In this document: positions 1 to 64,000 of the stretch, piece by piece | Layout of the letters: each line of letters opens with the position of its first letter | Numbering within the stretch: position 1 is the first letter of the stretch | NCBI GenBank assembly: GCA_963555825.3 | Contig: CAUVXB020000001.1 | Span: 928,001 to 992,000 of the forward strand | Reading direction: 5' to 3' | DNA from: Alphaproteobacteria bacterium | GTDB lineage: Bacteria > Pseudomonadota > Alphaproteobacteria > JAAXGF01 | DNA: 64,000 nucleotides | Made by a program: the position numbers and the translations under genes | Notes under the pieces: generated by a model | What the model saw: the letters and a program-made list of their open reading frames with translations, nothing else | What the model was told of the DNA's origin: nothing | Database searches by the model: none

Positions 1-1234
1 CCTGCTGCGCGAGGCGGGACGCATCGACGAGGCGCTCGACGCGTTCCGCGCGGCGCTCGGCGCCGATCCCGGTTTCGCCGAGGCGCACAACAACCTGGGC
101 AACACGCTGCTCGATCGGGGCGACATCGACGGCGCGCGTGCCGCCTATCGCGGGGCGATCGAGGTTAGGCCCGACTTCGCAGAGGCCTACCGCAATCTCA
201 GCACGCTCGAGGGCTTCGCGCCCGACGGCGGCGACATTGAGGCGATGAGCCGGCTGATCGAGGATGCGGCGACGCCGCGTGGTGATCTCATCTATCTGCG
301 CTACGCGCGCGCCAGGGCGTTTCACGACCGGGCCGCCTTCGACGAAGCCTTCGCCGACTACCTGGCGGGCAGCGCGCTGAAACGGACCGAGATCGACTTC
401 AATCTGAACGCCCAGGCCGGCCTCTACCGGCGCATCGCCGCGACCTTCGACGACGCGTTCCTGGCGCGCTTCGCCGACGCGGGCGATCCCTCCGAGCTGC
501 CCGTGTTCATCGTCGGCATGCCGCGTTCGGGAACCTCGCTGGTCGAGCAGATCCTGGCCAGCCATCCGGCGGTTCACGGTGGCGGCGAACTCGACGACCT
601 CGGCGCCATCATCGATGGTTTGCCCGCAAGCCTCGCATCGTCGAAGCCCTATCCGGCCTGCATCGCCGACGCCGACGCCGAGATGCTGCGCGGGCTCGGC
701 GCGCGTTATGTCGCGGGGCTGCGCGCGCTTGCGCCGGCGGCGGCGCGCATCACCGACAAGATGCCGGCCAACACCCGCCACATCGGGCTGATCCGCTGCC
801 TGCTGCCGGGCGCGCGCATCGTCCACTGCCGACGCGATCCGCTCGACACCTGCCTGTCCTGCTTCACCACGCTGTTCACGATCGGTCAGGACTTCTCCTA
901 CGACCTCGCCGAGCTGGGCGGCTACTACCGGGCCTACGATGGGCTGATGGCGCATTGGCGAACGCTCGTGCCCGACATGCTCAACATCGACTACGAGGAC
1001 GTCGTCGCCGATCTCGAAGGGCAAGCGCGCCGGTTGGTCGACTTCTGCGGGCTCGAATGGGACGACGCGTGTCTCAATTTCGACAAGACCGAGCGGATCG
1101 TGCGCACGGCCAGTTCGGCGCAGGTCCGCCGCCCGATCTATGACGCTTCGGTCGCGCGCTGGAAACGCTACGAAGCCCACCTCGGCCCGTTGATCGAGGC
1201 GCTCGGGCCCGATCTCGTCAAAGCGCCCGGTTGA
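1..1234 (+). CDS. TPR-repeat sulfotransferase family protein (5' end outside window)
   Basis: Frame open from window start with TPR-like repeats (FAEAHNNLGNTL, FAEAYRNL); sulfotransferase motifs PVFIVGMPRSGTSLVEQILASHP, TDKMP, RRDPLDTCLS, TASSAQVRRPIY. Confidence 0.9.
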   Translation, partial: LLREAGRIDEALDAFRAALGADPGFAEAHNNLGNTLLDRGDIDGARAAYRGAIEVRPDFAEAYRNLSTLEGFAPDGGDIEAMSRLIEDAATPRGDLIYLRYARARAFHDRAAFDEAFADYLAGSALKRTEIDFNLNAQAGLYRRIAATFDDAFLARFADAGDPSELPVFIVGMPRSGTSLVEQILASHPAVHGGGELDDLGAIIDGLPASLASSKPYPACIADADAEMLRGLGARYVAGLRALAPAAARITDKMPANTRHIGLIRCLLPGARIVHCRRDPLDTCLSCFTTLFTIGQDFSYDLAELGGYYRAYDGLMAHWRTLVPDMLNIDYEDVVADLEGQARRLVDFCGLEWDDACLNFDKTERIVRTASSAQVRRPIYDASVARWKRYEAHLGPLIEALGPDLVKAPG

Positions 1235-1964
1235 GCCCGCCGTCGGCGACGATCACCTGGCCGGTGATGTAGCCCGCCTCGGCCGAGGCGAGGAACGCCG
1301 CCGTGGCGCCGATCTCGTCGACCGCGCCGGCGCGCGCCATCGGGATGCTGTGAATCAAGTCGTCCGACCAGCTGTGGTTGTCGAGATAGCCGGGCGCCAG
1401 GTCGTTCATGCGGATGCCGTCGCGCGCGTAGCGGTCGGCATAGAGCTTGGTGAAGCCCCGGGTGGCGATCCGGATGGTCGACGACATCGGGAAGAACTGG
1501 CTGGCGTCGCGCACCGAAAAAGCCGAGATGTTGACGATCGCACCGCCGCCCTGGGTCTGCATGATCGGCGTCACCAGCCGCGCCATGCGCACGACGTTGA
1601 GCAGGTAGACGTCGAGCGCCGTGTGCCAGTCGTCGTCGCCGATGTCGAGCAGATGGCCCTCGGCGTCGGCGTCGAAGGACCGCCCGGTCGGGCGGCTCGA
1701 GCCGGTCGCGTGGCCGGTGTTGTTGACCACCGCGTCGATCCGCCCATGCGTCTCCATGGCCGTCGCGACGAGCCGCTCGAGATCGGGGTTCTCGGTGACC
1801 GAGCCCTGGACGGCCGTGGCGCCGAGCGCCTCGGCGACGGTGGCCGCCGAGGCGCCGCGCGACATCAGCACCAGGGCGTGGCCGCGCGCCGCTAGTGCGC
1901 GCGCGCAGGCCGCGCCGATGCCGCCGCCCGCGGCGGTGACGATGGCGACAGGTTGTGTGCTCAT
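1218..1964 (-). CDS. SDR family NAD(P)-dependent oxidoreductase
   Basis: TAAGGGIG Rossmann motif, VVNNTG, YITGQVIVADGG C-terminus. Confidence 0.9.
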   Translation of the reverse strand: MSTQPVAIVTAAGGGIGAACARALAARGHALVLMSRGASAATVAEALGATAVQGSVTENPDLERLVATAMETHGRIDAVVNNTGHATGSSRPTGRSFDADAEGHLLDIGDDDWHTALDVYLLNVVRMARLVTPIMQTQGGGAIVNISAFSVRDASQFFPMSSTIRIATRGFTKLYADRYARDGIRMNDLAPGYLDNHSWSDDLIHSIPMARAGAVDEIGATAAFLASAEAGYITGQVIVADGGLNRAL

Positions 1965-2375
1965 GAGTACCTCCTCAGACGTAAGCCGACCGTGGCGGAG
2001 TACAGCAATTCGACAGGCGAGGCAAACGTCGGCTGCGCGACCTCGGCGATCGCGGCGAGGCAGGGGTGGCGGTCACGATAATTCGGCAGATTGATTTGCA
2101 TGTCTGCCCTCGGTCATGCCGGATCAATCTGGTGGGCCCCGGGCCGAATCAAGGTCGGGCACTCCGATAATACGCTGGAGACAACTGGGAATTGAACATG
2201 TAGACTTTCCACTCAAGGAACGGAGCAGATAACTCAGGAGGTAACCCATGGTTTGGGATGAGCTGCTGCAACTTGTCATCGCGGCGGGCGCACTCGGCAC
2301 CGCTGCATTCGGTATCGTCGAAGGGTCGAAATGGACCTCCGTCGGCGTATGGGGTTCGGTAAAATCGGAAAGACG

Positions 2376-3536
2376 CTAGTGTCCCGATTCCGAAGTTCGC
2401 ATGATTTTCGCCTGCTGTTCAGCGATTTCGATTGTTCGGAGGCAGAAGCGCTGGATGGCGCCGAGGATGTCATCGGCGGATTTGGTCCATTCGGCGGATT
2501 TGGTCCATCCACGAAGAAGGGATCGCTGGAAGGGTTTGGGGTTCTGGTTTGTCGTGTCGATGTAGTCGAGGATGGTGCGCTCCAACTCCTTGGTGGAGCG
2601 ATGGACGCCGCGCCTGATCTGCTTGTCGGTCAGCAGCCCGAACCAGCGCTCGACCTGGTTCAGCCAGGAGGCGCTGGTGGGTGTGAAATGGGCCTGCCAG
2701 CGCGGCCGTTTGGCGAACCAGTCGCGGATCGCCTTGGTCTTGTGGGTCCCGTAGTTGTCCATGACGATGTGGATGTCGAGATCAGCAGGGACGTTCGCCT
2801 CGACGAGGTCGAGGAATTTGCGGAACTCTCGGGCCCGATGGCGCGGGAAACATTTGCCGATGATCTCTCCCGTGGCGATGTCGAGGGCCGCGAAGAGAGA
2901 GGTCGTGCCGTGGCGCTTGTAGTCGTGGCTGCGCCGCTCCGCCTGCCCGGGGCGCATCGGCAAGAGGGGCTGGGAACGGTCCAGGGCCTGGATCTGGCTC
3001 TTTTCGTCGACACAGAGAACCAGGGCACGATCCGGCGGCGCCAAATACAGACCGACGATGTCGCGGACCTTCTCCACGAAGAAGGGATCGCTCGACAGCT
3101 TGAAGGTCTCCGAGCGATGCGGCTGCAAGCCGAAGGCCCGCCAGATGCGATGAATGGTCGAGGGCGCGTGGCCGCTCGCCCGCGCCATCGAGCGAAGGCT
3201 CCAATGGGTCGCGTCCGGCGGCGTCTCTTCCAGCGTCAGCCGGACCGCTTCCGCGATGGCGTCATCGCCGATTTGACGCGGCGCGCCGGGGCGGGGTTCG
3301 TCGTACAGACCGTCGAGGCCCTCCGCCGCATAGCGGCGACGCCACTTGCCCACGGTGTCCGCGCTCGCCTCGAGACGAACGGCGATCTCCTTGTTCTCCA
3401 ACCCTTCCGCCGCCGCCAAGACGATCCGAGCCCGCCGCGCAAGCCCCTGCGACGTCTTGCGACGACGAGACAGCGCCTCCAATTCGGCGCGCTCGTCATC
3501 GCTCAAAGAGATCGTCACCGCCACTCTCGCCATCAA
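2376..3536 (-). CDS. IS630 family transposase
   Basis: HTH region, [34 protein letters not shown]; 12-aa in-frame insertion near C-terminus. Confidence 0.95.
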
Positions 3537-3593
3537 TCGCGCCTCCTAAAAACAAATAGAGACATAATCATATCAATTTATCGATCAGGACAC
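2379..3593 (-). mobile_element. IS630 family element inserted at CTAG (TA duplicated)
   Basis: CTAG at 2376-2379 and 3593-3596; imperfect terminal IRs GTGTCCCGAT / ATCAGGACAC. Confidence 0.92.
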
Positions 3594-4110
3594 TAGGCCC
3601 GCTCATGGACGCGCTCAAGGTCGCCTATGGTCCCGATTATTTGGACCTACTCAAAGGGCAGTATAGGAAGGGACGGCCGAAAGGTGGTCTGGGAAAGACG
3701 ATTCGCCAAGGCGTGAGAATCGGACTCACGCAAGAGAACGCGGCGGCGATGGCGAAGCATGTCGGCGTCGTGGCGGAAGCAGACCTGGAGGCGGCGGCGA
3801 AACAGCTTCAAGAACAGGGGAAACTCGAGGAAAATCTGCGCAACATTCTGGGTAGATTCGAACTGGCAGTGGACGCGAGAATCGACGCGGCGTTGGCGTT
3901 GGCGAAAAGCCAATATGTGGGCTATGTCCGGATGCTTGCCTCTGCGGTGGCTGTAGGATTGGCGTTGATCGCGGCGCTATTTCTTCAGCCTGATAAAGCT
4001 GGATTTATCACAGCGATCATCGTCGGCATTGCCGCGATACCGCTGGCACCTATCGCAAAGGATGTCGCGAAAGGCCTCCGGGTGGCCGGCGAAGCGATCC
4101 GAACGAAGAA

Positions 4111-4947
4111 ATGAGGTACGTGCTGGACTTCCGCGGAAATGCGGTCGGTGGTCCGGTCGTTCCGGGAAAGCTTGTCCAGGTTTCCGATCAGGTTACCGGA
4201 CCGGAGGCCGATGCCAACCTGCGGGCGGAACCGAAGGTCACATTCCTGCTGCATGGCTTCAACGTGAACCGCGAGGAGGGCCGAACAGGCCTTCTCAACC
4301 TCGCGGATCGTCTTCCGTTCGCCGGTAATGGTGCTGTCGTCGCGACGCTCTGGCCAGGCGACCACTGGGTGGGTTTTGCGAGTTTTCCGTTTGAGGGGAA
4401 CGATGCCGACGATACCGCCGTCGAGCTGGCCCAATTCATCACCGACGTCATCGATCCCGAAACACCGATTTCCTTCGTGACCCATAGCCTGGGCGCGAGA
4501 GTTGCGATGGAAACGGTCGAAATCCTGTTGGTCGAGGAGTTTCCAGTCGCTCAAGTCTGCTTGATGGCGGCGGCGATCGACGACTACAGCGTAAGCTCTG
4601 AACAGGATTACCGTGCGGCAGCCGAACATTCGGCGCGTGTAGCGGTGCTTTCGTCGCGGGAGGACGAGGTGCTCAAATACGCCTATCCGGCCCGCGATTT
4701 GCTTGAATCATTCGTCTTTTTCTGGCGCGACTCATTTGGCTTGGCGCTTGGCTACCATGGTCCCAAACCATCTGACGAAACGGATGGCGCGGTGCCTGAC
4801 AACGTCATGCACGAAGCCATTCCCAATGCCAAGAATTCGAATCATGGCGACTACATTCCCGATCCGCTGCCGAACGCAAACCAGCGATCGGCGGCCGGTT
4901 TCGCCAACGACGTGATCGCCGGCGACCCGATGCCCAGATACCGCTGA
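4111..4947 (+). CDS. Alpha/beta hydrolase (DUF900-like)
   Basis: LHGFNV, THSLG nucleophile elbow, LMAAA; ATGA overlap with upstream gene. Confidence 0.75.
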   Translation: MRYVLDFRGNAVGGPVVPGKLVQVSDQVTGPEADANLRAEPKVTFLLHGFNVNREEGRTGLLNLADRLPFAGNGAVVATLWPGDHWVGFASFPFEGNDADDTAVELAQFITDVIDPETPISFVTHSLGARVAMETVEILLVEEFPVAQVCLMAAAIDDYSVSSEQDYRAAAEHSARVAVLSSREDEVLKYAYPARDLLESFVFFWRDSFGLALGYHGPKPSDETDGAVPDNVMHEAIPNAKNSNHGDYIPDPLPNANQRSAAGFANDVIAGDPMPRYR

Positions 4948-5010
4948 AGGGGATGTCGCACCCAGACGGCGGGGCTCGACCGCGTAGCGTCAACGCCGCG
5001 ACCCTCGTTA

Positions 5011-5333
5011 GATGTCGAGCAGATGGCTCTCGGCGTCGGCGTCGAAGGACCGCCCGGCGGGCTGCTCGAGCCGGTCGCGTGGCCGGTATTGTTGACCACC
5101 GCGTCGATCCGCCCATGCGTCTCCATGGCCGTCGCGACGAGCCGCTCGAGATCGGGGTTCTCGGTGACCGAGCCCTGGACGGCCGTGGCGCCGAGCGCCT
5201 CGGCGACGGCGGCGGCCGAGGCGCCGCGCGACATCAGCACCAGGGCGTGGCCGCGCGCCGCTAGTGCGCGCGCGCAGGCCGCGCCGATGCCGCCGCCCGC
5301 GGCGGTCACGATGGCGACGGGTTGTGAACTCAT
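5011..5333 (-). pseudogene. Truncated duplicate of the 5' part of the SDR gene
   Basis: Near-identical to 1641-1964 with about ten differences including a 1-nt deletion; ends abruptly at 5011. Confidence 0.9.
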
Positions 5334-5342
5334 GAGCGCCTC

Positions 5343-6326
5343 CTAGAGGTCGAAGATCGCCCGCGCGTTGGTTTCGCGGACGGCGGCGCGCGTCGCGGCC
5401 GGCAGGGCGTCGACGCGCGCCAGGCAGCCGGCCATGTCGCCGATGTCGTGCGGGTAGTCCGAGCCGTAGAGCACCTTGTCGGCGCCGCCGACCTCGATGC
5501 ACAGCTCGAGCGAGCCCTGGTTGTAGGTCACCGCGTCGTACCAGATGCGCCGCAGATAGTCCGATGGCGGGATCGAGATCGCCTCGCGGCCGGGGATCGT
5601 CATCTGCCACGAGCGGTCGAGCCGGCCGGCCAGATAGGGCAGCGTCGCGCCGGCGTGCGAGGCGATAATCTTGAGCTTCGGGTAGCGGTCGAGGAAGCCC
5701 GAGAAGATCATCCTCGTGATCGCCAGCGTGGTGTCGAACATGAAGCCGACGGTCGAGGCCAGGCTGTACTTGGTCATGTCCATGTCGGGCGTGCCGGGCG
5801 GCTCGGACGGGTGCACCAGCACGGGCAACGCGCGGTCGTCGATGGCCTGCCAGATCGGTCCGAAGGCGTCCTCGGTCAAATGCCGGCCGGCGACGTTGGC
5901 CATCACCATGACGCCGACCGCGCCGGCGTCGCAGGCGCGCGCCAGCTCGTCGACCGCTTGCGCCGGATACTCCCACGGCAGCGAGGCGAGAAAGCGGATG
6001 CGCTCGGGATAGGCGGTCTGGGCGGCGGCCATCGAATCATTGACCACCCGCGCGGCCCGCAGGCTGACGTCGGCGCCGCCCCAATAGACGTTGGGGCAGG
6101 TCAGCGAGACGATCGCGAGATCGACGCCCGCCGCGTCCATGTCGGCGAGCCTGAGGTCGTAGTCGAAGTGGCCCGGCATCGGCGTCATGAACAGCGCGCC
6201 GTCGCGGTAGATGCCCTCGAGGCCCTCGGCGATCGGCCCGACGCCATAGCGCGGCGCGCCGTGATCGCGCAGCAGGCGCAGCCATTCCCGGTCCAGCATA
6301 TGCGTGTGAACGTCGATCACCGTCAT
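5343..6326 (-). CDS. Amidohydrolase_2 family protein (ACMSD/decarboxylase-like)
   Basis: IDVHTH, VLVHP, SHAGATLPY, LYGSDYPH motifs. Confidence 0.9.
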   Translation of the reverse strand: MTVIDVHTHMLDREWLRLLRDHGAPRYGVGPIAEGLEGIYRDGALFMTPMPGHFDYDLRLADMDAAGVDLAIVSLTCPNVYWGGADVSLRAARVVNDSMAAAQTAYPERIRFLASLPWEYPAQAVDELARACDAGAVGVMVMANVAGRHLTEDAFGPIWQAIDDRALPVLVHPSEPPGTPDMDMTKYSLASTVGFMFDTTLAITRMIFSGFLDRYPKLKIIASHAGATLPYLAGRLDRSWQMTIPGREAISIPPSDYLRRIWYDAVTYNQGSLELCIEVGGADKVLYGSDYPHDIGDMAGCLARVDALPAATRAAVRETNARAIFDL

Positions 6327-6440
6327 CTCTCAACTCCCCTTGGTTGCCACGGCCCGCTGCCACAATCCCCGAGAAAAGAGGCCCCGCGTCGAGCGGGACC
6401 CCAATAAACGAGCAAAATTATGCGAGACAATTCGGCGCGG

Positions 6441-6524
6441 TCAGGAGCCGGCCTTGATCTCGTCGAACAGACGGATGTGCTGTTCCTTGAGCTCGGGCGG
6501 CACGTAATCGTACGCGTGCGATCC
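6441..6524 (-). pseudogene. C-terminal stub of a probable ABC substrate-binding protein
   Basis: Minus frame reads GSHAYDYVPPELKEQHIRLFDEIKAGS-stop, resembling polyamine-type SBP C-termini; nothing upstream. Confidence 0.4.
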
Positions 6525-6677
6525 ATCGTTCGACACTCTGCCTCGCCACGGGTGTCCCCCAGGTACGGATAGCTTATCGGTATCAGTCTAGGAGAGGAGG
6601 ATGGCGGAGTCTAACGGTGCCGTGTCGATGACGGCCTTGGCCAAAAGCAGGCAGTGCGGGGTCTGCTTCAAGCGGGC

Positions 6678-6904
6678 CAAAGAAGAAGTCGAAGGCGCTC
6701 TCGGCATCCTTCCTGGTTTCGGCCATCCAGATGTCTTGCAGGCGCCCCTTGGCTTTCTTTTGCGGGGATCTGCTTCCCCAGGAGCGCCGCCAAGGCTTCC
6801 CCGCAAAAGGCTAGCGCGGCAGGATCGCCGACGTGAAGCGGATGGCGCCGTCCCCCCGGTCCCGCACACGGGGTTGGCGCACGCTCACCGGGCCGATCCC
6901 GGTC
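6678..6904 (-). mobile_element. Patchwork of collinear IS256 fragments
   Basis: Blocks identical to ~16210-16290, ~16720-16745 and ~16819-16911, in the same order and orientation. Confidence 0.8.
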
Positions 6905-7199
6905 GGAAGCGGACGCTGTGCGCCGACCTCGCCGACGTCTGCTGCTGACCCAGCCTGTGTGAAAACGCCGGCAAATCCCACTAACAGGAGAGTGTTCGGT
7001 CAATTCTTCGAAGGTGTCCTCTGATAAGATATTGATTTTGTTGAGTTTAGAAATTCGAGAATTCAGAGAAAATCGTGCCGATAGCGCTCGGGGGCGGTTT
7101 TTACACATGGCGTAACTCGGGGATCGGGCACTGCTCTCCTTAATGTAGCAACGACCGGCATGGGCCGGGCGAGCACACTGAAAGAGCAGGAGAGCAGCT

Positions 7200-8265
7200 A
7201 TGGAACTGTATGTTGGAATGGATGTATCGCTCAAGGAGACCTCGATACGCCGCCTTCATTTCAACGCCGTACACAAGATTCTGCGTGGTCGATGACAACG
7301 GCGAGATCGTGTCCGAGGGCGTGGTGATCTCGGAGCCGGCGGCAATCGCGGCGTATATCAGGACAACGGCGCCGCACGCAAAGCGCATCGGTCTGGAGAC
7401 CGGTCCGACGACGACCTGGCTGTGGCATGAGCTCAGGGCGCTCGGCTTGCCGGTGATCTGCATCGATGCGCGTCATGCCAAGGCGGCGCTGTCGATGCAG
7501 ATCAACAAGAGCGACCGGAACGATGCCGCCGGGATCGCGCGGATCATGCAGTGCGGTTGGTACAAGGAGGTCCAAGTCAAGAGCGTGGCGTGCCACGAGA
7601 TACGGGCCGTCCTGAACAGCCGGGCCCAGTTGGTCAAGATCAAGCGTGATCTCGAGAACCAGATCCGTGGCTTGCTCAAGAACCTCGGCCTCGTCATCGG
7701 CAAGGCGGGCGGCAATGTCTTCCGTCGCCGGGTCGAAGAGCTGCTTGGCGGGCAGGGTCTTTTGTCGGAGGCCGTTCGGCCCCTTCTGGAAGTCCGCGAG
7801 AAGGTCGGCCGAGAGATCGCCGCGCTCTATCGCAAGCTGCTGGGCCTGGCGCGGAACGACGAGGACAGCAGACGTTCCATGACGGTTCCAGGCATCGGGC
7901 CGATCACCGCCTTGGCCTTCCACTCGGCGATCGACGAGCCGAGCCGCTTCCGACGTTCCCGGAGTGTCGGCGCGTACATCGGGCTGACGCCGCGCCGCCA
8001 TGCTTCCGGCGAGGTCGATTGGACGGGGCGGATCTCCAAATGCGGCGATCGAATGCTCAGGACCTACCTCTTCGAGGCGGCCGGCGTGCTGCTCACCCGG
8101 GTGCCGCGATGGTGCGCGCTCAAGGCCTGGGGTCACAGGTTGTGGAAACGCATCGGCTTCAAGAAGGCCAAGATCGCCGTGGCACGGAAGCTGGCGGTCA
8201 TCCTCCATCGCATGTGGCGTGATGGAACGGACTTCATCTGGTCAACCAAGGAGGCGGCCGCATAG
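7200..8265 (+). pseudogene. IS110 DEDD recombinase/transposase, frameshifted by a 34-nt insert
   Basis: MELYVGMDVSLKETS then frame change to CVVDDNGE, GLETG, KSDRNDA, VPGIGPITA, GLTPRRHASG, ISKCGD. Confidence 0.88.
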
Positions 8266-8500
8266 GGAAACAACGTCCAAGCATTCCGCGAGAGCGGAAC
8301 CGATGTCCCTGTCGGGACGGCGGCGTCGGCGAGATCGATCCAGGCTTTGCGATGCCTCACCGAGGCAAGCGCGCTTCACACATTGATCCGCCAACGTCCT
8401 CCAACGCCATCATGCGGAGGGCCGAGCCCCTACCGCGGAGAGAACAGTGAACCCGGCAGGTACGTCACGGAGAGCTTGACAACCAACCCCCGAGTTAGAG
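8266..8500 (+). ncRNA. Putative bridge/seek RNA of the first IS110
   Basis: TCCAGGCT 8339-8346 and TTCACACA 8375-8382 match the target; ACGCCAT 8404-8410 and AGAGAACA 8439-8446 match the IS ends; boundaries approximate. Confidence 0.8.
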
Positions 8501-8624
8501 AACATTGATCCGCCAACGTCCTCCAACGCCATCATGCGGAGGGCCGAGCCCCTACCGCGGAGAGAACAGTGAACCCGGCAGGTACGTCACGGAGAGCTTG
8601 ACAACCAACCCCCGAGTTAGAGAA
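8381..8624 (+). repeat. Perfect 122-bp tandem duplication
   Basis: 8381-8502 equals 8503-8624. Confidence 0.95.
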
Positions 8625-8913
8625 CAGCCTGGACCCTATGCGGACATAAGACGTTCTGGGACCGCGTGCCTAATGTCGCCGCCATGACGGCGATTGATCC
8701 CGTAGCATCCCTGTCGCCCGACAGGACGGGCGTGTGCTGCGCGGGTCGAAGTGCGGACCACAGTCTTTCGTGACAGCTCGGGACCGAATACGCGGTCGGA
8801 TGCCCATTCCGCTGTCATTGTTGGCGGTTGTGAGAAGCCATCTGGGGAATTCCGGTTAAGACAGTGGCCTTCTCAACGACCGGCGTTCAAGATAGTACAA
8901 ACCCAATCGAATT

Positions 8914-10461
8914 GTGGCCACCCGTGTCATGGCTGAAGCTACCGTGAACGCCGAACCGCAACATCCCGACCGGTTGACCCTGCGCGGTATGATGATTGCG
9001 CTGTGCGCGACCGTCAGCACTGGGGCCTACGCCTTCACATGGAATTCGGTGGGCGTCGCCCTGCCACGGATGCAGGGCAGCTTCTCGGCGACCACCGATC
9101 AGATCACCTGGGTCGCCATATCGTTCGTCATCGGCAGCGCCATGATGACCGGCTGCATCGGCTGGTTCAGCTCCCGGTTCGGGCGCAAGCAGTTGTTTAT
9201 GTTCTCCATCGCCGGTTATGTGGTGAGCCTGCTGGGCTGCGCCTCGGCCACGACGTTGGGCGAGGAGGTGGTGTGGCGGTTTCTCCAGGGCCTCCTCGGG
9301 GCGCCGATGATGCCGTTGGGTCAGGCCATCGCGGTCAACGCCTTTCCCGCCGACCGACACGCTCAGGCGACGTCGCTATGGGCGCTGGGCTTCGTTTCGG
9401 CCAACGTCTTCTCGCCGGTCATCGCCGGCGGACTGGTCGAGAATTACGGCTGGCCGTGGATCTATTATGTGACGGTGCCCGTCGGCATCGCTGTCTTCAT
9501 CGCCTCGTGGTTCCTGGTGCCGAACGAAGCCAAGGACCCGCGCCCGCTCGACTGGACCGGATTTCTCGCCCTGATCATCGGCGTCGCCACGTTGCAATTG
9601 ATGCTTGCCCGGGGCCAGCGCCTCGACTGGTTCGAGTCCAACGAGATCATCATCGAGGCGGTGGTCGCTGTCATCGCGATTCACGTCTTCATCGTTCATA
9701 CCATTACCGGCAAAAGCCCCTTCGTCGACCGCGCTCTGTTTCGCGACCGCAATTACGCCCTTGGCCAGGTGTTCATCTTCACCGTCGGCGCGGTAATGTT
9801 CCTGCCGCTCCTGTTGCTGCCGCTGCTGATGCAGCAGATCGCCGGCTATCCGCCCATCGAAACCGGCTATCTGCTGTTGCCCCGAGGCATCGGCTCGGTC
9901 CTCGGGCTGCTGGTCATGAGTCAGATGCGCGACCGCGTCGACCCGCGTCCGCTGATCTTCATGGGCCTCGCCACCATGGCCTGGTCGGCCTGGGACATGT
10001 CCCAGTGGACCGTCGAAGTTGGTAGGTGGGACATCGCCTTTCCCAATTTCATGCAGGGTTGCGCCGCCAGTTTTATATGGGCGCCGCTCAACAAGCTGGT
10101 GCTGTCGAACCTGGGCCGGCGATTTCAGGATCAGGGTTACGCGTTGTTCTATCTAAACTTCGATATAGGCAGCGCGCTCGGCACCGCCTCGATCATCGCG
10201 CTTCACGCCCGCCACAGCCAGATCAACCACGCCATCCTCAGCGAGTACGTCAATCCCTTCAACGATTGGTTCCGCATGGGCACCGGGTCGGGCGCCTGGT
10301 CACTGTCCGATAGCAGCAGTCTGGCCGCGATCGAGGTCGAGATCACCCGCCAGGCGACGATGATCTCCTACAACAACAGCTTCATGGTGATCGCCATTTC
10401 ACTGGCCGCGCTGATCCCCCTGATCCTGCTATTCCGCCACCGCCGGCCCAAGGGGCCTTGA
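8914..10461 (+). CDS. DHA2/EmrB-like MFS efflux transporter
   Basis: VALPRMQGSFSATTDQITWV, RFGRKQLF, RFLQGLLG, GQRLDWFES; many hydrophobic segments. Confidence 0.9.
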   Translation: MATRVMAEATVNAEPQHPDRLTLRGMMIALCATVSTGAYAFTWNSVGVALPRMQGSFSATTDQITWVAISFVIGSAMMTGCIGWFSSRFGRKQLFMFSIAGYVVSLLGCASATTLGEEVVWRFLQGLLGAPMMPLGQAIAVNAFPADRHAQATSLWALGFVSANVFSPVIAGGLVENYGWPWIYYVTVPVGIAVFIASWFLVPNEAKDPRPLDWTGFLALIIGVATLQLMLARGQRLDWFESNEIIIEAVVAVIAIHVFIVHTITGKSPFVDRALFRDRNYALGQVFIFTVGAVMFLPLLLLPLLMQQIAGYPPIETGYLLLPRGIGSVLGLLVMSQMRDRVDPRPLIFMGLATMAWSAWDMSQWTVEVGRWDIAFPNFMQGCAASFIWAPLNKLVLSNLGRRFQDQGYALFYLNFDIGSALGTASIIALHARHSQINHAILSEYVNPFNDWFRMGTGSGAWSLSDSSSLAAIEVEITRQATMISYNNSFMVIAISLAALIPLILLFRHRRPKGP

Positions 10462-10544
10462 CACCATAGGCTAAGAAAAATGACCGTTAAGAGATGGGGT
10501 CACACGCAGCTCTCTCCCTCTCCCCGCTGCGTCTTTTCGTCTAC

Positions 10545-11822
10545 TCAGAAGAAGACATAAGATCGGACCACGATGTTCTTGCGGCAGGGAGCGTCGTCGG
10601 GCGCGGTTGGGTCGATGCAGGCAGTGTGGAAAGACCAGCGCGAGACGGAGCCGTCGGTGACAGAGTCATAGCACTTGAGCATCGAGACCTCGGTGGGCTT
10701 CTGCTCGGGAAACCAGTACCACTCGTGGTCGGGGCGGTGGGTGAAGCGGGTGGTCTCGCCGACGCGGTCGTCGTAGACCCGGTAGTTGGTGATGTACGGC
10801 TGGTCGGCGAAAGAGGGCCACGCGCAGAGCACGAAGGGGTTCTGGCGCACGGTCTCCATCGGCTTGGCGAGGTTGATCGACATGAACCGCCGCGACATCT
10901 TCGCGTCGGCCTGCTCCTCCGTGTAGTGCTGCTCGCGCCCGAAGTTTCGCAGGTTCTTCGTGAGCAGCTCGCGGCAGCGCACGCGGCCACTGTTGTCGTT
11001 CAGGTCGTTGTGCACGATGTTGGCGTATTCGACGTTTACACCCGGGTTCTTGTTGTCCTGGTCCTCCGTGCGGTCGCCTTTGTAGTCTTTGTTAAAGACG
11101 TCGTGGTTGTACACGAGCGCGTCTGTCGCGTCCGGGAAGGACGCCAAGAGGAGCTTCTCCATCTCCGGGTAGAAGACGCGCTCCACCTCCGCCGCGTCGT
11201 AGAAGTCCTCGCACTTGGACTCGCAGTGAGCCAACGCGACACCGAGCCTGTCCATGCACGCCGGGCTGTAGGGCGAGAGTCCTGGGTAGTATTCCTCCAT
11301 CCGTCGCGCGTCGCGCAACACCTGCGGAAAGTAGAGGCATCGCCGCCCGGTGTCCTCCTCGGCCTTGCGCAACGCCTTTGTCTCGGCCTCGCGCGCCGGG
11401 TCCCGCCAAAGTGCGTTGGACGACACGACGGAGTAGGACGGCTGCTCGTTGATGGTGTAGCGCAGCGGCAGCGCGACACCGCCTTCAGGGACTTCGATGT
11501 TGTTCGCCCGAATGTACTCCAAGCACTCATCGTAGCCACGAAACCCGACGCCCCACCTGGTTTCGATCGGGCCGGGGGGAGCGTTCTCGAGCATGTCGAT
11601 AACCGCCTGGCCCTTGCCCTCGGCAATCTGGATGAGCGCCGCCTCCGTCGCCGCGGCGGTTCCCGCATCCCCGCCCCGATCGAACGACATGTAGGATAAA
11701 CCTCCGTTCGCAGCGATGGGTGGTGGCTGCCCTTCTGTGAGTTGGAGGGGAGGCACATAGGCCGACGAAACTGTCGCCGCAACCGACGCAACGTGGTTCT
11801 CGATGACCTTGAGCCGGTCCAT
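10545..11822 (-). CDS. CmcJ/NvfI-like oxidoreductase with long N-terminal extension
   Basis: VHND, HEWYWFPEQKPTEV..LKCYDS, SFHTACIDP, RKNIVVRSYVFF resemble this family; start taken at MDRLK. Confidence 0.65.
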   Translation of the reverse strand: MDRLKVIENHVASVAATVSSAYVPPLQLTEGQPPPIAANGGLSYMSFDRGGDAGTAAATEAALIQIAEGKGQAVIDMLENAPPGPIETRWGVGFRGYDECLEYIRANNIEVPEGGVALPLRYTINEQPSYSVVSSNALWRDPAREAETKALRKAEEDTGRRCLYFPQVLRDARRMEEYYPGLSPYSPACMDRLGVALAHCESKCEDFYDAAEVERVFYPEMEKLLLASFPDATDALVYNHDVFNKDYKGDRTEDQDNKNPGVNVEYANIVHNDLNDNSGRVRCRELLTKNLRNFGREQHYTEEQADAKMSRRFMSINLAKPMETVRQNPFVLCAWPSFADQPYITNYRVYDDRVGETTRFTHRPDHEWYWFPEQKPTEVSMLKCYDSVTDGSVSRWSFHTACIDPTAPDDAPCRKNIVVRSYVFF

Positions 11823-11943
11823 AGCATGCTCCCGGTTAAAAACACCCCATCGTGGCACACAGGGCTTGTATTTGTTAGGGCTTGTATTTCTTGGTCACAC
11901 GAACGTACGCCCGCCTGCCGCGCAGCCAATGTCCGAAAATGGG

Positions 11944-13171
11944 GGCGGTCTCAATGGGTCGACGCAACACTTTATCTTGAACGAAGAGATGGAGTGTATG
12001 CAGATGACGCGAAGAAATGGTCGAGGGTTCAGTTCGGCAGAGAAGACGGAGCTTTGGGACCGCTGGCAACGCGGGGAGTCGTTGAAGGCGATTGGTCGGG
12101 TGTTTGGTAAGCCGTCGTCGTCGATTTATTTCCAACTATCGCCGCACGGCGGGATCCGGCCTTCGCCACGACGGCGCTCGCGGCTGGCGTTGAGCCTATG
12201 GGAACGCGAGGAGATCTCACGGGGGATCGTGGCCCGGCACTCGATCCGATCGATGGCGTTGTTGCTGAGCCGGTCGCCCTCGACGGTGAGCCGGGAAGTT
12301 CGCCGCAATGGCGGTTATGATCAGTATCGTGCCGCGCTTGCCGATGACATGGCCTGGGCTCGAGCGCGACGCCCGAAGCGATGTAAGCTGGCACTGAGTT
12401 CGGGGATGCGGCGGGTGGTGGCGATGAAGCTCGGGTTGAACTGGTCACCGGAGCAGATCGCCGGATGGCTCAAGCGAGCGCATCCAGGAGCTGGGTCTTA
12501 TCAGGTGTCTCACGAGACGATCTATCGCAGTTTGTTTGTTCAAGCCCGCGGTGTGCTTAAGAAGGAGCTGCTTCAGCATCTTCGATCGAAGCGCACGATC
12601 CGACGCTCGAAAGAGGCGCGCCGGAAAGGCGTTGGCCGGGGTCAAATCACGGACATGGTGTCGATCCGTGAGCGCCCGGCCTCGGTCGAAGATCGGGCGG
12701 TGCCGGGTCACTGGGAAGGTGATCTGTTGTCGGGATCGAAGAACAGCTACATCGCGACCCTGGTCGAACGTCAAACGCGTTACGTGATGTTGGTAAAGGT
12801 TGCCAACAAGGAAACCCTGACAGTGGTATCCGCGCTCATCAGGCAGGCGAGGAAGCTGCCGACCGAGCTCTACAAGTCCCTGACCTGGGACCGGGGCAAG
12901 GAACTCGCGGACCATCGCCGGTTCAGCTTGGCGACCGACATCGATGTCTACTTCTGTGATCCGCAAAGCCCGTGGCAACGGGGTTCCAATGAGAACACTA
13001 ATGGCCTGCTCAGACAGTACTTCCCCAAAGGCACCGACGTGTCGGTATACTCGCAGGCTCATCTGAACAAAGTGGCGCGTCAGCTCAACGAACGGCCACG
13101 CAAAACCTTGGGGTTTGAAACACCGGCAGAGAGATTCAACGCTTGTGTTGCATCGACCGGTTGAGGCGGCA
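11944..13171 (+). mobile_element. IS30 family element
   Basis: 26-bp imperfect IRs GGCGGTCTCAATGGGTCGACGCAACA / TGTTGCATCGACCGGTTGAGGCGGCA; flanking GG duplication. Confidence 0.9.
12004..13164 (+). CDS. IS30 transposase
   Basis: WSPEQIAG, GHWEGDL, LTWDRGKE, PWQRGSNENTNGLLRQYFPKG; start could be 11998. Confidence 0.95.
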   Translation: MTRRNGRGFSSAEKTELWDRWQRGESLKAIGRVFGKPSSSIYFQLSPHGGIRPSPRRRSRLALSLWEREEISRGIVARHSIRSMALLLSRSPSTVSREVRRNGGYDQYRAALADDMAWARARRPKRCKLALSSGMRRVVAMKLGLNWSPEQIAGWLKRAHPGAGSYQVSHETIYRSLFVQARGVLKKELLQHLRSKRTIRRSKEARRKGVGRGQITDMVSIRERPASVEDRAVPGHWEGDLLSGSKNSYIATLVERQTRYVMLVKVANKETLTVVSALIRQARKLPTELYKSLTWDRGKELADHRRFSLATDIDVYFCDPQSPWQRGSNENTNGLLRQYFPKGTDVSVYSQAHLNKVARQLNERPRKTLGFETPAERFNACVASTG

Positions 13172-13312
13172 GGTAGTAGCTGACATTGCGACGGATTAGC
13201 CAGCATGTCCGGTTCCCGCTCGTAAGCAGATGGGGTGGATGGCTCCCGCTCCCGGCACCGAGATGCCAAAGTGGTGGTTGTTATCAACCACGAGCAAGAG
13301 GAGCTATCCGCC

Positions 13313-13668
13313 ATGAAAGTTACCACTGTCGGCCTCGATCTGGCCAAGAACGTTTTCCAAGTCCACGGCATTGACAGCACCGGCAAGGTCATCGTCCGCC
13401 GATCGTTGCGCCGGCGCCAGATGATGCCGTTCTTCGGCAAGCTGGAACCGTGTCTGATCGGTATCGAGGCGTGCGGCACGAGCCACTTCTGGTCCCGCGA
13501 GCTCCAGGCATTGGGGCACGAGGTGAAATTGATGCCACCGATCTACGTCAAACCATACGTCAAGCGCGGCAAGACCGACGCCGCCGATGCGGAGGCGATC
13601 TGCGAGGCGGTGACTGACGCGCCCCACGATGCGGTTCGTCGCGATCAAGTCGGCCGAGCAGCAATCGG
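13313..13668 (+). pseudogene. IS110 transposase N-terminal fragment
   Basis: MKVTTVGLDLAKNVFQVHG, GIEACG, KTDAADAEAICEAV; small TGAC duplication near 13612; cut by the IS3-like element. Confidence 0.9.
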
Positions 13669-13703
13669 TGTATCGCACCCGGTTCCTTGGACACAAGTTT
13701 GTC

Positions 13704-14615
13704 TCATGCGGCGGGCCTGAGTGACATCGCGGTGTGCCACGCCTGACGAGCTTGAGCGGGGCTCAGGTAGCCGTTCTTCTCCACGATCCACTGGGCATTG
13801 TACTGTTCGACGAACCCGCGGACGGCGTTCCGCAGCTCCGCGATGTTGCGGTAGATGCGGCCATGGATGATCTGTTCCTTGAGCGTGCGATTGAACCTCT
13901 CGGCGACGCCGTTGGTCTGGGGCTGTTCGACGAAGGCGTAGGACGGCTGGATGCCCCAGAACTTGATCTGGTTGGTGAAGTGGTCCGACAGATACTGGGA
14001 GCCGTGATCCATCCGCAAGGCCAGCCCCCGCGCCGCACCGGCGGAGGTCGAGGCATACAGCCTCGCAAGCCCCATGGAGATCGGCTGAAGGGCGGCGAAG
14101 CGGTCGCCTCGCTTGCACACATGCCAGCCGACGCACTCGGCGTTCCAATGCTCGATGGCGGTGAATATCCAGCCCCAGCCGTCGTCCACCGTGAACACCC
14201 GAACGCCGTCCGTGCCCCACATGAGGTTGGGGGCATGGGTGATGATCTCACCGACATGGGGATTTCCGCCACGGCGGCGGCAGCGATGGGGCGAGAGCAG
14301 GTTGTTCTCGCGCATCACCCGGAGCCCCCGCTTGCGGGAAACACGGATGCCACGACAGACCCGAAGCCGAGCCCAGACCTTGCGGTGTCCCTCGCCCTCC
14401 CAGGGGGATGCCTCCAGGTCGGCCTCGATGGCCACCAGCAGAGCCTCGTCCGAGATCGAGGGCTTCGGTCCCCGGCGCTTTGCTGGTGGGCGCTCAGCGG
14501 TGGCCTGCTGCCGGGATTTCATGGCGTAGAACGAGGAACGGGCAAAACCCCAGGCCGCACAGACCCGCTGGAGGCCGTAGGCCAAACCCGTGCCGGGAGA
14601 GGTGGCGGCACTCAT
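13704..14615 (-). CDS. IS3-like OrfB, integrase-core DDE transposase
   Basis: WGTD, RMDHGSQY, PQTNGVAERFNRTLKE. Confidence 0.9.
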   Translation of the reverse strand: MSAATSPGTGLAYGLQRVCAAWGFARSSFYAMKSRQQATAERPPAKRRGPKPSISDEALLVAIEADLEASPWEGEGHRKVWARLRVCRGIRVSRKRGLRVMRENNLLSPHRCRRRGGNPHVGEIITHAPNLMWGTDGVRVFTVDDGWGWIFTAIEHWNAECVGWHVCKRGDRFAALQPISMGLARLYASTSAGAARGLALRMDHGSQYLSDHFTNQIKFWGIQPSYAFVEQPQTNGVAERFNRTLKEQIIHGRIYRNIAELRNAVRGFVEQYNAQWIVEKNGYLSPAQARQAWHTAMSLRPAA

Positions 14616-15043
14616 CGCCGCGACCTCCGCCGCCCCAAAGGGCCGGACGTCTCCGTCTTGGCCTCCAGCAGTTCCACCTGCATGATCAACTCCCCGATCC
14701 GCTTCATGGCGATGTCCAGTTCCGCCTTCACCGGATCGCCCTTGCGTTCCTTGAGCGAGGCATCGATCCCGGCGATCGCCTTCTCACGCCACTGCTCGAG
14801 CCGGAAAATCTCCACGCCCAACTGCCGCGACAAAAGTTCCACCGGCTCGCCACGCAAAAGCCGCAGGGCAACCTCACGCTTGCGCGTCACCGTCCACCGC
14901 TGGCCAAGTCCCAGCGGGCCTGCCGGCGAAACCTGGCCCGGGGAAAACGTGGACGAGCCAAGCTCGCCCTCGTTTACCACAGGCCCATCAACAGCAACTT
15001 TGTTCTCAAAATTGTCGGTCATGTTCCGGTCCTCCTTGGACAC
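14612..15043 (-). CDS. IS3-like OrfA, HTH protein
   Basis: RKREVALRLLRGE, KRIGEL; ATGA overlap with orfB. Confidence 0.8.
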   Translation of the reverse strand: MSKEDRNMTDNFENKVAVDGPVVNEGELGSSTFSPGQVSPAGPLGLGQRWTVTRKREVALRLLRGEPVELLSRQLGVEIFRLEQWREKAIAGIDASLKERKGDPVKAELDIAMKRIGELIMQVELLEAKTETSGPLGRRRSRR

Positions 15044-15847
15044 TTCGATTAAGCCAATTCTGTGTCCAAGGAAATCGGGTCCGACTCACAAAGGGCTACT
15101 CGCCGCGGCGGCTGACGGCAGACGAGGAAGCGGCGCTGGCGGCGGTCATCATCGCCGGGCCGGAGCCTGAGCGCGACGGGGTTTGCGCCTGGACCCGGGC
15201 CGATCTGTGCCGCTGGCTGGAGGAGCGCTTCGCCAAGACCTACCACCCCTCGAGCATGACCCGGGTTCTACGGCGGATGGGATTTTCCCGCCAGAAGGCG
15301 CGCCCGAGCCACCCGCGAAGGGACGCCGAAGCGCAGGAGCGCTTCAAAAAAGGGGGCTTCGCGACATCCTGAAGGCGACCGCCGCGGCGCATCCCGACAA
15401 GCGCCTACAGCTGTGGTTTCAGGATGAAGCGCGCGTCGGCAACAAGGGCCGGGTGTGTCACCGGTGGTGGCGCAGGGGCGAGCGTGCCCCCGGGACGCGT
15501 CAAATCGGCTACCAGTGGGCCTACATCTTCTCCGCCGTGCGCCCGGACACCGGCGACGACGTCACCCTGGTGATGCCGAGCGTCAACGCCAAGGTCATGG
15601 ACCTGTTTCTCGCACACTTCGCCGATACCCTGGACCAGGATGCGCACGCCGTCATGATGTGCGACGGCGCCGGTTGGCACGACGAGCGCGCCCTCACCGT
15701 CCCCGACAACGTCACCTTGGCGCTGTTGCCGCCTTACAGTCCCGAACTCAACCCCGTCGAGCGGGTTTGGCTCTACCTACGCGAACGCTTCCTATCGCTC
15801 CGCGTCCTCGACGACACCGAGGCCATCATCGACGCCTGTTGCCAAGC

Positions 15848-17222
15848 GAGCTATTGTCAAAAGTTGTGTATGGGCTGATCATGCGGCGGCGCGATCCTGG
15901 CGTTCTCCATCTACGAATTTGACGCCGCGAATGATCTCGGCGAGATGGTTCGATCCATCGAGTTTTCTCCATTTTCTCTGAGCGCACTGGCATAGTTTGA
16001 AGACCATGGCCATCGCCGTCTTGCGCGACAGGCAGCCCTTGGTCCGGTAGGTGCGCAGACGAACCGTGGCGAACGTGCTCTCGATGGGGTTGGTCGTGCG
16101 TACATGCTTCCAGTGCTCGGCGGGGAAGTCGTAGAACGTCAGCAGGACGTCGCGGTCCTTGGCCAGGCAGGCCGCGGCCTTGTCGTACTTCGGCCCGTAG
16201 GCTTCCAGGAAGAAGTCGAAGGCGCTCTCGGCATCCTTCCTGGTTTCGGCCATCCAGATGTCTTGCAGGCGCCCCTTGGCTTTCTTTTGCAGACCCTTGG
16301 GCAGCTTGTTCAAGACGTTGCCCGTCTTGTGAACCCAGCAGCGTTGCTCGCGGGCGCCTGGGTAGACTTGGCGGAGCGCCTTCCAGAAGCCGAGCGCGCC
16401 GTCGCCGAGCGCCAGTTGCGGACCCATTTCAAGGCCGCGCCGCTTGAGATCGAGCAGAACTTCGAGCCAGGACTGCTCACTTTCGCGATAGCCGTCGGCG
16501 ATGGCGATCAGTTCCTTCTGTCCCTTGTCCGTGGCCCCGACGATCACCAGGATGCACTGCTTCTCTTCCTCCATGCGGGCGCTGAAATAGATGCCGTCCA
16601 CCCAGAAATAGACGTAGCGCTTGGCCGTGAGGTCGCGCCGTTGCCAGCGCTCCGCCTCAACCCCCCAGACCTCTTTCAGCCGGGTGATCGTGGAGGCCGA
16701 AAGCCCCGGCGCGGAGCTCCCCAGGAGCGCCGCCAAGGCTTCCCCGAAGTCGCCGGTGGAAATGCCCTTCAGATACAGCCATGGCAAAAGGTCTTCCAGG
16801 CTCTTGGCGCGGCGCAGATAGCGCGGCAGGATCGCCGACGTGAAGCGGATGGCGCCGTCCCCCCGGTCCCGCACACGGGGTTGGCGCACGCTCACCGGGC
16901 CGATCCCGGTCTGGATGAAGCGTTCCGGCAGATATCCATTGCGGACAACCCGGCGGCGGCCGGCGGCGTCAACAAGCGCCGCATGGCTACCCAAAAACAC
17001 GGAGACCTCGGCCTCAACGGCTTGGGCCAACAACTCGCGAGCTCCAGCTTGTAGGACTTCCGTCAACGGATCTTTCTGAAAATCAGATGGGTTTTGAAAA
17101 GCAACAACGGTATTCTCTTTCATGGCGTATCCTTCCTTGGCTTAGCTCAAGTGGTGACATCAACAATCACCAGGATACGCCGCCTTCATTTCAACGCCGT
17201 ACACAAGATTCGGTTATAGCTC
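15848..17222 (-). mobile_element. IS256 family element, intact
   Basis: IRs GAGCTAT.../...ATAGCTC; 9-bp target duplication TTGCCAAGC at 15839-15847 and 17223-17231. Confidence 0.95.
15879..17123 (-). CDS. IS256 transposase
   Basis: YFWVDGIY, GDGALGFW, QRCWVHK, RTTNPIES. Confidence 0.95.
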   Translation of the reverse strand: MKENTVVAFQNPSDFQKDPLTEVLQAGARELLAQAVEAEVSVFLGSHAALVDAAGRRRVVRNGYLPERFIQTGIGPVSVRQPRVRDRGDGAIRFTSAILPRYLRRAKSLEDLLPWLYLKGISTGDFGEALAALLGSSAPGLSASTITRLKEVWGVEAERWQRRDLTAKRYVYFWVDGIYFSARMEEEKQCILVIVGATDKGQKELIAIADGYRESEQSWLEVLLDLKRRGLEMGPQLALGDGALGFWKALRQVYPGAREQRCWVHKTGNVLNKLPKGLQKKAKGRLQDIWMAETRKDAESAFDFFLEAYGPKYDKAAACLAKDRDVLLTFYDFPAEHWKHVRTTNPIESTFATVRLRTYRTKGCLSRKTAMAMVFKLCQCAQRKWRKLDGSNHLAEIIRGVKFVDGERQDRAAA

Positions 17223-17312
17223 TTGCCAAGCATGGATCGACCTCATCGCAGAACCGGATCGTATGCGAACCCTCTGCGCCTATCCATGGATCATGAAGGT
17301 GATTTCATAGGC

Positions 17313-17720
17313 TCACTGGTATAACATGGCTAGAGGTACCAAGATAACCAATCTCTGTAAGATAATAATACCCCACGCTTTCCACAAACCGCCACTCAAT
17401 ATCCAAGTATCAAAAAAGAAAAAAGCAGGCCACGAAAACCCTACTTTTATGACTTCAGCCTCGTCATCCTCCGATATTTGGTAGATATCATAGGATCGTC
17501 CTGTTGTTTGATTTTCGGAAGATGAAGAGTTTGGCCCGATTATATGTGTAGCTTTCTGTGGCCTGATTTCTTCACCGCGTCGGAGCAAGATTTCTCTTGC
17601 CACATCCATCGCCTCACTCGTCCAATTTTCCCTGTTATTTTCAATCCAAAGGGAATGTAGCTCTTCGGTCGATTTTGGTTCTAACGACTGACGAATGCTC
17701 TTGTGTTGTTCGCTATCCAT
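17313..17720 (-). pseudogene. Low-GC DUF2628-like membrane protein, 3'-truncated by IS630
   Basis: KVGFSWPAFFF motif; ORF runs into the IS630 end at TA 17320-17321. Confidence 0.6.
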
Positions 17721-18038
17721 TTGTTCTCGCCTTCCTCGGAGAGCCGGAGCACCGTCGCGCCGCCATTTCCCAGATAACCTTTAAACCGGGATTCTCCAGA
17801 TGGCTTCTCCCAGCCACCTACAATGATAGTAGAATGGGCATCCGAGCGTGTATCCGGCTCTGCACTGGCACAATCGGCTGTCGTACGCACTTGATCGGGC
17901 TGATGTGTGACCTTATCGCTTTGTGTGTCATCCCGGTACGCTTGGGACAGTCGGTACGCTTTTAAGAGACAGACTTCTGACGCTGGCTCGCCGCCTTCGC
18001 CGTCTGCTGGTGATCGGCATGACATCACAGCTTCAATC

Positions 18039-18210
18039 GGCACGGCGCAAGCCCGAGGTTCACCCCTGGATCACCAACTTGCTGGTAAGCAAGCCCAACA
18101 AGCTGGTCGCCGTGGCCATGGCCAACAAGGCCGCGCGGATCGCCTGGGTCATCATGACCCGTGGCGAGGCCTACCGCGCTCACCGACCCGCAACTGAGGA
18201 GACCGCATGA
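18039..18210 (+). pseudogene. IS110 transposase C-terminal fragment
   Basis: HPWITNLL..KPNKLVAVAMANKAARIAWVIMTRGEAY. Confidence 0.85.
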
Positions 18211-18495
18211 CCAATTGATCGCTCGAAGGCACAACGCTTTCGACGATTGCAAGGACGACGAGACGTGATGGCGAACCGGTCAGACCGGGGATCGGGACAA
18301 CCCGACCAATGTCCTGGGTGTTCGAGCCCGCTAAGCGGACAACCCGACGAATGTCCTGGGTGTTCGAGCCCGCTAAGCAGATAGGGACCCGATCCACGGA
18401 TACCATCAGGGCCAGCGGTTCAACAAAACCGCATCAACAGGCCGGACACAAGACTGTACCTGACTAGGTCGCTACGCCGAAAAAAGTCCTTGCAA
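18211..18495 (+). ncRNA. Putative bridge/seek RNA of the second IS110, target loop duplicated (42 bp x2)
   Basis: AATGTC 18308/18350 and TAAGCGGA 18332 / TAAGCAGA 18374 match the target; CCATC 18403 and ACACAAGA 18446 match the IS ends; boundaries approximate. Confidence 0.72.
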
Positions 18496-18757
18496 CGCGG
18501 GAGCCATCCACACAGGACGTTACTGCACTGAATTTCCAAGCCTCGGCCTCGATGGTCCGCTATCCGCTCCAAAGCGGTCGCCCAGCGTGTGAGCCGCCGA
18601 AGTCGGTTGCTGACCCGAAGACGACCTTGGGGGTCCCGTGGACATCGGCGACAACCCGAAAAACAGTTCACTAAAGCAGGCAAAAATTTATGTTTGCCTT
18701 TCAGTCAAGCAGTGTCGGAACGTGGGACACTGGGTTGTCGTCGAAAATGAGGCGCAC

Positions 18758-20065
18758 ATGCAGGATCGAGAGACGTCCGATACCGAGAGCGATCTGATTT
18801 CGCGGGCAGCGAGGGTCCTGCCCGCCGGCGGTTTCGGCAATCTCGACCCTGGCATCGTCATTCGCGAGGGTCGCGGCGGCCGCGTCTGGGACGAGAGCGG
18901 CAACGAATATGTCGACTTTCTCATCGGCTCGGGCCCGATGCTGCTGGGCCACGGAAATCCCGAGGTCATCGAGGTGGTCGAGGCGCAACTGCGCAAGGGC
19001 GTGACATTCTTCACCTCGAACGCCGCCGGAATCGAGCTCGCCGAAGCGATCTGCGATGCGGTCGCCTGCGCCGAGCAACTGCGCTATGTCAGCACCGGCT
19101 CCGAGGCCGACATGTACGCCATGCGTCTCGCCCGCGCCCATACCGGCCGCGAGAAGATCCTGAAGTTCGAGGGCGGCTACCACGGCATGTCGGGCGAAGC
19201 GCTGATGAGCCTTGTCCCACGGCGGCTCGAAAATTTCCCACGTGCGATTTCCGATTCGGCGGGCATCCCGGAAGCCGTGCGCGACAGCGTGCTGGTGGCG
19301 CCCTTCAACGACGCCGCGTTCGCAAGGCAGCTCATCGCGGAATATGCCGACGAGATCGCCGGCGTGATCGTCGAGCCCTTTCAGCGGCTGATTCCGCCCG
19401 AGACGGGTTTTCTCGAGGCGCTGCGAGAGGCGACGACCGAGCACGGCATCGTGCTGATCTTCGACGAAGTCGTCACCGGCTTCCGACTGGCTTATGGCGG
19501 CGCGCAAGAACGCTACGGCGTGACGCCCGATCTCTGTACGCTCGGCAAGGTGATCGGCGGCGGCTTCCCGTTGGCCGCGATCGCCGGGCGCGCAGAGTTG
19601 ATGGCGCATTTCGACAAATCGAAAGTCGGCGCCGACGGCTTCACCTTTCAGGTCGGCACGCTGAGCGGCAATCCGGTCGCGGCCGTCGCCGGCCTGAAGA
19701 CATTGGAAATCCTGCGCCGCCCGGGCAGCTATGAGGGCATGCGCAAGACCGGGCGCGCGATCATGGCGGCGCTCGAGGCGAACCTGGCCCGCGTTGGCGT
19801 GCCGGCCCGCGTGGTCGGCGATCCAATGGTCTTCGACGCGGTCTTCACGGACCAGCCGGTCGTCGACTATCGCGGCACTCTGTGCGGCGACGTCGACCGC
19901 CTCCAGCGATTCAACATGGCCTTGCGGGCGCGGGGCGTCTTGAAAAACGGGAACAAGTTCTATATCGCGCTGGCCCATGACGCGACCGATATCGCCGACA
20001 CCAGGGAAGCGATCGAATTCGCGGCGGATTTCCTCGCCGATGTTCCCGATCGTGGTGGCGGCTGA
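18758..20065 (+). CDS. Class III aminotransferase (glutamate-1-semialdehyde aminomutase-like)
   Basis: STGSEA, KFEGGYHG, LIFDEVVTGFR, LGKVIGGGFP, GTLSGNP. Confidence 0.9.
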   Translation: MQDRETSDTESDLISRAARVLPAGGFGNLDPGIVIREGRGGRVWDESGNEYVDFLIGSGPMLLGHGNPEVIEVVEAQLRKGVTFFTSNAAGIELAEAICDAVACAEQLRYVSTGSEADMYAMRLARAHTGREKILKFEGGYHGMSGEALMSLVPRRLENFPRAISDSAGIPEAVRDSVLVAPFNDAAFARQLIAEYADEIAGVIVEPFQRLIPPETGFLEALREATTEHGIVLIFDEVVTGFRLAYGGAQERYGVTPDLCTLGKVIGGGFPLAAIAGRAELMAHFDKSKVGADGFTFQVGTLSGNPVAAVAGLKTLEILRRPGSYEGMRKTGRAIMAALEANLARVGVPARVVGDPMVFDAVFTDQPVVDYRGTLCGDVDRLQRFNMALRARGVLKNGNKFYIALAHDATDIADTREAIEFAADFLADVPDRGGG

Positions 20066-20179
20066 GCGGGCATCGACGCAGGGGAACTCGGACGACCGAA
20101 GAGGCGGATCGGCAATCGATGCGTCGCTCTCATCGCCCAATTTACCGGGTCTTCAGGTTGCCGCTGCGTCGGGTCCGTC

Positions 20180-20812
20180 TTACGCGGCTTTCTCGGGCGG
20201 TCGTGTCGCGGTCATGCTGGGGCGCGCGCTCATGCGGCGCCACCACGCCTGCCAGCGCGGATGGCCGGCGAGCAGCGCCGCGCCTTCCGGCGCGCGGCGC
20301 AAGATGGCGATCATCGGCGCGGCGCGGAGATCGGCGAGGCATGGCGCGGCACCGAGGAAATAACCGTCGGGCTCGATCAGCGCCTCGATCGCCGTGAGGC
20401 AGGTCTCCGCGCGCGGCAGGGCCTTGGCGACCTTGGCCTCGTCCGCCGACCGCTCGACGCTCTCGACGTAGATGTCCCAAACCCAGCAGCGGTAGGCATA
20501 GCTGTCGAGGATGCTGGCGATTTGGCTGGCCCGCGCGCGCGCCCGCGGCGTCGCCGGCATCAGCGGCGGCCCGTCGAACGCATCGTCGACATAGCGCATG
20601 ATCGCGCCGGCCTCGTAGAGCCTGAAGCCGCCGTGCTCGAACGCTGGGATGCGCAGGAACGGGTGACGTTGGGCGTAGCCCGGCGGCGGCCCGCCGTCGG
20701 CGAAGATGTCGACCTCTTCGAGCCGGTACGGAACGCCCTTCTCCTCGAGCGCGAGGCGCGCGGCGCGGACATAGACGCTGTATGTGGCGCCGAACAGGAC
20801 GGGCGTGCTCAT
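20180..20812 (-). CDS. Glutathione S-transferase family protein
   Basis: YSVYVRAARLALEEKG, HPFLRIPAF, LYEAGAIMRY. Confidence 0.9.
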   Translation of the reverse strand: MSTPVLFGATYSVYVRAARLALEEKGVPYRLEEVDIFADGGPPPGYAQRHPFLRIPAFEHGGFRLYEAGAIMRYVDDAFDGPPLMPATPRARARASQIASILDSYAYRCWVWDIYVESVERSADEAKVAKALPRAETCLTAIEALIEPDGYFLGAAPCLADLRAAPMIAILRRAPEGAALLAGHPRWQAWWRRMSARPSMTATRPPEKAA

Positions 20813-20831
20813 CGCGCCACCGGACCGGCCG

Positions 20832-21065
20832 TTACGGTCGCCATTCGCCGGCGTCGAGCACCACGGTCAGCATGCGCCAGTCCTCGACGACATGGGCCCG
20901 CTTCGCGGGCCCCGGCGCGGCGCCCATCCGGTCATACAGCGGGCCCTGCATGCCGGCGTACTCGTCGGTGATCGGCCCGACCTCGTAGCGCGCCGCGCCG
21001 CGCTCGCGCAACAGCCTCAGCCATTCTTCATCCAGCACCTGCGTGTGGACGTCGATCACCGTCAT
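20832..21065 (-). pseudogene. Chimeric mini-ORF: amidohydrolase N-terminus fused to methyltransferase C-terminus
   Basis: MTVIDVHTQVLDEEWLRLLR resembles the start of 5343-6326; DEYAGMQGPLYD..EDWRMLTVVLDAGE resembles the end of 21893-22672. Confidence 0.85.
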
Positions 21066-21240
21066 CTCGCGGTCCTCATTCGAGCGGTCGGCCGAGGCAC
21101 ACTAGACCGCCCGAAGCAGCAAGTACATCGTCGGCCGGCGCGGCCGGCAACAAGCTGCATTTTCAATACCAATTTGTCGCCGGTCGGCGGGCCGATTCCC
21201 GTATCATCGGAGATCTAGCGACAGCCGAGGGAGATGAACC

Positions 21241-21669
21241 ATGAGCGATCAATGGCAATACCAGGTACGGGTTTATCTCAGTGACGAATTCGCCGAGGTG
21301 GCGCGGCGCGATCCGGACGATCCCGCGATCAAGCCGCTCGCCGACGTCCTCGGCAGGCATCGCGCGGCGATGAAATGCCAGTTCGATGCCTTCGCCGGCT
21401 ACGTCGCCGAGGCCGAAGAGCGCGGCACCGAGAACTATCCGCTCTACGCCTGGACCAAGGCGACGATCGAGGATCCCGCCAAGAAGGAAAAATACCTGAA
21501 GTCCTTCACGCTCTATGTCGACGGCAACGAGGTCTACGCCAAGCAGCAAGCGGACGCGCTCGAGGCGGACCTGCAGCCATTGGTCGGCGGCGGGTTGATC
21601 ACACGAATGTCCAAGCACGATACCAACCCCGCAAACAACCCCCAGCCGCCGGCGCGCTACCGCAAGTGA
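21241..21669 (+). CDS. Hypothetical protein
   Basis: RBS GGGAG, typical high-GC codon usage, 142 aa; family not recognised. Confidence 0.8.
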   Translation: MSDQWQYQVRVYLSDEFAEVARRDPDDPAIKPLADVLGRHRAAMKCQFDAFAGYVAEAEERGTENYPLYAWTKATIEDPAKKEKYLKSFTLYVDGNEVYAKQQADALEADLQPLVGGGLITRMSKHDTNPANNPQPPARYRK

Positions 21670-21892
21670 GGCGCGGCGCGGTTGGCCGCTCCTCGACCTT
21701 ATCTCCCCGAATTCAACCCGACCATTGCCGGCCAGAGGTCATCTTGGCGGGTGGTCCAATCTCCTTTGCGCGTACCCCTTGGGTCTGTGCCTTCATGACC
21801 AGGATCACCGGAGACGTCTATGGTCTGGAGGGGAGCGGAGAGATCGAGTTGGGTCCGGTCCCGGGCCGCTGGATACTTCGGAACGATGCGCG

Positions 21893-22672
21893 CTATTCCG
21901 GCTTGTGCGCGCGCATCCGGCCGGTGCGCAGCTCGCCGGCGTCGAGCACCACGGTCAGCATGCGCCAGTCCTCGACGAAATGGGCCTGCTTCTCCGGTCC
22001 CAGCGCGGCGCCCATCTGGTCATACAGCGGGCCCTGCATGCGGGCGTATTCGTCGGCCGCTTGGGTGCGGAGTTTGGCCGAGGTGTCGGCGAGCACCACG
22101 TCGACGAAGCCGCAATCACGCAAGATGCCGCCGTAGGCCTCGAGCGTGTCCATGTGGTAGGTCAGCTCCTCGAGCTCGAAGAAGTAGCGCATGTCGTCGG
22201 AATAGGGCGCCGCCGTGCGCAGCCAGTCGCTCGCCGCGAGCACACCGCCGGGCTTGAGCACCCGGAACACCTCGGCGAAGAAGCCGCGCTTGTCGGCGAT
22301 GTGGATCCAGCTGTCCTTGCCGAAGACGACGTCGACCGCGGCGTCGTCGATCGGCAGCGGCCCGGGTTCGACGAGACGCAGCTCGATGCGGTCGGCGAGG
22401 CCCGCGGCCGCGACCCGCGCACGGCCGCGCTCGACCAGCGAGCGCTCGACGTCGAGGCCGACGATACGGCAGTCGTGCTCGCGCGCCAGCAGGACATCGA
22501 TACCGCCCAACGCGCAGCCGATGTCGAGCACCGTCTTGCCGGCGAGGTCGAGCCCGTCGACGATCTGGCGCGCCGCCGCCGGACCGCCGGGCGAGAGGAA
22601 GCCCTCGCCCCAGATCAGCTCGAGCATGGTGACCAGCGCGTCGTCGTATTCGTCTTCGTGGCTATCGGCCAT
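21893..22672 (-). CDS. SAM-dependent methyltransferase (phosphoethanolamine N-methyltransferase-like)
   Basis: WGEGFLSPGG, VLDIGCALGG, HIADK, RVLKPGG. Confidence 0.85.
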   Translation of the reverse strand: MADSHEDEYDDALVTMLELIWGEGFLSPGGPAAARQIVDGLDLAGKTVLDIGCALGGIDVLLAREHDCRIVGLDVERSLVERGRARVAAAGLADRIELRLVEPGPLPIDDAAVDVVFGKDSWIHIADKRGFFAEVFRVLKPGGVLAASDWLRTAAPYSDDMRYFFELEELTYHMDTLEAYGGILRDCGFVDVVLADTSAKLRTQAADEYARMQGPLYDQMGAALGPEKQAHFVEDWRMLTVVLDAGELRTGRMRAHKPE

Positions 22673-22682
22673 AGTAGTCCTT

Positions 22683-24782
22683 TCACCCAGCGACGATCAG
22701 CGCGTCGGCCGCGAGCGGTCCGGCGGGACCGGCGATGAAGGGATTGACGTCGATCTCGGCGATCGCGTCGCCGAGCGTCACCGCCAACACAGAGAAGCGC
22801 GCCAGCGCCTCGGCCAGCGCATCGACATCGGCGGCCGGTGCGCCGCGCAGGCCGTCGAGCAGCGGGCGCGCCATGAGGCCGTCGATCAGCCGGCGCGCAT
22901 AATCGGCGCCGAACGGCGGCAGGGCAAATCGGGTGTCCTTGAGCGACTCGACCAGGATGCCGCCGGCGCCAACCATGACCAGCGGGCCGAACTGCGCGTC
23001 GCGCACCATGCCGAGCACCATTTCGACGCCCTTCGTCGCCATCGGTTGGATCACGACGCGGGACCCCAGCCGCGCCGCCATGTCGGCGTGGGCCGCGCGG
23101 ACGGCGTCCGAATCGGCGAGACCCAGCGCGACGCCGCCGGCGTCCGACTTGTGCGCGAGACCCGGCATCGCCGTCTTGAGCGCGACCGGATAGCCCAACG
23201 TCTCGGCCGCGGCGACCGCCGCCCCGGCGTCCTCGGCCACGGTCGCCGGCACGGTGGGCACGCCGAAGTCGCCGATCAGCGCCAGCGCCGTAGCCTCGTC
23301 GAGTGGTTCGCCATCACCCAGTCGGACGCGCCAACGATCGACCAGGTCGGCCTCGGGCGGCACCGGCGGTGCGTCGTCGGTCCGCTCGCGCCCGTCCCGA
23401 TAAGCGAAGGCGTGGCGGATGGCGCGGAGCGCCGGGGCGACGCCGTCGAGCACCGGGATGCCACGGCGCACCAGTGTCACCTCGCTGGGGTCGACGGCAC
23501 TGCCCTTGTGATTGGTGACCAAGATCACGGGCTTGGTCGAGTGGGCGGCGGCGCGTTCGCAAATGTCGGTGTAACTGCCCCACACCGAACCGTCGCGGCT
23601 GCGGTCGGTGACCAGCGCGGCGAGCGCCGTATCGTCGTCGTCGACCAGCGCTTGGAAACAGCCGCCAAAAATGTCCTCGGATCCTTGGGAGGTGCCCCAG
23701 GCGTCGAGCGGGTTGATCGGCTCGAGGCCGTAATGCAGCTTCGAGGCCAGCGTGTCGCGCGTTCCGGCAGCGATGTCGGCGATCGGCACGCCCTCGAGGT
23801 CGGCAAGATCGATGAGCATCTCGCGGATTCCGCCCGAATCGAGCATCGCGGCGATGCCGCCCTTGGCCGGGCGGCGTTCGTGCGACATCAGCATCATGGT
23901 CGCCGCCATCTCCTGGACGTCGTCGACGCGGGCGACACCATAGCGGTCGAATACAGCCTGATAGGCCGCGTCGTCGCCCGCGATGGCGCCCGAATGGCTG
24001 ACCGCCAGCGCGGCGCTCTCGGCGGTGCGCCCGACCTTGAGGACGACGACCGGCACATCGCGCGCGCGCGCCTTCTCGAGCCCGGCGATGAAGCCCTCGG
24101 GGTCGCGCACGGTCTCTAGGAACATGGCGACCAGCCGCGTCGAGGGCCGCTCGAGCGCATAATCGAGGTAGTCGGCCGCGGTCGTCACCAGCTCCTGACC
24201 CGACGAGACGGCGAGGTTGTAGCTCAGCCGCTGCTCGGCCTCGACCAGCGGCCACAGGAGCGTGCCCGAATGGGTCACCAGCGTGATGGGACCGGGCTCG
24301 CCGTGGCCACCCACCGAATAGCTCGACGCGCAGGCGCCGGCCTCGAAATTGTAGAAGCCGATGCAATTGCCGCCGCACATCTGCAAACCAGCGTCCTTGG
24401 CGATGCCGCGGATCCGCTCGGTCAGCGGCGGATCGGTGTCGCCCTCGTAGTAGCCCGAGGCGAACACCGTGGCGGCGCGCGCGCCGATCTCGGCGGCGGC
24501 GCTGAGCTGCGCCTCGACGCGCGGATTGGCGACCGCGATCACGACATGATCGACCGGCCCGGGCAGGTCGGCAAGCGAGGGATAACAGGTCAGTCCTTCG
24601 ACCACCTGGTACTTCGGATTGACCGGGTAGATGGGCCCCTCGAAGCCGCACAGGAGCGCTTCCTTTACCATCTGGTTGCCGACGCTGTGGGGCCGCGTCG
24701 AGGCGCCGACGAAGGCCATCGAACGGGGCGCCAGGAGCGGTGTCAGGCGGTGCTCGACCGCAACGGACGTGGTGTCGTTCAT
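22683..24782 (-). CDS. Acetate--CoA ligase (ADP-forming) family protein
   Basis: CoA-binding domain YPVNPK, GGNCIG, SHSGAIAG, ATP-grasp HKSDAGGV, EIDVNP. Confidence 0.9.
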   Translation of the reverse strand: MNDTTSVAVEHRLTPLLAPRSMAFVGASTRPHSVGNQMVKEALLCGFEGPIYPVNPKYQVVEGLTCYPSLADLPGPVDHVVIAVANPRVEAQLSAAAEIGARAATVFASGYYEGDTDPPLTERIRGIAKDAGLQMCGGNCIGFYNFEAGACASSYSVGGHGEPGPITLVTHSGTLLWPLVEAEQRLSYNLAVSSGQELVTTAADYLDYALERPSTRLVAMFLETVRDPEGFIAGLEKARARDVPVVVLKVGRTAESAALAVSHSGAIAGDDAAYQAVFDRYGVARVDDVQEMAATMMLMSHERRPAKGGIAAMLDSGGIREMLIDLADLEGVPIADIAAGTRDTLASKLHYGLEPINPLDAWGTSQGSEDIFGGCFQALVDDDDTALAALVTDRSRDGSVWGSYTDICERAAAHSTKPVILVTNHKGSAVDPSEVTLVRRGIPVLDGVAPALRAIRHAFAYRDGRERTDDAPPVPPEADLVDRWRVRLGDGEPLDEATALALIGDFGVPTVPATVAEDAGAAVAAAETLGYPVALKTAMPGLAHKSDAGGVALGLADSDAVRAAHADMAARLGSRVVIQPMATKGVEMVLGMVRDAQFGPLVMVGAGGILVESLKDTRFALPPFGADYARRLIDGLMARPLLDGLRGAPAADVDALAEALARFSVLAVTLGDAIAEIDVNPFIAGPAGPLAADALIVAG

Positions 24783-24817
24783 GACCGACTAATACCAAGG
24801 ATCAATGATAAAGGCCC

Positions 24818-25050
24818 CTAGAGATCGCGTCCGCTTTTCGCCGGGTAGGCAAGGGAGCCGCGGGCGATGCAGCGCATCGTCAAGGCTGCCTGACGCCCGC
24901 CGGCGATAAGCGGACGCGACCCGAAGGGCGGCTTGCCGTGGCTCTCGCCCGCTATCAGACTGGCGGACGTCGTTGCGCCCGCCTTGCGATGCCTAGCATC
25001 GCCGCGACGGGCGCGCCTAGCCGAGAACCACGGCAAGCCGTCTCTGGGGG
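24818..25050. repeat. Structured intergenic element with two long hairpins (MITE-like)
   Basis: TCGCGTCCGCTTTTCGCCGG pairs with CCGGCGATAAGCGGACGCGA; CGGCTTGCCGTGGCTCTCG pairs with CGAGAACCACGGCAAGCCG. Confidence 0.65.
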
Positions 25051-25056
25051 TCTTTA

Positions 25057-26229
25057 TCATTGATCGTTAGTATACCTACACCGTCGCGGCGCATCATAGA
25101 AGCGCCGTGACACGACGCGGCACGGCGCCATGATGCGCTCGATCTTGAGCTCCTTGGTGTGCCAGATGTCGGCCTTAAGTTCGATGCCCTCGGCCGCATA
25201 CGCGCTCGCGACACTGGCCAGCGCTATATTGCGCTTGAGCACCGGCGACCAGATCGCCGAGGTGGTGCGCCCGACCTCTGTTTTGGCGGCATAGAGGAAG
25301 GATTCGACGGCTGGTTTCTTGCCCGCGATGTCGAGCCCGACCAGGCGCCGGCGCGGGCCGCCGCGCGCCTTCTCGGCAACGAGCGCGCGCTTGCCGATGA
25401 AGTGGTCCTTCCCGAGGTTGACCGTCCAGTCGAGGCCAAGTTCGTAGGGCGAGCGCGTCTGGCTGGCGCGCAGTGTACGCGTCGCCGAGATGAACTCGGC
25501 ATTGACCTGGATGAAGCCAGCCTCGATGCGCGCCAGATCGAGCGCCGCGGAGCCGATGACGATCGGCGGCCTGGACCCGCCCGCCGCCATCAGCCGGTCC
25601 CACAACATGCCGGCGTGCGCCGGCGCGATCCACAGCTCGTAGCCGAGGTCGCCGGTGAAACCGGTGCGGCTGACCATCAGCCGCGCGCCGTCGAGCTCGA
25701 AGAGCGCGATACGGAACGGCGCGAGCGCGTCGATGCCCGCGAGCCCGAGATCCTGCAGTAGGGTCATCGAGAGCGGACCCTGGAGCGCCAGCGAGGCGAC
25801 GTCTTCGGTGATCTCCTCGATGGTCACGTCGAGACCGTAGGCGGTGTCCTCGAACCAACGCAGGTTGGCTTCCTGCGCGTTGATCTGGAACTCGTCGGCG
25901 CCGAGACGCATGATGGTGCCGTCTTCGATCAACTTGCCGGCGTCGTCGCACCAACCCGAATAGTAGACTTGGACGACGGCGCATCGGGTGATGTCACGGG
26001 TGATCAGCCGGTCGACGAATCGCTCGGCATGTGCGCCGGCGACCCGATAGTTGCGCAGCGGCGAGGTATCGAACAGCGTCGCCGCGTTGCGGATGGCGAA
26101 ATATTCCTCGTCTAGAGCGGTCACCGTCGCGACGGTGGTGTAGCCCTCCCAGCGCTGCCACGAGTCGGTCTCGCACAGCGGCGCGATGCGGTCGTGGAAG
26201 GGCGTCGTGAGATAGGGCGACATGGCCAT
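25057..26229 (-). CDS. GcvT-family aminomethyltransferase/demethylase
   Basis: EYFAIRNAATLFDTS, LALQGP, SRTGFTGDLGYEL, ARIEAG. Confidence 0.9.
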   Translation of the reverse strand: MAMSPYLTTPFHDRIAPLCETDSWQRWEGYTTVATVTALDEEYFAIRNAATLFDTSPLRNYRVAGAHAERFVDRLITRDITRCAVVQVYYSGWCDDAGKLIEDGTIMRLGADEFQINAQEANLRWFEDTAYGLDVTIEEITEDVASLALQGPLSMTLLQDLGLAGIDALAPFRIALFELDGARLMVSRTGFTGDLGYELWIAPAHAGMLWDRLMAAGGSRPPIVIGSAALDLARIEAGFIQVNAEFISATRTLRASQTRSPYELGLDWTVNLGKDHFIGKRALVAEKARGGPRRRLVGLDIAGKKPAVESFLYAAKTEVGRTTSAIWSPVLKRNIALASVASAYAAEGIELKADIWHTKELKIERIMAPCRVVSRRFYDAPRRCRYTNDQ

Positions 26230-27812
26230 CAGGCGGCGCTCCTCTCACCGAGATCGGCGATCACCTCGCGTGCCGCGTTGGCGCCCGCGGCGCCAATCAC
26301 GCCGCCACCGGGATGCGCGCCGGCGCCGCACAGGTAGAGCCCCGGCACCGGCAGTCGGTACCGCCCGGCGCCCGGAAACGGCCTCAGCATGAAGACCGTG
26401 TCGAGGCCCATCTCGCCGTGGTGCCAATGGCCGCCGGTCATGCCGTAGTCGCGCTCGAGATCGAGCGGCGTGACCACCTGGCGCGCGACGATGCGCTCGG
26501 CAAGATCCGGCGCGTGCGTGGCCAGCATGCCGACGACCCGGTCGCCCAGTTCGTCGCGCCGGGCGTCCCAGTCGCCCTCGGCCAGGCGGTAGGGCGCCGA
26601 TTGCACCAGAACCGAGACGACGTGACCGCCTTGCGGCGCGAGCGTCGGGTCGGCAAGCGAGGGCACGGTCACCTCGAGCGGCGGCACGGCGGCGATGTCG
26701 CCGTATTTCGCGTCGTCGAAGGCGCGCTCGACATGGTCGATGGTCGGCGCGATGACCAGCCGCGCACCACCCACCGCGTCGCCCAGTCCGGCGAAGTCGG
26801 GCAGGCCATCGAGCGCCAGATTGACCTTGGCGGTCACGCCGTTGGTGCGCAAGTTGCGCACCCGGCGAATGACGCCGGTGTCCAGGTGATCGGGGCCGAC
26901 GAGATCGAGCAGCGTGCGCTTGGGATCGGCATTCGAGATCACCGCGTCGGCGCGCATTTCCTCGCCGCCGACAAGCACGACGCCGACCGCGCGATCGGCC
27001 TCGACCAGTACGCGGTCGACCAGCGCGTCGGTGCGCACTTCGCCGCCGGCCGCCACAACCGCCGCCGCCAACGCGTCGCCGACGGCGCCCATGCCGCCTC
27101 TGGGCAAGGCGAGCGCGCCGCGCTGGCCGCCGGCATCGCCGCCGGCGCGGAACAGGAGATTGAACACCGTGTTTGGCGAGCGCGGCCCGAGCGCATGGCC
27201 GAGCACGCTGTCGAAGGCGAGCGCACCCTTGAGCGCGGCGCTCTCGAAGCTGTCGTCGAGCAGATCGGCGGCGTTCATACCGACGATACGCAACAATTCG
27301 CGCATGTCGTCGCGGCCCAGGCGTCGGATGCCGAGGCCGAGCTTGAGATAGCCGAAGCGCTCGCCCCAGCTGGTCGGCTTGACCGACGGCGGCGTCGTCA
27401 GCAGCATCGGCCGCAGCGCGCCCGCGAGGCGCATCATGCGCGCGCGGAACGCCGGGTAGCGCTCGGCGTCGCGCGCCGAGAATTGCGCCAGCGAGTCGCG
27501 CGTCGCCGTCGCGTCCGGCGAGAGCGTCAGATGCCTGCCGTCGGGCAGCAGCGAGATTGTCGCCAGGTCGCGCCGGCTGTAGTCGAGGCCGTGGCGCGCC
27601 AGGCCAAGATCGGCGATCACCTTGGGATGCATGAGGTGCAGGATGTGAGCGCAGGCCGGCACGTGGTAGCCGGGGTGGATCTCCTCGGTCGTCGCCGCGC
27701 CGCCGGGCCGCGAGCGCGCCTCGCAGACCACCACCTTGCGGCCGGCCTTGGCGAGATAGGCCGCGCAGACCAAGCCGTTGTGGCCGCCGCCGATAATCAC
27801 CGCGTCCGTCAC
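26229..27812 (-). CDS. Phytoene-desaturase-like (PYROXD2-type) FAD oxidoreductase
   Basis: IIGGGHNGLVCAAYLA, GLYLCGAGAHPGGGVIG. Confidence 0.88.
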   Translation of the reverse strand: MTDAVIIGGGHNGLVCAAYLAKAGRKVVVCEARSRPGGAATTEEIHPGYHVPACAHILHLMHPKVIADLGLARHGLDYSRRDLATISLLPDGRHLTLSPDATATRDSLAQFSARDAERYPAFRARMMRLAGALRPMLLTTPPSVKPTSWGERFGYLKLGLGIRRLGRDDMRELLRIVGMNAADLLDDSFESAALKGALAFDSVLGHALGPRSPNTVFNLLFRAGGDAGGQRGALALPRGGMGAVGDALAAAVVAAGGEVRTDALVDRVLVEADRAVGVVLVGGEEMRADAVISNADPKRTLLDLVGPDHLDTGVIRRVRNLRTNGVTAKVNLALDGLPDFAGLGDAVGGARLVIAPTIDHVERAFDDAKYGDIAAVPPLEVTVPSLADPTLAPQGGHVVSVLVQSAPYRLAEGDWDARRDELGDRVVGMLATHAPDLAERIVARQVVTPLDLERDYGMTGGHWHHGEMGLDTVFMLRPFPGAGRYRLPVPGLYLCGAGAHPGGGVIGAAGANAAREVIADLGERSAA

Positions 27813-29404
27813 GTCAGCTCCCCCTTGGCGAAATCATCGAGGATCTCGCGCGCCGCGTTGGCGCCGGGCGCCGCCATGACGCCGCCGCCCGGATGGGTCG
27901 ACGAGCCGCACATGTAGCTGTGCGCCACCGGCCCGCGGTACTTGGCATAGCCCGGGAAGGGCCGGTTGAACAGCAGCTGGTCCATGGTCAGTTCGCCATG
28001 GAAGATGTTGCCGTCGGTGATACCGACCTCGCGCTCGATATCGGCCGGTGAGCGCACCTGGGCGTGCAGGATGAGGTCCTTGAAGTCGGGTGCGACCTCG
28101 GTAATGCGGTCGATGATGTGTTGGCCGAAGGCGTCGCGCTTGGCGTCGTCCCACGGCCCGTCGGCGAGCTGGCTCGGCACGTACTGGACGAACACGCTCA
28201 TCATATGCTTGCCGGGCGGCGCCAGCGTCGGGTCGATGGTCGAGGGAATCTCCATCTCGATCCACGGCCGGTCGGACCAGCGGCCGTATTTGGCGTCGTC
28301 GTAGGCGCGCTCGAGATAATCCATCGAATGGCCGATGAACACCGAGCCCTTGAGCGCCTGCCGTTCGTCGGCGATATGCGGGAAGTTCGGCAGGCCATCG
28401 AGCGCGATGTTGAGCTTGCCCGACGAGCCGCGGTTCTTGAATCGCCGCGTCATGTCGAGGAAATCGTCGTCGAGCGCGCCGCCCCAGTCGATCCTCAGGA
28501 AGGTCGCCTTGGGATCGAGGTTCGAGACGATGGCGGTTGCATAGATCTCCTCGCCGTCGGCAAGCACGACACCGACCGCCTTGCCGTCTTTGACGATGAC
28601 GGTGCTGACCTCGGCCGAGACGCGGATTTCGCAGCCCGCCGCCTCGGCCGCGCCGCCGATCGCCCGGCTCACGCCACCCATGGCGCCACGCACGAAGCCC
28701 CAGGCGCCGACGTCGCCGTCGAGCTCGCCCATGAAGTGGTGCAGCAGCACATAGGCCGAGCCGGGCGAGCGCACGCCGAGCATCGTGCCGACCGTGGCGC
28801 TGCCGGCGAGGTAGGCCTTGATGACCTCGGTCTCGAAATACTCGTCGAGGAGATCGGCGCAGCTCATCGTCCAGAAGCGCAGGATCTCGTACATCGTCTC
28901 CTCGCCCATCTCCGAGAAGGCGCCCCAGATGCGCTTGAAGGTCTTGAGGTCGCCGAGCGTCAGCGCCGCCGGGTCGGGCGGCGTGACCATCAGGAGCGGC
29001 CGGATGAAGCGGCATTGGCGCATCATCGCCAGGCCGTATGCATCGTAACCCTCGGCGTCGCGCTTCGAATGCAGCTCGATCGAACGCCGCGTGCGGTCGT
29101 GGTCGGGATAGCTGATGAACGCCCGGCCGCCCGGCACCGGCACGCTGGCCCAGCCGTAGGGCAGGATCTGCAGGCCGTGGCTCGGCAGATCGAGATCGCG
29201 GATGATCTCGGGCCGCAGCAGACTGCAGACATAGGAGCAGGTCGAATAGGTGAAGCCGGGATAGAGCTCCTCGCTGACCGCCGCGCCACCGATCAGGTGG
29301 CGGCGTTCGAGCACCAGCACCGACTTGCCGGCGCGCGCCAGATAGGCGGCCGTGGTCAGCCCGTTGTGGCCGGCACCGATGACGATGGCGTCGTAGCGTT
29401 TCAT
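27809..29404 (-). CDS. Phytoene-desaturase-like (PYROXD2-type) FAD oxidoreductase
   Basis: IGAGHNGLTTAAYLA, GNIFHGEL, CGSSTHPGGGVMAAPG; start MKRYDA. Confidence 0.88.
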   Translation of the reverse strand: MKRYDAIVIGAGHNGLTTAAYLARAGKSVLVLERRHLIGGAAVSEELYPGFTYSTCSYVCSLLRPEIIRDLDLPSHGLQILPYGWASVPVPGGRAFISYPDHDRTRRSIELHSKRDAEGYDAYGLAMMRQCRFIRPLLMVTPPDPAALTLGDLKTFKRIWGAFSEMGEETMYEILRFWTMSCADLLDEYFETEVIKAYLAGSATVGTMLGVRSPGSAYVLLHHFMGELDGDVGAWGFVRGAMGGVSRAIGGAAEAAGCEIRVSAEVSTVIVKDGKAVGVVLADGEEIYATAIVSNLDPKATFLRIDWGGALDDDFLDMTRRFKNRGSSGKLNIALDGLPNFPHIADERQALKGSVFIGHSMDYLERAYDDAKYGRWSDRPWIEMEIPSTIDPTLAPPGKHMMSVFVQYVPSQLADGPWDDAKRDAFGQHIIDRITEVAPDFKDLILHAQVRSPADIEREVGITDGNIFHGELTMDQLLFNRPFPGYAKYRGPVAHSYMCGSSTHPGGGVMAAPGANAAREILDDFAKGELT

Positions 29405-29540
29405 CGCGGTCGCGTCGCTCCCCCTCCTACTCGCCGGCACATCTTGCCCTGTGATCTCGACTTGTGCGAGCATCTCGTTAGGTCTTCAATTTCGATACAA
29501 AATCCAGCTATCATCGGGGAGCCAACCGGGAGAGGAGCCG

Positions 29541-29877
29541 ATGACCGAATATAATGCTGCGGAGCATCGCCGCCACGTTCGGTGCACGGTGTACGAGCCA
29601 TGTGTTGTGCTGGTCGGCGACGAGGAATTTTCGGGGGCCGTTGTCGACATGTCGGTGGGCGGCGCGGCGGTGCGCCTCGAGGTTCAGCTCGAGGTCCACC
29701 CCCGCGCCCGACACGCCAATACAGTTGCAGATCAGCGGCATCGGGCGGCTGCGTACCCGGGTCGTCCGCTCGATGATCGATGGCGTGGCGGTCGAGTTCA
29801 ACATCGACCCGTACAAGGAGGCCCACCTGCTGGCCGCGCTGCAGCAGGTGCTGAGCGACTACCCATTCGACGAATAG
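29541..29877 (+). pseudogene. PilZ-domain protein with frameshift near the C-run at ~29700 (possibly a sequencing error)
   Basis: RRHVR and DMSVGG motifs in one frame; IGRLRTRVVR..GVAVEF in another. Confidence 0.75.
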
Positions 29878-29955
29878 CGGTCTGGTCGTTCGACGAATAG
29901 CGGTCTTAGCTGGACAATCTGTCGGTCGCTCGTGCGCAGCTGTGCGCCGGGTCTG

Positions 29956-30156
29956 TCAGGCGTCGGTGCCGCTCTCGCTGTCGCTCTCGACATGGCTGCC
30001 GCCGGTCTTGACCTCCTGCCAGAGGAACTTGACGGCGATGGCGAGCCCGAGCAACGTGACGATCCAGAGGTCGGGCTCCATCACAAAAATCGTCACCACG
30101 GCCATGAACGCGATGACGGCGCCCATGCCGATAGCCGCGAAGAGTTTGTCGAGCAT
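29956..30156 (-). CDS. Small two-TM membrane protein
   Basis: Two hydrophobic segments; last gene of the TRAP-amidase operon. Confidence 0.6.
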   Translation of the reverse strand: MLDKLFAAIGMGAVIAFMAVVTIFVMEPDLWIVTLLGLAIAVKFLWQEVKTGGSHVESDSESGTDA

Positions 30157-30218
30157 CCGAACCTATCCCTCGAACCCTTGGCCGGTTGTACAGCAGCGGC
30201 CGCGTCGGTTCAAATCGT

Positions 30219-31562
30219 TCATCGAGCGGCGCCCTCGTTGGCAACGCGGTGGACCAGCCACTCGGCGGTTCTGAGCAGCCGCGCATCGTCACCGCGGCGG
30301 CCGACCAGCTGGACGCCGAGCGGCAGACCGTTCCCGCCCTCCATCAGGGGCAATGTCAGCGCCGGCGCGCCGCAAAACGTCCAGAGCGTGCAGAAGATGG
30401 GGTCGCCTGTCGAGCCGAGCCCAACCGGCGCCTCGCCGAGCGCCGCCGGGGTAATGATCGCGTCGCAGTGCTCGAACAATCGATCGAGGCCGGCATTCAG
30501 AACCTCGATCCAATCGTCGGCCCGGAGGTAATCGACGGCGCGCACTTCTTGGCCGCGTTCGAGCGTATCGCGCATGCCGTCGCTCAACGCGTCCTTGCCG
30601 CGCGCGTAATACGGCGCGAGACACTTCGCCATATCCGCCTGGACGATCGTTTCATACAGCTCGATCGCGGAATCGAAGGGCTCTGGCAGCGCGACCTCTT
30701 CGCAGTCATCGCCCAGCGCCTCGGCGAGCTCGGCGAAGGCCGCCTTTGTCGTATCCTCGGCCTGATCCCAGACCGGCGATTTGACGAATCCCAGCGCCGG
30801 CTGCACGGGCGGGCCGGCGGCGACGGTCTCGACCAGCCGCGGCCGGCCGGTCGGCCGCATGCCCGGGTCCCTTGCGTCATAGGCCATCAGGGTTTCGGCG
30901 ATCAACGCAACATCGGGGACCGACCGCGCGAAGACGCCGACATGATCCATCACCGGCGACGTCGAGAGGACGCCGTGGCGCGAGATCCCGCCGCGGCTCG
31001 GCTTGAAGCCGAAGATGCCGCAGAACGAGGCCGGCCGGATGACCGATCCGTTGGTCTGGCTACCCAATGCGAGCGGCACCATGCCCGTGGCGACGGCGGC
31101 GGCCGAACCGCTGGACGAGCCGCCCGGCGTGCGCGATGGGTCATGCGGGTTGGTCGTCACCGTCGGCTCGAAGCCGGCAAGCTCGGTGGTCGCCGTCTTG
31201 CCCATGATGACCGCGCCGGCCTCTTTGAGCAGCGTCACCACCGTGCAATCTTCGGTCGGTCGCCGGCCGGCATCGAGCACCGTGCCGTTCTCGGTCGGCC
31301 AGTCGCGCGTGTCGAAGATGTCCTTGATGCCGACCGGAACGCCGTGCAGCGGACCGATGTCCCTGCCCGCGGCCCGCGCCTCGTCGCAGGTGCGCGCCTG
31401 ATCGCGCGCAAGAGCGGCATCGAGATGCGCCCAGGCCTTGATTTCGCCGTCGCGTTCGGCGATGCGGGCAAGACAGCCGTCGACCAGGTCGATCGACTTG
31501 ATCGTGCCGCGCCCCAGGTCGGCGGCCGCGTCGGCCGCGCTGAGATCGGCTAGGTCCATCAT
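30219..31562 (-). CDS. Amidase signature family protein
   Basis: GPLHGVPVGIKD, TPGGSSSGSAAAV, GSQTNGSVIRPA. Confidence 0.93.
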   Translation of the reverse strand: MMDLADLSAADAAADLGRGTIKSIDLVDGCLARIAERDGEIKAWAHLDAALARDQARTCDEARAAGRDIGPLHGVPVGIKDIFDTRDWPTENGTVLDAGRRPTEDCTVVTLLKEAGAVIMGKTATTELAGFEPTVTTNPHDPSRTPGGSSSGSAAAVATGMVPLALGSQTNGSVIRPASFCGIFGFKPSRGGISRHGVLSTSPVMDHVGVFARSVPDVALIAETLMAYDARDPGMRPTGRPRLVETVAAGPPVQPALGFVKSPVWDQAEDTTKAAFAELAEALGDDCEEVALPEPFDSAIELYETIVQADMAKCLAPYYARGKDALSDGMRDTLERGQEVRAVDYLRADDWIEVLNAGLDRLFEHCDAIITPAALGEAPVGLGSTGDPIFCTLWTFCGAPALTLPLMEGGNGLPLGVQLVGRRGDDARLLRTAEWLVHRVANEGAAR

Positions 31563-31582
31563 GTTCTACCGGATTCGGCCGG

Positions 31583-33424
31583 TCATCGGCCGTAGACGAC
31601 CTTGGGCAGCCACAAGGCGATCGCCGGGAACATGTATAGGAGGAACATCGCCAGGAAGACCATCGAGAGGAACGGCAAGCATCCCTTGAAGATCTGGATG
31701 AGATGGATGTGTGGCGGCGCCACGCCCTTGAGATAATAGGCCGCCATCGCCATCGGCGGCGTCAGGAACGAGGTCTGCAGGTTGAGCGCCACGAGGATGC
31801 CAAAGAACAACGGATCGATGCCGAAATGCGGCAGCATGGGCAGGAAGATGGGGACGAAGATGATGATGATCTCCGACCATTCCAACGGCCAGCCCAGGAA
31901 GAAGATGATGAGCTGGGCGAGGATCAGGAACATGACCGGAGAGAGATCCAGGGCGAGCACGAATTCCTCGATCAGGCCCTGGCCACCGAGATAGGAGAAC
32001 ACCGAAGAGAATGTCCACGAGCCGACGAACAGCCAGCACACCATGGCCGTGGTGCGGACCGTCAGGTAGACCGATTCCTTGAGCGCCGTCTGGTCGATGC
32101 CGCGCCACGCCATGTAGCCCACGACCATGATCAGGAAGCCGGTGTCGAACGCCCATAGGCTGTAGTCGTGCTCGGCGAACCGCTCGCCCTGGCCAAGCAC
32201 CGCGAACAGCACCAGATAGGCGGCGCCGAACAGCACGCCGACGAGCCCGGCGGCGCCGCCGAAGGCGAACAGCGGACGAAGCGCCGCGACGCGCGGCTGA
32301 ATCGCGGCCAGCAGCGGTGTGCGGTCGCCGCCGAAGTGAACGGCCGCCGCGATGGCGACGCTCATGACGATGCTGATGCCCGGGAATCCGGGCAGCGTGC
32401 GCTCGGTCGGCAGCGGCAGGCCGAACGCCCAATTCGCCGAGAGGCGGATGACGAAATAGGCGACGAACAGCACGACCGTCGCGATGCCGCCGACGCCGAT
32501 TGCGTAGCACCACTGATTATATGGCGGGTGCGGGTTGTGGCCGACCATCCATTCCGGCGTGATGTCGCCGGCCCTGATTGACGCGATGCGGTAGCCGGCG
32601 GCGAGGACGATGCCGCCGGCGGCGCCCATCGACGCGGCCTCGGTCGGCGTCGCCAGGCCGAACAGGATGGCGCCCAGCACCGACAAGATGAGGAAGGCGA
32701 GCGGGAAGAACGAGGTCATCATCATGATGATGATGTTGCCCTTCCTCACCGCGTCGATATCTTCCTGCTTCGGCGGCGGCGCGAGCTTCGGGTTCAGCCA
32801 CGCCCGCCCGATGACATAGATCATGTAGAGCCCGGCCAGCATGAAGCCCGGAATGATGGCGCCGGCATAGAGTCGCACCACCGACATGCTCGCCGCCGCG
32901 GCGTAGACGATCAGCATGATCGAGGGCGGGATCAGGATGCCCAGGCAGCCGCCGGCGCAGATCACGCCGGCCGAAAAGCTGGTGTCGTAACGCGCCTTGA
33001 GCATGGCCGGGAAGGCGAGAAGCCCCATCAGCGTCACCACCGCGCCGATGATGCCCGAGGCGGTGGCGAACAGCGCGCAGGTCGCCAGCGCGGCGATCGC
33101 CATCGAGCCGGGCAAGTGCCGGGCGGCGATCTGCAGCGTGGAGAACAGGCGATCGACCAGGTTGGCGCGCTCGACGATATAGCCCATGAACAGGAACAGC
33201 GGCACCGCCACCAAGACGTCGTTGGCCATCACCGAATAGGTCTGATTGACCAGCAGATCGAAGATCCGGTTGTCGAACAGGCTCTGCATCCGATCGACGT
33301 CGTAATAGGCGTAGTAGCCGAAGAATATGGCCATCCCCATCAGCGTGACCCAGATTGGGAAGCCGAGCAGGATCGTGACGATGAAGAGGCCCAGCATGAG
33401 AACGGCGACGGTTGGGTCGCTCAT
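31583..33424 (-). CDS. dctM: TRAP transporter large permease
   Basis: AVPLFLFMG, LGILIPPS, ATPTEAA, TSFLTPP. Confidence 0.9.
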   Translation of the reverse strand: MSDPTVAVLMLGLFIVTILLGFPIWVTLMGMAIFFGYYAYYDVDRMQSLFDNRIFDLLVNQTYSVMANDVLVAVPLFLFMGYIVERANLVDRLFSTLQIAARHLPGSMAIAALATCALFATASGIIGAVVTLMGLLAFPAMLKARYDTSFSAGVICAGGCLGILIPPSIMLIVYAAAASMSVVRLYAGAIIPGFMLAGLYMIYVIGRAWLNPKLAPPPKQEDIDAVRKGNIIIMMMTSFFPLAFLILSVLGAILFGLATPTEAASMGAAGGIVLAAGYRIASIRAGDITPEWMVGHNPHPPYNQWCYAIGVGGIATVVLFVAYFVIRLSANWAFGLPLPTERTLPGFPGISIVMSVAIAAAVHFGGDRTPLLAAIQPRVAALRPLFAFGGAAGLVGVLFGAAYLVLFAVLGQGERFAEHDYSLWAFDTGFLIMVVGYMAWRGIDQTALKESVYLTVRTTAMVCWLFVGSWTFSSVFSYLGGQGLIEEFVLALDLSPVMFLILAQLIIFFLGWPLEWSEIIIIFVPIFLPMLPHFGIDPLFFGILVALNLQTSFLTPPMAMAAYYLKGVAPPHIHLIQIFKGCLPFLSMVFLAMFLLYMFPAIALWLPKVVYGR

Positions 33425-34041
33425 TTGTCATCCTCCTGGCTGGCCGTGGCCTGCTGGGCCGGCACCTCGTCGTCGTGTTGGTGTGTGAGGACCAACTCCA
33501 ACTCCTCGACATCTTCGAGACGCGCCGGCCAGGCGCCGGTTTTCAGGCAAACAATGCACCGGCAAACCTGGGCGATCCCCTGCAGGAACAAGAGACCCGC
33601 GGCAATCGGAAGGACCGTCTTGAACTGCGAAATGGGAACGTTGGCCGGGCTGTTGATGCTGACCTCGCCGCTGCCGTAGTTGTACGACCACGACTCGAGG
33701 GCGTAGTCGGTTCCGGCATATATGAACGCGATGATCCCCGGGAAGAAAAACAGGAAATAGAGTGTCATTTCGACGGTCGCCTGGATTTTCGGCTTCCACA
33801 AGCGGTACAGCACGTCGCCGCGCACGTGGCCGTCGCGCGACAGCGTGTACGCGCCGCCCATCATGAACAGCGAGCCGTACATCATATAGCTCATGTCGAA
33901 CGCCCACGACGTCGGGTCGCGCAGCGCATAGCGCACAAAGACCTCGTAAGCGACGGCGAAGGTCAGCAGCAAGATGCACCAGGCAAACGCCTTGCCGACC
34001 CACGCGCTCAAGCTATCGATATAGAAGATCAACCGGACCAT
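33421..34041 (-). CDS. dctQ: TRAP transporter small permease
   Basis: YEVFVRY, GHVRGD; lies between dctP and dctM. Confidence 0.88.
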   Translation of the reverse strand: MVRLIFYIDSLSAWVGKAFAWCILLLTFAVAYEVFVRYALRDPTSWAFDMSYMMYGSLFMMGGAYTLSRDGHVRGDVLYRLWKPKIQATVEMTLYFLFFFPGIIAFIYAGTDYALESWSYNYGSGEVSINSPANVPISQFKTVLPIAAGLLFLQGIAQVCRCIVCLKTGAWPARLEDVEELELVLTHQHDDEVPAQQATASQEDDK

Positions 34042-34149
34042 TGACGATTCCCAAACCCGGCGGGACGCCGGGCGCGGCACGACCGGGGCGGCGCACGGCG
34101 GCGCCGCCCCGGTTAGTTTCTAACGTCGATTTCTTCCGCGAGCGCCGGC

Positions 34150-35301
34150 CTAGAACGGCAGCGCACCCGGGAAGTAGTGCTCGTAGGCGAGCTTGTAGTC
34201 GGCCGCGTTGACGATGTCGTAGAACGCCACCCGCTGCGACCAGACTTTCTGGCTGTCGACCACCTTCTTGAAGAAGGGATCCTCCGCGTTCAGCTTGGCC
34301 AGCACCCTGTCCCAGGAGTCGAGCTCGGCCTTCATGATATCCTCGCCGGTGCGCCAAATGTTGACGTTTTGCGGCGGCTCCATGAGCCACTGGAGGTCCT
34401 TGGAGTATTGGTCCATGGCCCAGCCGTAGTTGGCCGTGTTGGCGGCCTCGGCGCCGTACTCGAGAATCGCCTGGTGTTCGCCCGGCAGGCCGTCGTACAC
34501 GTCCTTGTTGAAGATGATCTCGAAGAACTCGGCCGCCTGGTGATAGCTGCCCATGTGATAGTGCTTCGACACGTCCTGCGCGCCGAACCGGCTGTCGGCG
34601 GTCGGGTTGTTGAACTCGAACGCCTCGATGACGCCCTTCTCGAGCGCCGGCATGATCTCGCCGCCCGGCAACTGCGTCACCTTGAGGCCCATGCCCTGCA
34701 TGATGTCCGTGGCGAGGCCGACCGTCCGGTACTTGAGACCGACCAGCTGATCGAGGCTGGTGACGTGGAACTTGAACCAACCCAGCGGCTGGGTCGGCAT
34801 CGGCATGGCGAAGAAGCTGAGAATGTTCAGATTAAGGATGTCGCGCTGCAGCTCGACCAAGAGCTCCTTGCCGCCGCCATAATGAATCCAGGCGAGAATC
34901 TGCGGTGCGTTGCAGCCGAACACCGGGCCGGTGCCGAACAGCGACGCGGCCTTGTTCTTGGAGTACCAGTAGGCGGTCACCGTGTGAGCCGCGTCGAGCA
35001 CGCCCTTGTGACAGGCGTCCTGCACCTGGAATGCCTTGACGACGGCGCCGGACGGCAACAGATCGATCTTCAGGCGGTTGCCGGACATCGCCTCGACACG
35101 TTCGACATATTGTTTCGCCATGTCCTGGAACGGGCTCGTTGCACCCCAGGACGATTGCATTTTGAGGGTCTTGGTTTGCGCCCGCGAGACCTGCGGGAAC
35201 GCCAAGGCAGCCGTGGCGCCCGCTGTCGCGACGCCTGCGCCTTTCAGGAAACGGCGCCGGCTGGCGCCCGTCTCATCGGTCTTCGACACTTTCTCTCCCA
35301 T
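34150..35301 (-). CDS. dctP: TRAP substrate-binding protein (TakP-like, Tat signal)
   Basis: SRRRFLK twin-arginine, QPLGWF, LPGGEI.PALEKG.I.A.EF. Confidence 0.9.
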   Translation of the reverse strand: MGEKVSKTDETGASRRRFLKGAGVATAGATAALAFPQVSRAQTKTLKMQSSWGATSPFQDMAKQYVERVEAMSGNRLKIDLLPSGAVVKAFQVQDACHKGVLDAAHTVTAYWYSKNKAASLFGTGPVFGCNAPQILAWIHYGGGKELLVELQRDILNLNILSFFAMPMPTQPLGWFKFHVTSLDQLVGLKYRTVGLATDIMQGMGLKVTQLPGGEIMPALEKGVIEAFEFNNPTADSRFGAQDVSKHYHMGSYHQAAEFFEIIFNKDVYDGLPGEHQAILEYGAEAANTANYGWAMDQYSKDLQWLMEPPQNVNIWRTGEDIMKAELDSWDRVLAKLNAEDPFFKKVVDSQKVWSQRVAFYDIVNAADYKLAYEHYFPGALPF

Positions 35302-35561
35302 TTGACATTCCTCCCTTATGGGTTAGCGCGTTTCGCGCTTACGCTTGGGCCACTGCGGTCGCATCCTGGGGATCGCTGATAATTCCTCCCGCAACACGTG
35401 ACGCAGACCCGGCGATGTCGCAGCAGCACAGGCGCGCCATTTCGACACCGGATAGCTCGGGCCGGAAGACTCCAACATTTTCGGGTCTGCCGCAAGCTTT
35501 ATCGCCTCGGCACACGGAGTTGTGCACGGCGTTCGGACGTCAGAGAGCCAGCTTTCTCGAA

Positions 35562-36527
35562 CTATGCGACGCGGTCGCGCGGCTCGTTTCCGGCGGTGAT
35601 CGCGTCGAGATTGTCGAGCGCGCGAAAGCCCATCGCGTCGCGCGTTTCGCGTGTCGCGCTGCCGATATGGGGCAGTAGGAACGCGTTCTCGACCGCGTGA
35701 AACGCGGGGTCGATCGCCGGTTCGTTGTCGTAGACGTCGAGACCCGCGGCGGCGAGCTTCCCCGAGGCCAGCGCGGCGAGCAACGCCGCCTCGTCGACGA
35801 TCGCGCCGCGCGCCGTGTTCACGAGAATCGCATGATCGGGCAAAAGCGCGATGCGCTCGGCGTTGATCAGCTTCCGGGTCTCGGGCGTCGCCGGGCAGTG
35901 TACCGACAGGAAATCGCATTCCGGCAGCATTGCCTCGAGGCTCTCGTGGAACGTCGCACCGGCCTCCAGTTCGGCGGCGAGCCGGCGGTGGTTGTGGTAA
36001 TGCACCGTCATGTCGAAGCCGCGCGCGCGCCGCGCGGTGACCAGGCCGACGCGGCCCATGCCGACGATGCCGAGGCGCTTGCCGGTAACCTCGATGCCGA
36101 CCATGAACGCCGGCGACCAGGAATTCCAGCCGCCCGAACGCAGCAGCCGCTCGCCTTCGCTGGCGCGCCTGGCGGCGCCGAGCATCAAGAGCATGGCGAT
36201 TTCGGCGGTCGCGTCGCTCAGCACCTCGGGCGTGTTGGTGACGGCGATACCGCGCGCCTTCGCGGCCGCCAGGTCGACGTGGTCGACGCCGACCGAGAAG
36301 TTGACGATCGCGCGCAGACGCTCGGGCAGCCGGGCGATCACCGCGGCCGACAGATTCTCGGTGTGACACGGCACGATGGCGTCGGCGTCCTGCGCGCGCT
36401 CGACCAGCTCGTCGTCGCTGTAGCGGCGGTCTTCCGGGTTGAAGCGCGGGTCGTAGTCGCGCCGCAAGCGATCCTCGACCGCGTCGGGTAGCTTGCGGGT
36501 GACCAGGACGGTCGGTCGGTCGCTCAT
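35562..36527 (-). CDS. D-glycerate dehydrogenase / glyoxylate reductase
   Basis: VTNTPEVLSDATAE, GIVGMGRVG, NTARG, LPHIGSAT. Confidence 0.9.
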   Translation of the reverse strand: MSDRPTVLVTRKLPDAVEDRLRRDYDPRFNPEDRRYSDDELVERAQDADAIVPCHTENLSAAVIARLPERLRAIVNFSVGVDHVDLAAAKARGIAVTNTPEVLSDATAEIAMLLMLGAARRASEGERLLRSGGWNSWSPAFMVGIEVTGKRLGIVGMGRVGLVTARRARGFDMTVHYHNHRRLAAELEAGATFHESLEAMLPECDFLSVHCPATPETRKLINAERIALLPDHAILVNTARGAIVDEAALLAALASGKLAAAGLDVYDNEPAIDPAFHAVENAFLLPHIGSATRETRDAMGFRALDNLDAITAGNEPRDRVA

Positions 36528-36713
36528 GAAGCTTTCTCCTCGGGATTCACGCACCTGTCGGCGGGCGCATTATAGGCACAATCGGTCGCCCTGTCGGCGA
36601 CCCGAAATTCACGCGCGCCGCGCGAATCGGCTTGCATTCTCACCCGAAAATATGATTAACGGGCGCCCTGGGACACCGGTCCGAGGCCGGGCCACGGTCG
36701 TGGGGGGACGATC

Positions 36714-36756
36714 ATGCGGTATTGCATCGTAGGCGCGGGCGCCATGGGCGGCTTGC
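36714..36756 (+). pseudogene. Duplicated 5' stub of panE
   Basis: ATGCGGTATTGCATCGTAGGCGCGGGCGCCATGGGCGGC matches 37759 onward; upstream ~65 nt also similar. Confidence 0.85.
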
Positions 36757-36864
36757 ACGGGCGCCATGGGCAAATAGATTCAGCCATTAAACGGTCCAAG
36801 AATCGTAGACAAAATTTTTCAAAACTTGAGTTTTCAGTTATCGCGCTATCGATGGGAGGACACC

Positions 36865-37581
36865 ATGCGAGTTTTAGCGCACGGACCACCATTTCGGCAC
36901 CCAACCTGGATCGACAGGGCCGTGACGCCTGCCCTCATGGGGATTGGTATGCAATCCTTGGGATTCGGCCTTCAGGCGCTTGTGCCAAGCATGCCGAAAC
37001 AAATCGCTTGGGTTCTGTTTTTGGGTGGAATGCTGCTCATCGGATTCAGCCTTTTTCATTGGGTCGTGGACACGATCCTACCCAAGATACCCATCCCTCG
37101 CTGGCTACCGGAAAAATTGAGAACACCAATTTTTTGGGCAAAATATAAACCGATCGTTGGATATGTTGAAATACCTCAATTTTATGTAAATGATAAATTA
37201 GGAAAGGAAAAAAGTCTGGAGATATATACTGATGTATTTATAACTTCAGTTTTCCCGTACGGGATGACGCGTGTCAATTTTAAGCCGTCTTTGGTCAGGC
37301 TATATGAAATATTCGATAACAAACGGCATGTTTTCGAATTCTCGCCGGTACTCGGTTCACTTATTTGGCAATTGGGGCCTGGCGAAACACGAATACTTCG
37401 TGTAAAATTTGAATGGAGCAGCTGCGAACACGGTTTGGCGCGATCACCAGACATTGATCGCGAATTTGACTGGCGGTTAGTGAGAGTTCGCGCGAGCCTC
37501 GTGGGCGAGAATATCGTCTCTCGAGATTTGCCTGATGTGCAAGGGCACGTGCTTGGTGTGAAGGAGAGGGGTTCCGAATGA
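36865..37581 (+). CDS. Low-GC hypothetical membrane-anchored protein
   Basis: GGAGG RBS, two N-terminal hydrophobic segments, AT-rich relative to flanks. Confidence 0.7.
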   Translation: MRVLAHGPPFRHPTWIDRAVTPALMGIGMQSLGFGLQALVPSMPKQIAWVLFLGGMLLIGFSLFHWVVDTILPKIPIPRWLPEKLRTPIFWAKYKPIVGYVEIPQFYVNDKLGKEKSLEIYTDVFITSVFPYGMTRVNFKPSLVRLYEIFDNKRHVFEFSPVLGSLIWQLGPGETRILRVKFEWSSCEHGLARSPDIDREFDWRLVRVRASLVGENIVSRDLPDVQGHVLGVKERGSE

Positions 37582-37758
37582 ATGCCGTGCGGGCCGCCGA
37601 ATGATTGCCCAATAGGTCTTCATTATCCGACCTAACTCACTGAGAATAAATCTGAAATTCCATTCCGGTAGTTTTCTCTTGCTGCCGTTTACGAAAATGT
37701 GAATAAAGGGCGCTCGGGCCGCCCGGTCGGCCCATGTCTCGGGGTGGGGGGCATTCCA

Positions 37759-38757
37759 ATGCGGTATTGCATCGTGGGCGCGGGCGCCATGGGCGGCCTG
37801 CTCGCCGCCAAACTGGCGCTCGCCGGTGAGGACGTCACGGTCATCGCGCGCGGCGCGCATCTTCAGGCGATTCAGCGCGACGGGCTCAAGCTGATCATGA
37901 AGGACGGCGAGGAGCACGTCGCGCGCGACATCGTCGCGACCAGCGACATGCGCGAGGCCGGCGAGCACGACGTCGTCATCCTGGGCATCAAGGCCCAACA
38001 GATTCCCGGCATGGCGCATGCCGTGCGTCTGATGTTCGGCAAGAACACCGTTGTCGTGCCGGTGCAGAACGGCATTCCGTGGTGGTACTTCCACAAGCAC
38101 GGCGGGCCGTTCGACGGCCGGCGCCTCGACGCGCTCGACCCGGTCGGCGCGATCGACGGCAGCATCAGCCCCGGGCGCATCATCGGCTGCATCGCCTATC
38201 CCGCCGGCTACATCGCCGAACCCGGCGTGATCCAGCACGTTTCGGGTGACCGCTTCCCGCTCGGCGAGCTCGACGGCACGATCACGCCGCGCATCGAGGC
38301 GATTTCCGAATCGTTCACCAACGCCGGCTTCAAGGCCTATATCCTCGAGGACATCCGCTCCGAGGTCTGGCTCAAGCTGTGGGGCAACCTGTCGTTCAAC
38401 CCGGTCAGCGCGCTGACCGGCGCGACGCTCGAGGGCATGTGCCAATACCCGCCGAGCCGCGATCTGGTGGCCAAGATGATGACCGAGGCGCAGGACGTCG
38501 CCCACAAACTCGGCATTACCTTCCGCCACACCATGGAGAAGCGCATCGACGGCGCCGAGAAGGTCGGCGCCCACAAGACCTCGATGCTGCAGGACGTCGA
38601 GGCCGGCCGGCCGACCGAGGTCGAGGCGACGGTCGGCGCGGTGGTCGAGCTCGGCCGGCTGACCGAGACGCCGACGCCGCATATTAACGCGGTTTACGCC
38701 TGCCTCAAGCTGCTCGAGGAAACGCGATTCGCCGACAGCGCCCTGGTGGCCGCCTAG
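37759..38757 (+). CDS. panE: 2-dehydropantoate 2-reductase family protein
   Basis: VGAGAMG, QNGIPWW, WLKLWGNL, TSMLQD..GRPTE. Confidence 0.85.
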   Translation: MRYCIVGAGAMGGLLAAKLALAGEDVTVIARGAHLQAIQRDGLKLIMKDGEEHVARDIVATSDMREAGEHDVVILGIKAQQIPGMAHAVRLMFGKNTVVVPVQNGIPWWYFHKHGGPFDGRRLDALDPVGAIDGSISPGRIIGCIAYPAGYIAEPGVIQHVSGDRFPLGELDGTITPRIEAISESFTNAGFKAYILEDIRSEVWLKLWGNLSFNPVSALTGATLEGMCQYPPSRDLVAKMMTEAQDVAHKLGITFRHTMEKRIDGAEKVGAHKTSMLQDVEAGRPTEVEATVGAVVELGRLTETPTPHINAVYACLKLLEETRFADSALVAA

Positions 38758-38796
38758 GTCGCTCGGGTTCGGCGCGGCAAGGCCGCATGTCACCCA

Positions 38797-38872
38797 ATAA
38801 TGGGGTCGGATACCATTTCTCTAATTATTTTAACGACAATTCAATGAAGTAAACGGTGTCTGACCCCAATAA
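38797..38872. repeat. REP/MITE-like inverted repeat with AT-rich spacer
   Basis: TGGGGTCGGATACC ... GGTGTCTGACCCCA between convergent genes. Confidence 0.65.
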
Positions 38873-38899
38873 TTATGGCGCGGATGCGTCGGCCGGGCG

Positions 38900-39439
38900 C
38901 TACAGGGCGTGCATCGCCGATGCGGTGATGTTCTTCTTTCGGATGTTGATGGTCACCGGCGTCGCGTTGCTGAGGATGTCGAACACCGGACAATGCGCGT
39001 CGACCGCGTCCTTCAGGCGCTGAATGTCTTGCTCGCTCGCCGGGCTGTCGATGACCACGTCCGCGGTGATTTTCGAATAACCCGGCCGCGCCTCGTCATC
39101 GACGTCCAAAAAGCCGCATAGATCGATGTCGCCGGTGACCTCGACGACGATTCCGTCCATCGGAATGCCGAGCAGGTCGGCATACAGCCGGTAGGTGATC
39201 TCCTGACAAGCGCCGAGCGCCGTCAGGATCAGCTCGACCGGATTGGGGCCCGCGTCGGACCCGCCGAGCGCCTCCCGTTCGTCGATCGTCAGGTTGAAGT
39301 TCCGCGTTTGCGCCACGCACTGCAATCCTTCGACCAGCGCGCTCACCGAGCGGTACTGGACCTTGGCGCGCTCGGCGTTCGAGCGGTACGTCGACTGGAA
39401 CGCCTCGACTTTCTCCTTGAAAGACGTCTTTTCATTCAT
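38900..39439 (-). CDS. OsmC family protein
   Basis: GPNPVEL..ALGAC, HCPV. Confidence 0.88.
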   Translation of the reverse strand: MNEKTSFKEKVEAFQSTYRSNAERAKVQYRSVSALVEGLQCVAQTRNFNLTIDEREALGGSDAGPNPVELILTALGACQEITYRLYADLLGIPMDGIVVEVTGDIDLCGFLDVDDEARPGYSKITADVVIDSPASEQDIQRLKDAVDAHCPVFDILSNATPVTINIRKKNITASAMHAL

Positions 39440-39759
39440 CAGCCGTGTCCCCGGGGCGATGTGTTCCTGGGATCAAGCTGTCACAATCAGCCCGGAGATT
39501 CAATCGATCCGGTCCTTCGGGGTCCTCACAAAATCTTGATTTACATCCAACCCGACGGCCGCATTCCAGTTGGTCGTCCCAATCCCCGGGATTCGGTGCC
39601 CGTGGCCCAATCGACAGCCCATTGGCCATTTAGGGCCACAGCGGTTACAAATGGTCCGGTCCCGGCGGCCCTCTGGTCGTCGGTTCGCACAGGGGGTGCC
39701 GGCCGAAAAACAAAAATTCGGCCCTGTTTGGCCGTCCAAGAACGCGGATTTCACGTCCA

Positions 39760-40957
<1,198 letters not shown>

Positions 40958-40960
<3 letters not shown>

Positions 40961-41109
40961 AGTCTTTGTTCCGGTCACCTTTGGTGACCTGCGCTCAATC
41001 GCCGCGCATACTTCCGCCGAGCGGTCGGCGGCCCCCCTCTTGTTGGAATCAAGGTTGGCGCGGGCTGGAAGATTCCGATCGAGTTCAATTTCGATCGCAC
41101 AATTCTCTA
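40958..41109 (+). repeat. Structured interspersed repeat, copy 1
   Basis: TAGAG...CTCTA ends; homologous to 48500-48630 and to the reverse complement of 54816-55018. Confidence 0.85.
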
Positions 41110-41131
41110 ACCCATGGGGCGGCGCAGCGTT

Positions 41132-41650
41132 CTACGATCCGTCGGCTTGGTTGACAAGCGTGATCTTGGGATCGCGCGCCAGCGTCTGGTACACGACGCA
41201 ATAGCGCTCGGTCAGCTTGAACAAAGTGGCGAGCTGCTCTTCGCTCGCAGTGGTATCGAGGTCGAAGCGCAGGCGGATGTCGGTGAAGCCGACCGCGGCG
41301 TCGCGGTCGACGCCCAGCGTGCCGCGGAAATCGAGATCGCCCTCGGCGTGCACCGTGCCGCCCGCGACCGGCACATCGAGTGCTGTCGCCACGGCGCGCA
41401 GCGTCACGCCCGCGCAGGCCGCGAGTGCCTCGAGCAGCATGTCGCCCGAGCAGGCCGACAGGCCGTCGCCGCCAGTCGCGGGGTGCAGCCCGGCCTCGAC
41501 GATCGCCTTGCCCGTGTCGACCGAGCAGGTAATGCCTTCCTCGCCAAGGGTACCGTCGGCCTTGAGCGTAATGACCGCCGATTGCGGTGATTCCTTGTAT
41601 TGATCTTTGAACGGCGCTTGCAGCGCCCGGAGTTCTGCCGCGTCCATCAC
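41132..41650 (-). CDS. OsmC family protein
   Basis: CSGDMLLEALAACAGVT, LTERYCVVYQTL. Confidence 0.88.
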   Translation of the reverse strand: MMDAAELRALQAPFKDQYKESPQSAVITLKADGTLGEEGITCSVDTGKAIVEAGLHPATGGDGLSACSGDMLLEALAACAGVTLRAVATALDVPVAGGTVHAEGDLDFRGTLGVDRDAAVGFTDIRLRFDLDTTASEEQLATLFKLTERYCVVYQTLARDPKITLVNQADGS

Positions 41651-41710
41651 GATCTCCTCACATGCCTGGGCGTGAAGATATCAATTTCGGCACGGCAACG
41701 ATAGCGCCGC

Positions 41711-42457
41711 TCAAAGCTCGATTGCGGCGGCATCGCGGAGTATCGCCTCGGCGCCCGGCGTATAGCGACCGTCGGCCTCATGCAGCGCCAAACCCGGCGC
41801 GAGTACGGCCGGTGTCGCGGCGCCTTTGCGTGCTTGAACGATGACACGCCTGGCCGGCCGCCCACCCGTCGCGTCGGGCCACAAGGGAAAGACCACGATT
41901 GCGCCCGCCTTGCCGTACAGATGCGCAATCAGCGCGTCGAGCCGGTCGGCACGATGGACGATGGTGATGATGCCGCGCGGTTTTGCCATGCGTATGCAAA
42001 AGCCGATCCAGGCGGCGAGGTCGGCCGTCCCTTCGATCGCCGCAAGCGCCTTGGCGTCGTCGGGCGATCGCTCGACGCGGCCGGCTTCGTGGTGCGGCGG
42101 GTTCGACATGACATGGTCGAAGCTGCCCGGCGCGAGGCGCGGCGGCGGCTGCATCAGGTCGCCGACCAGCACCTCGACCCGGTCGCCGACGCCGTTGAGC
42201 GTGGCATTGTCGGTCGCAAGGCGTGCCAGCTCGCGTTGCATCTCGATGCCGACGATGCGGCAGCCGGGCGCCCGTGTCGCGAGACAGAGCGTGGCGGCGC
42301 CCGCGCCGGCGCCGACATCGAGCACGGTCTCGCCGGCCCCGGCAGGCACGGCGGCGGCGAGCAGCACCGGATCGATCGCCGCGCGGTAGCCGGCCTTGGG
42401 CTGCTTCAGGCGGACACGACCGCCGAGCAGATTGTCGTCGGTCAAGCCGTCAGTCAC
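41711..42457 (-). CDS. tRNA1(Val) A37 N6-methyltransferase-like protein
   Basis: QPKAGYRAAIDPVLLAA, LDVGAGAG, MSNPP; usual position next to ispB. Confidence 0.85.
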   Translation of the reverse strand: MTDGLTDDNLLGGRVRLKQPKAGYRAAIDPVLLAAAVPAGAGETVLDVGAGAGAATLCLATRAPGCRIVGIEMQRELARLATDNATLNGVGDRVEVLVGDLMQPPPRLAPGSFDHVMSNPPHHEAGRVERSPDDAKALAAIEGTADLAAWIGFCIRMAKPRGIITIVHRADRLDALIAHLYGKAGAIVVFPLWPDATGGRPARRVIVQARKGAATPAVLAPGLALHEADGRYTPGAEAILRDAAAIEL

Positions 42458-42668
42458 GGCGATAAGACTCGCCCGCCAAATCGAGCACGCGGCGCGCCGC
42501 GACGATATCGTCGTCGATGACCATCAGACGGCGCGGGATGGCGCCGATGCTGCCCTCGAGGATGCTCGTGTGGGTGTCGAGCACCACGGTCTCGATGCCC
42601 GCGTCGGCGAGCAGCGCGCCGAGGAACGACAGCCGCACGATGTCGTTTGTCCGCAACAACTCGACCAT
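42450..42668 (-). CDS. DUF2007 family small protein
   Basis: MVELLRTND..LDTHTSILEGSIGAIPRRLMV. Confidence 0.8.
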   Translation of the reverse strand: MVELLRTNDIVRLSFLGALLADAGIETVVLDTHTSILEGSIGAIPRRLMVIDDDIVAARRVLDLAGESYRRD

Positions 42669-42780
42669 GTTTAATCCCGCTTCCCCCCATTCGCCCGTCT
42701 GATAAACTGCCAACATAACAACAACGGGCGGCCATGCTTGCCCGAGCGCCAACGGCGCGTCAAGGGAGGGGGAACGACAC

Positions 42781-43803
42781 ATGGCTTCGGTGGTAGACCT
42801 GCACGCGCAGCGCGCGCCGGCCGGGCGGCCGACGCTCGACCGGCTCAATGGGCTGGTCGCCGATGAACTCACCGCGGTGAACCGGTTGATCGTCGAGCGC
42901 ATGAACAGCCAGGTCGCGCTGATCCCGCAGCTCGCCGGCCACATCATCGCCTCGGGCGGCAAGCGCATCAGGCCCATGCTGACGTTGACCGCGGCCAAGC
43001 TGTGCGGCTATGCGGGCACGCGCCAGGTCGGGCTCGCCGCCTGCGTCGAGTTCATCCACACGGCGACGCTGCTGCACGACGACGTCGTCGACAAGAGCGA
43101 CCTGCGCCGCGGCAACGCGACCGCCAACGCGGTGTGGGGCAACAAACCGAGCGTGCTGGTCGGCGATTTCCTGTTCTCCCGCGCCTTCCAGTTGATGGTC
43201 GGCGACGGCTCGCTCAAGGTGCTCAATATCCTCTCCGACGCCTCGGCAACGATCGCCGAGGGCGAGGTCCTGCAGCTGGTCACCTCGAATGACACGGCGA
43301 CCAGCGAGGAAGCCTATCTCGAGGTCATCGTCGCCAAGACCGCGACGTTGTTCGCCGCCGCCTGCCGGCTCGGCGCCGTCGTCGTCGACCGCCCGGCGGT
43401 CGAGGAGGACGCGCTAAAGAGCTATGGCATGAACCTCGGCATCGCCTTCCAGCTGATCGACGATGTGCTCGATTATTCGGCGCGCCAGGCCGAGCTGGGC
43501 AAGACCGTTGGCGACGATTTCGCCGACGGCAAGATCACGCTGCCCGTGGTCCTCGCCTATCGGCGCGGCGACGCCGACGAGCAGGCGTTCTGGCGCCGCG
43601 CGCTCGAGGACGGCGACCAGCGTGACGGCGATCTCGCGCACGCCATCGAGCTGATGCAGCGTCACGGCACGTTGACCGACACGGTCGAGCGCGCGCGCCA
43701 TTACGGCGCGGTGGCGCGCGACGCGCTCGGCATCTTCGCCGACGGCGAGGAGAAGGCGGTGCTCCGGGAGCTGGTCGACTTCTGCATCGAGCGGGCCTAC
43801 TGA
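42781..43803 (+). CDS. ispB: Octaprenyl/polyprenyl diphosphate synthase
   Basis: GGKRIRP, LLHDDVVD..RRG, FQLIDDVLD. Confidence 0.92.
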   Translation: MASVVDLHAQRAPAGRPTLDRLNGLVADELTAVNRLIVERMNSQVALIPQLAGHIIASGGKRIRPMLTLTAAKLCGYAGTRQVGLAACVEFIHTATLLHDDVVDKSDLRRGNATANAVWGNKPSVLVGDFLFSRAFQLMVGDGSLKVLNILSDASATIAEGEVLQLVTSNDTATSEEAYLEVIVAKTATLFAAACRLGAVVVDRPAVEEDALKSYGMNLGIAFQLIDDVLDYSARQAELGKTVGDDFADGKITLPVVLAYRRGDADEQAFWRRALEDGDQRDGDLAHAIELMQRHGTLTDTVERARHYGAVARDALGIFADGEEKAVLRELVDFCIERAY

Positions 43804-43870
43804 GCGTACCGGCGCAGCCACCCGGTTCAAGACGACCATACGATTCAAGACGGATCGGGAGACGAGACCC

Positions 43871-45160
43871 ATGAGCGAGCCGAAGACGATCGCGTTTTTC
43901 CCGGAGGGCGCCTTCGGACCGGCGCTCAACTCGGTCGGCATCGCGCAGGCCTGTCGCGAATTGGGCCACAATTCGGTGTTCATCTGCGACCCCGGCTTCG
44001 CCGGCGTCTTCAAGGAATACGGCTTCGACGAGCACCCGGTGAACATGTCCGAGCCGATGGCACCCGAGGCGATGGCGAAATACTGGTCGGACTTCATCAA
44101 CGGCCACATCGCCAACTTCGACCTGACGCCCTATGAGCAGATCGGCAACTACGTCAAGGAGTGTTGGGAGGCGATCGTCAGCACCTCGGTGTGGGCCGAG
44201 AAGGAACTGCCCGACATCCTCGCGCGCATCCAGCCCGACGTCATCTGCATCGACAACGTGATCTTGTTTCCGGCGACCAAGCGCTACGGCGTGCCCTGGG
44301 TGCGCATCGTCTCGTGCAGCGAGAACGAGTTCCCCGACCCCGACATCCCGCCGCACCTCTCGGGCTGCAGCGAGACCGACAAGGACTGCTTCGCGGCGTT
44401 CGAGGCGCGCTTCAACGCGATGGTCAAGCCGATCCACGACGAATTCAACGGCTTCCTCGCCGATTGCGGCGAGGCGCCCTACCCGCTCGGCCAGTTCTTC
44501 GAGGCCTCGCCCTACCTGAACCTGCTGCTCTATCCCGAACCGGTGCGTTTCGAGCGGCGCAACCCGCTCGACCCCGAGAAGTTCCAGTACCTCGAAGGCT
44601 GCGTCCGGGCCGATGCGCCCTACGAAATACCGAAATTCGAGGCCAACAATAGGGCGCCGCTCCTGTACGTCTCGTTCGGCAGCCTGGGCTCGGGCGACAC
44701 CGATCTCTTGAAGCGCATCATCGCGCTGATCGGCAAGCTGCCCTACCGCGCGCTGGTCAACGTCGGCGACTACATCGACGCCTACGACGCGCCGCCGCCC
44801 AACGTGCACCTCGCGTCATGGTATCCGCAGCCCTCGGTGCTGCCCCTTATCGACGCGGTGATCCACCACGGCGGCAACAACTCGTTCACCGAGTGCCTCT
44901 ATTTCGGCAAGCCGGCGATCATCATGCCCTACGTCTGGGACGGCCACGACAACGCCATGCGCGTGCAAGAGACGCGCCACGGCTTGCGAATGCACCGCTC
45001 GAACTGGACCGATGACGTACTCGCCGGCGCCATCGAGACGCTGCTCACCGACGCCGAGATGGGCGCCAAACTGGCCGACACTTGCGACCACATGCAAGAA
45101 GAGAACGGCGCCGAGAAGGCCGCCCGCCTGTTGGACAAGCTCGCCAGGGAGCACGGCTGA
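43871..45160 (+). CDS. GT1/MGT family glycosyltransferase
   Basis: YVSFGSLG, WYPQ..IHHGGNNSFTECLYFGKP..P..WDG. Confidence 0.88.
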   Translation: MSEPKTIAFFPEGAFGPALNSVGIAQACRELGHNSVFICDPGFAGVFKEYGFDEHPVNMSEPMAPEAMAKYWSDFINGHIANFDLTPYEQIGNYVKECWEAIVSTSVWAEKELPDILARIQPDVICIDNVILFPATKRYGVPWVRIVSCSENEFPDPDIPPHLSGCSETDKDCFAAFEARFNAMVKPIHDEFNGFLADCGEAPYPLGQFFEASPYLNLLLYPEPVRFERRNPLDPEKFQYLEGCVRADAPYEIPKFEANNRAPLLYVSFGSLGSGDTDLLKRIIALIGKLPYRALVNVGDYIDAYDAPPPNVHLASWYPQPSVLPLIDAVIHHGGNNSFTECLYFGKPAIIMPYVWDGHDNAMRVQETRHGLRMHRSNWTDDVLAGAIETLLTDAEMGAKLADTCDHMQEENGAEKAARLLDKLAREHG

Positions 45161-45182
45161 ATAGGCGCGACGGCCTCGAGCG

Positions 45183-45373
45183 CTCCATTAAACGAAAGCA
45201 GTATACATTTTTTTGCGATGAGCCTGCGAACGATTGGATGGCGCCGAGGAGATGTGCAACGGGTCGGCGGAGATCGGCAAATTAATTGTATACTGCATAC
45301 GTTTAATGGAGCTTGTGATCAATCCGCCGACGACCGATTGATGTAAATGTATACTGCTTACGTTTATCGGCGC
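45183..45373. repeat. MITE-like inverted repeat with a third copy of the end
   Basis: GCTCCATTAAACGAAAGCAGTATACA vs TGTATACTGCATACGTTTAATGGAGC; extra TGTATACTGCTTACGTTTA at ~45348. Confidence 0.7.
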
Positions 45374-45539
45374 CGCCCGATGTCATCGTCTGTGGCGGTC
45401 GCATCGAACACCCGTTTGTCGACGCTAGATGTCATGGCATCCAGCGTAGCAGACCGGGGCGCGCAAGGCGGCTTGCGGCGCGTGCCGGTTGGCGCTATAC
45501 GTGGCGCGCCCGCGAGCCCGCGGGGGTCGGAGGATTTAC

Positions 45540-45616
45540 CGGAGTGTAGCTCAGCCTGGTAGAGCACCGTCTTCGGGAGGCGGGGGCCGGTGGTTCGAAT
45601 CCACTCACTCCGACCA
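45540..45616 (+). tRNA. tRNA-Pro(CGG)
   Basis: CGGAGTG acceptor stem, anticodon loop TTCGGGA, GGTTCGAATCC T-arm, CCA end. Confidence 0.96.
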
Positions 45617-45623
45617 GCAGCGC

Positions 45624-45660
45624 AAAGGCTCGGCCGACATCGGCCGGGCCTTTGTTTTTG
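45624..45660 (+). terminator. Rho-independent terminator after tRNA-Pro
   Basis: AAAGGCTCGGCCG-ACAT-CGGCCGGGCCTTT followed by GTTTTT. Confidence 0.8.
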
Positions 45661-45667
45661 GCATGCT

Positions 45668-45912
45668 TACGCCGCCGCCTTCGCCTCGAAGAGATGCACG
45701 TCGCGCCGCGCGAAGGGGATCGAGATGCCGGCGGCGGTGAGCGCATTCTCGAACGCCTTGGTCAGGTCGGTCATGCCATGCGCGTTGCGCGTCGCGCGCG
45801 AGATTCAACGCATCCCGATCCAACCGTCGACGAGAATGATGATGCCGCCGATGACGTCGAGCCCGTAAATCGTGATGGCCTCGAAGGCCCGATTGACGTT
45901 TTCCTGGTTCAT
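45668..45912 (-). pseudogene. MscS remnant with the middle deleted
   Basis: MNQENVNRAFEAITIYGLDVIGGIIILV start; AGISIPFARRDVHL-type MscS C-terminus. Confidence 0.65.
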
Positions 45913-46054
45913 GCCCTTGTCCCCCGCGGAAATATTTCGCCCGCCTTATAGGCAAAGCACGCGGATTGTCCAGCGATGCGCGGCGGGCGCCGCGCCGGTC
46001 ATCGACACCCGCGACCCCTCCGCCGAAGCCTTCGGCGACCAGGGTTGACGGGGC

Positions 46055-46813
46055 TTACTCGACGCCGCCGGCGTCCTCGAGCATCACAATCACCGCGTCG
46101 TGGTCGGCGGCGATGTAGTCGCGCGGCTGGGCGAAATTGCCGGCCAGCACGGCGAGGCCGAGCGCCGTCTTGCCGACGTCGTTGCGCGCGTTGACCGCGG
46201 CGCCGCGTTCGAGCAGCAACGCGACCGTCGCCCTGCGGCCGCGGCTCGCGGCGTACATCAGCGCGGTGGCGCCGACCTCCGAGGCGGCGTCGATCGCGAC
46301 GCCGACGTCGATCAGCGCGGCCACCGCGGCCGTGCGCCCCATCTCGGCCGCCGTCAGGAACACCGCGTTGCGCAGCGCCGCGACGGCGTCGCCGCCGCCC
46401 GGTGTCGTCACCGCCTCGAGATCGCCGTTGGTCGCGCCACGCTTGGCCTGGTAGAGCATGATCGCGACTTCGGCGTGGCCGTCCGCCAGGCCGTGGACGA
46501 CGATGTCGCCGACCGCGAAGACCGCGCATTCGCGCGCGAAGCGCTCGAGACAGTCCTCGATCGCCTGGTCGATCGCGATGCCCGGCTGGCTGATGCGCTC
46601 GCTGCGGCCCCAGCGTCCCGTCCCGGCCTCGATGGCGAAGGCCTTGAAACCGAGTGCTTGGGGCACATCGCCGTATTCCTGGAACGGGATCTGCGCGCGC
46701 GGCGGCAGCAGCGCCAGCGTCGCCGGGTCGGCGGCCCGCGTCGGTCCGGCCACGCTCGCGGCAAACAACGACGCGGCGAGGGTTATCGTATGGCCGGACA
46801 TTGCCTTGGTCAT
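46055..46813 (-). CDS. Secreted ankyrin-repeat protein
   Basis: Signal-like N-terminus; GATALMYAASRG..LLERGAAVNARNDVGKTAL; start uncertain. Confidence 0.75.
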   Translation of the reverse strand: MTKAMSGHTITLAASLFAASVAGPTRAADPATLALLPPRAQIPFQEYGDVPQALGFKAFAIEAGTGRWGRSERISQPGIAIDQAIEDCLERFARECAVFAVGDIVVHGLADGHAEVAIMLYQAKRGATNGDLEAVTTPGGGDAVAALRNAVFLTAAEMGRTAAVAALIDVGVAIDAASEVGATALMYAASRGRRATVALLLERGAAVNARNDVGKTALGLAVLAGNFAQPRDYIAADHDAVIVMLEDAGGVE

Positions 46814-46821
46814 CGCCGTCC

Positions 46822-47887
46822 CTACCCGCGCCGCCGGCCGTCCTGGTCGATCAAGAAGCTTAGCGCGACGTAGCGTCGCCCGCGCGTCACCGGCGGCGCC
46901 TGATGCAGCAGCGAGCAAGAGAACAAGATGGCGCCCCCCGTCCCCGTCGAATAGACCTGATCGCCGTATTCGGGAAACATCAGCCCGCCGCCCTCATAGC
47001 CCTCGTTGAGGTTCACGGTGATGGCGAAACGCCGGTTGGCGGTCTGCGGCGTCGTGTTGTCGCGGTGCGCGTGGAAATAGTCGCCGCGCTCGGCCTCGTA
47101 AGCGCCGATGCAGAACGCCTCGATCACCGTGGTGGCGAAGTTGAACGCCTTGAACACTTCGGGCGCGATGCGCCGCTCGACATAGCCGATCAGCTCGTGG
47201 TTGACCGCGTCGGACGGGTTGTGGTCGAGCCGCTTCTTGATGCCGTGATCGATGGCGCGGCTCGCCGGGTCGACCGTGCCCGAACCGCGCTTGCGCACGC
47301 CGCCTTCGGCGTGATCGTCGCGCCAGTCGCCGATCAGCCGTTCGCAGAGCGCGGCGTCGAAGACGTCGGGGATCAACAGCACCGGCGCCTGGGCCGAGAC
47401 GATACCGGGGGCGCCCAACCGCCGGCGGCTCGGTCGGCAGATGGGCCAGCGCGCGGGCGGCGTGGCCGTCGCCGGGCGCGTCCGGCAGCGACGCGAGCAC
47501 ATGTTGGTTGCGGTCGAGAACGAGCGTGGCGAGCCCGTCGACGCCGTAGCCGCGGGTGATCGCGCCTTCCGGGTCGGAGAACAGGGTGAAGTCGATGCCA
47601 TGCGCGTCGACCAGCCGGCGGTTCGCCGCCACCGCGTCGCGCGTCACCGCGACGATCCGCGCGCCGGCGTCTGCGAACGCCGCGCCGCGCTCGACGAAGC
47701 CGAGCAGCGCGCCGAGCGCCGCCGCGTCGCGGCCCGACGGGTAAAAGAACAGGACCACCCGGTTGCCCTTGAAGCGGTCGTAGAAGCGCCCGAACTTGCC
47801 GTCCGGGTTGGGCAGCATGAAATCGGGCGCGCGGTCGCCCCGCGTGAAACCCGGCGCCGGCCCGGTCTTCGGTCGTTGCTTCGCCAT
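46822..47887 (-). pseudogene. Redoxin (BCP-like) plus 2OG-Fe(II) oxygenase fusion, frameshift ~47410 (possibly a sequencing error)
   Basis: GDRAPDFMLP, VVLFFYP in one frame; APVLLIPDVF, HRDNT, FSCSLLH, RYV in another. Confidence 0.75.
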
Positions 47888-47974
47888 GGCGGGATAATGC
47901 GCCAAACCGTGCGGCCGGGCCAAGCCCCCTGCGCGCGGCCAACCGCATTGCCGCGCTCGACGCGGCCGAGCGTG

Positions 47975-48496
47975 CACGGCGTGAAGGCGATCGTCTGCAT
48001 GTCGAACCTGGTGCCGCGCAACAAGCTCGACGCGCGTCATCGGCATCTCGACGGACCAGGGTGCCGCGATGTACCAGAGCAAGCGCGCCGGCCAGCCGGT
48101 GCGGGTCGAGGAGGCGCCGAGCCTGGCCGACAGCCTGGGCGGCGGCATCGGCCTCGACAACGTCTTCAGCTTTGCGCTGGTGCTGGTGACCGAACACGAG
48201 ATCGCCCGGGCGATGCGCCACGTCTTTCGCACCGAGCGTCTGGTCGCCGAGGGCGGCGCCTGCGTCGGTATCGCGGCCTTGCTCAACGATCGCGCGGACC
48301 GGTTCGGCGACAACATCGCCGTCGTCGTCAGCGGCGCCGACGTCGACCTCGACCGCTTTCTCGCGATCGTCGGCAACGAGGCACGGCCATGAGCGTCACG
48401 ATCCTGACCGAAACCGGCGTCCAGGACACCGCTATCGCGCTCCACGCCTTCCACGAGGCGACCGAACGCGGCTTCGGCACGGTCATCGAGACGTAA
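47975..48496 (+). pseudogene. Collapsed eutB-eutC (ectoine utilisation) remnant
   Basis: GVKAIVCMSNLVPRNK, SLADSLGGGIGLDN, LVAEGGACVGIAALL; then MSVTILTE joined directly to TGVQDTAIA. Confidence 0.75.
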
Positions 48497-48499
48497 TGT

Positions 48500-48630
48500 G
48501 TGATCCGGTCATCTTTACGCCGTAAAGATGACCTGCGCTCAATCGCCGCGCATGCTCTCGCCGAACGGTCGGCGGCCCGCAGTCGCGGGCTGGCATCATC
48601 CGACCGATTCTGATCGATTGGATGATGCCT
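48500..48630 (+). repeat. Structured interspersed repeat, copy 2
   Basis: GACCTGCGCTCAATCGCCGCGCAT..GCCGAACGGTCGGCGGCCC shared with the other copies. Confidence 0.8.
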
Positions 48631-51004
48631 TTGGCGCGAACGCCGCCGCGACGACGTAGAACGCGAGCGCGAGCGCGACGACGACGGTGAAGCCCCAGTG
48701 GACGGCGAGCAGCATCGCGAGCACGGCGGCGATCACCGAGGCACAGCCGTTGATCGCCCAGGCCCACGGCACCAGCGCGGGCGCTGCCTCCGCGACGCGC
48801 GCGAGTCCGAGCGGGAACGGCATGCCCATGAAGAAGGCGAGCGGCGCGATCAGGCCGACCGAGACCGCGACGCGCGCCGCCTCGGGCAGCGGGCGCAGCC
48901 AGTCGAACAGCACGGGCAGCAGGGCCAGATAAACCGCCGCGATGACGACGATGCAGCCGACCGCCAACGCGATCGGCGGCAACCGCCAGCGTTCGCCGAA
49001 GCGCTTGGCGGCGCCGCTGCCGAGCCCGGCGAAGACCAGGAAGGCGCTCAGCACCACGGCGATGGCGTAGAGCGGGTGGCTCAGGAACAGCGCGAAGCGC
49101 TGCATGAAGGCGATTTCGACGAACAGGAAGGCGAGGCCGAGCGCGAGAAAATACACCGCGACGCGCGCCAACGACGGCCCGCCGGCCGCGCGTTTGAGCA
49201 CGCCGAGCGGCGCGAGCACGAGAACCAGGCTGGCGAGCGCCGCCTGGACCAGCGTCGCCGCCAGGATGATCGTGCCCCATTCGATCAACGGCACGCCGCC
49301 GCCCGAGCGCAGGCGCAACAGCTCGGGCAGCACGCGCCATTTCATGAAGTGGAAGAAATAGGGCCGGTCGTCGGTCGCCGGCGCGACGTCGAACTTGTAG
49401 CCCGCCAGGAACGCGTCGCGCCTTGGCCCGAGCAAGGCCACCGCCGCCTCGTGGAGATAGGGCCTGGGCAGGATGTTGCGGCGGTTCGCCTCGTCGGCGC
49501 GCATGCCGGGCAGATAGGCGATGTCGAACGCGCGCGCCTCGGCGAAGCGCCGCACCGCCGCCTCATCGTCGCCCGTCAAGGCGCCGTTCTTGACCAGCAG
49601 CGTCGCGGTGTCCCAGCTTCGGATTACGGCGAGCCGCGCGCGGGGCTCGGCGACGCCGCGGCGCTCGAGCGCGGCGATCGCCGTGGCCAACAATTTCACG
49701 CTGTCGCGCGGCGGCAGCCTGAGCCAGCGCGTGATCGCCAAGAAGCCGCCGCTGTCGAGGCGGTCGAGGAGGGTCTCGAGCGCCTCGACCGTGTAGAGCG
49801 TGCTCTCGTTCAGCGCGTGCAGGCCGGCCGCCGAGGCCGTGAAGGCGTCGAACAGCGCGAGATGGACGAGTTCGTAGCGCGCCGTAGAGCGGGCGGCGAA
49901 ACCGCGCGCTTCGGCGATGTGCAGGACGACCCCGGGCCGCGCGTAGAGGTTGCCGGCGAATTCGGCGTGCGTCTCGGCGACCAGCGCGGCCATCTGCGGG
50001 TTGACCTCGACCGCGTCGATCCGTCGCGCGCCATGGAACAACGCGAGCCGCACGTCGGCGCCGCCGCCGGCGCCGAGCACCAGCACGCGCGGCCGATCGA
50101 GCAGGTGATAGGGCAGCGCCGCGGACGTGTCGTCGAGATAGGCGGCGTTCTCCGGGCCGTCGCCACGCAGGATTGGCGTCATCGCGCCGCCGTCGGTGAA
50201 GACGCCGAGCTGCGCCGGGATATCGGCGCGCGACATCAGGCTCAGCCCGGGCGCGTGACGCAACGGCGTCTCGGGGCTCTCGACGACGCTGAGCACGCCC
50301 AACGGGCTCGATCGCGTCTCGATCACCCTGGCGCCCGGGATGCGCAGCGCCTGGCTCAGGCCCTTGTAGGGCGAGAGCCTCGGCTCAACGAGTCCCTCGG
50401 GCACCAGCAACGGCGCCACGACGCCGACAGCGATCAGCGCGGCGGCGACCGCGCGCCGCCCCGCGCAGCCGAGGCCCGCGGCGACCAGCCCGGCGCCGCC
50501 GATCAGCGCCAGGCAGTCGCCCGGCGGCAGCGCGAAGAGCACCGCGACGATCGCCAGCGCGCCGGCTCCGGCGCCCATCAGGTCGGCGCGGTAGATGCGC
50601 TCGATGCCCGCGCCGTACCGCGCCAAGGCGAGGCCGATGCAACTCGCCGCGCAGAAGAACGGCACGGCGAGCACCAGGTAGAGCGCCAGCAGGTAGAGCT
50701 GCTGGCGCGTGTCCCAGACGATCTCGAGCGGGTTGAAAGGTAGCCGCTGGGCGAGCGCGAAGGCCGCCACCGCGAGCACGCCGAAGAGCGCCGCGAAGAC
50801 CGCGAACACCGCGTCGAAGCGGTCGAGCAGCCAGCCGCGGGCGAGCGCGATAAAAGTTCCGCTGGCGCCGTAGCCGAGCAGCGCCAGACTGATGATCATA
50901 TAGGCGAAGTGATGCCACTGGACGATCGAGAACAGCCGCATCAGGAGGATCTCGTAGGCGATCGCCGCCGCCGACAGCAACGCGATGGCGATCAGCAGCC
51001 GCAC
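48596..51004 (-). CDS. Membrane-bound spermidine-synthase-like methyltransferase
   Basis: YEILLMRLFS, VLVLGAGGG, AVEVNP, PATDDRPYF; GTG start inferred. Confidence 0.82.
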   Translation of the reverse strand: MRLLIAIALLSAAAIAYEILLMRLFSIVQWHHFAYMIISLALLGYGASGTFIALARGWLLDRFDAVFAVFAALFGVLAVAAFALAQRLPFNPLEIVWDTRQQLYLLALYLVLAVPFFCAASCIGLALARYGAGIERIYRADLMGAGAGALAIVAVLFALPPGDCLALIGGAGLVAAGLGCAGRRAVAAALIAVGVVAPLLVPEGLVEPRLSPYKGLSQALRIPGARVIETRSSPLGVLSVVESPETPLRHAPGLSLMSRADIPAQLGVFTDGGAMTPILRGDGPENAAYLDDTSAALPYHLLDRPRVLVLGAGGGADVRLALFHGARRIDAVEVNPQMAALVAETHAEFAGNLYARPGVVLHIAEARGFAARSTARYELVHLALFDAFTASAAGLHALNESTLYTVEALETLLDRLDSGGFLAITRWLRLPPRDSVKLLATAIAALERRGVAEPRARLAVIRSWDTATLLVKNGALTGDDEAAVRRFAEARAFDIAYLPGMRADEANRRNILPRPYLHEAAVALLGPRRDAFLAGYKFDVAPATDDRPYFFHFMKWRVLPELLRLRSGGGVPLIEWGTIILAATLVQAALASLVLVLAPLGVLKRAAGGPSLARVAVYFLALGLAFLFVEIAFMQRFALFLSHPLYAIAVVLSAFLVFAGLGSGAAKRFGERWRLPPIALAVGCIVVIAAVYLALLPVLFDWLRPLPEAARVAVSVGLIAPLAFFMGMPFPLGLARVAEAAPALVPWAWAINGCASVIAAVLAMLLAVHWGFTVVVALALAFYVVAAAFAPKASSNRSESVG

Positions 51005-51012
51005 GCGCCGCC

Positions 51013-51858
51013 TCAGGGAAGCCGGGTGAAGGGCACGAAGGCGACCGGCAGCATCTGGCGCGTCGTGACCGTTCCGGCGGCGTCCTTCTCGACGAGCACC
51101 AGCTGCTGGGTCACGAAGCGCGCGCCGACCGGGATGATCATCCGCCCGCCGGGCTTGAGCTGGTCGATCAGCGGCGGCGGGATGGTCACGGCCGCGGCGG
51201 TGACGATGATGGCGTCGAACGGCGCGTGCTCGAGCCAGCCGTGGTAGCCGTCGCCCCAGCGCGCCGTGACGCTGTCGTAGCCGAGCCGCGCCAGCCGTTC
51301 CTTCGCCTCGGCGGCGAGCGGCGGGACGATCTCCATGGTGAAGACGCGCATGCCGAGCGCCGCGAGCACCGCCGCCTGATAGCCCGAGCCGGTGCCGATC
51401 TCGAGCGCCGTCCGGCCCGGCTCCGGGTCCAGCAGATCGCTCATCAGCGCGACGATATAGGGCTGCGAGATGGTCTGGCCGTGGCCGATCGGCAGCGGCC
51501 GGTTGGCGTAGGCCATCGGGCGCAGGGCCCAGGGCACGAACTCGTGGCGGGGCACTTGGCGCATCGCCTCGATGACCCGGTCGTCGAAGCGCGGCCGGCC
51601 GGTCCAATCCGCCGTGCGCCGCGCGTCCTCGGCGACCTCGGCGAGCAGCGCCTCGCGGACCTCGGCGTACGCGTCGTCCTGCGCCAACGCCTGGCCGCAT
51701 GCAAGGAACAGGAGCGCGGCGCCGGCGAGCGCCGCGCGGCCAAGCTCGCGCGCGCAAAGCAATTCGGTCATGCCGCCCTTGCCGAGCTGGCGGCAGGTTT
51801 CCACGCCGAGGCCGCGGTTGGCCCCGGTGAAGACGGCGACGCGCGCGGGCTCGGCCAT
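51013..51858 (-). CDS. pcm: Protein-L-isoaspartate O-methyltransferase with an SDR-like stub at the N-terminus
   Basis: VPRHEFV, GQTISQPYIVALM, LEIGTGSGYQAAVL, APFDAIIVTAA. Confidence 0.88.
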   Translation of the reverse strand: MAEPARVAVFTGANRGLGVETCRQLGKGGMTELLCARELGRAALAGAALLFLACGQALAQDDAYAEVREALLAEVAEDARRTADWTGRPRFDDRVIEAMRQVPRHEFVPWALRPMAYANRPLPIGHGQTISQPYIVALMSDLLDPEPGRTALEIGTGSGYQAAVLAALGMRVFTMEIVPPLAAEAKERLARLGYDSVTARWGDGYHGWLEHAPFDAIIVTAAAVTIPPPLIDQLKPGGRMIIPVGARFVTQQLVLVEKDAAGTVTTRQMLPVAFVPFTRLP

Positions 51859-52210
51859 CGCGGTCCCTCTATGGAATGTTACGGGCGGTCGCGTCATCCT
51901 CCCCGCTCGGCGCCGACTGAGTCAAGCTGGGCTACGGACGGTTGTGCGTCGGTTTGCGATTTGACGTGGCTTGAAAGCACCAAGCGGACTCAACCGCCGA
52001 AACGGGTTACGCAGCACCTGGCTAGCTGTCTTGGCGAAATTTGGTCCTCATGTTTTTCTGAATATCACTATCTTTAGGCGCGCCCTCATCCACGGCGTCA
52101 TCGATAGGCAGATACGTCATCCCATCGGTTTCAAAACTTAACACCGCGTAGGAAGAGCCCGCCTTTTCAAGCCTAGCGATACTTTGGTCATAGGATTTGG
52201 TACAATCAGT

Positions 52211-53315
52211 CTTGCCTATCCGGTTTACACCCACACCCACTAGGGCTAGAATGGGCGCAAACCGGATATAGGGGAGCGCGCCATGGATGTTCTCGACCGC
52301 GCCGATCTCCCATTCCCGCATTCGCTACCCGAGTTCCAGCGACTTTTCCCCGATGATGCGGCCTGCGCCGCCTACCTGGAGAAAGCCCGCTGGGGAGACG
52401 GCTTTGCCTGCCCGCACTGCGGCACGGCGGGAGAGCCGTTCCACTTTGAAAACCGCCCTGGCGTCCTGCGCTGCCGCAAGTGCCGCCAGAACACCGGGCT
52501 GACGGTGGGAACAGTGATGGAGCGTAGCCACACTCCGCTGAACGTCTGGTTCTGGGCCGCTTATCTGGTCGCCAGTCAGACGCCCGGCATGTCCGCCGTG
52601 CAGTTTCAGCGGCAACTTGGTCTTTCGCGCTACGAGACGGCCTTTCAAATTCTCCACAAGCTCCGCTCGGGCATGGTGCGGCCCAACCAAGACAGGATCG
52701 GTGGACAGCCCAAGAACCATGTTGAGGTGGACGAAACCTGGGTTGGCGGGCGAACGCGTGGGGAAGGCCGTGGTGTTCACCACAAGGTTCTCGTCTCCTG
52801 TGCCATCGAGGTGCGTCATCGAAAGCCGGGCACCAAGCTCGACAACCGGAAAGACGGACGCTATGCCGGACGCGTTCGGCTCGCCGTCGTGCTCGACCGT
52901 AGCGCCGAGTCGCTCTGTGGGTTCGTCGAGAGCACCGTCGCGCCGGGATCGCTGATCGTTACTGACGATTGGAGCGGCTATGCTGGCCTCGGTAAGCGCG
53001 GCTATGAGCACTTCGCTGTTGCCGAGTGTGGTGATCCAGAGGTTGCCGAGCAATACCTGCCGATCATCCATCTGGTTTTCGCCAACCTGAAGACGTGGCT
53101 GATCGGTATCCACCACGGCGTTAGCCACCAGCACCTACAAGCCTACCTCAACGAGTTCACCTTCCGCTTCAACAGGCGGTTCTACCCGTTCAACGCCTTC
53201 CGCTCATTGCTCGGCATCGCGGGCGACACCTCTGCTCCAACCTATGCCGAGCTTTACTCGGGAGAGTGGCGGCACCCTACATGTAGCGGTCATGGGCGTT
53301 AACCGGATAGGCAAG
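52211..53315 (+). mobile_element. IS1595 family element
   Basis: IRs CTTGCCTATCCGGTT / AACCGGATAGGCAAG; no target duplication seen. Confidence 0.85.
52283..53302 (+). CDS. IS1595 transposase
   Basis: Zn ribbon CPHC..CRKC, VEVDETWVGG, VTDDWSGY, YLNEFTFRFNRR. Confidence 0.93.
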   Translation: MDVLDRADLPFPHSLPEFQRLFPDDAACAAYLEKARWGDGFACPHCGTAGEPFHFENRPGVLRCRKCRQNTGLTVGTVMERSHTPLNVWFWAAYLVASQTPGMSAVQFQRQLGLSRYETAFQILHKLRSGMVRPNQDRIGGQPKNHVEVDETWVGGRTRGEGRGVHHKVLVSCAIEVRHRKPGTKLDNRKDGRYAGRVRLAVVLDRSAESLCGFVESTVAPGSLIVTDDWSGYAGLGKRGYEHFAVAECGDPEVAEQYLPIIHLVFANLKTWLIGIHHGVSHQHLQAYLNEFTFRFNRRFYPFNAFRSLLGIAGDTSAPTYAELYSGEWRHPTCSGHGR

Positions 53316-53525
53316 GTTCGAATGTCTGCGGTTCGCATTCTCCGATCACATTGACTGCGATCCCTATATCACAGCGACCTATCTCGAACAGAGATACGTG
53401 AAATCGGCCGCCTACAAGCACTGTCGGAGTCGCGCGTTCGATGCGCGAGCGGCGAAATCCGGTCAATGAGGATCGGAATCCAGTTCGAATCGAAGTCACT
53501 CAAATGAGAAGATACGAGGTTTAAC

Positions 53526-54818
53526 ATGAGCAGCGCTCCTTTCCCAACGAGTCCGGCAATCAAGAAATTCGTACTAGATTTGATGGGTGATGTTCAAACA
53601 CTCAACGATACCAGTGGCGATTTGATCGCCGATTTGAGAAATCATGTCGAATTGGAGGAATTTCAGAAGATTGTCGAAAACATTCTTCCAGCATTGGAAG
53701 CGGCCGTTCCGGATGTTGTTGGGGGCACAGGTGTAACGGCCGATGAATTCTCAGAGGACGAGCTTAAGCTGATCATCGCCTTTGCTACTGGAATTCAAGA
53801 CGCCGCAACACCGTATTCCGACCGACGAGATCCCCGCGGTGACGATTTGATCTTCGAACGGGCGAAGACGCTTATCTTCGTACAGGCAATCGGCAAGCGG
53901 CTCGGAAACGCCGATGTAAAAGAACTCCTCGATTCCGTCATCCCTCCTGAATTGGCTGAGGTGTTCGAAAAGCTCTTCTCGCAATTCGACGAGACCAGTG
54001 AGGAGCTGAAAGAAGCGGCCGACCAGCTCACCGAGGGCACGGAGGCACTCAGCGAAGCGGCGAATGCATTGCTGGGCGCCTCGCCCGTGACGATCCGCGA
54101 CGAGGGTGCTGACACCGATACCGTGATCGAGTTTCGGCCGCCCGAGCCCCATGCCGAGGTCGTGACGGTGCCCCTGGTCCGAGCGGAGGTCAAGGCGTTC
54201 ATCGACGAGATGGACGAGGCGATGCGGCCGATCAGAGAGGGGATCGACGCGCTCTTCGCCGACATGCGCGCGACCGTCGAGGACGTCTTCGGCGAAGCCG
54301 AGGTCGACTGGCGCGCCTTCGGCGATACCGCGGCCGGCACGTTGCGCGACATCCTCGCCGCCCACCACGACATGATGGGCAAGCTCGCGCAGCTCTTGAG
54401 CCCGCTCGGCGACCTCGTCGGCGATGCGCTGGGCGGCGGCGCCGTTGGCGGCGGTGGTATCGAGGGCGGCGCGGGCAGCGGCGGCGGCCCGTCCTCGGGT
54501 GCGCAGGCGCCGGTCCGGCGCTACGCCGAAGGCGGCATCGCGCCGGCCGGTGTCCCGGCCCTGGTCGGCGAGGCAGGCCCCGAGCTGTTCATGCCCGATA
54601 TATTCGACGACTTGGGCGCGTTCTCCGCCCGCCGTACCATCGAACTGAACCTCAAATTCACGCGCAATGTCGATGCGACCGGCGCGGCGCCGGGGGTCGA
54701 ACAGGGCATTCATCGGGTGCTCGACGACTTCCAAACGCAAATCGCTCAGGACCTGGAATCCGAATTCCGCCCCTTGGCGCAGCGGCTCGGCCTCAATCTC
54801 CGCGTGAATGCCGCCTAG
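53526..54818 (+). CDS. Hypothetical protein with phage tape-measure-like C-terminal motif
   Basis: RYAEGG..PALVGEAGPELFMP; acidic helical N-terminal part of lower GC. Confidence 0.6.
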   Translation: MSSAPFPTSPAIKKFVLDLMGDVQTLNDTSGDLIADLRNHVELEEFQKIVENILPALEAAVPDVVGGTGVTADEFSEDELKLIIAFATGIQDAATPYSDRRDPRGDDLIFERAKTLIFVQAIGKRLGNADVKELLDSVIPPELAEVFEKLFSQFDETSEELKEAADQLTEGTEALSEAANALLGASPVTIRDEGADTDTVIEFRPPEPHAEVVTVPLVRAEVKAFIDEMDEAMRPIREGIDALFADMRATVEDVFGEAEVDWRAFGDTAAGTLRDILAAHHDMMGKLAQLLSPLGDLVGDALGGGAVGGGGIEGGAGSGGGPSSGAQAPVRRYAEGGIAPAGVPALVGEAGPELFMPDIFDDLGAFSARRTIELNLKFTRNVDATGAAPGVEQGIHRVLDDFQTQIAQDLESEFRPLAQRLGLNLRVNAA

Positions 54819-55018
54819 AGCACGAACCGATCGATTGGAATCGATCGGATCACGCAAGCCCGCGCCAGTCTTATTGGGACAAGAGGGGGGCCGCCGACCG
54901 TTCGGCCAATCCTTGTGGGATCAAGAATGGCCTTGTGGGATCAAGAATGGCCTTGTGGGATGAAGAATGGCATGCGCGGCGATTGAGCGCAGATCACCAA
55001 GGGTGACCGGACAAAAAC
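54816..55018 (-). repeat. Structured interspersed repeat, copy 3, containing a 3x20-bp tandem array
   Basis: Reverse complement matches copy 1; CCTTGTGGGATCAAGAATGG x3 at 54911-54970. Confidence 0.85.
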
Positions 55019-55031
55019 CGACGGCCCTGCC

Positions 55032-56080
55032 CTACTCGACCTTCGCTTCTGCTTGATCGACCGCCGCCGCGTCGCGGGCGACGATGGCGCTGATCGGCGC
55101 CAGCGTGAAGCCGCGCGCACCGAGCGCGGGCAGCCAGCGCGCGAGTGCTGCGATCGTCTCGGGGCGCGGGTGGCCGATGCCGACCGCGTAGCCCTGCTTA
55201 CGGGCGAGCGTCTCCAGATCAGCCAGGCGGGCGGCGATGGCGTCTTCGTCGGCCTCGTTGTCGATGAACACGTGGCGCCGCGTCGTCGGCACGCCGGCGT
55301 CGCGCGCCATGTCCTCGCCGACGGTCTCCGCCGTTGTGCGCGAATCGAGGTACAGCAGGCCGCGCGCCACAACTTCATCGATGACCACCGCCATGGCGCG
55401 CGCATCGCCCGTAAAGCGGCTGCCCATGTGGTTCGAGACGCCGACGTAGCCGCCGAAGCGATCGAGGCTCCAGGCGAGCCGATCGCGGATCTCGTCGTCG
55501 TCGAGATCCGTGGTCAGCGCGTTGGGCCCGGTGTCCGCTGTCGGGTCGTCGGGTTCCATCGGCAGATGGACGATCAGCTCGTGGCCCGCCAGGCGCGCCT
55601 GCTCGGTCTGCTCGGGCAATCCCTCGGCATAGGGCAGATAGGCGAGCGTGAGCGGCCCGAGCAGGCCGACGACCTGCTGCGACCAGGCGCGCGCCATGCC
55701 CATATCGTCGATCACCAGCGCAATCAGCGGCCCCCTCGCCTCGCCGATCGCCACGGCATAGCGGCGCCACGCCGGCAGGTCCTCGAGGAACTCGATGGGC
55801 GGCGCCGGTTGTTCGACGGCTGCGGCGGGCGCGCGCGCCTCAGGCGCCTCGGGCGGCGCCAGGGCGACCACGACCTCGGTCGTTTCGGGTGGCGGCGCGG
55901 CGAGCTCGACGACCGCCATCGGCGGCGGCTCCAGCGCGATCGCGGGCGCCGTGGCCGCGAAGATCTCATCGCTTCGATCGTCGTCGCGGAACAGATCGCT
56001 GCCGGCCAGCCACAAGCCGGTCGCGCCGCCGAGCAAGGCGGCGAGGACGGCCAGGGCGAGGCCGCGCAGCGCGCCGCCCA

Positions 56081-56081
<1 letters not shown>
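55032..56081 (-). CDS. Divergent polysaccharide deacetylase family protein
   Basis: IALVIDDMG, HLPMEP, NHMGSRFT, YLDSRTT, GIGHP. Confidence 0.9.
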
Positions 56082-58495
<2,414 letters not shown>

Positions 58496-58703
58496 GTGCC
58501 GACACTACCGTGCAATTGGATGACCCGAAAAGGCCTGGCCATATGACGGTTCGGCCGGTGCGCGGGTCAAGGGTTTTCTATGGTGCATCTGGGGGCCACG
58601 TACGGGCGGTGCAAGCCGCCTGTTTCCTTCGTCCGCGCGGCAAGTTATGCTGGCCGCGCAATGATTGAGGTTTCAGCTCAAGAGATGCTGGTAAGTTACG
58701 GAA

Positions 58704-59285
58704 ATGATGATACTTATCGATAACTACGATAGCTTCACCTACAACCTCGTCCACTTCATGGGCGAGCTCGGCGCCGAGGTCGAGGTCGAGCGCAACGATG
58801 CGATGACGGTCGACGAGGTGCTCGCGCGGCAGCCGCGCGCCGTCGTCATGTCGCCGGGACCGTGCGACCCCGACCGCGCCGGCATCTGCCTTGAGCTGGT
58901 CGAGCGCGTCGCCGGTGTCCTGCCAATGCTCGGCGTCTGCCTGGGCCATCAGGCGATCGGCCAGGGCTTCGGCGGCCGCGTCGTGCGCGCGCCCTATGTC
59001 ATGCATGGCAAGATGAGCGCGATACATCATACCGGAACCGGTATCTTCGCCGGCCTGCCCGACGGTTTCGAGGCGACGCGCTATCACTCGCTGGTGGTCG
59101 AGCGCGACAGCCTGCCCGACTGCCTGGAGATCACCGCCGAGACCGACGACGGCGTGATCATGGGCATCGCCCACCGCGAACTGCCGATCCACGGCGTCCA
59201 GTTCCACCCGGAAAGTATCGCCTCGAAGCACGGCCACGCGCTGCTCCAGAACTTCATCACCATCGCCAACGGAGGCCCGGCATGA
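58704..59285 (+). CDS. trpG: Anthranilate synthase component II
   Basis: [24 protein letters not shown]. Confidence 0.95.
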
Positions 59286-60316
59286 GCGACGGTCACGACT
59301 TCAAGCAGTTGATCGGCATCGTCGCGAGCGGCCGGAGCCTTAGCGTCGACGAGGCACGCGCCGCCTTCGACATCATGATGTCGGGCGACGCGACGCCAAC
59401 GCAGATCGGCGGCTTCCTGATGGCCTTGCGGGTGCGCGGCGAGACGGTCGACGAGATCACCGGCGGCGTCATGACCATGCGCGACAAGATGACCCGGCTC
59501 GACGCGCCCGAAGGCGCCATGGACGTCGTCGGCACGGGCGGCGATGGGCTCGGCACCTACAATGTCTCGACCGCCGGTGCGCTGGTCGTCGCCGGTGCCG
59601 GCGTACCTGTCGCCAAGCACGGCAACAAGGCGATGTCGTCCAAGTCGGGCACCGCCGACACCTTCGCCGCGCTCGGCGTCAACCTCGAAGCCGACATGAC
59701 GCTGGTCCAGCAGGCGTTGAGCGAAGCCGGCATCTGCTTCATGCTGGCGCCGCGGCACCACGGCGCGATGCGCCATGTCGGTCCGTCGCGGGTCGAGCTG
59801 GGCACGCGCACGATCTTCAACCTGTTGGGCCCGTTGTCGAACCCGGCCGGCGTCAAGCGCCTGTTCGTCGGCGTCTTCGCGCGCGCCTGGATAGAACCGA
59901 TGGCCGATGTGCTGGGCAAGCTGGGCGCCGAGCGCGCCTGGGTGGCGCATGGTTCCGACGGCATGGACGAGCTGACCACGACGGGGCCCTCCTACGTCGC
60001 CGAGCTCGATGGCGGCGCCGTGCGGACCTTCGAAGTCTCGCCCGGCGACGTCGGGATCGCGACCGCCAGCCTCGACGACCTCAAGGGCGGCGACGCCGAG
60101 CACAACGCCGTAGCGCTCACCGCCCTGCTCGACGGCGCGCCCGGGCCGTACCGCGACATCGTCGTCTACAACGCGGGCGCCGCGCTGGTCGTCGCCGGCC
60201 ACAGCCCGGACCACGCCGCCGGCGTCGCGGCAGCCGCCGCATCGATCGATACCGGCGCCGCGCGCGGCAAGCTCGCCGATCTGGTGCGCATCACCAACCA
60301 GGGCGGTGAAGCGTGA
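59282..60316 (+). CDS. trpD: Anthranilate phosphoribosyltransferase
   Basis: [23 protein letters not shown]. Confidence 0.96.
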
Positions 60317-61128
60317 GCGACGCGCTGGCCCGCATCTGCGCCGACAAGCGCCGACTCGTCGGCGAGCGAAAGGCGTCGCGCCCGCTCGACGCGCTCGAAG
60401 CGGACGCGCGCTCTGCGGCCACGCCACGCGGCTTCGCCGCCGCCTTGACGCGCGCCGCCGAGCGTGACGGCCTCGCCCTGATCGCCGAGATTAAGCGCGC
60501 CTCGCCGAGCCGCGGCCTGATCCGCGCCGACTTCGACCCGGCGACGCTGGCCCGCGCCTTTCAGGCGGGCGGCGCGACATGTTTGTCGGTGTTGACCGAC
60601 ACGCCCCATTTCCAGGGCGACGACGCGCATCTCGGTGCGGCCCGCGATGCCTGCGACCTGCCCTGCCTGCGCAAGGACTTCATGATCGATCCCTACCAAG
60701 TGACCGAGGCGCGCGCAATCGGCGCCGATTGCATCCTGATCATCATGGCCGCGCTCGACGATGGCGTGGCGGCCGAGATCGAGGCCGCTGCTCTCGAGTG
60801 GGGCATGGACGTGCTGGTCGAGGTGCACGACGAAGCAGAACTCGAGCGCGCCACGCGACTGCGCAGCCGCCTGATCGGCATCAACAACCGCAACCTCAAG
60901 ACGCTCGACGTCGATCTCGCGGCGACCGAACGGCTCGCGCCGCTGGCGCCCGCCGACGCCGTGCTGGTCTGCGAGAGCGGCCTCTACGCCCACGCCGACC
61001 TGATACGCATGACCGCGGTCGGCGCGCACCGCTTCCTGGTCGGCGAATCGCTGATGCGCGAGGCCGACGTCAGCGCCGCGACCGCCGCACTGCTCGGCCG
61101 CGACAGCCCGGCGCGCGCGAGCGCCTGA
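60313..61128 (+). CDS. trpC: Indole-3-glycerol phosphate synthase
   Basis: [24 protein letters not shown]. Confidence 0.96.
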
Positions 61129-61134
61129 CGCACC

Positions 61135-61614
61135 ATGACCGGCTTCAGCCATTTCGACGACGACGGCAAGGCGGTGATGGTCGATGTCTCGGGCAAGGCG
61201 GCCACCGAACGCACGGCGACCGCCGCGGGTAGCGTCTATATGGAACCCGCGACCCTGCGCCTGATCCGCGAAGGCGCCGTCGCCAAGGGTGACGTTCTCG
61301 CCGTCGCGCGGCTCGCCGGCATCATGGCGGCCAAGCGCACGCCCGACCTGGTGCCGTTGTGCCACCCGCTAGCGCTCGCCTCGGTTACCGTCGATCTCGC
61401 CTGCGACGCCGATCGGAACGCCGTCGACATCACCGCGACCTGCAAGCTCAATGGCCGCACCGGGGTCGAGATGGAGGCGCTCACCGCCGTCTCGGTCGCC
61501 GCGCTGACCGTTTACGACATGTGCAAGGCGGTCGACCGTGCGATGACCATCGGCGACGTCCGGCTGATCCACAAGGCGGGCGGCAAGTCGGGCAGCTTCA
61601 AGCGCGAGGAATAG
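61135..61614 (+). CDS. moaC: Cyclic pyranopterin monophosphate synthase
   Basis: [28 protein letters not shown]. Confidence 0.96.
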
Positions 61615-61615
61615 C

Positions 61616-62815
61616 ATGGCGCTGCTGCCCGTCGACGAGGCGCGCGCACGCGTCATGGCGGCCTTCTCGGCCCTACCGGCCGAACAGGTCAGCGTGGCCG
61701 ACGCGCTCGGCCGCGTGCTCGCCGAAGACGTCCGGGCCCGCGTAACGCAGCCGCCGGCCGCGATCTCGGCGATGGACGGCTATGCGGTCCGCGCCGCCGA
61801 CGTCGCCGCGCCGCCGACGACCCTGACAGTCATCGGTGAGGCGCCGGCGGGCGGCGCCTGCGACAAGACGGTCGGCGCCGGCCAGGCGGTGCGTATCTTC
61901 ACTGGCGGCCCGCTGCCCGACGGCGCCGACGCGATCGTCATCCAAGAAGATACCGAGGCGGGCGACGGTGTGGTGACAGTCAAGGTCGCCGTTGCCGAGG
62001 GCAACTATATCCGCCCGGCCGGTCTCGATTTCACCGCCGGCGACGTCGGTCTCACCGCCGGACGGCGCATCACCGCGCGCGACGTCGGCCTTGCGGCGGC
62101 AATGAACGTGCCGTGGCTCGCCGTTCATCGCCGCCCGAGCGTCGCGTTGCTCGCCACCGGCGACGAGATCGTCCGGCCGGGCGACCCGATCGGCCCGAAC
62201 CAGATCGTCAGCTCGAACACCCTGGCGCTCGCCGCCCTTGTCAAAGAGGCCGGCGGCGATGCGACCGACCTCGGCATCGCGCGTGACAACGAGGACTCGT
62301 TGCGCCGCATGGCGGCCGGCGCCGAGCGCGCCGACGTGCTGGTCACCTCGGGCGGCGCCTCGGTCGGCGATCACGACCTGGTGCAAGAGGTGCTCGGCAA
62401 GGAAGGGCTCGAGCTCGACTTCTGGCGCATCGCCATGCGCCCGGGCAAGCCGCTGCTGTTCGGCCGCATCCGCGGTACGCCGCTGATCGGCGTGCCCGGC
62501 AATCCGGTTTCATCGCTGGTCTGCGGGCTGCTGTTTCTCAAACCGGCGATCGACGTCATGCTCGGCCTCGCCGCAACCGAGACGCCGGCCGAGACTGCGC
62601 TGTTGGGCCGCGACCTCGGCGCCAACGATCAACGCCAGGACTATCTGCGCGCCCGCCTCGAGCGGCGCGACGACGGCGAGCTGGTGGCGACGCCGTTCGA
62701 AAAGCAGGACAGCTCGATGCTGTCGTCGCTGGTGGCCGCCGGCTGCCTGGTCGTGCGCGCGCCGCACGCGCCGCCCGCCGAGGCCGGAGCTCGAGTCGAG
62801 ATCGTCCGTTTCTGA
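61616..62815 (+). CDS. moeA: Molybdopterin molybdotransferase
   Basis: [33 protein letters not shown]. Confidence 0.95.
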
Positions 62816-62914
62816 ACGCAAAATCAACAAATTAGCGCTTCGCCGAGCCTCGGCGCGGCGGCGGTTCCGTCAATTCGGCGAAATTTTTTCAAAATGTGGC
62901 TTGACGCGCCTCGC

Positions 62915-62954
62915 GAACGCAACTAGAACATGTGGTGTGGTTTTGCTTTTGTTC
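62915..62954 (+). promoter_or_regulatory. Alphaproteobacterial LexA (SOS) boxes
   Basis: GAAC-GCAACTA-GAAC at 62915-62929, degenerate GTTT-N7-GTTC at 62940-62954, TTGACG just upstream. Confidence 0.85.
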
Positions 62955-62973
62955 TAGATATGGGGTGCGTCAC

Positions 62974-63663
62974 ATGTTGACCCGCAAGCAACACGAACTG
63001 CTGATGTATATAAACCAGTGCATCAAGACCGACGGCGTCTCGCCGTCGTTCGACGAGATGAAGGATGCGCTGGGGCTGCGATCCAAATCGGGCATCCACC
63101 GGCTGATCACGGCGCTCGAGGAGCGCGGCTTCATCAGGCGCCTCGCGCATCGGGCGCGGGCGCTTCATGTGCTCAAGCTGCCCGAATCGGCGGCGGTGGC
63201 CAACGGTGGCTTCGCGCCGAGCGTCATTCAGGGTCATTTCACGCCGGTGCTGGCCGGCAAGTCGACGGACGACTCGCCGGGCGTCACCAACCTGCCGCTC
63301 TATGGCCGGATCGCCGCTGGCACGCCGATCGAGGCGCTGCGCGACCATTCGGTGAACGTCGACGTGCCCGCCGCCATGCTCGGGCGCGGCGAACATTACG
63401 CGCTCGAGGTCGACGGCGATTCGATGATCGACGCCGGCATCTACGACGGCGACACCGCGGTCATCGAACGCTGCGATACGGCAGACGGCGGCTCGATCGT
63501 CGTCGCCCTGATCGACGACCAGGAGGTGACCCTGAAACGCCTGCGCCGCAAGGGCGGCTCGATCGCTCTCGAAGCCGCCAACACGAAGTACGAGACGCGC
63601 ATCTTTCCGCCTGATCGGGTGAAGGTGCAGGGCCGCTTGGTCGGCCTGATGCGCAAGTACTAG
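62974..63663 (+). CDS. lexA: LexA repressor
   Basis: [36 protein letters not shown]. Confidence 0.96.
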
Positions 63664-63746
63664 CCCACGACCGGGACGACCGGGTCGGCTCACGGCGGCG
63701 CATGCCGGTGCCGTGAGCCGACCCGGCTCGTGATCGCTCCTTGTTG

Positions 63747-64000
63747 CTAGTCTTTCTTGCCGCCGATTTTGCGCTTCGTCGACCAGGGCCGGGTGCCGTG
63801 GCGGCTCGTGACGCTCTCGATCGCGATGGCCTCGCCATCCAGATAGACCGCGTGGGCGCCTTCGCGCCAGATGTCGAAACGGTCGATCAGCGCCTTCGCG
63901 GATGGGCAATTGCCCCGAACCGGCACCAAACTGACGACGACGTCGGCGATGCGGCAGTCCTCGACAAGGGCCCGCTCGTCATAGACCAGCGCCACCACAC
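63747..64000 (-). CDS. comEC: ComEC/Rec2 family protein, C-terminal end (partial)
   Basis: EDC..ADVVVS..IDRFD..GAHA..GTRPW; convergent with lexA as is common in Alphaproteobacteria. Confidence 0.65.
   Translation of the reverse strand, partial: VVALVYDERALVEDCRIADVVVSLVPVRGNCPSAKALIDRFDIWREGAHAVYLDGEAIAIESVTSRHGTRPWSTKRKIGGKKD

Follow-up and report, generated by a model that had tools for sequence, protein, structure and literature searches.

The window, a 64,000-nucleotide stretch of alphaproteobacterial DNA, contains two intergenic arrays of short imperfect palindromes that are broken up by insertion sequences (IS). We refer to these as array A (6660-8647) and array B/C (11928-18625), and to the three hairpin types of which they are composed as W, X and Y. 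Array A is separated from array B/C by a single convergent gene pair, and a third gene adjoins array B/C on its right. The features are as follows, with the basis of each assignment in brackets.

6660..6669, + strand: 5' part of the X unit (A1) of array A, GGTCTGCTTC (sequence, and an intact version in a metagenome contig)
6670..6904, no strand: insert in the X loop of array A, AAGCGGGCCAAA plus three internal IS256 pieces (pairwise identity)
6905..6914, + strand: 3' part of the X unit, GGAAGCGGAC (doublet profile match at 6897-6952, E 1.6e-8 genome-wide)
6937..6951, + strand: 5' part of the Y unit (A2), GTCTGCTGCTGACCC, ending in the first GACCC copy (6947-6951) of the target duplication
6952..7107, + strand: left and main part of a MITE whose terminal repeat, AGNCTGTGTRAAAAC, is common to an IS1182-family element
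7108..8624, + strand: IS110-1, an IS110-family element inserted in the right terminal repeat of the MITE (NF033542, 238 bits)
8627..8636, + strand: final 5 nt of the MITE (GCCTG, 8627-8631) and the second GACCC copy (8632-8636)
about 8637..8647, + strand: 3' part of the Y unit, TATGCGGACAT (identical right halves adjoin other copies)
8914..10461, + strand: MFS transporter gene (PF07690, 154.7 bits)
10545..11858, - strand: CmcJ/NvfI-family oxidoreductase gene with an N-terminal extension (NF041278, 140.9 bits, residues 201-437)
11928..11942, + strand: 5' part of the W unit (B1), AATGTCCGAAAATGG (by-eye likeness to intact W units in other genomes)
11943..13172, left boundary +/-3 nt, + strand: IS30-family element in the W loop (NF033563, 294 bits)
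13173..13187, + strand: 3' part of the W unit, GTAGTAGCTGACATT
13207..13229, + strand: X0 unit (B2), GTCCGGTTCCCGCTCGTAAGCAG (unit profile 24 bits, E 2.8e-6 in the window)
13230..18516, + strand: IS110-2, a gutted IS110 element of IS1111 type that splits X0 (own parts 13230-13663 and 17995-18516)
13669-15090: IS3-family element nested within IS110-2
about 15089-15847 and 17213-17322: IS630-family element, 5'-truncated, nested within IS110-2
15848-17212: complete IS256 nested in the IS630-family element
17323-17994: unique AT-rich DNA, 670 nt, nested within IS110-2
18517..18518, + strand: final two bases (AC) of the X0 unit
18555..18579, + strand: X1 unit (C1), intact (profile searches)
18602..18625, + strand: Y unit (C2), intact and unoccupied (doublet profile positions 5-90, E 6.8e-16)
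18638..20065, + strand: class-III aminotransferase gene adjoining array B/C (PF00202, 199.8 bits)

Array A is an X-Y doublet with both hairpins opened. The X loop holds a patchwork of three IS256 pieces (6682-6763, 6775-6803 and 6812-6904) that are collinear with, and 100% identical to, positions 16209-16290, 16718-16746 and 16819-16911 of the IS256 at 15848-17212. IS ends are absent from this patchwork (6670-6904). A metagenome contig from run X1 carries 34 letters in place of 6654-6902 and there reads as an uninterrupted hairpin, GTCTGCTTCGCGCTCGGAAGCGGAC. The Y loop is occupied by the MITE, of which four solo copies exist at 84-92% identity. IS110-1 has in turn entered the MITE at TTACA-CA^GCCTGG. 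The transposase reading frame of IS110-1 spans 7210-8265 and the element holds a 38-nt IS256 end at 7244-7281; its right non-coding part is tandemly duplicated (8380-8501 and 8502-8623).

Deleting both IS from array B/C restores four hairpins in the order W, 19 nt, X0, 36 nt, X1, 22 nt, Y. The initial annotation had listed B and C as separate doublets, and these are instead one four-hairpin array split by the IS30 element and the gutted IS110-type element. On reading the sequence, all six of the half-sites it listed lie where it placed them, including the splits by the IS256 patchwork, the MITE, IS30 and IS110. A weaker look-alike that it noted at 10480-10512 gave no profile match. The subterminal repeats of IS110-2 are GGATGGCTCCCGC and GCGGGAGCCATCC. 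IS3, IS630 and IS256 types are the commonest IS in this genome; in the window they lie nested in other IS, and targeting of the arrays by them is not demonstrated. The MFS gene has a GC content of 62.5% and a GC3 of 0.85.

The palindromes belong to a repeat family with a 25-nt unit, GTCYGCT-N11-AGCRGAC, in a 7-11-7 geometry. Perfect matches to this consensus number 23 genome-wide, where three control motifs have 1, 0 and 0, and a backwards-read control motif has 0 perfect matches in the whole genome. A looser 6+6 pattern shows no excess in the genome (124 seen versus 127-130 simulated). The profile search of the genome recovered 85 units in 64 clusters, which are scattered singly on two replicons; arrays are clumped in some genome regions. 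About 64 loci per 6 Mb is small by the standards of REP families. By a crude proxy for extragenic location, a reading frame of at least 300 aa spans 14 of the 64 clusters versus 79% of random unique positions. Among the 18 multi-unit clusters, 19 of 21 gaps between neighboring X units measure 32-36 nt and the other two measure 44 nt each. Spacers can be aligned from copy to copy and divide the arrays into subfamilies. In the housekeeping part of the window, where the initial annotation had reported no doublets, there are indeed no canonical ones, but a long hairpin bearing the same arms stands at 24829-24915. These properties identify the palindromes as genuine members of a REP/BIME-like family of dispersed extragenic repeats.

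The arms are near-invariant and the stems carry no compensatory changes. The only variable stem pair, at position 4, occurs as C-G (31), C/A (17), T/G (16) and T-A (6). This is not covariation, and it therefore does not favor a selected hairpin over a selected duplex palindrome. The X1-Y doublet of the window folds no better than its shuffled versions (z = -0.75).

Arrays of the same design are found beyond this genome. Intact W-X0-X1-Y arrays are present in five records from uncultured alphaproteobacterial MAGs (L047, L055, L057, L060 and L065), and G001, from another genus of the same family, has W-X-Y triplets with a 46-47-nt period sited among metabolic genes. Throughout, the arrays are mosaics of W, one or two copies of X, and Y, in fixed order with conserved spacers, and the loop sequences are kept across genera. 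The arrays of G001 stand on either side of one or two genes whose functions are unrelated, as do those of the window. Both window arrays are sited between divergently oriented genes. A divergent intergenic location is not known as the commonest site of E. coli REPs.

The initial annotation had raised the idea of a gene-capture system, in which the doublets would be attC-like or pdif-like sites and a recombinase encoded elsewhere would move the intervening genes as cassettes. The flanking of unrelated genes in the window and in G001 and the clumping of arrays in some regions both fit this idea, and a 7-11-7 palindrome with conserved, non-covarying arms would suit a dimeric DNA-binding protein. 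Imperfect palindromes beside unrelated genes are also a feature of attC and pdif systems. The layout of the locus argues the other way: the B-to-C interval is IS material only, array A is parted from array B/C by just the one convergent pair, and in the other genus arrays stand amid ordinary metabolic genes. Of the 45 tyrosine-recombinase matches in the genome, just one falls closer than 2 kb to one of the 64 clusters, where about two are expected by chance, and the window encodes no tyrosine recombinase, as had been reported. No circle or array-array joint appears in four metagenome runs, a weak point given that contigs break at repeats. Core sites of attC consist of GTTRRRY and its inverse with variable sequence between them, and a pdif/Xer site is 28 bp long, arranged 11-6-11, with inverted pairs around a module. 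The units described here differ from both, having GTCYGCT and AGCRGAC arms with no GTTRRRY core, a 7-11-7 geometry and a tandem direct arrangement. Their loops and spacers are conserved in sequence, as in a repeat family, rather than in structure only as in attC, and they are scattered instead of forming one cassette array. We consider gene capture very improbable. Two arrays with nested insertions explain the messy 12-kb stretch, so that there is no longer reason to posit a novel gene-capture system, and nothing in these data points to one.

A second possibility is that the arrays are REPIN-like non-autonomous elements, copied in trans by one of three RAYT-like tyrosine transposases encoded in the genome. 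These three Y1-transposase genes match the RAYT model with 78.5, 67.8 and 68.2 bits, all under the cut-off of 80, and the spacer subfamilies are what would be expected of replicating populations. In several arrays the X0 and Y arms are reverse complements of one another, and the L060 array is predicted to form a single long hairpin with X0 paired to Y (z = -2.5). Complementary bases at the variable position are seen in 25 of 42 comparisons between neighboring units versus 11 of 39 within units, although these counts come from kin copies and are not independent. Like REPINs (PMC3337134, PMC3116915), the arrays are paired or clustered extragenic palindromes that last across related lineages. They differ in that the units flank no RAYT gene. 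Each of the three RAYT-like genes has another palindrome family of its own on its flanks, and among 12 RAYT loci from this genome and seven relatives no gene has an X-type unit beside it. A loose pattern gave two off-consensus matches at these 12 loci (L003 and L028), and the doublet profile has no match in RAYT loci L001-L003 even at E 100. Judged by their loops, neighboring units are on the same strand in 16 of the 18 multi-unit clusters, a direct arrangement that may be a further departure from REPINs. The three genomic RAYT-like loci and the RAYT loci of the seven relatives thus yielded no cognate RAYT or other mobilizer of the repeat family, and copying in trans by a RAYT appears unlikely. 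The description of the palindromes as REPIN-like units exploited by IS holds as regards dispersed extragenic palindromes and their use by IS, but these are not strict REPINs.

The IS themselves insert at fixed points. As the initial annotation had suspected, the palindromes are landing sites for several IS families: four IS lineages are found, each at its own position. The first is an IS1182-family element (NF033551, 451 bits; cut-off 270), of which 22 full copies were reconstructed. Sixteen of these have identical 5-nt duplications, GACCC in 13 cases, and 16 of the 22 lie in a doublet clear enough for profile building. The 66 ends bearing the terminal repeat abut GACCC (31) or its complement-side form GGTCC (21) in 52 cases, and a loose pattern finds a GTCYG-like arm 10-15 nt away in 45 of the 66 flanks. 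Viewed from the palindromes, 22 of the 64 X clusters have an IS1182/MITE terminal repeat 58-67 nt downstream, the count starting 3 nt ahead of the last X unit. A repeat-block boundary lies within 100 nt of 24 of the 64 clusters, compared with a mean of 2.1 and a maximum of 9 in 500 random draws. The doublet profile has 49 matches at E <= 5e-5, of which 29 end at the insertion point (16 of these being training sites) and eight run through Y.

The remaining lineages are equally specific in position. IS110-2, with an intact copy at L039 (NF033542, 319 bits; family cut-off 140), inserts in the 3' arm of X at AGCAG^ACAT. All six of its left flanks end in CAG, four of them in AGCAG, and six of eight right flanks begin with AC, five as ACATT and the window copy as ACGTT. 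IS110-1 enters the MITE: all seven listed left junctions abut the MITE terminal repeat, six at 100% identity to the query and one at 93%. Both IS110 types have non-coding regions downstream of their transposase genes. For IS30, GGACAT (4) or TGACAT (1) is found 8-9 nt beyond the IS end at all five right junctions. Each hairpin type has its own IS, with IS30 in W, IS110-2 in X, and the IS1182 element and MITE in Y. The repeated fraction of the genome is about 28-30%.

We also considered whether the palindromes could be by-products of the IS, whether fragments of their ends, footprints or duplications. Most high-scoring doublets do adjoin an IS. In addition, both complete IS30 copies have 18 identical nucleotides on their left and the genome contains no free copy of this left half, so that B1-left may partly belong to IS30. 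Set against this, the 8-9 nt that link the IS30 end to GGACAT vary in every copy, and IS copies are 95-100% identical while their flanks are 75-86% alike. Empty doublets exist in this genome (C of the window and the seven others that run through Y), and whole arrays free of IS are found in other genomes. The intact arrays largely refute this reading, which we regard as extremely improbable.

Overall, we favor, with a probability of roughly 0.85, the reading that the window contains lineage-wide REP-like hairpin arrays hit by IS with matching target specificities, and that the neighboring genes are not captured cassettes. The genome has undergone a very large IS expansion, and several IS lineages have specificities matching different portions of the array. 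The IS30-family element enters the W loop, an IS1111-type IS110 the X 3' arm, and an IS1182-family element and its related MITE the Y loop, where they duplicate GACC(C); the second IS110-type element, IS110-1, enters the terminal repeat of the MITE. On this reading the window holds two such arrays, each struck repeatedly with insertions nested in one another, and the MFS and CmcJ-like genes are ordinary neighbors of intergenic repeats. The data directly establish the repeat family, the layout of its arrays, their intact occurrence in other genomes and the constant insertion points. The IS110 types probably recognize their targets by an RNA guide, and IS30 and IS1182 probably recognize the hairpin or palindrome by protein. 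A multi-copy extragenic target would allow these IS to multiply cheaply. A more ambitious version, which we think doubtful, is that W-X-X-Y constitutes a hitherto undescribed composite repeat that does not depend on a RAYT and belongs to an alphaproteobacterial family of marine or sponge-associated bacteria. Each hairpin type would then be the private site of one IS lineage, and the whole array would fold as a long hairpin through X0 and Y and replicate via an unknown mobilizer.

The palindromes are probably a new family of an already known type, and REP-directed IS insertion is itself well known. IS1655 is an IS30-family element. Targeting of REPs has been known since 2006 for members of the IS3, IS110, IS4, IS256 and IS5 families, with IS1397, ISKpn1, IS621, ISPpu9/10, ISPa11, ISRm22 and ISRm19 as examples (Tobes & Pareja, PMC1525189). 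As in the REP/BIME targets reported there, the sites described here are clustered short extragenic palindromes in which several IS families use one fixed point and the repeat is restored by joining both flanks. Insertion on the palindrome axis, as reported for ISRm22 (PMC1525189), is matched by one of the insertion points found here. The arrays differ from the REPs of that paper, as far as its cited portion describes them, in their sequence family, in having three hairpin types in fixed order and in nested targeting (IS110 within MITE within hairpin); they may still equal a described alphaproteobacterial REP. IS1182 and IS30 both target arrays here, and neither is among the five REP-targeting families named in the cited portion of PMC1525189, which refers to IS30 just for target binding via its H-HTH motif and, in Table 1, has IS1655 below its criteria. 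Like our IS1182 element, members of the IS1272/IS1182 family have copies in hairpin-forming repeats (PMC5678879). For IS1272 that source describes an "IR-replacing" mode with no duplications, in contrast to the clear 4-5-bp GACC(C) duplication in the hairpin loop seen here.

The two IS110 types compare closely with IS1111/IS110 elements that use seekRNA (PMC11187229) or bridge RNA (PMC11208160). In the parts of those papers drawn on here, the shared features are the DEDD and Transposase_20 domains, subterminal inverted repeats, a long downstream non-coding region and one short target for all copies. The tandem duplications in the non-coding regions of IS110-1 and IS110-2 are a difference from the systems compared. 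The locus is a clean case in nature of one multi-copy extragenic target shared by several IS families, of which two are probably RNA-guided. It bears on how IS attain very high copy number in symbiont-like genomes, and on the choice of natural targets for programmable IS110-type recombinases. IS4321 and IS5075 insert into terminal repeats that belong to a different transposon (cited in PMC11187229), and IS110-1 resembles them in having a MITE terminal repeat as its target. IS110-2, for its part, is REP-targeting like IS621 and ISPpu9/10 of the same IS110/IS1111 group.

A BLAST search with 6899-6970 of the window recovered 11 relatives in the genome under study, G000; GTCCGGTTACCGCTCGRAAGCGGAC and CGTCTGCTGCTGACCC are common to all of them, as is a spacer of about 21 nt. 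An element beginning AGNCTGTGTRAAAAC starts at the same base in all 11. The two hairpins are referred to here as X (the first) and Y (the second). X has the form GTCYGCT-N11-AGCRGAC and is present in 23 perfect copies in G000, vs 1, 0 and 0 for three composition-matched control motifs; read backwards, the pattern has 0 copies. A looser 6+6 stem pattern shows no enrichment (124 observed vs 127-130 in Markov simulations); the strict 7+7 pattern and profiles were used in its place. Since the strict pattern is enriched and the looser one is not, the family is well defined and modest in size.

With only the 23 perfect units as seed, an iterated nhmmer profile identified 85 units in 64 clusters of G000. 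Gaps from X to X are mostly 32-36 nt, and units have a common orientation inside 16 of the 18 multi-unit clusters. The clusters are poor in long open frames, with a frame of at least 300 aa spanning 14 of 64 vs 79% of random unique positions. A repeat-block boundary lies within 100 nt of 24 of the 64 clusters, vs 2.1 on average in 500 random draws. We considered CRISPR-like mini-arrays, as 25-nt repeats with 32-36-nt spacers, and rejected them on the grounds that spacers are conserved from one locus to another. In the window, Rfam at gathering thresholds gave a tRNA alone, and the array had no blastn match in a plasmid collection. The arms of the units do not covary, which gives no evidence for a hairpin over a duplex palindrome. 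In the non-IS part of the window, a long hairpin at 24829-24915 with ends GCGTCCGCTT.TCGCC ... GGCGATAAGCGGACGC carries X-unit arms about 55 nt apart and may be a distant relative of the X family.

Two arrays of such units, A and B/C, are present in the window, the latter also containing a third hairpin type, W.

Units of the two arrays in the window, with the IS110-family element of array A
6660-6669 + 6905-6914: X unit of array A, loop interrupted
6937-6951 + 8637-8645: Y unit of array A, 22 nt past X, split by a ~160-nt MITE, GACCC duplicated
7108-8624: IS110-1, an IS110-family element that splits the MITE in its right terminal repeat
11928-11942 + 13173-13187: W unit of array B/C, split by IS30
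13207-13229 + 18517-18518: X0 unit of array B/C, 19 nt past W, split by IS110-2 (13230-18516)
18555-18579: X1 unit of array B/C, 36 nt past X0
18602-18625: Y unit of array B/C, 22 nt past X1

All half-sites listed in the initial annotation were located in the window sequence. Doublets B and C, described there as separate, together form one four-hairpin array, W-X0-X1-Y, once insertion sequences are discounted, because the units follow one another at 19, 36 and 22 nt. A weaker look-alike proposed at 10480-10512 does not belong to the family according to the profile search; just downstream, between convergent genes, a terminator-like hairpin is visible by eye.

In array A the X loop is occupied by AAGCGGGCCAAA and by three internal IS256 pieces that are collinear and lack IS ends. 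This patchwork (6670-6904), whose pieces are 100% identical to full IS256 copies, has two internal deletions and resembles a templated patch more than a transposition. A contig from the public run labelled X1 has 34 letters in place of 6654-6902, leaving the X hairpin uninterrupted, with 1 mismatch in 1022 nt upstream. Array A without the patchwork is the sole alternative allele recovered from four public runs. No contig of these runs bridges an empty site of the MITE/IS110-1, of IS30 or of IS110-2; since they break at repeats, this tells nothing about presence or absence. A 38-nt solo IS256 right end also lies inside the IS110-1 transposase ORF (7244-7281), and contigs from two runs carry the IS110 sequence without it (the joint skips 34 nt).

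The window copy of IS110-2 lacks 466 nt of interior relative to an intact copy and now holds an IS3, a truncated IS630 enclosing a complete IS256, and 670 nt of unique AT-rich DNA. This last segment (17323-17994, 48% G+C) lies between the IS630 end and the IS110-2 interior; a 135-aa ORF at 17313-17720 (43% G+C) has no Pfam or NCBIfam match. An unclassified repeat of ~110-180 nt, 70-89% alike, occurs at 8678-8858, directly before the MFS gene, and, inverted, at 17772-17907, within the unique AT-rich insert; G000 has about six further copies.

The element beginning AGNCTGTGT is a 1.69-kb IS1182-family IS (NF033551, 451 bits vs a cut-off of 270) whose transposase has 67-72% identity to IS1182-like elements on plasmids. 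We reconstructed 22 full copies, 16 of which have identical 5-nt duplications (GACCC in 13 of those). A clear X-Y doublet hosts 16 of the 22, and deleting the copies in silico restores GTCTGC-NNN-TGACCC-NNNG-CRGAC. Among all 66 terminal-repeat ends of this IS and of the MITEs that share its terminal repeat, GACCC adjoins 31 and the complementary-side GGTCC 21. The terminal repeat was also found at 22 of the 64 X clusters, a count independent of IS-based copy selection, 58-67 nt past a point 3 nt ahead of the last X unit, where the displayed stretch begins.

Other elements also have fixed junctions. All seven left junctions of IS110-1 read ...TTTTTACACA/TGGCG, inside the MITE terminal repeat, and five of the right junctions among those listed run on into (C)AGCCTG/AGTCTG and then GACCC-type Y halves. 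IS110-2 has 13-nt subterminal inverted repeats and a long non-coding part downstream, both of which are marks of the IS1111 type (PMC11187229). Its left flanks end in CAG in 6/6 cases (AGCAG in 4), and its right flanks start with AC in 6/8 (ACATT in 5, ACGTT in the window copy); joining the flanks reconstitutes the 3' arm AGCAGACAT. At C2:2559709, one IS110-2 copy shares a single Y unit with an IS1182-type MITE. All five IS30 right junctions have 8-9 variable bases followed by GGACAT (4) or TGACAT (1); judged by eye, these flanks look like the right half of the intact W units of other genomes. Further elements cut W- or Y-type units at fixed points different from these (C2:1503363, C2:3498644, C1:28218 and C1:30661; junctions ...GTCTCCTTAT/ATGAGGCG... 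and ...TGACC/TAATTCTGTTGAAAAAC...), which suggests that the arrays serve additional IS or MITE lineages too. The downstream non-coding regions of both IS110-type elements in the window contain exact or near-exact tandem duplications, of 2 x 122 nt in IS110-1 (8380-8623, right end included) and 2 x 42 nt in IS110-2 (18295-18378); other IS110-1 copies have additional repeats (C2:1372475-1373005).

G000 comprises 6.04 Mb in two contigs at 65% G+C, and the window is C1:928001-992000 of it. Insertion sequences saturate the genome: 28-30% of it has at least one further copy (>=200 nt, >=90% identity), and 795 repeat blocks have at least two other copies. Copy numbers for the studied region, read off a hit-depth table that includes the window's own copy, are ~85 occurrences for the IS3-family element (13669-15090), ~75 for the IS630-family element, ~52 for IS256 (some 38 near-identical and 14 at 72% identity) and ~17 for the left part of IS110-2. 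This repeat load is unusually high for a free-standing 6-Mb genome and in keeping with a host-associated lifestyle. The unique part of the region is present in public runs labelled sponge metagenome; sediment and marine runs gave shares of 0.45-0.51.

The initial annotation had also proposed that the palindromes may be recombination sites of a gene-capture system. Only one of the 45 tyrosine-recombinase matches in G000 lies within 2 kb of a cluster, vs ~2 expected by chance, and this reading is not supported. Between the two arrays the only non-IS genes are a convergent MFS and CmcJ-like pair, with GC3 of 0.84-0.85, like neighbouring genes. Among 30 relatives searched, a set from which the same genus is absent, the best aminotransferase match has 62% identity, and all matches to the CmcJ-like gene are distant.

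G000 has three RAYT-like genes, each just under the NCBIfam cut-off.

RAYT-like loci of G000
C2:1867017: L001
C1:1325246: L002
C2:2727747: L003

The palindrome families that flank them differ from gene to gene (GGGGTCAGAC-type, AT-rich TATATACTGCTTACG-type and GTAGGGGCGGGTTTCAAACCCGCCCCTAC, respectively), and no W, X or Y unit was found beside any of them or alongside the RAYT-like gene of G001, a genome of another genus in the same family. Counting the array family as well, the extragenic palindromes of G000 fall into at least four unrelated families.

The X0 and Y arms of several arrays are reverse complements of each other. At L060:91-276 (minus strand), an intact array in a MAG, and in other arrays, X0 arms GTCCGCT...AGCAGAC and Y or X1 arms GTCTGCT...AGCGGAC are exact reverse complements, so that a whole array could fold as one long hairpin around X1. 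One intact array is predicted to do so. Array copies are kin, and the complementarity is therefore a lead only.

Of 12 other genomes from the family of G000, 7 have the strict X pattern (controls 0-1), with 40 copies in G001. In G001 contigs chosen for several X matches, W-X-Y triplets have a period of 46-47 nt and the same W (TATGGCTA-type) and Y (TGACCC-type) loops as in G000. The genes on either side of them encode, among other products, an aminotransferase, an MFS transporter, an ABC ATPase and a protease. Searching the species collection with a more specific X pattern gave 21 stretches, the majority of them from uncultured alphaproteobacterial MAGs; five are complete, unoccupied W-X0-X1-Y arrays with spacers as in G000.

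Targeting of this kind has precedents. Tobes and Pareja (PMC1525189) describe REPs as specific targets for five IS families, with the repeat reconstructed from the joined flanks, and the palindromes of the G000 arrays are likewise rebuilt by joining IS flanks. Guide RNAs now explain IS110-type targeting (PMC11187229; PMC11208160), and an IS1182-family member that targets inverted repeats is on record (PMC5678879). With all three behaviours already described, the G000 arrays are a well-documented instance of known REP targeting.

Follow-up and report, generated by a model that had tools for sequence, protein, structure and literature searches.

The question raised by this locus is how one mobile element comes to lie, copy after copy, at a single position within the terminal inverted repeats of a different family of transposons. 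In the window, by which we mean the whole analysed stretch of 64,000 nucleotides, an IS110-family element of the IS1111 type spans positions 7108-8626 (copy A; plus strand, as are all of the features given below unless stated). The earlier note on this DNA had drawn the same extent without mention of a 122-bp tandem duplication in this copy, because of which the canonical length is 1363 bp and not 1519; the window copy consists of the canonical 1363 bp, a 34-bp insert and the 122-bp duplication. The genome contains six copies in total, 97-100% identical to the window copy and more than 99.6% identical to one another outside the inserts. Comparison of flanks within the genome revealed the same target site and the same orientation in all six, GGCG(G)TTTT(T/C)ACACA|G(C/T)CT..., a comparison that had been named beforehand as a check on the idea of a fixed target. 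Other IS110-family groups are present in the same genome, and they use neighbouring repeat motifs.

The target is one end of a short, non-coding element of 170 bp that is present in 11 copies. Its body in the window extends from 6947 to 7107 (no strand assigned), with the left inverted repeat at 6947-6969 and the inner part of the right repeat at 7093-7107, ending ...GGCGGTTTTTACACA. The outer 9 bp of the right repeat are found beyond the IS, at 8627-8635, which places the insertion point 9 bp from the tip. When the flanks, TTTACACA (7100-7107) and GCCTGGACC (8627-8635), are joined, they give GGCGGTTTTTACACAGCCTGGACC with a single ACA and no target duplication, the uninterrupted end of intact elements; that removal of the IS restores this repeat had been claimed from the window itself, and the comparison with intact copies bears it out (the window copy is 92% identical to the intact one at G000:C2:579215-579384). 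The ends of the 170-bp element, GACCCAG(N)CTGTGT(A/G)AAAAC, are those of a 1.67-kb element with 29 full-length copies in the genome (ends AGGCTGGG/AGTCTGGG and CTTACACA...AGTCTGGA). The transposase of the latter contains the domains DDE_Tnp_1_6, DUF772 and DDE_Tnp_1 and scores 451.5 bits against NF033551 (IS1182; cut-off 270), in agreement with the target family first proposed. Judged from its sequence, the 170-bp element would be a MITE of this 1.67-kb IS1182-family element.

The IS occupies 6 of the 11 MITEs versus none of the 29 full-length IS1182 copies. Sites with one mismatch to the predicted 15-mer were occupied in five cases and empty in seven, while those with two mismatches were empty in all 27 cases. 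The guides described below fit the MITE variant of the repeat best, and the occupied ends in this genome are MITE ends only; a single genome here shows MITE ends and parent-IS ends being told apart by one or two bases. Insertion may harm the MITE, making the IS the 'hyperparasite' of the earlier note. There is an even chance, in our judgement, that IS1182-type ends are instead a safe, multi-copy, horizontally travelling landing site where insertion has no consequence visible to selection: five MITEs and all 29 IS1182 copies are free of the IS, REPs, attC sites and Tn21 ends are among the repeated neutral sites at which IS1111-type elements are described (accessible part of PMC11187229), and the other IS110-family groups of the genome, with their neighbouring repeat motifs, would fit the same pattern. 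However, insertion detaches the outermost 9 bp from the remainder of the repeat, which should disable that end. A neutral landing site is a statement about consequence, not about mechanism, and it is compatible with the explanation that we favour, an RNA-guided IS1111-type element that inserts into IS1182-type ends.

The transposase gene (7200-8265) is broken in the window copy by the 34-bp insertion at 7247-7280, which shifts the frame and whose sequence recurs unchanged inside an IS256-family element, close to the left end of that element. The broken frame matches PF01548 (DEDD_Tnp_IS110, E = 2.8e-13) and PF02371 (Transposase_20, E = 1.9e-22), that is, the N-terminal RuvC-like DEDD domain and the C-terminal Transposase_20 domain of the IS110 family. 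In copies B, C and D the gene is intact and encodes 343 aa, within the IS1111 range of 330-350 aa, and the intact protein scores 252.3 bits against NCBIfam NF033542, 'IS110 family RNA-guided transposase' (cut-off 140). Its GLTPRRHASG, the serine of which we take to be catalytic, aligns with GLTPRRYESG of the IS621 transposase. The conserved-serine motif G--P----SG is present in the form described in the available text of PMC11187229.

Subterminal inverted repeats, located by an inverted-repeat search, lie at 7113-7127 (TAACTCGGGGATCGG) and, for the first right copy, at 8483-8497, the first right terminus ending at 8503. The arms are 15 nt long and 87% identical, with 10 perfect, IS1111 repeats being 7-17 bp and usually 11-13 bp long; in homologues both arms change jointly (TAATTCCGGG pairs with CCCGGAATTA). 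Non-coding DNA amounts to 92 nt upstream of the transposase gene versus 238 nt downstream (8266-8503), as expected of IS1111. The transposase profile, the subterminal repeats and the long 3′ non-coding region all uphold the IS1111-type identity assigned earlier. The terminal extensions, as drawn, measure 5 nt on the left (TGGCG) and 7 nt on the right (GAGAACA), summing to 12, and differ from the 7 bp left and 3 bp right of the subterminal repeats (sum 10) reported for the group (PMC11187229, accessible part). Neither ACA (7105-7107 and 8624-8626) can be assigned to target or to element, so that the split may run from 8/4 to 5/7 (left 5-8 nt, right 4-7 nt) and the exact crossover is unreadable from the sequence. 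A shared CA core had been proposed; CA is indeed shared, within three shared letters, and may be the core dinucleotide. Taken together, 7108-8626 is best explained as a dead copy of an active IS1111-group (IS110-family) IS.

The 3′ non-coding region contains four short motifs at the coordinates first reported: TCCAGGCT (8339-8346), TTCACACA (8375-8382), ACGCCAT (8404-8410) and AGAGAACA (8439-8446). As RNA, the first would be a 5′ target guide, UCCAGGCU, complementary over 8/8 positions to the top strand of the right target half AGCCTGGA (8626-8633). The second would be a 3′ target guide, UUCACACA, which has the sequence of the left target top strand (7100-7107; 7/8 identity) and would pair with the bottom strand; as the earlier note had seen, TTCACACA also occurs in the MITE's other end (6947-6969) when that end is read as its reverse complement. 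The matches of the two guides overlap in the target by a single A, as in seekRNAs. The remaining two motifs are candidate donor guides, ACGCCAU being the complement of the left IS end ATGGCGT and AGAGAACA being identical to the right IS end; this pair is present again at 8526-8568. The spaced pair TCCAGGCT and TTCACACA has one match in the 64 kb, and none of 100 shuffles contained any.

These motifs are embedded in a predicted bridge/seekRNA core (8304-8464) closed by a long-range stem (8304-8316 with 8452-8464). A 5′ hairpin ahead of the core (8284-8299; helix 1) shows compensatory changes, though its alignment is poor, and the hairpin between the two target guides (8348-8373) folds in 33/33 homologues with differing sequences. 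Across a structure alignment of 33 of the 69 usable loci, picked for diversity, 90.6% of cells were paired versus 38.5-43.9% when the partners were slid; 13 pairs had changes on both sides, and the four main helices were at least 98% paired. On the transposase strand 98.8% of cells pair versus 84.8% on the opposite strand, with 185 G-U cells. At the level of aligned sequences, these comparisons show that the predicted fold of the 3′ non-coding region is conserved and strand-specific and holds the guides in loops. All four motifs had been expected in internal loops; the comparative fold places the target guides in an internal loop (the 5′ guide on its 5′ side) and the donor motifs in a multiloop instead of a further internal loop, an arrangement noted for many IS1111 elements (PMC11208160, in part). 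We relied on the comparative fold because folding 8266-8504 as a single sequence (z = −2.57) gives a structure in which the guides partly pair with one another.

By analogy with described relatives, a bridge RNA would be produced from the region 3′ of the transposase gene. Among four RNA-library runs, contigs of X1-X3 cover parts of 8175-8700 with 100% identity, although contigs cannot show transcription, ends or strand. One of them joins 8379 to 8502, and de Bruijn assembly may collapse the 122-bp repeat. A scan of the integrated copy found no sigma-70-like promoter. A hybrid promoter across the circle junction was considered by eye (TTGACA in the right end, 17-18 nt, AGAACA/GAACAT); its second hexamer is poor and we make no claim for it.

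The right end of the element has been repeatedly duplicated. In the window, 8380-8501 and 8502-8623 form a perfect tandem duplication of the last 122 bp of the element; the second copy (8502-8623) includes the right end and repeats both the donor guides (8526-8568) and the right subterminal repeat (8605-8619). Its inner border falls within the last ACA of the 3′ target guide, the duplicated copy starting at 8380. Tandem duplications anchored on the right end occur in four of the six copies. The inner-border half-site matches the left guide fully in the window copy (9/9), at 4 or 5 of 6 positions in copy D and in locus L077, and by AC(A) only in B and C, the events being few. One-sided ('half-match') recombination by the same enzyme is the best reading of these duplications, which would then be natural footprints of a reaction that matters for the off-target activity of bridge recombinases. 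The short microhomologies at the junctions (AC to GAAC) and a guide-like inner border in the window copy only would suit ordinary slippage during replication, or unequal homologous exchange, independent of the recombinase. We nevertheless consider this alternative improbable: in each of five independent events, with periods of 23, 122, 203, 630 and 142 bp, one of the borders coincides exactly with the right terminus; a duplication is carried by 3/3 copies with an intact transposase versus 1/3 broken copies; a second IS1111-type group of the genome repeats the pattern in 4/7 copies, while the 30 loci of the other scanned groups have no long-period repeat (one has a 16-bp repeat); and a preprint, in its accessible part, describes tandem repeat units that adjoin IS110 transposase genes and match the donor half of the right end alone (10.64898/2026.08.14.744561).

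Recombination by the element's own enzyme is thus our preferred reading of the right end, and the choice of target by the predicted guides is addressed by the homologues. We collected 81 loci (80 homologues and one own copy), of which 12 had no recognisable pair of ends, leaving 69; four more with odd-length guide columns or a missing flank (L077, L092, L102 and L109) were dropped, leaving 65 loci with 24 distinct guide pairs. The right guide matched its flank at a mean of 6.43/8 positions versus 4.51 when shuffled, and the left guide at 7.83/8 versus 6.11; none of 5,000 shuffles reached the observed value for either guide, a control that overstates independence because related loci inherit guide and target by descent, and the high left-guide values are partly cheap because the left target is T-rich and little varied. 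Paired changes of guide and flank comprise AGCCAAGA, AGCCTCGG, AGCCAGGG, AAAATCGG and AGCATCGA on the right side and TATCAACA, CTGCAACA and TTTCGACA on the left, and one homologue has the guide pair AAAATCGG/TTGCAACA. The fit is imperfect: right-guide matches are 5/8 or fewer in 7/65 loci, copy B matches its right flank at just 6/8 positions, and the left guide has one mismatch to 5/6 occupied sites in its own genome. Within these alignments, both predicted target guides covary with the flanks, and the earlier note, which had staked its proposal on such covariation among homologues, stands on this point. The donor guides have 7-nt and 8-nt matches in all 69 loci with both ends found, with a single mismatch of the left-end guide to its IS end retained in most homologues; as they are nearly invariant, it is complementarity that speaks for them.

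That the protein or DNA-DNA contacts made by the IS ends instead determine the target, with the 3′ motif matches a by-product such as remnants of old targets, would suit the lack of any matching Rfam family (6800-8800, E up to 1), RNA-library contigs that cannot prove transcription and the T-rich, little varied left target with its shuffled mean of 6.11/8, but is highly improbable given guide letters that shift along with the flanks in 24 distinct guide pairs, between helices that do not change, a strand-specific fold with 185 G-U cells, and an architecture that is the same as that of the experimentally shown RNA guide in IS1111 relatives (PMC11187229, accessible part).

We therefore regard RNA-guided insertion of an IS1111-type element into IS1182-type ends as very probable as a whole. 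The element would encode a DEDD/serine recombinase and, on the same strand in the 3′ non-coding region, a bridge (seek) RNA of ~160-180 nt. In the internal loop, two 8-nt target guides would act, UCCAGGCU pairing with the top strand of AGCCTGGA and UUCACACA with the bottom strand of TT(C/T)ACACA, while in the multiloop the donor guides ACGCCAU and AGAGAACA would recognise, by pairing, the IS ends as they are joined in the excised circle (...AGAGAACA|TGGCGT...). The complex of recombinase and RNA would unite circle junction and target, with strand exchange within the shared ACA, probably at AC; the element would thereby enter an IS1182-family terminal inverted repeat 9 bp from its tip, in a single orientation and without duplicating the target. 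For the production and binding of the RNA, the circle intermediate and the chemistry, we infer from the published IS1111 and IS621 systems.

A broader reading is possible, though doubtful: a clade of IS1111-type elements would live as transposons of IS1182-family transposons, with target guides reprogrammed stepwise after the repeat variants, insertions that disable ends by cutting off the outer 9 bp, and left-guide DNA that recombines with the right end as a perfect half-target. Since the guide-encoding DNA is such a half-target, the enzyme would occasionally recombine the right end with its own guide gene; if true, this would account for the 122-bp duplication and give rise to bridge-RNA modules in tandem arrays.

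RNA-guided insertion into IS1182-type ends has close parallels. Like IS4321/IS5075 in Tn21 ends, the window element is of the IS1111 type and takes a fixed position and orientation within a terminal inverted repeat that belongs to a different transposon family; unlike them, its target is an IS1182-family and not a Tn3-family repeat, its host lineage is one of environmental Alphaproteobacteria, and the transposases are just ~24% identical. The seekRNA systems of ISEc11, ISKpn4, ISPst6 and ISPa11 (Siddiquee et al. 2024, PMC11187229, as far as its accessible text goes) share with it the 3′ non-coding region, the subterminal repeats, a transposase of 330-350 aa with a GL-P----SG motif, and two short target matches, the complement of the top strand lying 5′ of that of the bottom strand, which overlap in the target. 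Their targets, in contrast, are a linear site, attC sites and REP sequences, their terminal extensions sum to 10 and not 12 nt, and the RNA here is predicted from sequence. The IS621 bridge RNA (Durrant et al. 2024, PMC11208160, accessible part; 8WT6 and others) likewise has two programmable guide sets, for the target and for the joined ends, and the IS621 transposase shares the C-terminal domain and, within it, the conserved serine motif (the C-terminal 144 residues alone align, E = 3e-9). In IS621, however, it is the left end that contains the bridge RNA, internal loops hold both of the guide sets, the guide order is reversed, and the core dinucleotide is CT, whereas that of the window element lies within ACA.

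The right-end duplications resemble IS110 loci with half-match or tandem expansion (accessible parts of 10.64898/2026.08.31.748434 and 10.64898/2026.08.14.744561), in which non-coding tandem units beside the transposase gene have one border at the right-end donor half, as well as the modular minicircles of ISPpu9 (PMC12288879, in part), in which partial modules reuse a terminal boundary. As far as these texts are available, they concern IS110-group elements or ISPpu9 ('IS1111' is absent from the text of 10.64898/2026.08.14.744561), and, unlike in those loci, one inner border here lies inside the DNA encoding the left target guide.

The principle of a guide RNA aimed at the end of another transposon is already known, and the IS1182-type target is a new example of it. 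We found no report of such a target in the literature searched, although the per-element supplementary target tables of the 2024 papers may list one. IS1182-family ends and their MITEs join the list of transposon ends serving as landing sites. The homologues form a natural reprogramming series for IS1111-type bridge RNAs, an essentially constant scaffold with 24 guide pairs each with its own target, that should be useful for the pairing rules of this less-studied branch (guide length, tolerated mismatch, single-base overlap). The homologous transposases of the clade are 69-90% identical and occur mostly in Alphaproteobacteria. An IS1182-like transposase gene is present in the left flank of 25/80 homologue loci, and in pNK6c the relative adjoins a gene annotated 'ISPsy6, transposase'.

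On re-reading, the description of 7100-8636 in the earlier note proved correct: the left flank TTTACACA (7100-7107) is followed by the element start TGGCGTAACTCGGGG, and the terminus ...GAGTTAGAGAACA reaches 8626 and is followed by the right flank GCCTGGACC. The open frame of the element contains two Pfam domains of IS110-family transposases and, in this copy (copy A), is broken past codon 15 by a 34-bp insertion. The host genome (two contigs, 6.04 Mb; here G000:C1 and C2) contains six full copies, A to F, 97-100% identical to the window copy and >99.6% identical among themselves outside inserts. The transposase is intact, at 343 aa, in copies B, C and D; E and F have a 2-bp deletion in common. 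The intact protein scored 252.3 bits on the NCBIfam model 'IS110 family RNA-guided transposase' (cut-off 140), and its GLTPRRHASG aligns with the counterpart motif in the IS621 transposase, whose structure has been solved. In canonical form the element measures 1363 bp, with non-coding regions of 92 nt 5' and 238 nt 3' of the gene. Beyond its subterminal inverted repeat, TAACTCGGGG/CCCCGAGTTA (15 nt at 87% in extended form), the element extends by 5 nt on the left and 7 nt on the right. By the definition in the available part of PMC11187229, these features are characteristic of the IS1111 group, apart from the terminal extensions, whose combined length is 12 nt here versus 10 in the group.

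All six copies are inserted between GGCG(G)TTTT(T/C)ACACA and G(C/T)CT..., in a single orientation relative to that sequence. Elsewhere in the genome, the uninterrupted target is the end of a 170-bp repeat (11 copies, 5 intact), and a very similar end occurs on a 1.67-kb element with 29 full-length copies. The 487-aa protein of this longer element reached 451.5 bits with the curated model for IS1182 (cut-off 270). This match and the similarity of the ends bear out the earlier proposal that the repeat is a MITE of an IS1182-family element. Insertion occurred 9 bp inside the tip of the repeat without duplication; the left half of the target and the right end of the IS have one ACA in common, which fits more than one crossover position. 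Both ends of the MITE are usable as target: in the MITE at G000:C1:1664674-1664825, copy B occupies one end and the opposite end holds the relic of a related element.

The four guide motifs of the predicted bridge RNA, two for the target (8339-8346 and 8375-8382) and two for the donor (8404-8410 and 8439-8446), were all found where the earlier note had placed them. Within the 64-kb window the spaced pair TCCAGGCT...TTCACACA has a single occurrence, and 100 shuffles gave no match. The donor pair ACGCCAT...AGAGAACA occurs twice (8404-8446 and 8526-8568) because of a perfect 122-bp tandem duplication (8380-8501 and 8502-8623), which that note had omitted.

A scan of one genome per species yielded 80 homologous loci, mostly from alphaproteobacterial metagenome bins and Bradyrhizobium, with proteins 69-90% identical. 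Their 3' non-coding regions are alignable over the full length, the target motifs varying within constant surroundings. Both ends were found in 69 loci (68 homologues plus one copy from the host genome), with guide columns of regular length in 65, comprising 24 distinct guide pairs. The reverse complement of the 5' motif matched the 8 nt 3' of the element at 8/8 positions in 21 loci, 7/8 in 25, 6/8 in 12 and 5/8 or fewer in 7; the 3' motif matched the 8 nt 5' of the element at 8/8 in 58, 7/8 in 6 and 6/8 in 1. When flanks were shuffled 5000 times among the 47 distinct combinations, a test inflated by kinship of the loci, mean matches fell from 6.43 to 4.51 for the right guide and from 7.83 to 6.11 for the left, and no shuffle reached the observed value on either side. 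Guides and targets therefore covary among homologues, as had been anticipated, and paired guide-flank changes are plain in the alignments (AGCCAAGA, AGCCAGGG, AAAATCGG, AGCATCGA; TATCAACA, CTGCAACA, TTTCGACA). Donor motifs and IS ends are near-invariant across relatives, so that complementarity is what backs the donor motifs; in most relatives the left-end guide still mismatches the left end at one position.

A consensus fold was built from 33 diverse sequences. A long-range stem (8304-8316/8452-8464) encloses the whole structure, and a closing stem (8322-8337/8384-8398) leads to an internal loop, with the first target guide along its 5' side and the second along its 3' side; the hairpin between the guides folds in all 33 sequences, with differing letters. 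A second hairpin (8413-8437) is flanked by the two donor guides, which are hence located in a multiloop. The expectation that all four motifs would sit in internal loops thus held for the target guides but not for the donor guides. Donor-binding nucleotides lie in a multiloop in many IS1111 orthologues, according to the accessible text of PMC11208160. Paired cells amounted to 90.6%, versus 38.5-43.9% when 3' partners were slid by 1-3 columns; 13 pairs had changes in both partners. In the four helices that align well, pairing was 98% or higher, and their 39 pairs gave 98.8% paired cells on the transposase strand versus 84.8% on the other, a difference due to 185 G-U cells, so the predicted RNA would be sense to the transposase gene. 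The guide order, with the top-strand complement first, is that of the IS1111 seekRNAs described in the part of PMC11187229 available. No Rfam family matched the 3' region of the element.

In 25 of the 80 homologue loci, the left flank encodes, in either orientation, a protein 23-78% identical to the host IS1182 transposase, and on a Bradyrhizobium diazoefficiens plasmid a relative adjoins a gene annotated 'ISPsy6, transposase'. Right flanks of relatives have five variable letters followed by GG(C/T)C and a GCAGAC-like motif, as in this genome. From these left-flank genes and the common right-flank pattern, the whole clade thus appears to use IS1182-type ends, with guides fitted to the local variant. 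Within the host genome, no empty site perfectly matches the 15-mer predicted from the two target motifs, TTCACACAGCCTGGA. Five of the 12 one-mismatch sites are occupied (7 empty) and none of the 27 two-mismatch sites; the site of copy B has three mismatches. Full-length IS1182 ends are 2-3 letters off the guides (AG(G/T)CTGG(G/A), CTTACACA) and none of the 29 full-length copies contains the element, which in this genome is in effect specific for the MITE variant.

The 3' end is tandemly duplicated in copies A (period 122 bp), B (23 bp), C (203 bp, twice) and D (630 bp), four of the six in the genome, and in a homologue from another metagenome bin (L077, 2762-2914; 142 bp, junction GAGAAC/GGGCG with AAC microhomology). 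Each of the five events has the element's right terminus, with or without its last A, as one of its borders. The junction microhomologies (ACA, ACA, GAAC, AC and AAC) all contain AC, which argues for crossover at AC. All three copies with an unbroken transposase gene carry a duplication, versus one of the three broken ones. The host genome also contains a second, unrelated IS1111-type group, which scored 350 bits on the IS110 model. Four of its seven copies have 3' tandem arrays (G000:C1:170339-171316, C1:2234828, C2:1404160 and C2:2096697); the array at C1:170339 repeats a 134-bp unit and has its junction at the right terminus (...GTCCACACATG/GGACCC). Among 30 loci of other scanned groups no long-period repeat was found, and one locus has a 16-bp repeat. 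Available sections of two 2026 preprints describe IS621 as able to recombine where a site matches the core and one arm (10.64898/2026.08.31.748434) and natural IS110 loci as containing tandem non-coding repeat units in which right-end donor-half matches are kept almost exclusively (10.64898/2026.08.14.744561). ISPpu9 forms sub-element circles, according to the portion of PMC12288879 available. Given the right-terminus borders, the bias to intact copies, the second group and these reports, our reading is that the recombinase of the element itself produced the duplications. Such events are not new in kind. The inner border in copy A falls within the last ACA of the left-target-guide DNA (GCGCTTCACACA/TTGATCC), by definition a perfect guide match on one side only; this one event suggests a link to the guide gene.

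By analogy with tested IS1111 and IS621 systems, we infer an RNA, a circle and a chemistry behind the observed insertions, fold and covariation, in a likely four-step scheme. The element would be excised as a circle joining ...AGAGAACA to TGGCGT...; sense RNA of the 3' region would be bound by the recombinase; the multiloop guides would hold the circle junction and the internal-loop guides the IS1182-type repeat; and strands would be exchanged inside the shared ACA.

IS4321 and IS5075 are IS1111-type elements that reportedly insert in the terminal repeats of another transposon family. The present transposase is ~24% identical to theirs, so the element represents a separate lineage with a different target. 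Guide RNAs of the IS1111 group have been known since 2024. No published case of an IS110-family element with IS1182 ends or MITEs as its target came up in a literature search, although the 2024 supplementary target tables may hold one. The value of the element lies in its natural series of reprogrammed guides.

The second IS1111-type group also adjoins the outer MITE tip at G000:C2:1506017-1506304 and C2:2409230-2409509 (...GTCCACACATG/ACCCAGGCTGTG...), so this MITE may be a target for two or more IS1111-type lineages. Four loci of other IS110-family groups (319-340 bits; C2:2558634-2559614, C2:2179271-2180251, C2:1013327-1014307 and C2:1017319-1018299) lie in REP-like GCAGAC/GTCCGC palindromes, where the elements begin after ...GCAGA or ...CTCATAA; two of these sites are 9 nt outside the tip of a MITE or IS1182-type element. 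A semi-conserved nnnnGCAGACnT flanks IS1182 copies on both sides. In six of them (C2:1095935, C1:400951, C2:1744844, C2:2033828, C2:1508511 and C2:2643116) yet another repeated element splits the right inverted repeat at CTTA/TACCAGTGAGC, 4 nt from the site used by the element studied here. Related IS1111-type relics at C2:2842354-2842537, C1:346345-346465 and C1:1664415-1664673 carry a ~45-nt hairpin insert (TGAGG..GACCGT..stem-loop..GCGTAAGC..GAA) whose stem shows compensatory changes from copy to copy; one of the inserts is in the transposase gene, the other two within the bridge RNA's long-range stem.

The window is a stretch rich in IS. The 34-bp insert of copy A (7247-7280) has an identical counterpart ~12-45 nt in from the left end of an IS256-family element (transposase 414 aa). 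The 38-mer around the insert has 39 other exact copies in the genome, and a copy of this IS256-family 38-mer lies at 17174. With microhomology of 1-3 nt at each border, the insert looks like templated filler DNA, not transposition. Open frames at 6600-6930 repeat peptides (EEVEGALGILPGFGHPDVLQAPLGFLL, RREADGAVPPVPHTGLAHAHRADPG) also encoded antisense to the IS256-family transposase gene; pieces of this IS therefore lie directly left of the MITE. Two further fragments match the IS110-family transposase model, at 13325-13651 (G000:C1:941325-941651; 111 bits) and 17989-18168 (G000:C1:945989-946168; 28.6 bits). Finally, hundreds of short contigs from a marine-sediment RNA library (run X4) are 90-99% like the element when compared with 7000-8700, and its relatives appear common in the sediment sampled.

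What the first reader, a model, noticed from the sequence alone, without database searches (positions are those of the whole stretch)
8381..8626. 122-bp duplication joins the IS right end to its own guide sequence exactly at the CA core: possible self-targeting scar
Seen: the repeat junction is AGAGAA-CA-TTGATCC. This is the element's right end and core fused to what normally follows the left-target guide TTCACA-CA in the RNA gene. The duplicated unit is the entire donor-binding loop plus the right end. Inference: the DNA copy of the guide is a half target, so the recombinase may have inserted a copy into its own bridge RNA gene, followed by collapse of the duplicated part. The result has two right ends and two donor loops and suggests a route by which bridge RNA loops are amplified or shuffled. 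Slippage at the 3-nt ACA microhomology or misassembly are alternatives.
Basis: partly seen in the sequence, partly recalled or inferred. Interest (0 to 1): 0.75.

Follow-up and report, generated by a model that had tools for sequence, protein, structure and literature searches.

The report
Right-end tandem duplication in an IS1111 element
An RNA-guided insertion sequence carries a perfect 122-bp repeat of its donor-binding RNA loop and right end; it is one of several such right-end repeats in this genome, which look like traces of one-sided reactions by the element's own recombinase.

Summary
Window 8380-8626 is a perfect 2.0-copy, 122-bp tandem repeat. It lies at the 3' end of an IS1111-group (IS110 family) element inserted in the inverted repeat of a MITE-like repeat. 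The junction joins the right end and its core to the base after the left-target guide, and the unit is the donor-binding loop plus right end. The core is AC, not CA.

The event is not unique. Four of six copies in this genome carry independent right-end duplications with periods of 23, 122, 203 (three copies) and 630 bp, and a 71%-identical relative has one of 142 bp. All five junctions read right end-AC | internal X-AC. Only the window's uses the guide. The two copies without a duplication are the two that share a transposase frameshift.

My best reading (0.55) is a recombinase-initiated, right-end-anchored, one-sided event resolved in place. A 2026 preprint reports this at scale for IS110 loci. 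Self-targeting of guide DNA is only hinted at: the same junction recurs in two diverged metagenome lineages, but the search that found them was biased. No read-level confirmation was possible.

The parts
6950..7104 (+). Left part of a ~170-bp MITE-like repeat with ~20-bp terminal inverted repeats. Its last bases (...GGTTTTTAC) are the left target (LT).
   Evidence: An alignment of 5 empty and 4 occupied copies puts the insertion point at ...TTTTTAC-AC|AGCCTGGGTC. There are 11 copies of at least 140 nt in the genome, 6 of them occupied by this IS.
7105..7106 (+). AC core at the left junction
   Evidence: AC sits at both IS boundaries and once in empty sites.
7107..7199 (+). Left end (ATGGCGTAACTCGGGG...) with a subterminal inverted repeat at 7113-7127, followed by the 5' leader
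   Evidence: Inverted repeats I8/I9, 7113-7127 against 8483-8497 and 8605-8619, 15 nt, 87%. The left end's first 7 nt are the reverse complement of the right-donor guide.
7200..8265 (+). Transposase gene (DEDD_Tnp_IS110 + Transposase_20). In this copy it is broken by a 34-nt insert, with a stop after 31 codons.
   Evidence: The intact copy encodes 343 aa, with PF02371 at 1.8e-22 and PF01548 at 1.7e-16. The window copy is otherwise identical to the canonical copy.
7247..7280 (+). 34-nt filler insert copied from the leader of a high-copy IS256-family element
   Evidence: The 38-mer 7244-7281 has 40 exact copies in the genome. The other 39 all lie 11 nt inside one end of another IS, whose gene is a Mutator-family transposase.
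8310..8459 (+). Bridge/seek RNA gene (long form): outer stem 8310-8316 / 8452-8458 enclosing the target-binding and donor-binding loops
   Evidence: RNAalifold on 29 relatives gave 36 pairs, 4 with compensatory changes. The single-sequence fold is -69 kcal/mol, z = -3.18. Rfam gave no match.
8339..8346 (+). Right-target guide TCCAGGCT, the reverse complement of the right flank AGCCTGGA
   Evidence: It matches the window flank 8626-8633 at 8 of 8 positions. In relatives, 60 of 67 loci have at most 2 mismatches of 8. The observed mean is 1.43 against 3.22 for shuffles.
8374..8381 (+). Left-target guide CTTCAC plus AC core. This is the left breakpoint of the duplication.
   Evidence: Guide equals left flank at 7 of 7 positions in 55 of 62 related loci. 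The observed mean is 0.23 mismatches against 1.55 for shuffles. The local target TTTAC-AC differs by one base.
8382..8503 (+). Repeat unit 1. It holds the 3' strand of the target-loop basal stem (ATTGATCCGCC), the right-donor guide ACGCCAT (8404-8410), the donor-loop hairpin, the left-donor guide AGAGAAC (8439-8445), a spacer, the right end (8483-8501) and the AC core (8502-8503).
8504..8625 (+). Repeat unit 2, identical to unit 1. It is a second donor-binding loop and a second right end with AC core (8624-8625), without a target-binding loop.
8626..8647 (+). Right target (AGCCTGGACC...), the remainder of the MITE-like repeat's inverted repeat
   Evidence: The same ~21-nt flank follows four other copies. 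It matches the right-target guide.

Best explanation
The window holds one of six copies of a 1,365-1,367-bp IS1111-group element. This copy is longer because of a 34-nt insert and the repeat. The element's 3' non-coding region encodes a two-loop bridge/seek RNA. The 122-bp repeat is the product of a one-sided reaction anchored at the right end (the 'left donor' half-site).

Proposed steps:
1. The transposase-RNA complex cuts the top strand just 3' of the AC core at the right end, as it does at the start of excision.
2. That right end-AC end is not joined to the left end. It is joined to, or primes DNA synthesis at, another AC a short way upstream in a sister or second copy of the element.
3. 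Replication or homologous recombination resolves the product in place as a tandem duplication of everything between that AC and the right end.

In the window copy the upstream AC is the core of the left-target guide, whose DNA is a perfect left half-target. In other copies other ACs were used.

Shown: the anatomy, the guide assignments, five independent junctions of the form right end-AC|X-AC, and the link with intact transposase genes.
Inferred: that the recombinase makes the cut, the strand polarity, and how the event is resolved.

Consequences: the element keeps one complete bridge RNA gene, and gains a second donor loop and a second usable right end.
For: 1. The right boundary is always the exact IS terminus + AC. 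This holds in 5 of 5 independent duplications: periods 122, 630, 203 (3.02 copies) and 23 bp in this genome and 142 bp in L067, a 71%-identical relative from another assembly.
2. Every internal breakpoint is preceded by AC, with microhomology of 2-4 nt. AC occupies 64 sites in 1,367 nt, so five random hits would have a probability of about 2e-7 (my arithmetic).
3. There were 0 left-end duplications in 6 copies.
4. The duplication is present in all 4 copies with the canonical sequence. Three of these have an intact 343-aa transposase, and the window copy is broken only by a private 34-nt insert. It is absent from the 2 copies that share a 2-nt frameshift. Exact probability is 1/15.
5. The internal sites of the 630-, 203- and 23-bp events show no notable likeness to target or donor half-sites compared with the other AC sites. 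The core and proximity, rather than a full guide match, therefore define the partner.
6. Literature:
   - bioRxiv 10.64898/2026.08.14.744561 (sections 8 and 10 read) reports tandem non-coding repeat units next to IS110 transposase genes (n = 468) whose boundaries keep almost only left-donor matches. It speculates that left-donor-initiated reactions are resolved in place.
   - bioRxiv 10.1101/2025.10.25.684509 (section 8) shows top-strand transfer from the LD-RT junction to a new right target.
   - Durrant et al., PMC11208160 (passages), found the expected core at 87.2% of off-target insertions.
Against: - The two units of the 630-bp duplication differ at 2 positions: the upstream unit carries 1114A and 1170C, and the downstream unit is canonical. 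A sister-chromatid event does not predict this. It points to an exchange between copies or to later mutation.
- AC microhomology of 2-4 nt is also what transposase-independent slippage or repair would leave.
- Duplications are rare elsewhere. Only 1 of the 72 related loci with a recognisable right end has one. None was seen among 36 matches in five IS-rich genomes or 15 matches in 61 genomes.
- The link with intact transposase rests on 6 copies.
- Nothing here shows catalysis.
- No read-level proof of the repeat exists (contigs only).
Confidence: 0.55

Rival explanations
1. Self-insertion and collapse. A circular copy of the IS inserted into the left-target-guide DNA of a resident copy, which acted as a half target. 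Homologous recombination between the two ~1.24-kb direct repeats then deleted one, leaving only the 122-bp right-end repeat.
For: The guide DNA is a perfect left half-site + core. The same junction, right end-AC|ATTGATCC, occurs in two diverged metagenome lineages, L099 (unit roughly 80% identical, by eye from the alignment) and L124. Collapse of the longer repeat is expected to be fast. The SNP pattern of the 630-bp case fits an incoming copy that differs from the resident one.
Against: It needs two steps in each of five cases. Four of the five breakpoints are not at a guide and are not target-like. The right half of the pseudo-target (ATTGATCC) matches the right-target guide at 1 of 8 positions (sequence). 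No nested intermediate and no left-end duplication was seen. L099 and L124 came from a search that could only find breakpoints within 30 nt of this site.
Confidence: 0.15
2. Partial-circle or module re-integration. A sub-element running from an internal AC to the right end is excised, or copied out, as a small circle. It is then put back next to a resident right end. This happens either by the recombinase at the right end|right target junction, which still holds the right half-target, or by homologous recombination. Repeats of the process give arrays.
For: ISPpu9 forms several sub-element circles and tandem ssr9 modules (PMC12288879, sections 15 and 18 read). Partial circles are reported at IS110 loci (preprint passage). 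The 630-bp case has units of different sequence. There are three copies of the 203-bp unit. In contigs of other runs the ATTGATCC... module is preceded by MITE-like left-target sequence (X15, X16) or by other DNA (X1), one contig each. L223 is a transposase-less derivative whose deletion ends at the guide core.
Against: A 23-bp circle is physically implausible and a 122-bp double-stranded circle is strained. The module's left edge is not like the left end, unlike the A'/B' boxes of MITEPpu9. The preprint says partial circles mostly reuse the other terminus (RD). The loose ends are single contigs and none of their contexts is in this genome.
Confidence: 0.15
3. Transposase-independent replication slippage or unequal exchange at short microhomology near a structured region.
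For: Microhomologies of 2-4 nt occur at all junctions. The region is rich in stable hairpins. Once formed, a repeat can expand by ordinary unequal recombination, which may explain the three 203-bp copies.
Against: It cannot explain why 5 of 5 events share the exact IS terminus as one breakpoint, why no other internal tandem repeats were found in the six copies, or why the two frameshifted copies lack duplications.
Confidence: 0.08
4. Assembly artefact: the repeat is not in the real DNA.
For: No raw reads could be examined. The contigs laid from four public runs do not bridge the repeat.
Against: There are four different, precise junctions in one 2-contig, 6.04-Mb assembly. Each joins the exact IS end to an internal AC. 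Analogous junctions occur in unrelated assemblies (L067, L099, L124). Artefacts would not respect the element's core dinucleotide.
Confidence: 0.04

Closest known systems
Tandem non-coding repeat units at IS110 loci with left-donor-only boundaries (bioRxiv 10.64898/2026.08.14.744561, Aug 2026; passages and sections 8 and 10 read)
   Same: Adjacent same-strand repeats lie next to the transposase gene, and the repeat-unit boundary keeps the left-donor (right end) sequence. One-sided, half-match reactions are proposed to be resolved in place as duplications.
   Different: 'IS1111' does not occur in that text (0 occurrences). Here the bridge RNA lies 3' of the gene, so the repeats amplify the donor loop together with the end. 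Here the partner breakpoints can be read base by base (all AC). One is the left-target guide, and 4 of 6 copies in one genome are affected. I found no mention of guide-encoding DNA as a breakpoint in the passages searched. The supplements were not visible.
ISPpu9 / MITEPpu9 (ssr9) modular transposition in Pseudomonas putida (PMC12288879)
   Same: An IS110-family element targets a repeated palindromic element. Downstream modules are bounded by end-like sequence, several kinds of circle form, and tandem module copies occur in some strains. Recombination takes place at a fixed dinucleotide.
   Different: The ssr9 module has both left-like (A') and right-like (B') boxes and an unrelated sRNA. Here the unit has only a right end. 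Its left edge is an internal AC, and its content is part of the element's own bridge RNA gene.
IS1111-family seekRNA elements ISEc11, ISPa11, ISKpn4 (Siddiquee et al. 2024, PMC11187229)
   Same: Same transposase domains, subterminal inverted repeats and a 3' non-coding region. The segment complementary to the target's top strand lies 5' of the one complementary to the bottom strand. The long RNA is about 150 nt, matching their 154 nt.
   Different: A different lineage and target (the inverted repeat of a MITE-like repeat), with core AC. No right-end duplication appears in the sections I read (8 and 9).
IS621 / CazIS110-1 bridge recombination: off-target and direct-transfer reactions (PMC11208160; bioRxiv 10.1101/2025.10.25.684509)
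   Same: The core dinucleotide is kept at most off-target sites. Top-strand transfer from the LD-RT junction to a new right target gives an LD-nRT junction, which is the form seen here (right end-AC|internal sequence).
   Different: Those are experimental systems with 5' bridge RNAs and CT cores. No in-place tandem duplication of the end is described in the parts I read.
One-ended transposition of IS91-type elements (named as an analogy in the 2026 preprint; otherwise recalled)
   Same: One functionally dominant end drives capture or duplication of adjacent DNA.
   Different: The enzyme is unrelated (a HUH rolling-circle transposase) and uses no RNA guide.

Membership tests
IS110 family, IS1111 group | Transposase with a DEDD (RuvC-like) N-terminal domain and a Transposase_20 C-terminal domain | tested here: met
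   PF01548 at 1.7e-16 (residues 5-150) and PF02371 at 1.8e-22 (residues 216-291) on the intact 343-aa copy.
IS110 family, IS1111 group | Subterminal inverted repeats | tested here: met
   7113-7127 against 8483-8497 and 8605-8619, 15 nt, 87% complementary (I8/I9).
IS110 family, IS1111 group | Long non-coding region downstream of the transposase gene | tested here: met
   There are 238 nt between the stop (8265) and the first right end (8503). The region is conserved in 58 distinct related sequences.
IS110 family, IS1111 group | Site-specific insertion with a conserved core dinucleotide at both boundaries and no target duplication | tested here: met
   Empty sites read ...TTTTTAC-AC-AGCCTGGGTC. 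Occupied sites read LT-AC-left end ... right end-AC-RT.
IS110 family, IS1111 group | Circular double-stranded intermediate | not testable with these tools
   Only contigs of public runs were available.
Bridge RNA / seekRNA | Target-binding loop whose two guides covary with the left and right flanks | tested here: met
   Left guide equals left flank at 7 of 7 positions in 55 of 62 loci, across 8 guide classes. Right guide has at most 2 mismatches of 8 in 60 of 67 loci. Both are far better than 1000 shuffles.
Bridge RNA / seekRNA | Donor-binding loop whose guides match the element's own ends | tested here: met
   AGAGAAC (8439-8445) equals the last 7 nt of right end + core. ACGCCAT (8404-8410) is the reverse complement of the left end ATGGCGT. 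L067 changes both the guide (ACCCAT) and the left end (ATGGGA).
Bridge RNA / seekRNA | Conserved two-loop secondary structure | tested here: met
   RNAalifold on 29 sequences gave 36 pairs, 4 with compensatory changes. The single-sequence fold agrees, z = -3.18.
Bridge RNA / seekRNA | Match to a curated RNA family | tested here: not met
   Rfam 15 cmscan of 6500-9200 at E <= 1 gave 0 matches. I do not know whether Rfam holds an IS1111 seekRNA model, so this says little.
Bridge RNA / seekRNA | RNA is made and binds the transposase | not testable with these tools
   No RNA run held the stretch (0 of 20 holders on record as RNA).
Left-donor-bounded tandem expansion of IS110 loci (2026 preprint) | At least 2 adjacent same-strand units of >= 50 bp and >= 95% identity next to the transposase module | tested here: met
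   122 bp x 2.0 at 100%. Also 203 bp x 3.02 and 630 bp in other copies. The 23-bp case falls below that size cut-off.
Left-donor-bounded tandem expansion of IS110 loci (2026 preprint) | Repeat-unit boundary keeps a left-donor (right end) match but no paired right-donor match | tested here: met
   All five junctions carry the full right end + AC. By my reading of the junction and left-end sequences, the sequence after the junction matches the left end at 3 of 9 positions (A, T and G) in the window case. The left-end match column was computed two bases out of register and is not used.
MITEPpu9-like hitchhiking module | Module flanked by both left-end-like and right-end-like boxes | tested here: not met
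   The unit starts with ATTGATCCGCC, the 3' strand of the target-loop stem, not a left-end-like box.

The most novel reading that the evidence does not exclude
A bridge RNA gene necessarily holds DNA copies of its own same-sense guides, each with the core. The left-target guide and the left-donor guide are therefore built-in half-sites for the element's own recombinase. In IS1111 elements these half-sites lie within about 120 bp of the right end. This makes the RNA gene a hotspot of self-directed recombination that cuts it into modules. Possible outcomes are a donor-loop + right-end unit that is duplicated (window, L099, L124), a unit left behind or moved as a solo module (contigs of X15, X16, X1), or a unit retained in a transposase-less derivative (L223). 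This would be a natural route for amplifying, shuffling and exchanging bridge RNA loops between elements.
Probability: 0.22. Interest if true: 0.72.

Novelty: new member of a known kind. Interest (0 to 1): 0.5.

Why it matters
Bridge/seek-RNA recombinases are being developed as programmable genome editors, so their side reactions matter. This genome gives a natural, base-resolution record of one kind of side reaction. There are five independent right-end-anchored duplications, all crossing at the AC core, and they are seen only in copies with the canonical sequence.

The record supports the recent proposal that half-site (left-donor-only) reactions are resolved in place. It extends that proposal to the IS1111 group, where the duplicated piece carries a donor-binding loop. 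It also points to a concrete and testable risk: DNA encoding a guide is itself a half-target, which matters when guide and recombinase are delivered on DNA.

If the guide-core hotspot is real, it would explain how bridge RNA loops become modular and how transposase-less derivatives arise.

Tried and rejected
- Rfam scan of 6500-9200: no match.
- Read check: all 24 listed runs are kept as contigs only. In the four laid (X15, X16, X1, X5), no listed piece spans the stretch. No contig was laid across the 8502-8504 junction with sequence on both sides. The one record starting at 8501 (X15) has 7 unmatched leading letters and 3 differences, and looks like a relative's normal guide region. This neither confirms nor refutes the repeat. 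Per-contig depths were not used as evidence.
- The five loose-end contexts are not in this genome.
- Metagenome pattern scan: at least 119 stretches matched and 80 loci were fetched. Of these, 78 show no IS features and are unrelated or chance matches, as I had estimated beforehand. That includes L173, which has gap 0 but no IS context.
- Wider surveys gave little:
  - Own family: 13 genomes, only fragments.
  - Class sample: 8 of 401 genomes matched, with only 2 candidates scored per genome.
  - Five IS-rich genomes: 36 matches, none tandem.
  - A genus sample: 5 of 61 genomes, 15 matches, none tandem.
  - Plasmids: 3 records.
- Self-BLAST of the 78 related loci used a 40-bp floor, so small repeats like the 23-bp one could be missed. 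A motif count of right ends found a second right end only in L067.
- The search of earlier findings was not open.
- One search failed because of a frame slip and was corrected. A regex bug stopped before its second half, which was redone. My first extraction of the right-donor guide was off by three bases and was corrected.
- The left-end match column is shifted by two bases and is not used.
- I considered and dropped the idea that the internal sites of the 630-, 203- and 23-bp events resemble target or donor half-sites. Their match scores are unremarkable among the 64 AC sites.
Full report
**1. The observation.**
Window 8380-8626 is a perfect tandem repeat. The repeat finder gives two 122-nt copies at 100% identity (8380-8501 and 8502-8623). 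TRF gives period 122, 2.0 copies, 100% matches and score 494. An exact self-match test gives a 247-bp span. The junction reads ...GAGTTAGAGAAC|ATTGATCCGCC. Chance cannot produce this.

**2. What the element is.**
The repeat closes an insertion sequence that has six full-length copies in the 6.04-Mb, 2-contig genome. The intact copies encode a 343-aa protein with DEDD_Tnp_IS110 (1.7e-16) and Transposase_20 (1.8e-22) domains. The element has subterminal inverted repeats (I8/I9) and a 238-nt non-coding region after the gene. These are the features of the IS1111 group (Siddiquee et al. 2024, PMC11187229; abstract and sections 8 and 9 read).

Aligning five empty and four occupied sites shows the target. 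It is the terminal inverted repeat of a ~170-bp MITE-like repeat...GGTTTTTAC-AC-AGCCTGGGTC. The genome has 11 copies of this repeat of at least 140 nt, and 6 are occupied. AC is present at both IS boundaries and once in empty sites.

**3. The bridge/seek RNA.**
I fetched 78 related loci (67-90% protein identity) and aligned their 3' regions.
- *Structure.* RNAalifold on 29 of them predicts three elements. There is an outer stem (window 8310-16 / 8452-58). There is a target-binding loop whose basal stem is GGCGAGATCG / ATTGATCCGCC, with a distal hairpin. There is also a donor-binding hairpin. Of the 36 predicted pairs, 4 have compensatory changes. The window sequence alone folds the same way (-69 kcal/mol, z = -3.18).
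- *Left-target guide.* The 7 nt before ATTGATCC equal the left flank + core in 55 of 62 loci, across 8 guide classes. The mean is 0.23 mismatches against 1.55 for shuffles.
- *Right-target guide.* The 8 nt after TCGN are the reverse complement of the right flank, with at most 2 mismatches in 60 of 67 loci. The mean is 1.43 against 3.22 for shuffles.
- *Donor guides.* AGAGAAC (8439-45) equals the right end + core. ACGCCAT (8404-10) is the reverse complement of the left end. L067 changes this guide and its left end together.
- *Guide order.* The top-strand-complementary guide comes first, as reported for IS1111 seekRNAs.
- *Rfam.* No match.

The left breakpoint is the core of the left-target guide, and the unit is the donor-binding loop plus right end. 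The unit also includes the 3' strand of the target-loop stem. The first copy of the RNA gene stays complete. The second unit has a donor loop and a right end but no target loop.

**4. The core is AC, not CA.**
The shared ACA allows either phase in the window. Four other junctions lack the trailing A (see part 5), and 6 of 67 relatives have a right flank that does not begin with A. In the AC phase the units are 8382-8503 and 8504-8625.

**5. The event is one of a series.**

| Event | Location | Period | Internal site \| what follows |
|---|---|---|---|
| A | window | 122 bp | CTTCAC-AC\|ATTGATCC (left-target guide) |
| B | contig 1, 344228-346225 | 630 bp | GCAG-AC\|GTTCC (inside the transposase gene) |
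| C | contig 2, 1372475-1374248 | 203 bp, 3.02 copies | GCGGA-AC\|CGATG (30 nt past the stop codon) |
| E | contig 1, 1664821-1666211 | 23 bp | CTTG-AC\|AACCAACC (between donor loop and right end) |
| D | L067, a 71%-identical relative in another assembly | 142 bp | CTCCA-AC\|GGGCGACC (target-loop hairpin) |

All five junctions read right end...GAGA-AC followed by internal sequence. AC occupies 64 sites in the 1,367-nt element, so five random breakpoints landing after AC has a probability of about 2e-7 (my arithmetic). Sharing the exact terminus is less likely still. No copy has a left-end duplication. The internal sites of B, C and E score unremarkably against target and donor half-sites compared with the other AC sites.

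**6. Link with the transposase gene.**
Copies C and E and the window copy (without its insert) are identical over 1,367 nt. B differs at two positions. All four carry a duplication. The two copies without one (contig 2 at 2016852 and 3488420) share 407A>G and a 2-nt deletion that stops the protein after 137 residues. Four of four against zero of two has an exact probability of 1/15. This is suggestive of action in cis by an active enzyme, but it rests on six copies.

The window copy's own gene is broken by a private 34-nt insert, so it would now need enzyme in trans. No two copies share a duplication. The events therefore arose in place after insertion.

**7. A complication.**
In B the upstream unit carries 1114A and 1170C, while the downstream unit is canonical. 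1114A is also present in one other copy. A sister-chromatid event would copy both variants into both units. Here either two copies exchanged sequence, through a circle or a partial circle, or mutations followed the event.

**8. Is the guide core a preferred site?**
In the unbiased set, 1 of 5 events uses it. Chance is about 8% over 64 AC sites, or about 23% over the 16 AC sites in the last 250 nt (for that count).

I scanned metagenome contigs for the right-end motif followed within 0-30 nt by the ATTGA(A/T)CC(A/G)CC stem. Of 80 loci fetched from at least 119 matches, only two have IS features, L099 and L124. Both have gap 0, which is the window's junction type, in diverged lineages. This search could see only breakpoints within 30 nt of the site, where about three ACs lie. 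Together with L067 (gap 20) that makes 3 of 4 at gap 0, with P about 0.1 by my arithmetic.

Other hints involve the same boundary:
- L223 is a transposase-less derivative whose internal deletion ends at the guide core / ATYGA.
- Single contigs of other runs have the ATTGATCC... module preceded by MITE-like left-target sequence (X15, X16) or by unrelated DNA (X1). None of these contexts is in this genome.

Taken together this is a lead, not a result.

**9. Mechanism.**
The simplest account of all the data is a one-sided reaction at the right end. The right end corresponds to the 'left donor' half of the donor site.
- The right end is cut after AC.
- The end is joined to, or primes synthesis at, a nearby AC of a sister or second copy.
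- The product is resolved in place.

Three papers bear on this:
- CazIS110-1 transfers the top strand of the LD-RT junction to a new right target, giving LD-nRT (bioRxiv 10.1101/2025.10.25.684509, section 8).
- IS621 off-target insertions keep the core in 87.2% of sites (PMC11208160, passages).
- A 2026 preprint reports tandem non-coding repeat units beside IS110 transposase genes (n = 468) whose boundaries keep almost only left-donor matches. It speculates that left-donor-initiated reactions duplicate the intervening segment (10.64898/2026.08.14.744561, sections 8 and 10).

Their weights are given in the Rival explanations section. None of the catalytic steps is shown here.

**10. Novelty.**
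The general phenomenon is in print as a preprint.
- The word 'IS1111' does not occur in that preprint.
- The passages found with the terms LTG, 'repeat unit' and 'self' do not mention guide-encoding DNA as a breakpoint.
- 'self-target' and 'tandem' do not occur in Durrant et al..
- Supplementary files of all papers were closed and may hold relevant cases.

I therefore file this as a new member of a known kind. It adds base-level junctions, an unusually high incidence in one genome (4 of 6 copies, against 1 of 72 related loci with a recognisable right end), and a link with intact transposase genes.

**11. Limits.**
- There is no read-level confirmation (contigs only).
- Samples are small.
- The surveys of other genomes were shallow.
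- There are no RNA data.

Noticed in passing
window 7247-7280: A 34-nt insert breaks the transposase gene of this copy only. The surrounding 38-mer (7244-7281) has 40 exact copies in the genome. The other 39 each lie 11 nt inside one end of a high-copy IS. The insert is therefore an internal, non-terminal piece of another element's leader copied into this gene, a templated filler insertion with GAT/C microhomology at its edges. Its origin is unexplained.
   Followed up: partly
window 15879-17222: One of about 39 copies of an IS256-family element. Its 414-aa ORF matches Transposase_mut (PF00872) at 1.3e-58. It is the source of the 34-nt filler sequence. One copy (contig 2 near 1083190) is followed by a GTGTCTCT microsatellite.
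   Followed up: partly
window 6950-7107 and 8626-8647; genome-wide: A ~170-bp MITE-like repeat with ~20-bp terminal inverted repeats (..CCAGGCTGTGTAAAAAC) is the IS target. There are 11 copies of at least 140 nt, and 6 are occupied. Each copy offers the target twice, in opposite orientations, and two IS copies (B and C) sit in the other inverted repeat.
   Followed up: partly
L002 1242-1505 (contig 1, 1664415-1664678, minus strand): The left ~260 nt of a diverged relative (about 75% identical) of the same IS sits inverted in the opposite inverted repeat of the MITE copy that holds copy E. Its transposase start carries an extra ~45-nt insertion.
   Followed up: no
genome contig 2, 2842354-2842537 and 840560-840645; contig 1, 346345-346465: Solo right-end fragments of older relatives (82-91% identity). 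The first has different target guides (CGACCGAGGT / TCTTCAATA), and its right flank GCCTCGGCC matches the changed right guide. This is an in-genome example of guide-target covariation.
   Followed up: partly
genome contig 2, 2016852-2018217 and 3487055-3488420: Two IS copies share 407A>G and a 2-nt deletion that frameshifts the transposase (stop after 137 aa). A defective copy has therefore been moved, or duplicated, in trans. These are the only two copies with a single right end.
   Followed up: yes
L223 200-490 (G412, contig 22): A transposase-less derivative of a related IS. It consists of left target, left end, leader and 42 nt of the gene, joined at GCAAAC-ATCGA to the donor loop and right end, followed by the right target. 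It keeps both ends and the donor loop but has no target loop.
   Followed up: partly
L026, L049, L075, L086, L022 (right flanks): In 5 of the 67 related loci scored, the right end is followed by sequence that does not match the element's own right-target guide (5-7 mismatches of 8). L022 reads GAGAAC-AAC-GCCTCGG, as if 3 nt were added. These may be further one-sided or rearranged junctions.
   Followed up: no
L099 620-830 (metagenome contig): A right-end fragment that starts inside the donor hairpin is followed by a full ATTGATCC...right end unit and a target-like flank. No transposase gene lies upstream. It is a decayed array that still keeps the window-type junction.
   Followed up: partly

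What the first reader, a model, noticed from the sequence alone, without database searches (positions are those of the whole stretch)
18295..18381. Second bridge RNA has a tandemly duplicated target-binding loop with two guide variants
Seen: 42-bp tandem repeat (18295-18336, 18337-18378, one mismatch). Each unit carries AATGTC, complementary to the right target GACGTT with one G-U. The units end in TAAGCGGA and TAAGCAGA respectively; the latter is identical to the left target at 13223-13230, and the former matches the GCGGAC form of the local palindromes. Donor guides CCATC (18403) and ACACAAGA (18446, 7/8 to the right end) follow. Inference: this could be a dual-specificity or diversifying guide cassette, a minimal array. 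The junction again falls beside the core of the left-target guide, and the G variant may simply be created by that junction.
Basis: partly seen in the sequence, partly recalled or inferred. Interest (0 to 1): 0.72.

Follow-up and report, generated by a model that had tools for sequence, protein, structure and literature searches.

The report
Duplicated guide loop in decayed IS1111
A 42-base piece of the guide-RNA gene of a broken jumping gene is present twice in a row; it looks like a recombination scar in dead copies, not a purpose-built guide for two targets.

Summary
Bases 18295-18336 and 18337-18378 are a 42-bp tandem duplication with one mismatch. Short-read contigs of a DNA run and of an RNA run from another study span the junction.

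It lies in the target-binding loop of the bridge/seek RNA gene, 3' of the recombinase gene, in an IS1111-group element (IS = window 13228-18514, interrupted by about 4.3 kb of foreign DNA). The guide assignment is supported:
- Guides and flanks covary across relatives.
- The stems covary.

The "dual-specificity array" reading is not supported.
- Both units name the same half sites, CTAAGC and GGACATT, and differ by one base.
- The G variant lies beyond the exchange point and is made by the junction.
- Single-loop copies already insert at AAGC^GGAC sites.
- The duplication occurs only in 3 recombinase-less remnants. It is in 0 of 5 intact copies and 0 of 80 relatives.

Best reading: a scar. The junction CTAAGC^GGACAAC sits exactly at the predicted exchange point and has no microhomology. 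Seven other tandem duplications lie in IS1111-type 3' regions of this genome. I therefore favour half-site recombination by the element's own recombinase (about 0.45) over replication error (about 0.33). A working two-guide RNA: about 0.07.

The parts
13222..13227 (+). Left half of the insertion target (CGTAAGC ends here)
   Evidence: sequence. It is contiguous with the right flank in a paralogous empty site. It matches the left-target guide of the RNA.
13228..13247 (+). IS left end: 7-bp extension AGATGGG (13228-13234) and 13-bp subterminal inverted repeat GTGGATGGCTCCC (13235-13247)
   Evidence: sequence. It is the inverted complement of 18499-18511. The 7-bp/3-bp rule of IS1111 elements comes from PMC11187229 (passages).
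13313..13615 (+). N-terminal 101 codons of the DEDD recombinase gene, then frame damage and a break near 13669
   Evidence: tblastn gives 100% identity to aa 1-101 of the intact paralog. Pfam PF01548, 3.9e-9. The blast alignment ends at 13669.
13670..17988 (.). Foreign DNA that interrupts the IS: rve-type transposase genes (13707-15043, minus strand), a DDE_3 transposase fragment (15183-15875), a Mutator-type transposase (15882-17123, minus strand) and an AT-rich unique stretch (17316-17994). 466 bp of the IS are missing.
   Evidence: Pfam; blast against intact copies; blast of 17124-17994.
17989..18210 (+). C-terminal 73 codons and stop codon of the recombinase gene
   Evidence: tblastn to aa 272-344, 98.6%; stop TGA at 18208-18210.
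18211..18514 (+). Non-coding right end that encodes the bridge/seek RNA: 304 nt here, 263 nt in intact copies
   Evidence: The structure is conserved and covaries in 57 sequences.
18287..18296 (+). 5' strand of the closing stem of the target-binding loop (GGGGATCGGG). The last two bases overlap unit 1.
   Evidence: RNAalifold columns 35-42 pair with 94-101 and show compensatory changes. Pair probability 0.82-0.85 in the duplicated RNA.
18295..18336 (+). Repeat unit 1: GG, ACAA, CCCG, right-target guide CGACCAATGTCC (18303-18314), distal hairpin (18315-18330), left-target guide CTAAGC (18331-18336)
18337..18378 (+). Repeat unit 2: the same parts, with guide CGACGAATGTCC (18345-18356), hairpin (18357-18372) and CTAAGC (18373-18378)
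18379..18395 (+). AGATAGGG (resembles the IS left end AGATGGGG) and the 3' strand of the closing stem, CCCGATCC (18388-18395). Present once only.
18403..18453 (+). Donor-binding part: CCATC (18403-18407, complement of GATGG at the IS left end), hairpin 18410-18443, ACACAAGA (18446-18453, equal to IS right end ACACA plus left end AGA)
   Evidence: The C/G position of this guide agrees with the right end in 57 of 57 sequences. Hairpin pair 123/139: GC 28, AU 21, GU 8.
18499..18514 (+). IS right end: subterminal inverted repeat GGGAGCCATCCAC (18499-18511) and 3-bp extension ACA (18512-18514)
18515..18522 (+). Right half of the insertion target (GGACGTTA)
   Evidence: empty-site paralog. It pairs with the right-target guide with one G-U.

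Best explanation
The 84 bases are two head-to-tail copies of a 42-base piece of the target-binding loop of the bridge (seek) RNA gene. An IS1111-group insertion sequence carries this gene downstream of its DEDD recombinase gene.

The element works like its relatives:
- The 5' arm of the loop (CGAC[C/G]AATGTCC) pairs with the top strand just right of the insertion point (GGACATT..).
- The 3' arm (CTAAGC) equals the top strand just left of it.
- The next part of the RNA (CCATC ... ACACAAGA) reads the joined ends of the excised circle.

The duplication is not a second, differently aimed guide.
- Both units name the same half sites.
- The G variant lies past the exchange point and exists only because unit 2 starts with GGAC.
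- The duplication is confined to three recombinase-less remnants.

I read it as a scar made by the element's own recombinase (inferred, not shown). The DNA that encodes the left-target guide (GCTAAGC^AGATAGGG) mimics the IS left junction (CGTAAGC^AGATGGGG). The GGACA at the base of the loop mimics the right half of the target. Exchange between these two half-matched sites, on sister chromatids or on two IS copies, gives exactly CTAAGC^GGACAAC and duplicates the 42 bases between them.

Shown: the anatomy, the guides and the distribution. Inferred: who made the junction.
For: Anatomy and guides
- The intact paralog has PF01548 and PF02371.
- There is a 13-bp subterminal inverted repeat with 7-bp and 3-bp extensions.
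- Right guide against right flank: 257 of 348 positions match in 58 distinct pairs. Permuted mean 183, maximum 211, 0 of 10,000 shuffles reach the observed value.
- Left guide against left flank: 261 of 318 positions match in 53 pairs. Permuted mean 207.5, maximum 232, 0 of 10,000.
- The stems covary in 57 sequences.
- The donor guide agrees with the right end in 57 of 57 sequences.

Not a second specificity
- Two paralogous empty sites read TAAGC^GGA.
- 3 of 5 independent insertions of this IS in the genome have GGAC on the right side.
- 36 of the 57 aligned sequences (56 relatives and one intact copy of this IS) have G as the first base after the IS right end.

Distribution
- The duplication is in 3 of 8 right ends in the genome. 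All 3 lack the recombinase gene upstream of about aa 272. It is in 0 of 5 intact copies.
- It is in 0 of 80 relatives.
- The junction word was not found in genome contigs or metagenome contigs.

Origin
- The junction lies exactly after CTAAGC, and the partner starts with GGACA. There is no microhomology.
- A simple chance estimate is 6e-5. It is post hoc.
- Seven other tandem duplications lie in the 3' non-coding ends of two other IS1111-type families of this genome. Six of the seven end at the IS right terminus and share 2-7 core-like bases at the junction.
- The C/G difference between the units is also a polymorphism among intact copies. This fits an exchange between two copies.
- A preprint reports tandem non-coding repeat units at IS110 loci with one-sided donor matches, and cites half-match recombination by IS621 (10.64898/2026.08.14.744561; passages and section 8).
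Against: - The left side of the upstream partner site (GGGATCG) does not match the left-donor guide, so only 3 of 4 half sites fit.
- The argument from the junction position was made after seeing it.
- No reciprocal deletion product was seen.
- None of 80 relatives shows any such duplication, so the process, if real, is rare outside this IS-rich genome.
- The other duplications in the genome use the true right end. This one does not.
- Half-match activity is known to me only through the preprint's citation, which I did not read.
- A junction-spanning contig in an RNA library leaves room for an expressed RNA.
- The folded scaffold is predicted to survive the duplication, so loss of function is not shown.
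Confidence: 0.45

Rival explanations
1. The same scar in dead remnants, but made by a replication or repair error (template switch or end joining), with no part played by the recombinase. The position of the junction is coincidence.
For: - Tandem duplications of tens of bases arise without any recombinase.
- The upstream partner site lacks a left-donor match.
- 0 of 80 relatives show recombinase-type duplications.
- The genome has 88 tandem-repeat clusters of period 30 or more, most of them outside IS elements.
Against: - There is no microhomology at the junction. Slippage normally uses some.
- The junction coincides to the base with the guide/exchange boundary, and the partner starts with GGACA. 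Chance estimate 6e-5, post hoc.
- Ten of the 88 clusters lie in IS1111-type 3' ends, which make up well under 1% of the genome.
Confidence: 0.33
2. A working two-guide bridge RNA. The remnant is transcribed, and its RNA is used in trans by the recombinase of the five intact copies. The two units give two target-binding loops, a minimal guide array.
For: - The non-coding RNA of IS1111 elements works in trans (PMC11187229, passages).
- The donor-binding part of the remnant is 98-99% identical to that of the intact copies.
- The closing stem and donor hairpin are predicted to persist.
- A junction-spanning contig is present in an RNA library.
- TAAGCGGAC matches the uninterrupted target.
- The duplication is kept in three copies.
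Against: - Both units name the same half sites, apart from one base that also varies among intact copies.
- Only one 3' strand of the closing stems exists, so only one unit can sit in the native loop geometry.
- Single-loop copies already use GGAC sites.
- 0 of 5 intact copies and 0 of 80 relatives have it.
- Two of the three copies are one segmental duplication.
- RNA-library contigs can be DNA carry-over.
Confidence: 0.07
3. A tolerated variant of a once-active element. The duplication arose in an intact IS that still transposed, using unit 2 with unit 1 as a bulge. That IS reached the window locus and the C1:1263 kb locus before both copies decayed.
For: - The window copy has a proper left and right junction in one target.
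- The duplicated form is in two unrelated contexts.
- Their 5' breakpoints may differ by about 25 bp.
- The scaffold fold is kept.
Against: - The right flank at C1:1263 kb (GGCGGCAG..) does not match the right-target guide, and no left end is present there.
- The breakpoints lie within about 25 bp of each other in a 1.4-kb element, which suggests common descent of the truncated piece.
- No intact copy with the duplication was found anywhere searched.
Confidence: 0.12
4. Assembly artefact.
For: All public contigs carry an extra C after 18236 that the assembly lacks, so the assembly has at least one small difference nearby.
Against: A contig of k-mer assembly spans the junction with 0 differences in two runs of different studies, at the depth expected for 3 of 8 copies. 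Three loci in the assembly agree.
Confidence: 0.02

Closest known systems
seekRNA of IS1111-family elements (ISEc11, ISPa11, ISKpn4; Siddiquee et al. 2024, PMC11187229: abstract, section 9 and passages read)
   Same: - DEDD recombinase.
- Non-coding region downstream of the gene.
- Subterminal inverted repeats with 7-bp and 3-bp extensions.
- No target duplication.
- The top-strand match lies 5' of the bottom-strand match in the RNA.
- The RNA can act in trans.
   Different: Here the loop that holds the two target matches is duplicated in tandem, in copies that have lost the recombinase gene. No biochemical data exist for this element.
IS621 bridge RNA (Durrant et al. 2024, PMC11208160, passages on IS1111 read; Hiraizumi et al. 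2026, PMC13626964, abstract read)
   Same: Two-part RNA with left and right target guides and left and right donor guides. Excision is also RNA-guided and reads the two junctions across both loops.
   Different: The RNA sits at the 3' end rather than the 5' end, and the order of the guides is reversed. The base before the shared GA differs between target (G or A) and donor (A). One loop is duplicated.
Tandem non-coding repeat units at IS110 loci with one-sided donor matches (bioRxiv 10.64898/2026.08.14.744561; passages and section 8 read)
   Same: Tandem duplication beside or inside the non-coding end of IS110-family elements, ascribed to half-matched recombination by the resident system. The seven other arrays in this genome fit that description.
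   Different: That survey required units of at least 50 bp and found left-donor matches at unit boundaries. The 42-bp repeat lies inside the target-binding loop, and its boundaries match target-type half sites (left target, right target), not the donor end.
ISPpu9 / MITEPpu9 modules (Pares-Guillen et al. 2025, PMC12288879; abstract, sections 15 and 18 read)
   Same: An IS110-family element that targets REP-type repeats. It has separate right-hand modules, one of them linked to a 3' fragment of tnp, and tandem copies in some strains.
   Different: Ssr9 is not the guide RNA and is not needed for transposition. Those modules have their own end boxes, whereas the remnant here has no left end.
CRISPR or TIGR guide arrays (recalled; TIGR only from a search listing)
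   Same: Repeated units that each carry guide sequence.
   Different: Those arrays have many units with different spacers, are processed into separate guides and are conserved in working systems. Here there are two near-identical units, one scaffold, and no conservation.

Membership tests
IS1111 group of the IS110 family | DEDD recombinase with the N-terminal DEDD/RuvC-like domain and the Transposase_20 domain | tested here: met
   The intact paralog (344 aa) matches PF01548 at 4.3e-15 and PF02371 at 7.5e-23. The window's N-terminal fragment matches PF01548 at 3.9e-9. The window copy itself is broken.
IS1111 group of the IS110 family | Subterminal inverted repeats of 11-13 bp with extensions of 7 bp (left) and 3 bp (right) | tested here: met
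   GTGGATGGCTCCC at 13235-13247 and GGGAGCCATCCAC at 18499-18511 form a perfect 13-bp pair. AGATGGG precedes the first and ACA follows the second. The rule comes from PMC11187229.
IS1111 group of the IS110 family | Long non-coding region downstream of the recombinase gene | tested here: met
   263 nt in intact copies, 304 nt in the window copy.
IS1111 group of the IS110 family | Site-specific insertion without target duplication | tested here: met
   The left and right flanks are contiguous in a paralogous empty site..CGCTCGTAAGC|GGAAGTTACCGCACTGAATTTCC. The five independent insertions share ..AGC / [A/G]GAC[A/G]TT, except one with TTAC on the left.
Bridge / seek RNA | Two short segments in one loop that match the two strands of the target and change with it | tested here: met
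   Permutation tests on 58 and 53 guide-flank pairs, with 0 of 10,000 shuffles reaching the observed value in each. Examples are in the table (L075-78, L102, L113, L114, L126).
Bridge / seek RNA | Segments that match the IS ends (donor) | tested here: met
   The guide ACA[C/G]AAGA agrees with the right end CA[C/G]A in 57 of 57 sequences, 37 with C and 20 with G. CCATC is the complement of GATGG at the left end; it is invariant, so there is no covariation test.
Bridge / seek RNA | Conserved secondary structure with compensatory changes | tested here: met
   RNAalifold on 57 sequences: 10 of 40 pairs show changes on both sides. Closing-stem pairs include AU 37/GC 20, AU 31/GC 18 and CG 42/UA 8. 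Distal hairpin: GC 36/AU 20. Rfam has no family for it.
Bridge / seek RNA | The RNA is made, binds the recombinase and is needed for transposition | not testable with these tools
   There are only contigs of an RNA library over the region, and these could be DNA.
Multi-guide array (dual-specificity cassette) | Each unit is a complete guide module | tested here: not met
   The unit lacks the 3' strands of both closing stems, and these occur only once, after unit 2.
Multi-guide array (dual-specificity cassette) | The units specify different targets | tested here: not met
   Both units carry CTAAGC and AATGTCC. The differences are one base (C/G) that also varies among intact copies, and the bases after CTAAGC, which in the native RNA match the IS left end and not the target.
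Multi-guide array (dual-specificity cassette) | Kept in working elements or in relatives | tested here: not met
   - 0 of 5 intact copies.
- 0 of 80 relatives: 75 by anchor spacing, L065 and L101 by eye. L056, L061 and L123 do not hold the loop.
- 0 hits for the junction word in two public collections.

The most novel reading that the evidence does not exclude
The remnant is not dead weight. It is transcribed and supplies, in trans to the recombinase of the five intact copies, a natural bridge RNA with two target-binding units on one scaffold. One unit reads the left junction form (CTAAGC-AGA) and the other reads the uninterrupted target (CTAAGC-GGAC). That would bias insertion against excision, or widen target choice. 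It would be the first natural multi-guide bridge RNA.
Probability: 0.07. Interest if true: 0.8.

Novelty: new variant of a known kind. Interest (0 to 1): 0.36.

Why it matters
As a guide array it would matter a great deal, but the evidence is against that reading.

What remains is smaller and still useful:
- It is a clean natural example of an IS1111-type bridge RNA whose four guides can be read from covariation.
- The base before the shared GA travels with the right-hand partner.
- The duplication junction falls to the base on the guide/exchange boundary.

If the recombinase made it, the DNA that encodes a guide is itself a weak substrate of the system. That bears on off-target and self-target events when bridge recombinases are used as editing tools. 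It would also extend the recently described tandem expansion of IS110 loci to target-type half sites and to units under 50 bp.

Tried and rejected
- Rfam has no family over the region; its only hit in the window is a tRNA.
- Single-sequence folds are not better than shuffles (z -0.99 and -0.87), so the structure rests on covariation.
- The first DNA alignment mixed strands, because the loci were stored in genome orientation. I read only the plus-strand rows from it and repeated the comparison in scripts.
- The first anchor-spacing script picked up spurious matches inside the gene and was replaced.
- I corrected them and sent them again.
- The junction word gave 0 hits in genome contigs and 0 in metagenome contigs. 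Records of the window's own genome may be left out there.
- The promoter and terminator scan of 17300-18800 found none.
- I could not settle how the truncated piece came to be at both the window locus and C1:1263/1714 kb. The two latter are one segmental duplication of about 4.5 kb with an insertion, between a solute-binding protein gene and a large gene of unknown family. The 5' breakpoints are the same or about 25 bp apart. The right flank there is not target-like.
- Perfect 11-mer targets are few in the genome (AAGCAGACATT 4, AAGCGGACATT 3, AAGCAGACGTT 1, AAGCGGACGTT 10), so there is no abundance argument for or against a second guide.
- I considered a self-pairing GGACA/TGTCC within the loop. 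It does not covary (L055 and L126), and I dropped it.
- For the second IS110-type element, I could not fit its ends to the 7-bp/3-bp rule.

Full report
OBSERVATION

TRF finds a 42-bp unit present 2.0 times at 18295-18378, with 97% matches and score 161. From the sequence itself, unit 1 is 18295-18336 and unit 2 is 18337-18378. The only difference is C at 18307 against G at 18349. The bases outside the repeat do not continue it: 18294 G against 18336 C, and 18379 A against 18337 G. The junction is therefore fixed to the base and has no microhomology.

Public contigs confirm the repeat. In DNA run X1 a 73-nt contig covers 18307-18379 without a difference, at depth 34.8. The contig shared by all copies of the element has depth 89.9. 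The ratio is 0.39, and 3 of 8 copies would give 0.375. The same contig is present in RNA run X15, from another study, at depth 3.7. These are contigs, not raw reads, and X1 may be the sample of origin.

WHAT SURROUNDS IT

The repeat lies 85 nt downstream of the stop codon (18208-18210) of the last 73 codons of an IS110-family recombinase gene. The first 101 codons of that gene are 4.6 kb upstream, at 13313-13615 (Pfam PF01548).

Between the two pieces lie other mobile-element genes and a unique AT-rich stretch:
- rve-type transposase genes,
- a DDE_3 transposase fragment,
- a Mutator-type transposase.

466 bp of the element are missing.

The ends are a perfect 13-bp inverted pair, GTGGATGGCTCCC at 13235-13247 and GGGAGCCATCCAC at 18499-18511. 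IS1111 elements carry 7 bp outside the left repeat and 3 bp outside the right one (PMC11187229, passages). By that rule the element runs from 13228 (AGATGGG) to 18514 (ACA).

Two paralogous repeats in the same genome support this placement. One reads ..CGCTCGTAAGC|GGAAGTTACCGCACTGAATTTCC, so the window's left and right flanks are contiguous there. The other reads ..GTTCCTGCTCGTAAGC|GGACCC. It follows that:
- the two halves in the window are one original insertion into ..CGTAAGC^GGACGTTAC..;
- the AGA at 13228-13230 belongs to the element;
- the target has G at that place.

THE RNA AND ITS GUIDES

I fetched 80 relatives of the recombinase with their flanks. These are the best 80 of 527 confirmed, with 60-92% identity, and come mostly from Alphaproteobacteria. 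All hold a well conserved 3' non-coding region.

In an alignment of 57 distinct sequences, RNAalifold predicts the following:
- a closing stem (window 18287-18296 with 18388-18395) with compensatory changes: AU 37/GC 20, AU 31/GC 18, CG 42/UA 8, and GC 28/AU 14/GU 14;
- a short inner stem;
- a distal hairpin (GC 36/AU 20);
- a second hairpin further 3' (GC 28/AU 21/GU 8).

The two single-stranded arms between the closing stems and the distal hairpin behave as guides. The reverse complement of the 5' arm matches the DNA right of the element, and the 3' arm equals the DNA left of it. Both change together with their flanks. Examples:
- ATCAACAGA in L075-78,
- GTGAACTGT in L102,
- GGACAGGC in L113,
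- GACGTACC in L114,
- a changed core in L126.

Permutation tests:

| Side | Distinct pairs | Matching positions | Permuted mean | Permuted maximum | Shuffles reaching observed |
|---|---|---|---|---|---|
| Right | 58 | 257 of 348 | 183 | 211 | 0 of 10,000 |
| Left | 53 | 261 of 318 | 207.5 | 232 | 0 of 10,000 |

The informative stretch is about 5 bases on the left (TAAGC) and 7-8 on the right (GGACATTx).

Further 3', ACA[C/G]AAGA agrees with the right end of the element in 57 of 57 sequences. CCATC is the complement of GATGG at the left end. ACACAAGA is 8 of 8 to the predicted circle junction (ACACA from the right end, AGA from the left end).

The order of the guides (top-strand match 5' of bottom-strand match) and the 3' position are those described for IS1111 seekRNAs (PMC11187229, section 9; PMC11208160, passages).

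WHAT THE DUPLICATED UNIT HOLDS

The unit runs from the last two bases of the closing stem's 5' strand to the end of the left-target guide. It contains the inner stem's 5' strand, the right-target guide, the distal hairpin and the left-target guide. It does not contain the 3' strands of the two closing stems, which occur only once, after unit 2.

Both units carry CTAAGC and AATGTCC. They differ in two ways:
- At one guide position there is C in unit 1 and G in unit 2. Both alleles also occur among the intact copies: C in two, G in three.
- The bases after CTAAGC are GGACAA after unit 1 and AGATAG after unit 2. GGACAA is simply the start of unit 2. AGATAG is the native sequence, and it resembles the element's own left end, not the target.

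The G variant is therefore not needed to reach AAGC^GGAC sites. Single-loop copies already sit in such sites:
- the window copy itself,
- 3 of 5 independent insertions of this IS in the genome,
- 36 of the 57 aligned sequences, which have G as the first base after the right end.

DISTRIBUTION

The genome has six left ends and eight right ends of this element.
- Five copies on contig 2 are full length (about 1395 bp, recombinase gene intact, 98-99% identical). They represent four independent insertions, since two share their flanks. All have a single unit.
- The duplication is in three right-hand pieces on contig 1: the window, C1:1262881-1263402 and C1:1714256-1714792. All three begin at about codon 272.
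- The last two lie in one segmental duplication. Their right flank does not look like a target.

Among the 80 relatives none has a duplicated loop:
- 75 show the single-loop spacing.
- L065 and L101 are single by eye.
- L056, L061 and L123 do not reach the loop.

None of the 80 has a repeated right-end module. A relative in another genus of the same family has the single form at 83% identity. The junction word is absent from genome contigs and metagenome contigs.

FOLDING

With the RNA taken from GATGGC to the outer stem, the closing stem keeps a pair probability of 0.71-0.74 in the single form and 0.82-0.85 in the duplicated form. The donor hairpin is unchanged, and the interior of the loop is rearranged. 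The scaffold is thus predicted to survive. Whether the recombinase accepts it cannot be computed here.

HOW IT AROSE

The junction CTAAGC^GGACAAC falls exactly where the left-target guide ends, which is the point at which target DNA is joined to the element.

The downstream parental site, GCTAAGC^AGATAGGG, is a close copy of the real left junction, CGTAAGC^AGATGGGG. The upstream parental site, GGGATCG^GGACAACC, resembles the right half of the target (GGACA) but not the element's right end. The junction reads like an emptied target.

Three of the four half sites fit the guides. A naive chance figure for this placement is 6e-5, but it is post hoc.

The genome also holds seven other tandem duplications in the 3' non-coding ends of two other IS1111-type families:
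- periods 122, 630 and 203 in one family;
- periods 134, 94, 66 and 296 in the other.

Six of the seven end at the right terminus of the element and share 2-7 core-like bases with the internal partner. One joins the left-donor guide's DNA to the right end. With the three copies of the 42-bp repeat, that makes 10 of the 88 tandem clusters of period 30 or more in the genome.

A 2026 preprint describes such tandem non-coding units at IS110 loci, with one-sided donor matches. It ascribes them to half-match recombination (10.64898/2026.08.14.744561; passages and section 8). Excision is also RNA-guided across both loops (PMC13626964, abstract).

I therefore favour a recombinase-made scar (about 0.45) over a replication or repair error (about 0.33). 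Either way, the feature is not an evolved two-target guide (together with the "tolerated variant" reading, about 0.9).

WHAT STAYS OPEN
- A junction-spanning contig in an RNA library.
- The known action in trans of these RNAs.
- The intact donor-binding part.

These leave a small chance (about 0.07) that the remnant supplies a working RNA.

PRIOR LITERATURE

I found no paper on a duplicated target-binding loop. The search for 'bridge RNA' + 'tandem duplication' + 'IS110' returned only the preprint above. The searches for IS1111 with 'bridge RNA' and with 'seekRNA' listed nothing on it by title or abstract.

VERDICT

The bridge-RNA reading is right. The array reading is not supported. Interest is moderate to low.

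Noticed in passing
window 8380-8626: There is a perfect 122-bp tandem duplication (2.0 copies, 100% matches). It lies in the 3' non-coding end of a second IS110-family element, whose recombinase gene is at about 7297-8262 (Pfam PF01548 and PF02371). The unit ends at the element's right terminus, and the junction shares ACA with the natural flank. Other copies of this element in the genome carry different right-end duplications, 630 bp x2 and 203 bp x3, or none.
   Followed up: partly
genome G000: C1:169596-170187, C1:2233729-2233920, C2:1402803-1403073, C2:2097664-2099490: A third IS1111-type family (56% aa identity to this one) carries tandem arrays of its donor-binding part plus right end, with periods 134, 94, 66 and 296 bp. 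The 66-bp array joins the DNA of the left-donor guide (ACACATG) to the right end. The 134-bp array starts 4 nt after the left-target guide core. This matches the tandem non-coding units described in bioRxiv 10.64898/2026.08.14.744561.
   Followed up: partly
window 18236: All four public runs laid have an extra C after 18236 in every contig over that place, as do the five intact copies in the assembly. The three duplicated copies in the assembly lack it. Either this is a real marker of the remnant lineage that the k-mer contigs collapse, or it is a homopolymer error of the assembly.
   Followed up: no
window 13616-13669: The N-terminal part of the recombinase gene is damaged before the break. 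Translating 13315-13668 (entered two bases off the gene's frame, which starts at 13313) stopped on two stop codons, and the tblastn match to the intact paralog ends at aa 101. The copy decayed in more than one step.
   Followed up: no
window 11803-13164 and 13165-13227: An rve/HTH_38 transposase gene (453 aa) ends about 60 bp before the insertion point. The target of the IS lies in a short repeat next to that element's end, and the repeat has paralogs elsewhere in the genome.
   Followed up: partly
C2:2721575-2722965 and C2:3616753-3618140 (genome G000): Two intact copies with identical flanks, in opposite orientation, carry AACGTC instead of AATGTC in the right-target guide. That would pair perfectly with the window's right flank GACGTT, but their own flank is GACATT. 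Guides and flanks of individual copies are often one base out of step.
   Followed up: no
window 18267-18272 with 18503-18508: RNAalifold pairs GATGGC at the start of the RNA with GCCATC inside the right subterminal inverted repeat. The pair is invariant in 57 sequences, so it is untested. The stretch GTGATGGCGAACC also resembles the left inverted repeat.
   Followed up: no
window 17316-17720 (minus strand): An AT-rich open frame of 135 aa has no Pfam match and no other copy in the genome. It is lodged between the transposon debris and the right-hand piece of the IS.
   Followed up: no
runs X1-X20: The stretch is held by runs labelled sponge metagenome, by runs of five coded organisms and by marine sediment metatranscriptomes. 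The bacterium is probably a widespread host-associated marine alphaproteobacterium. Its genome is unusually rich in insertion sequences: dozens of IS110-family hits.
   Followed up: no
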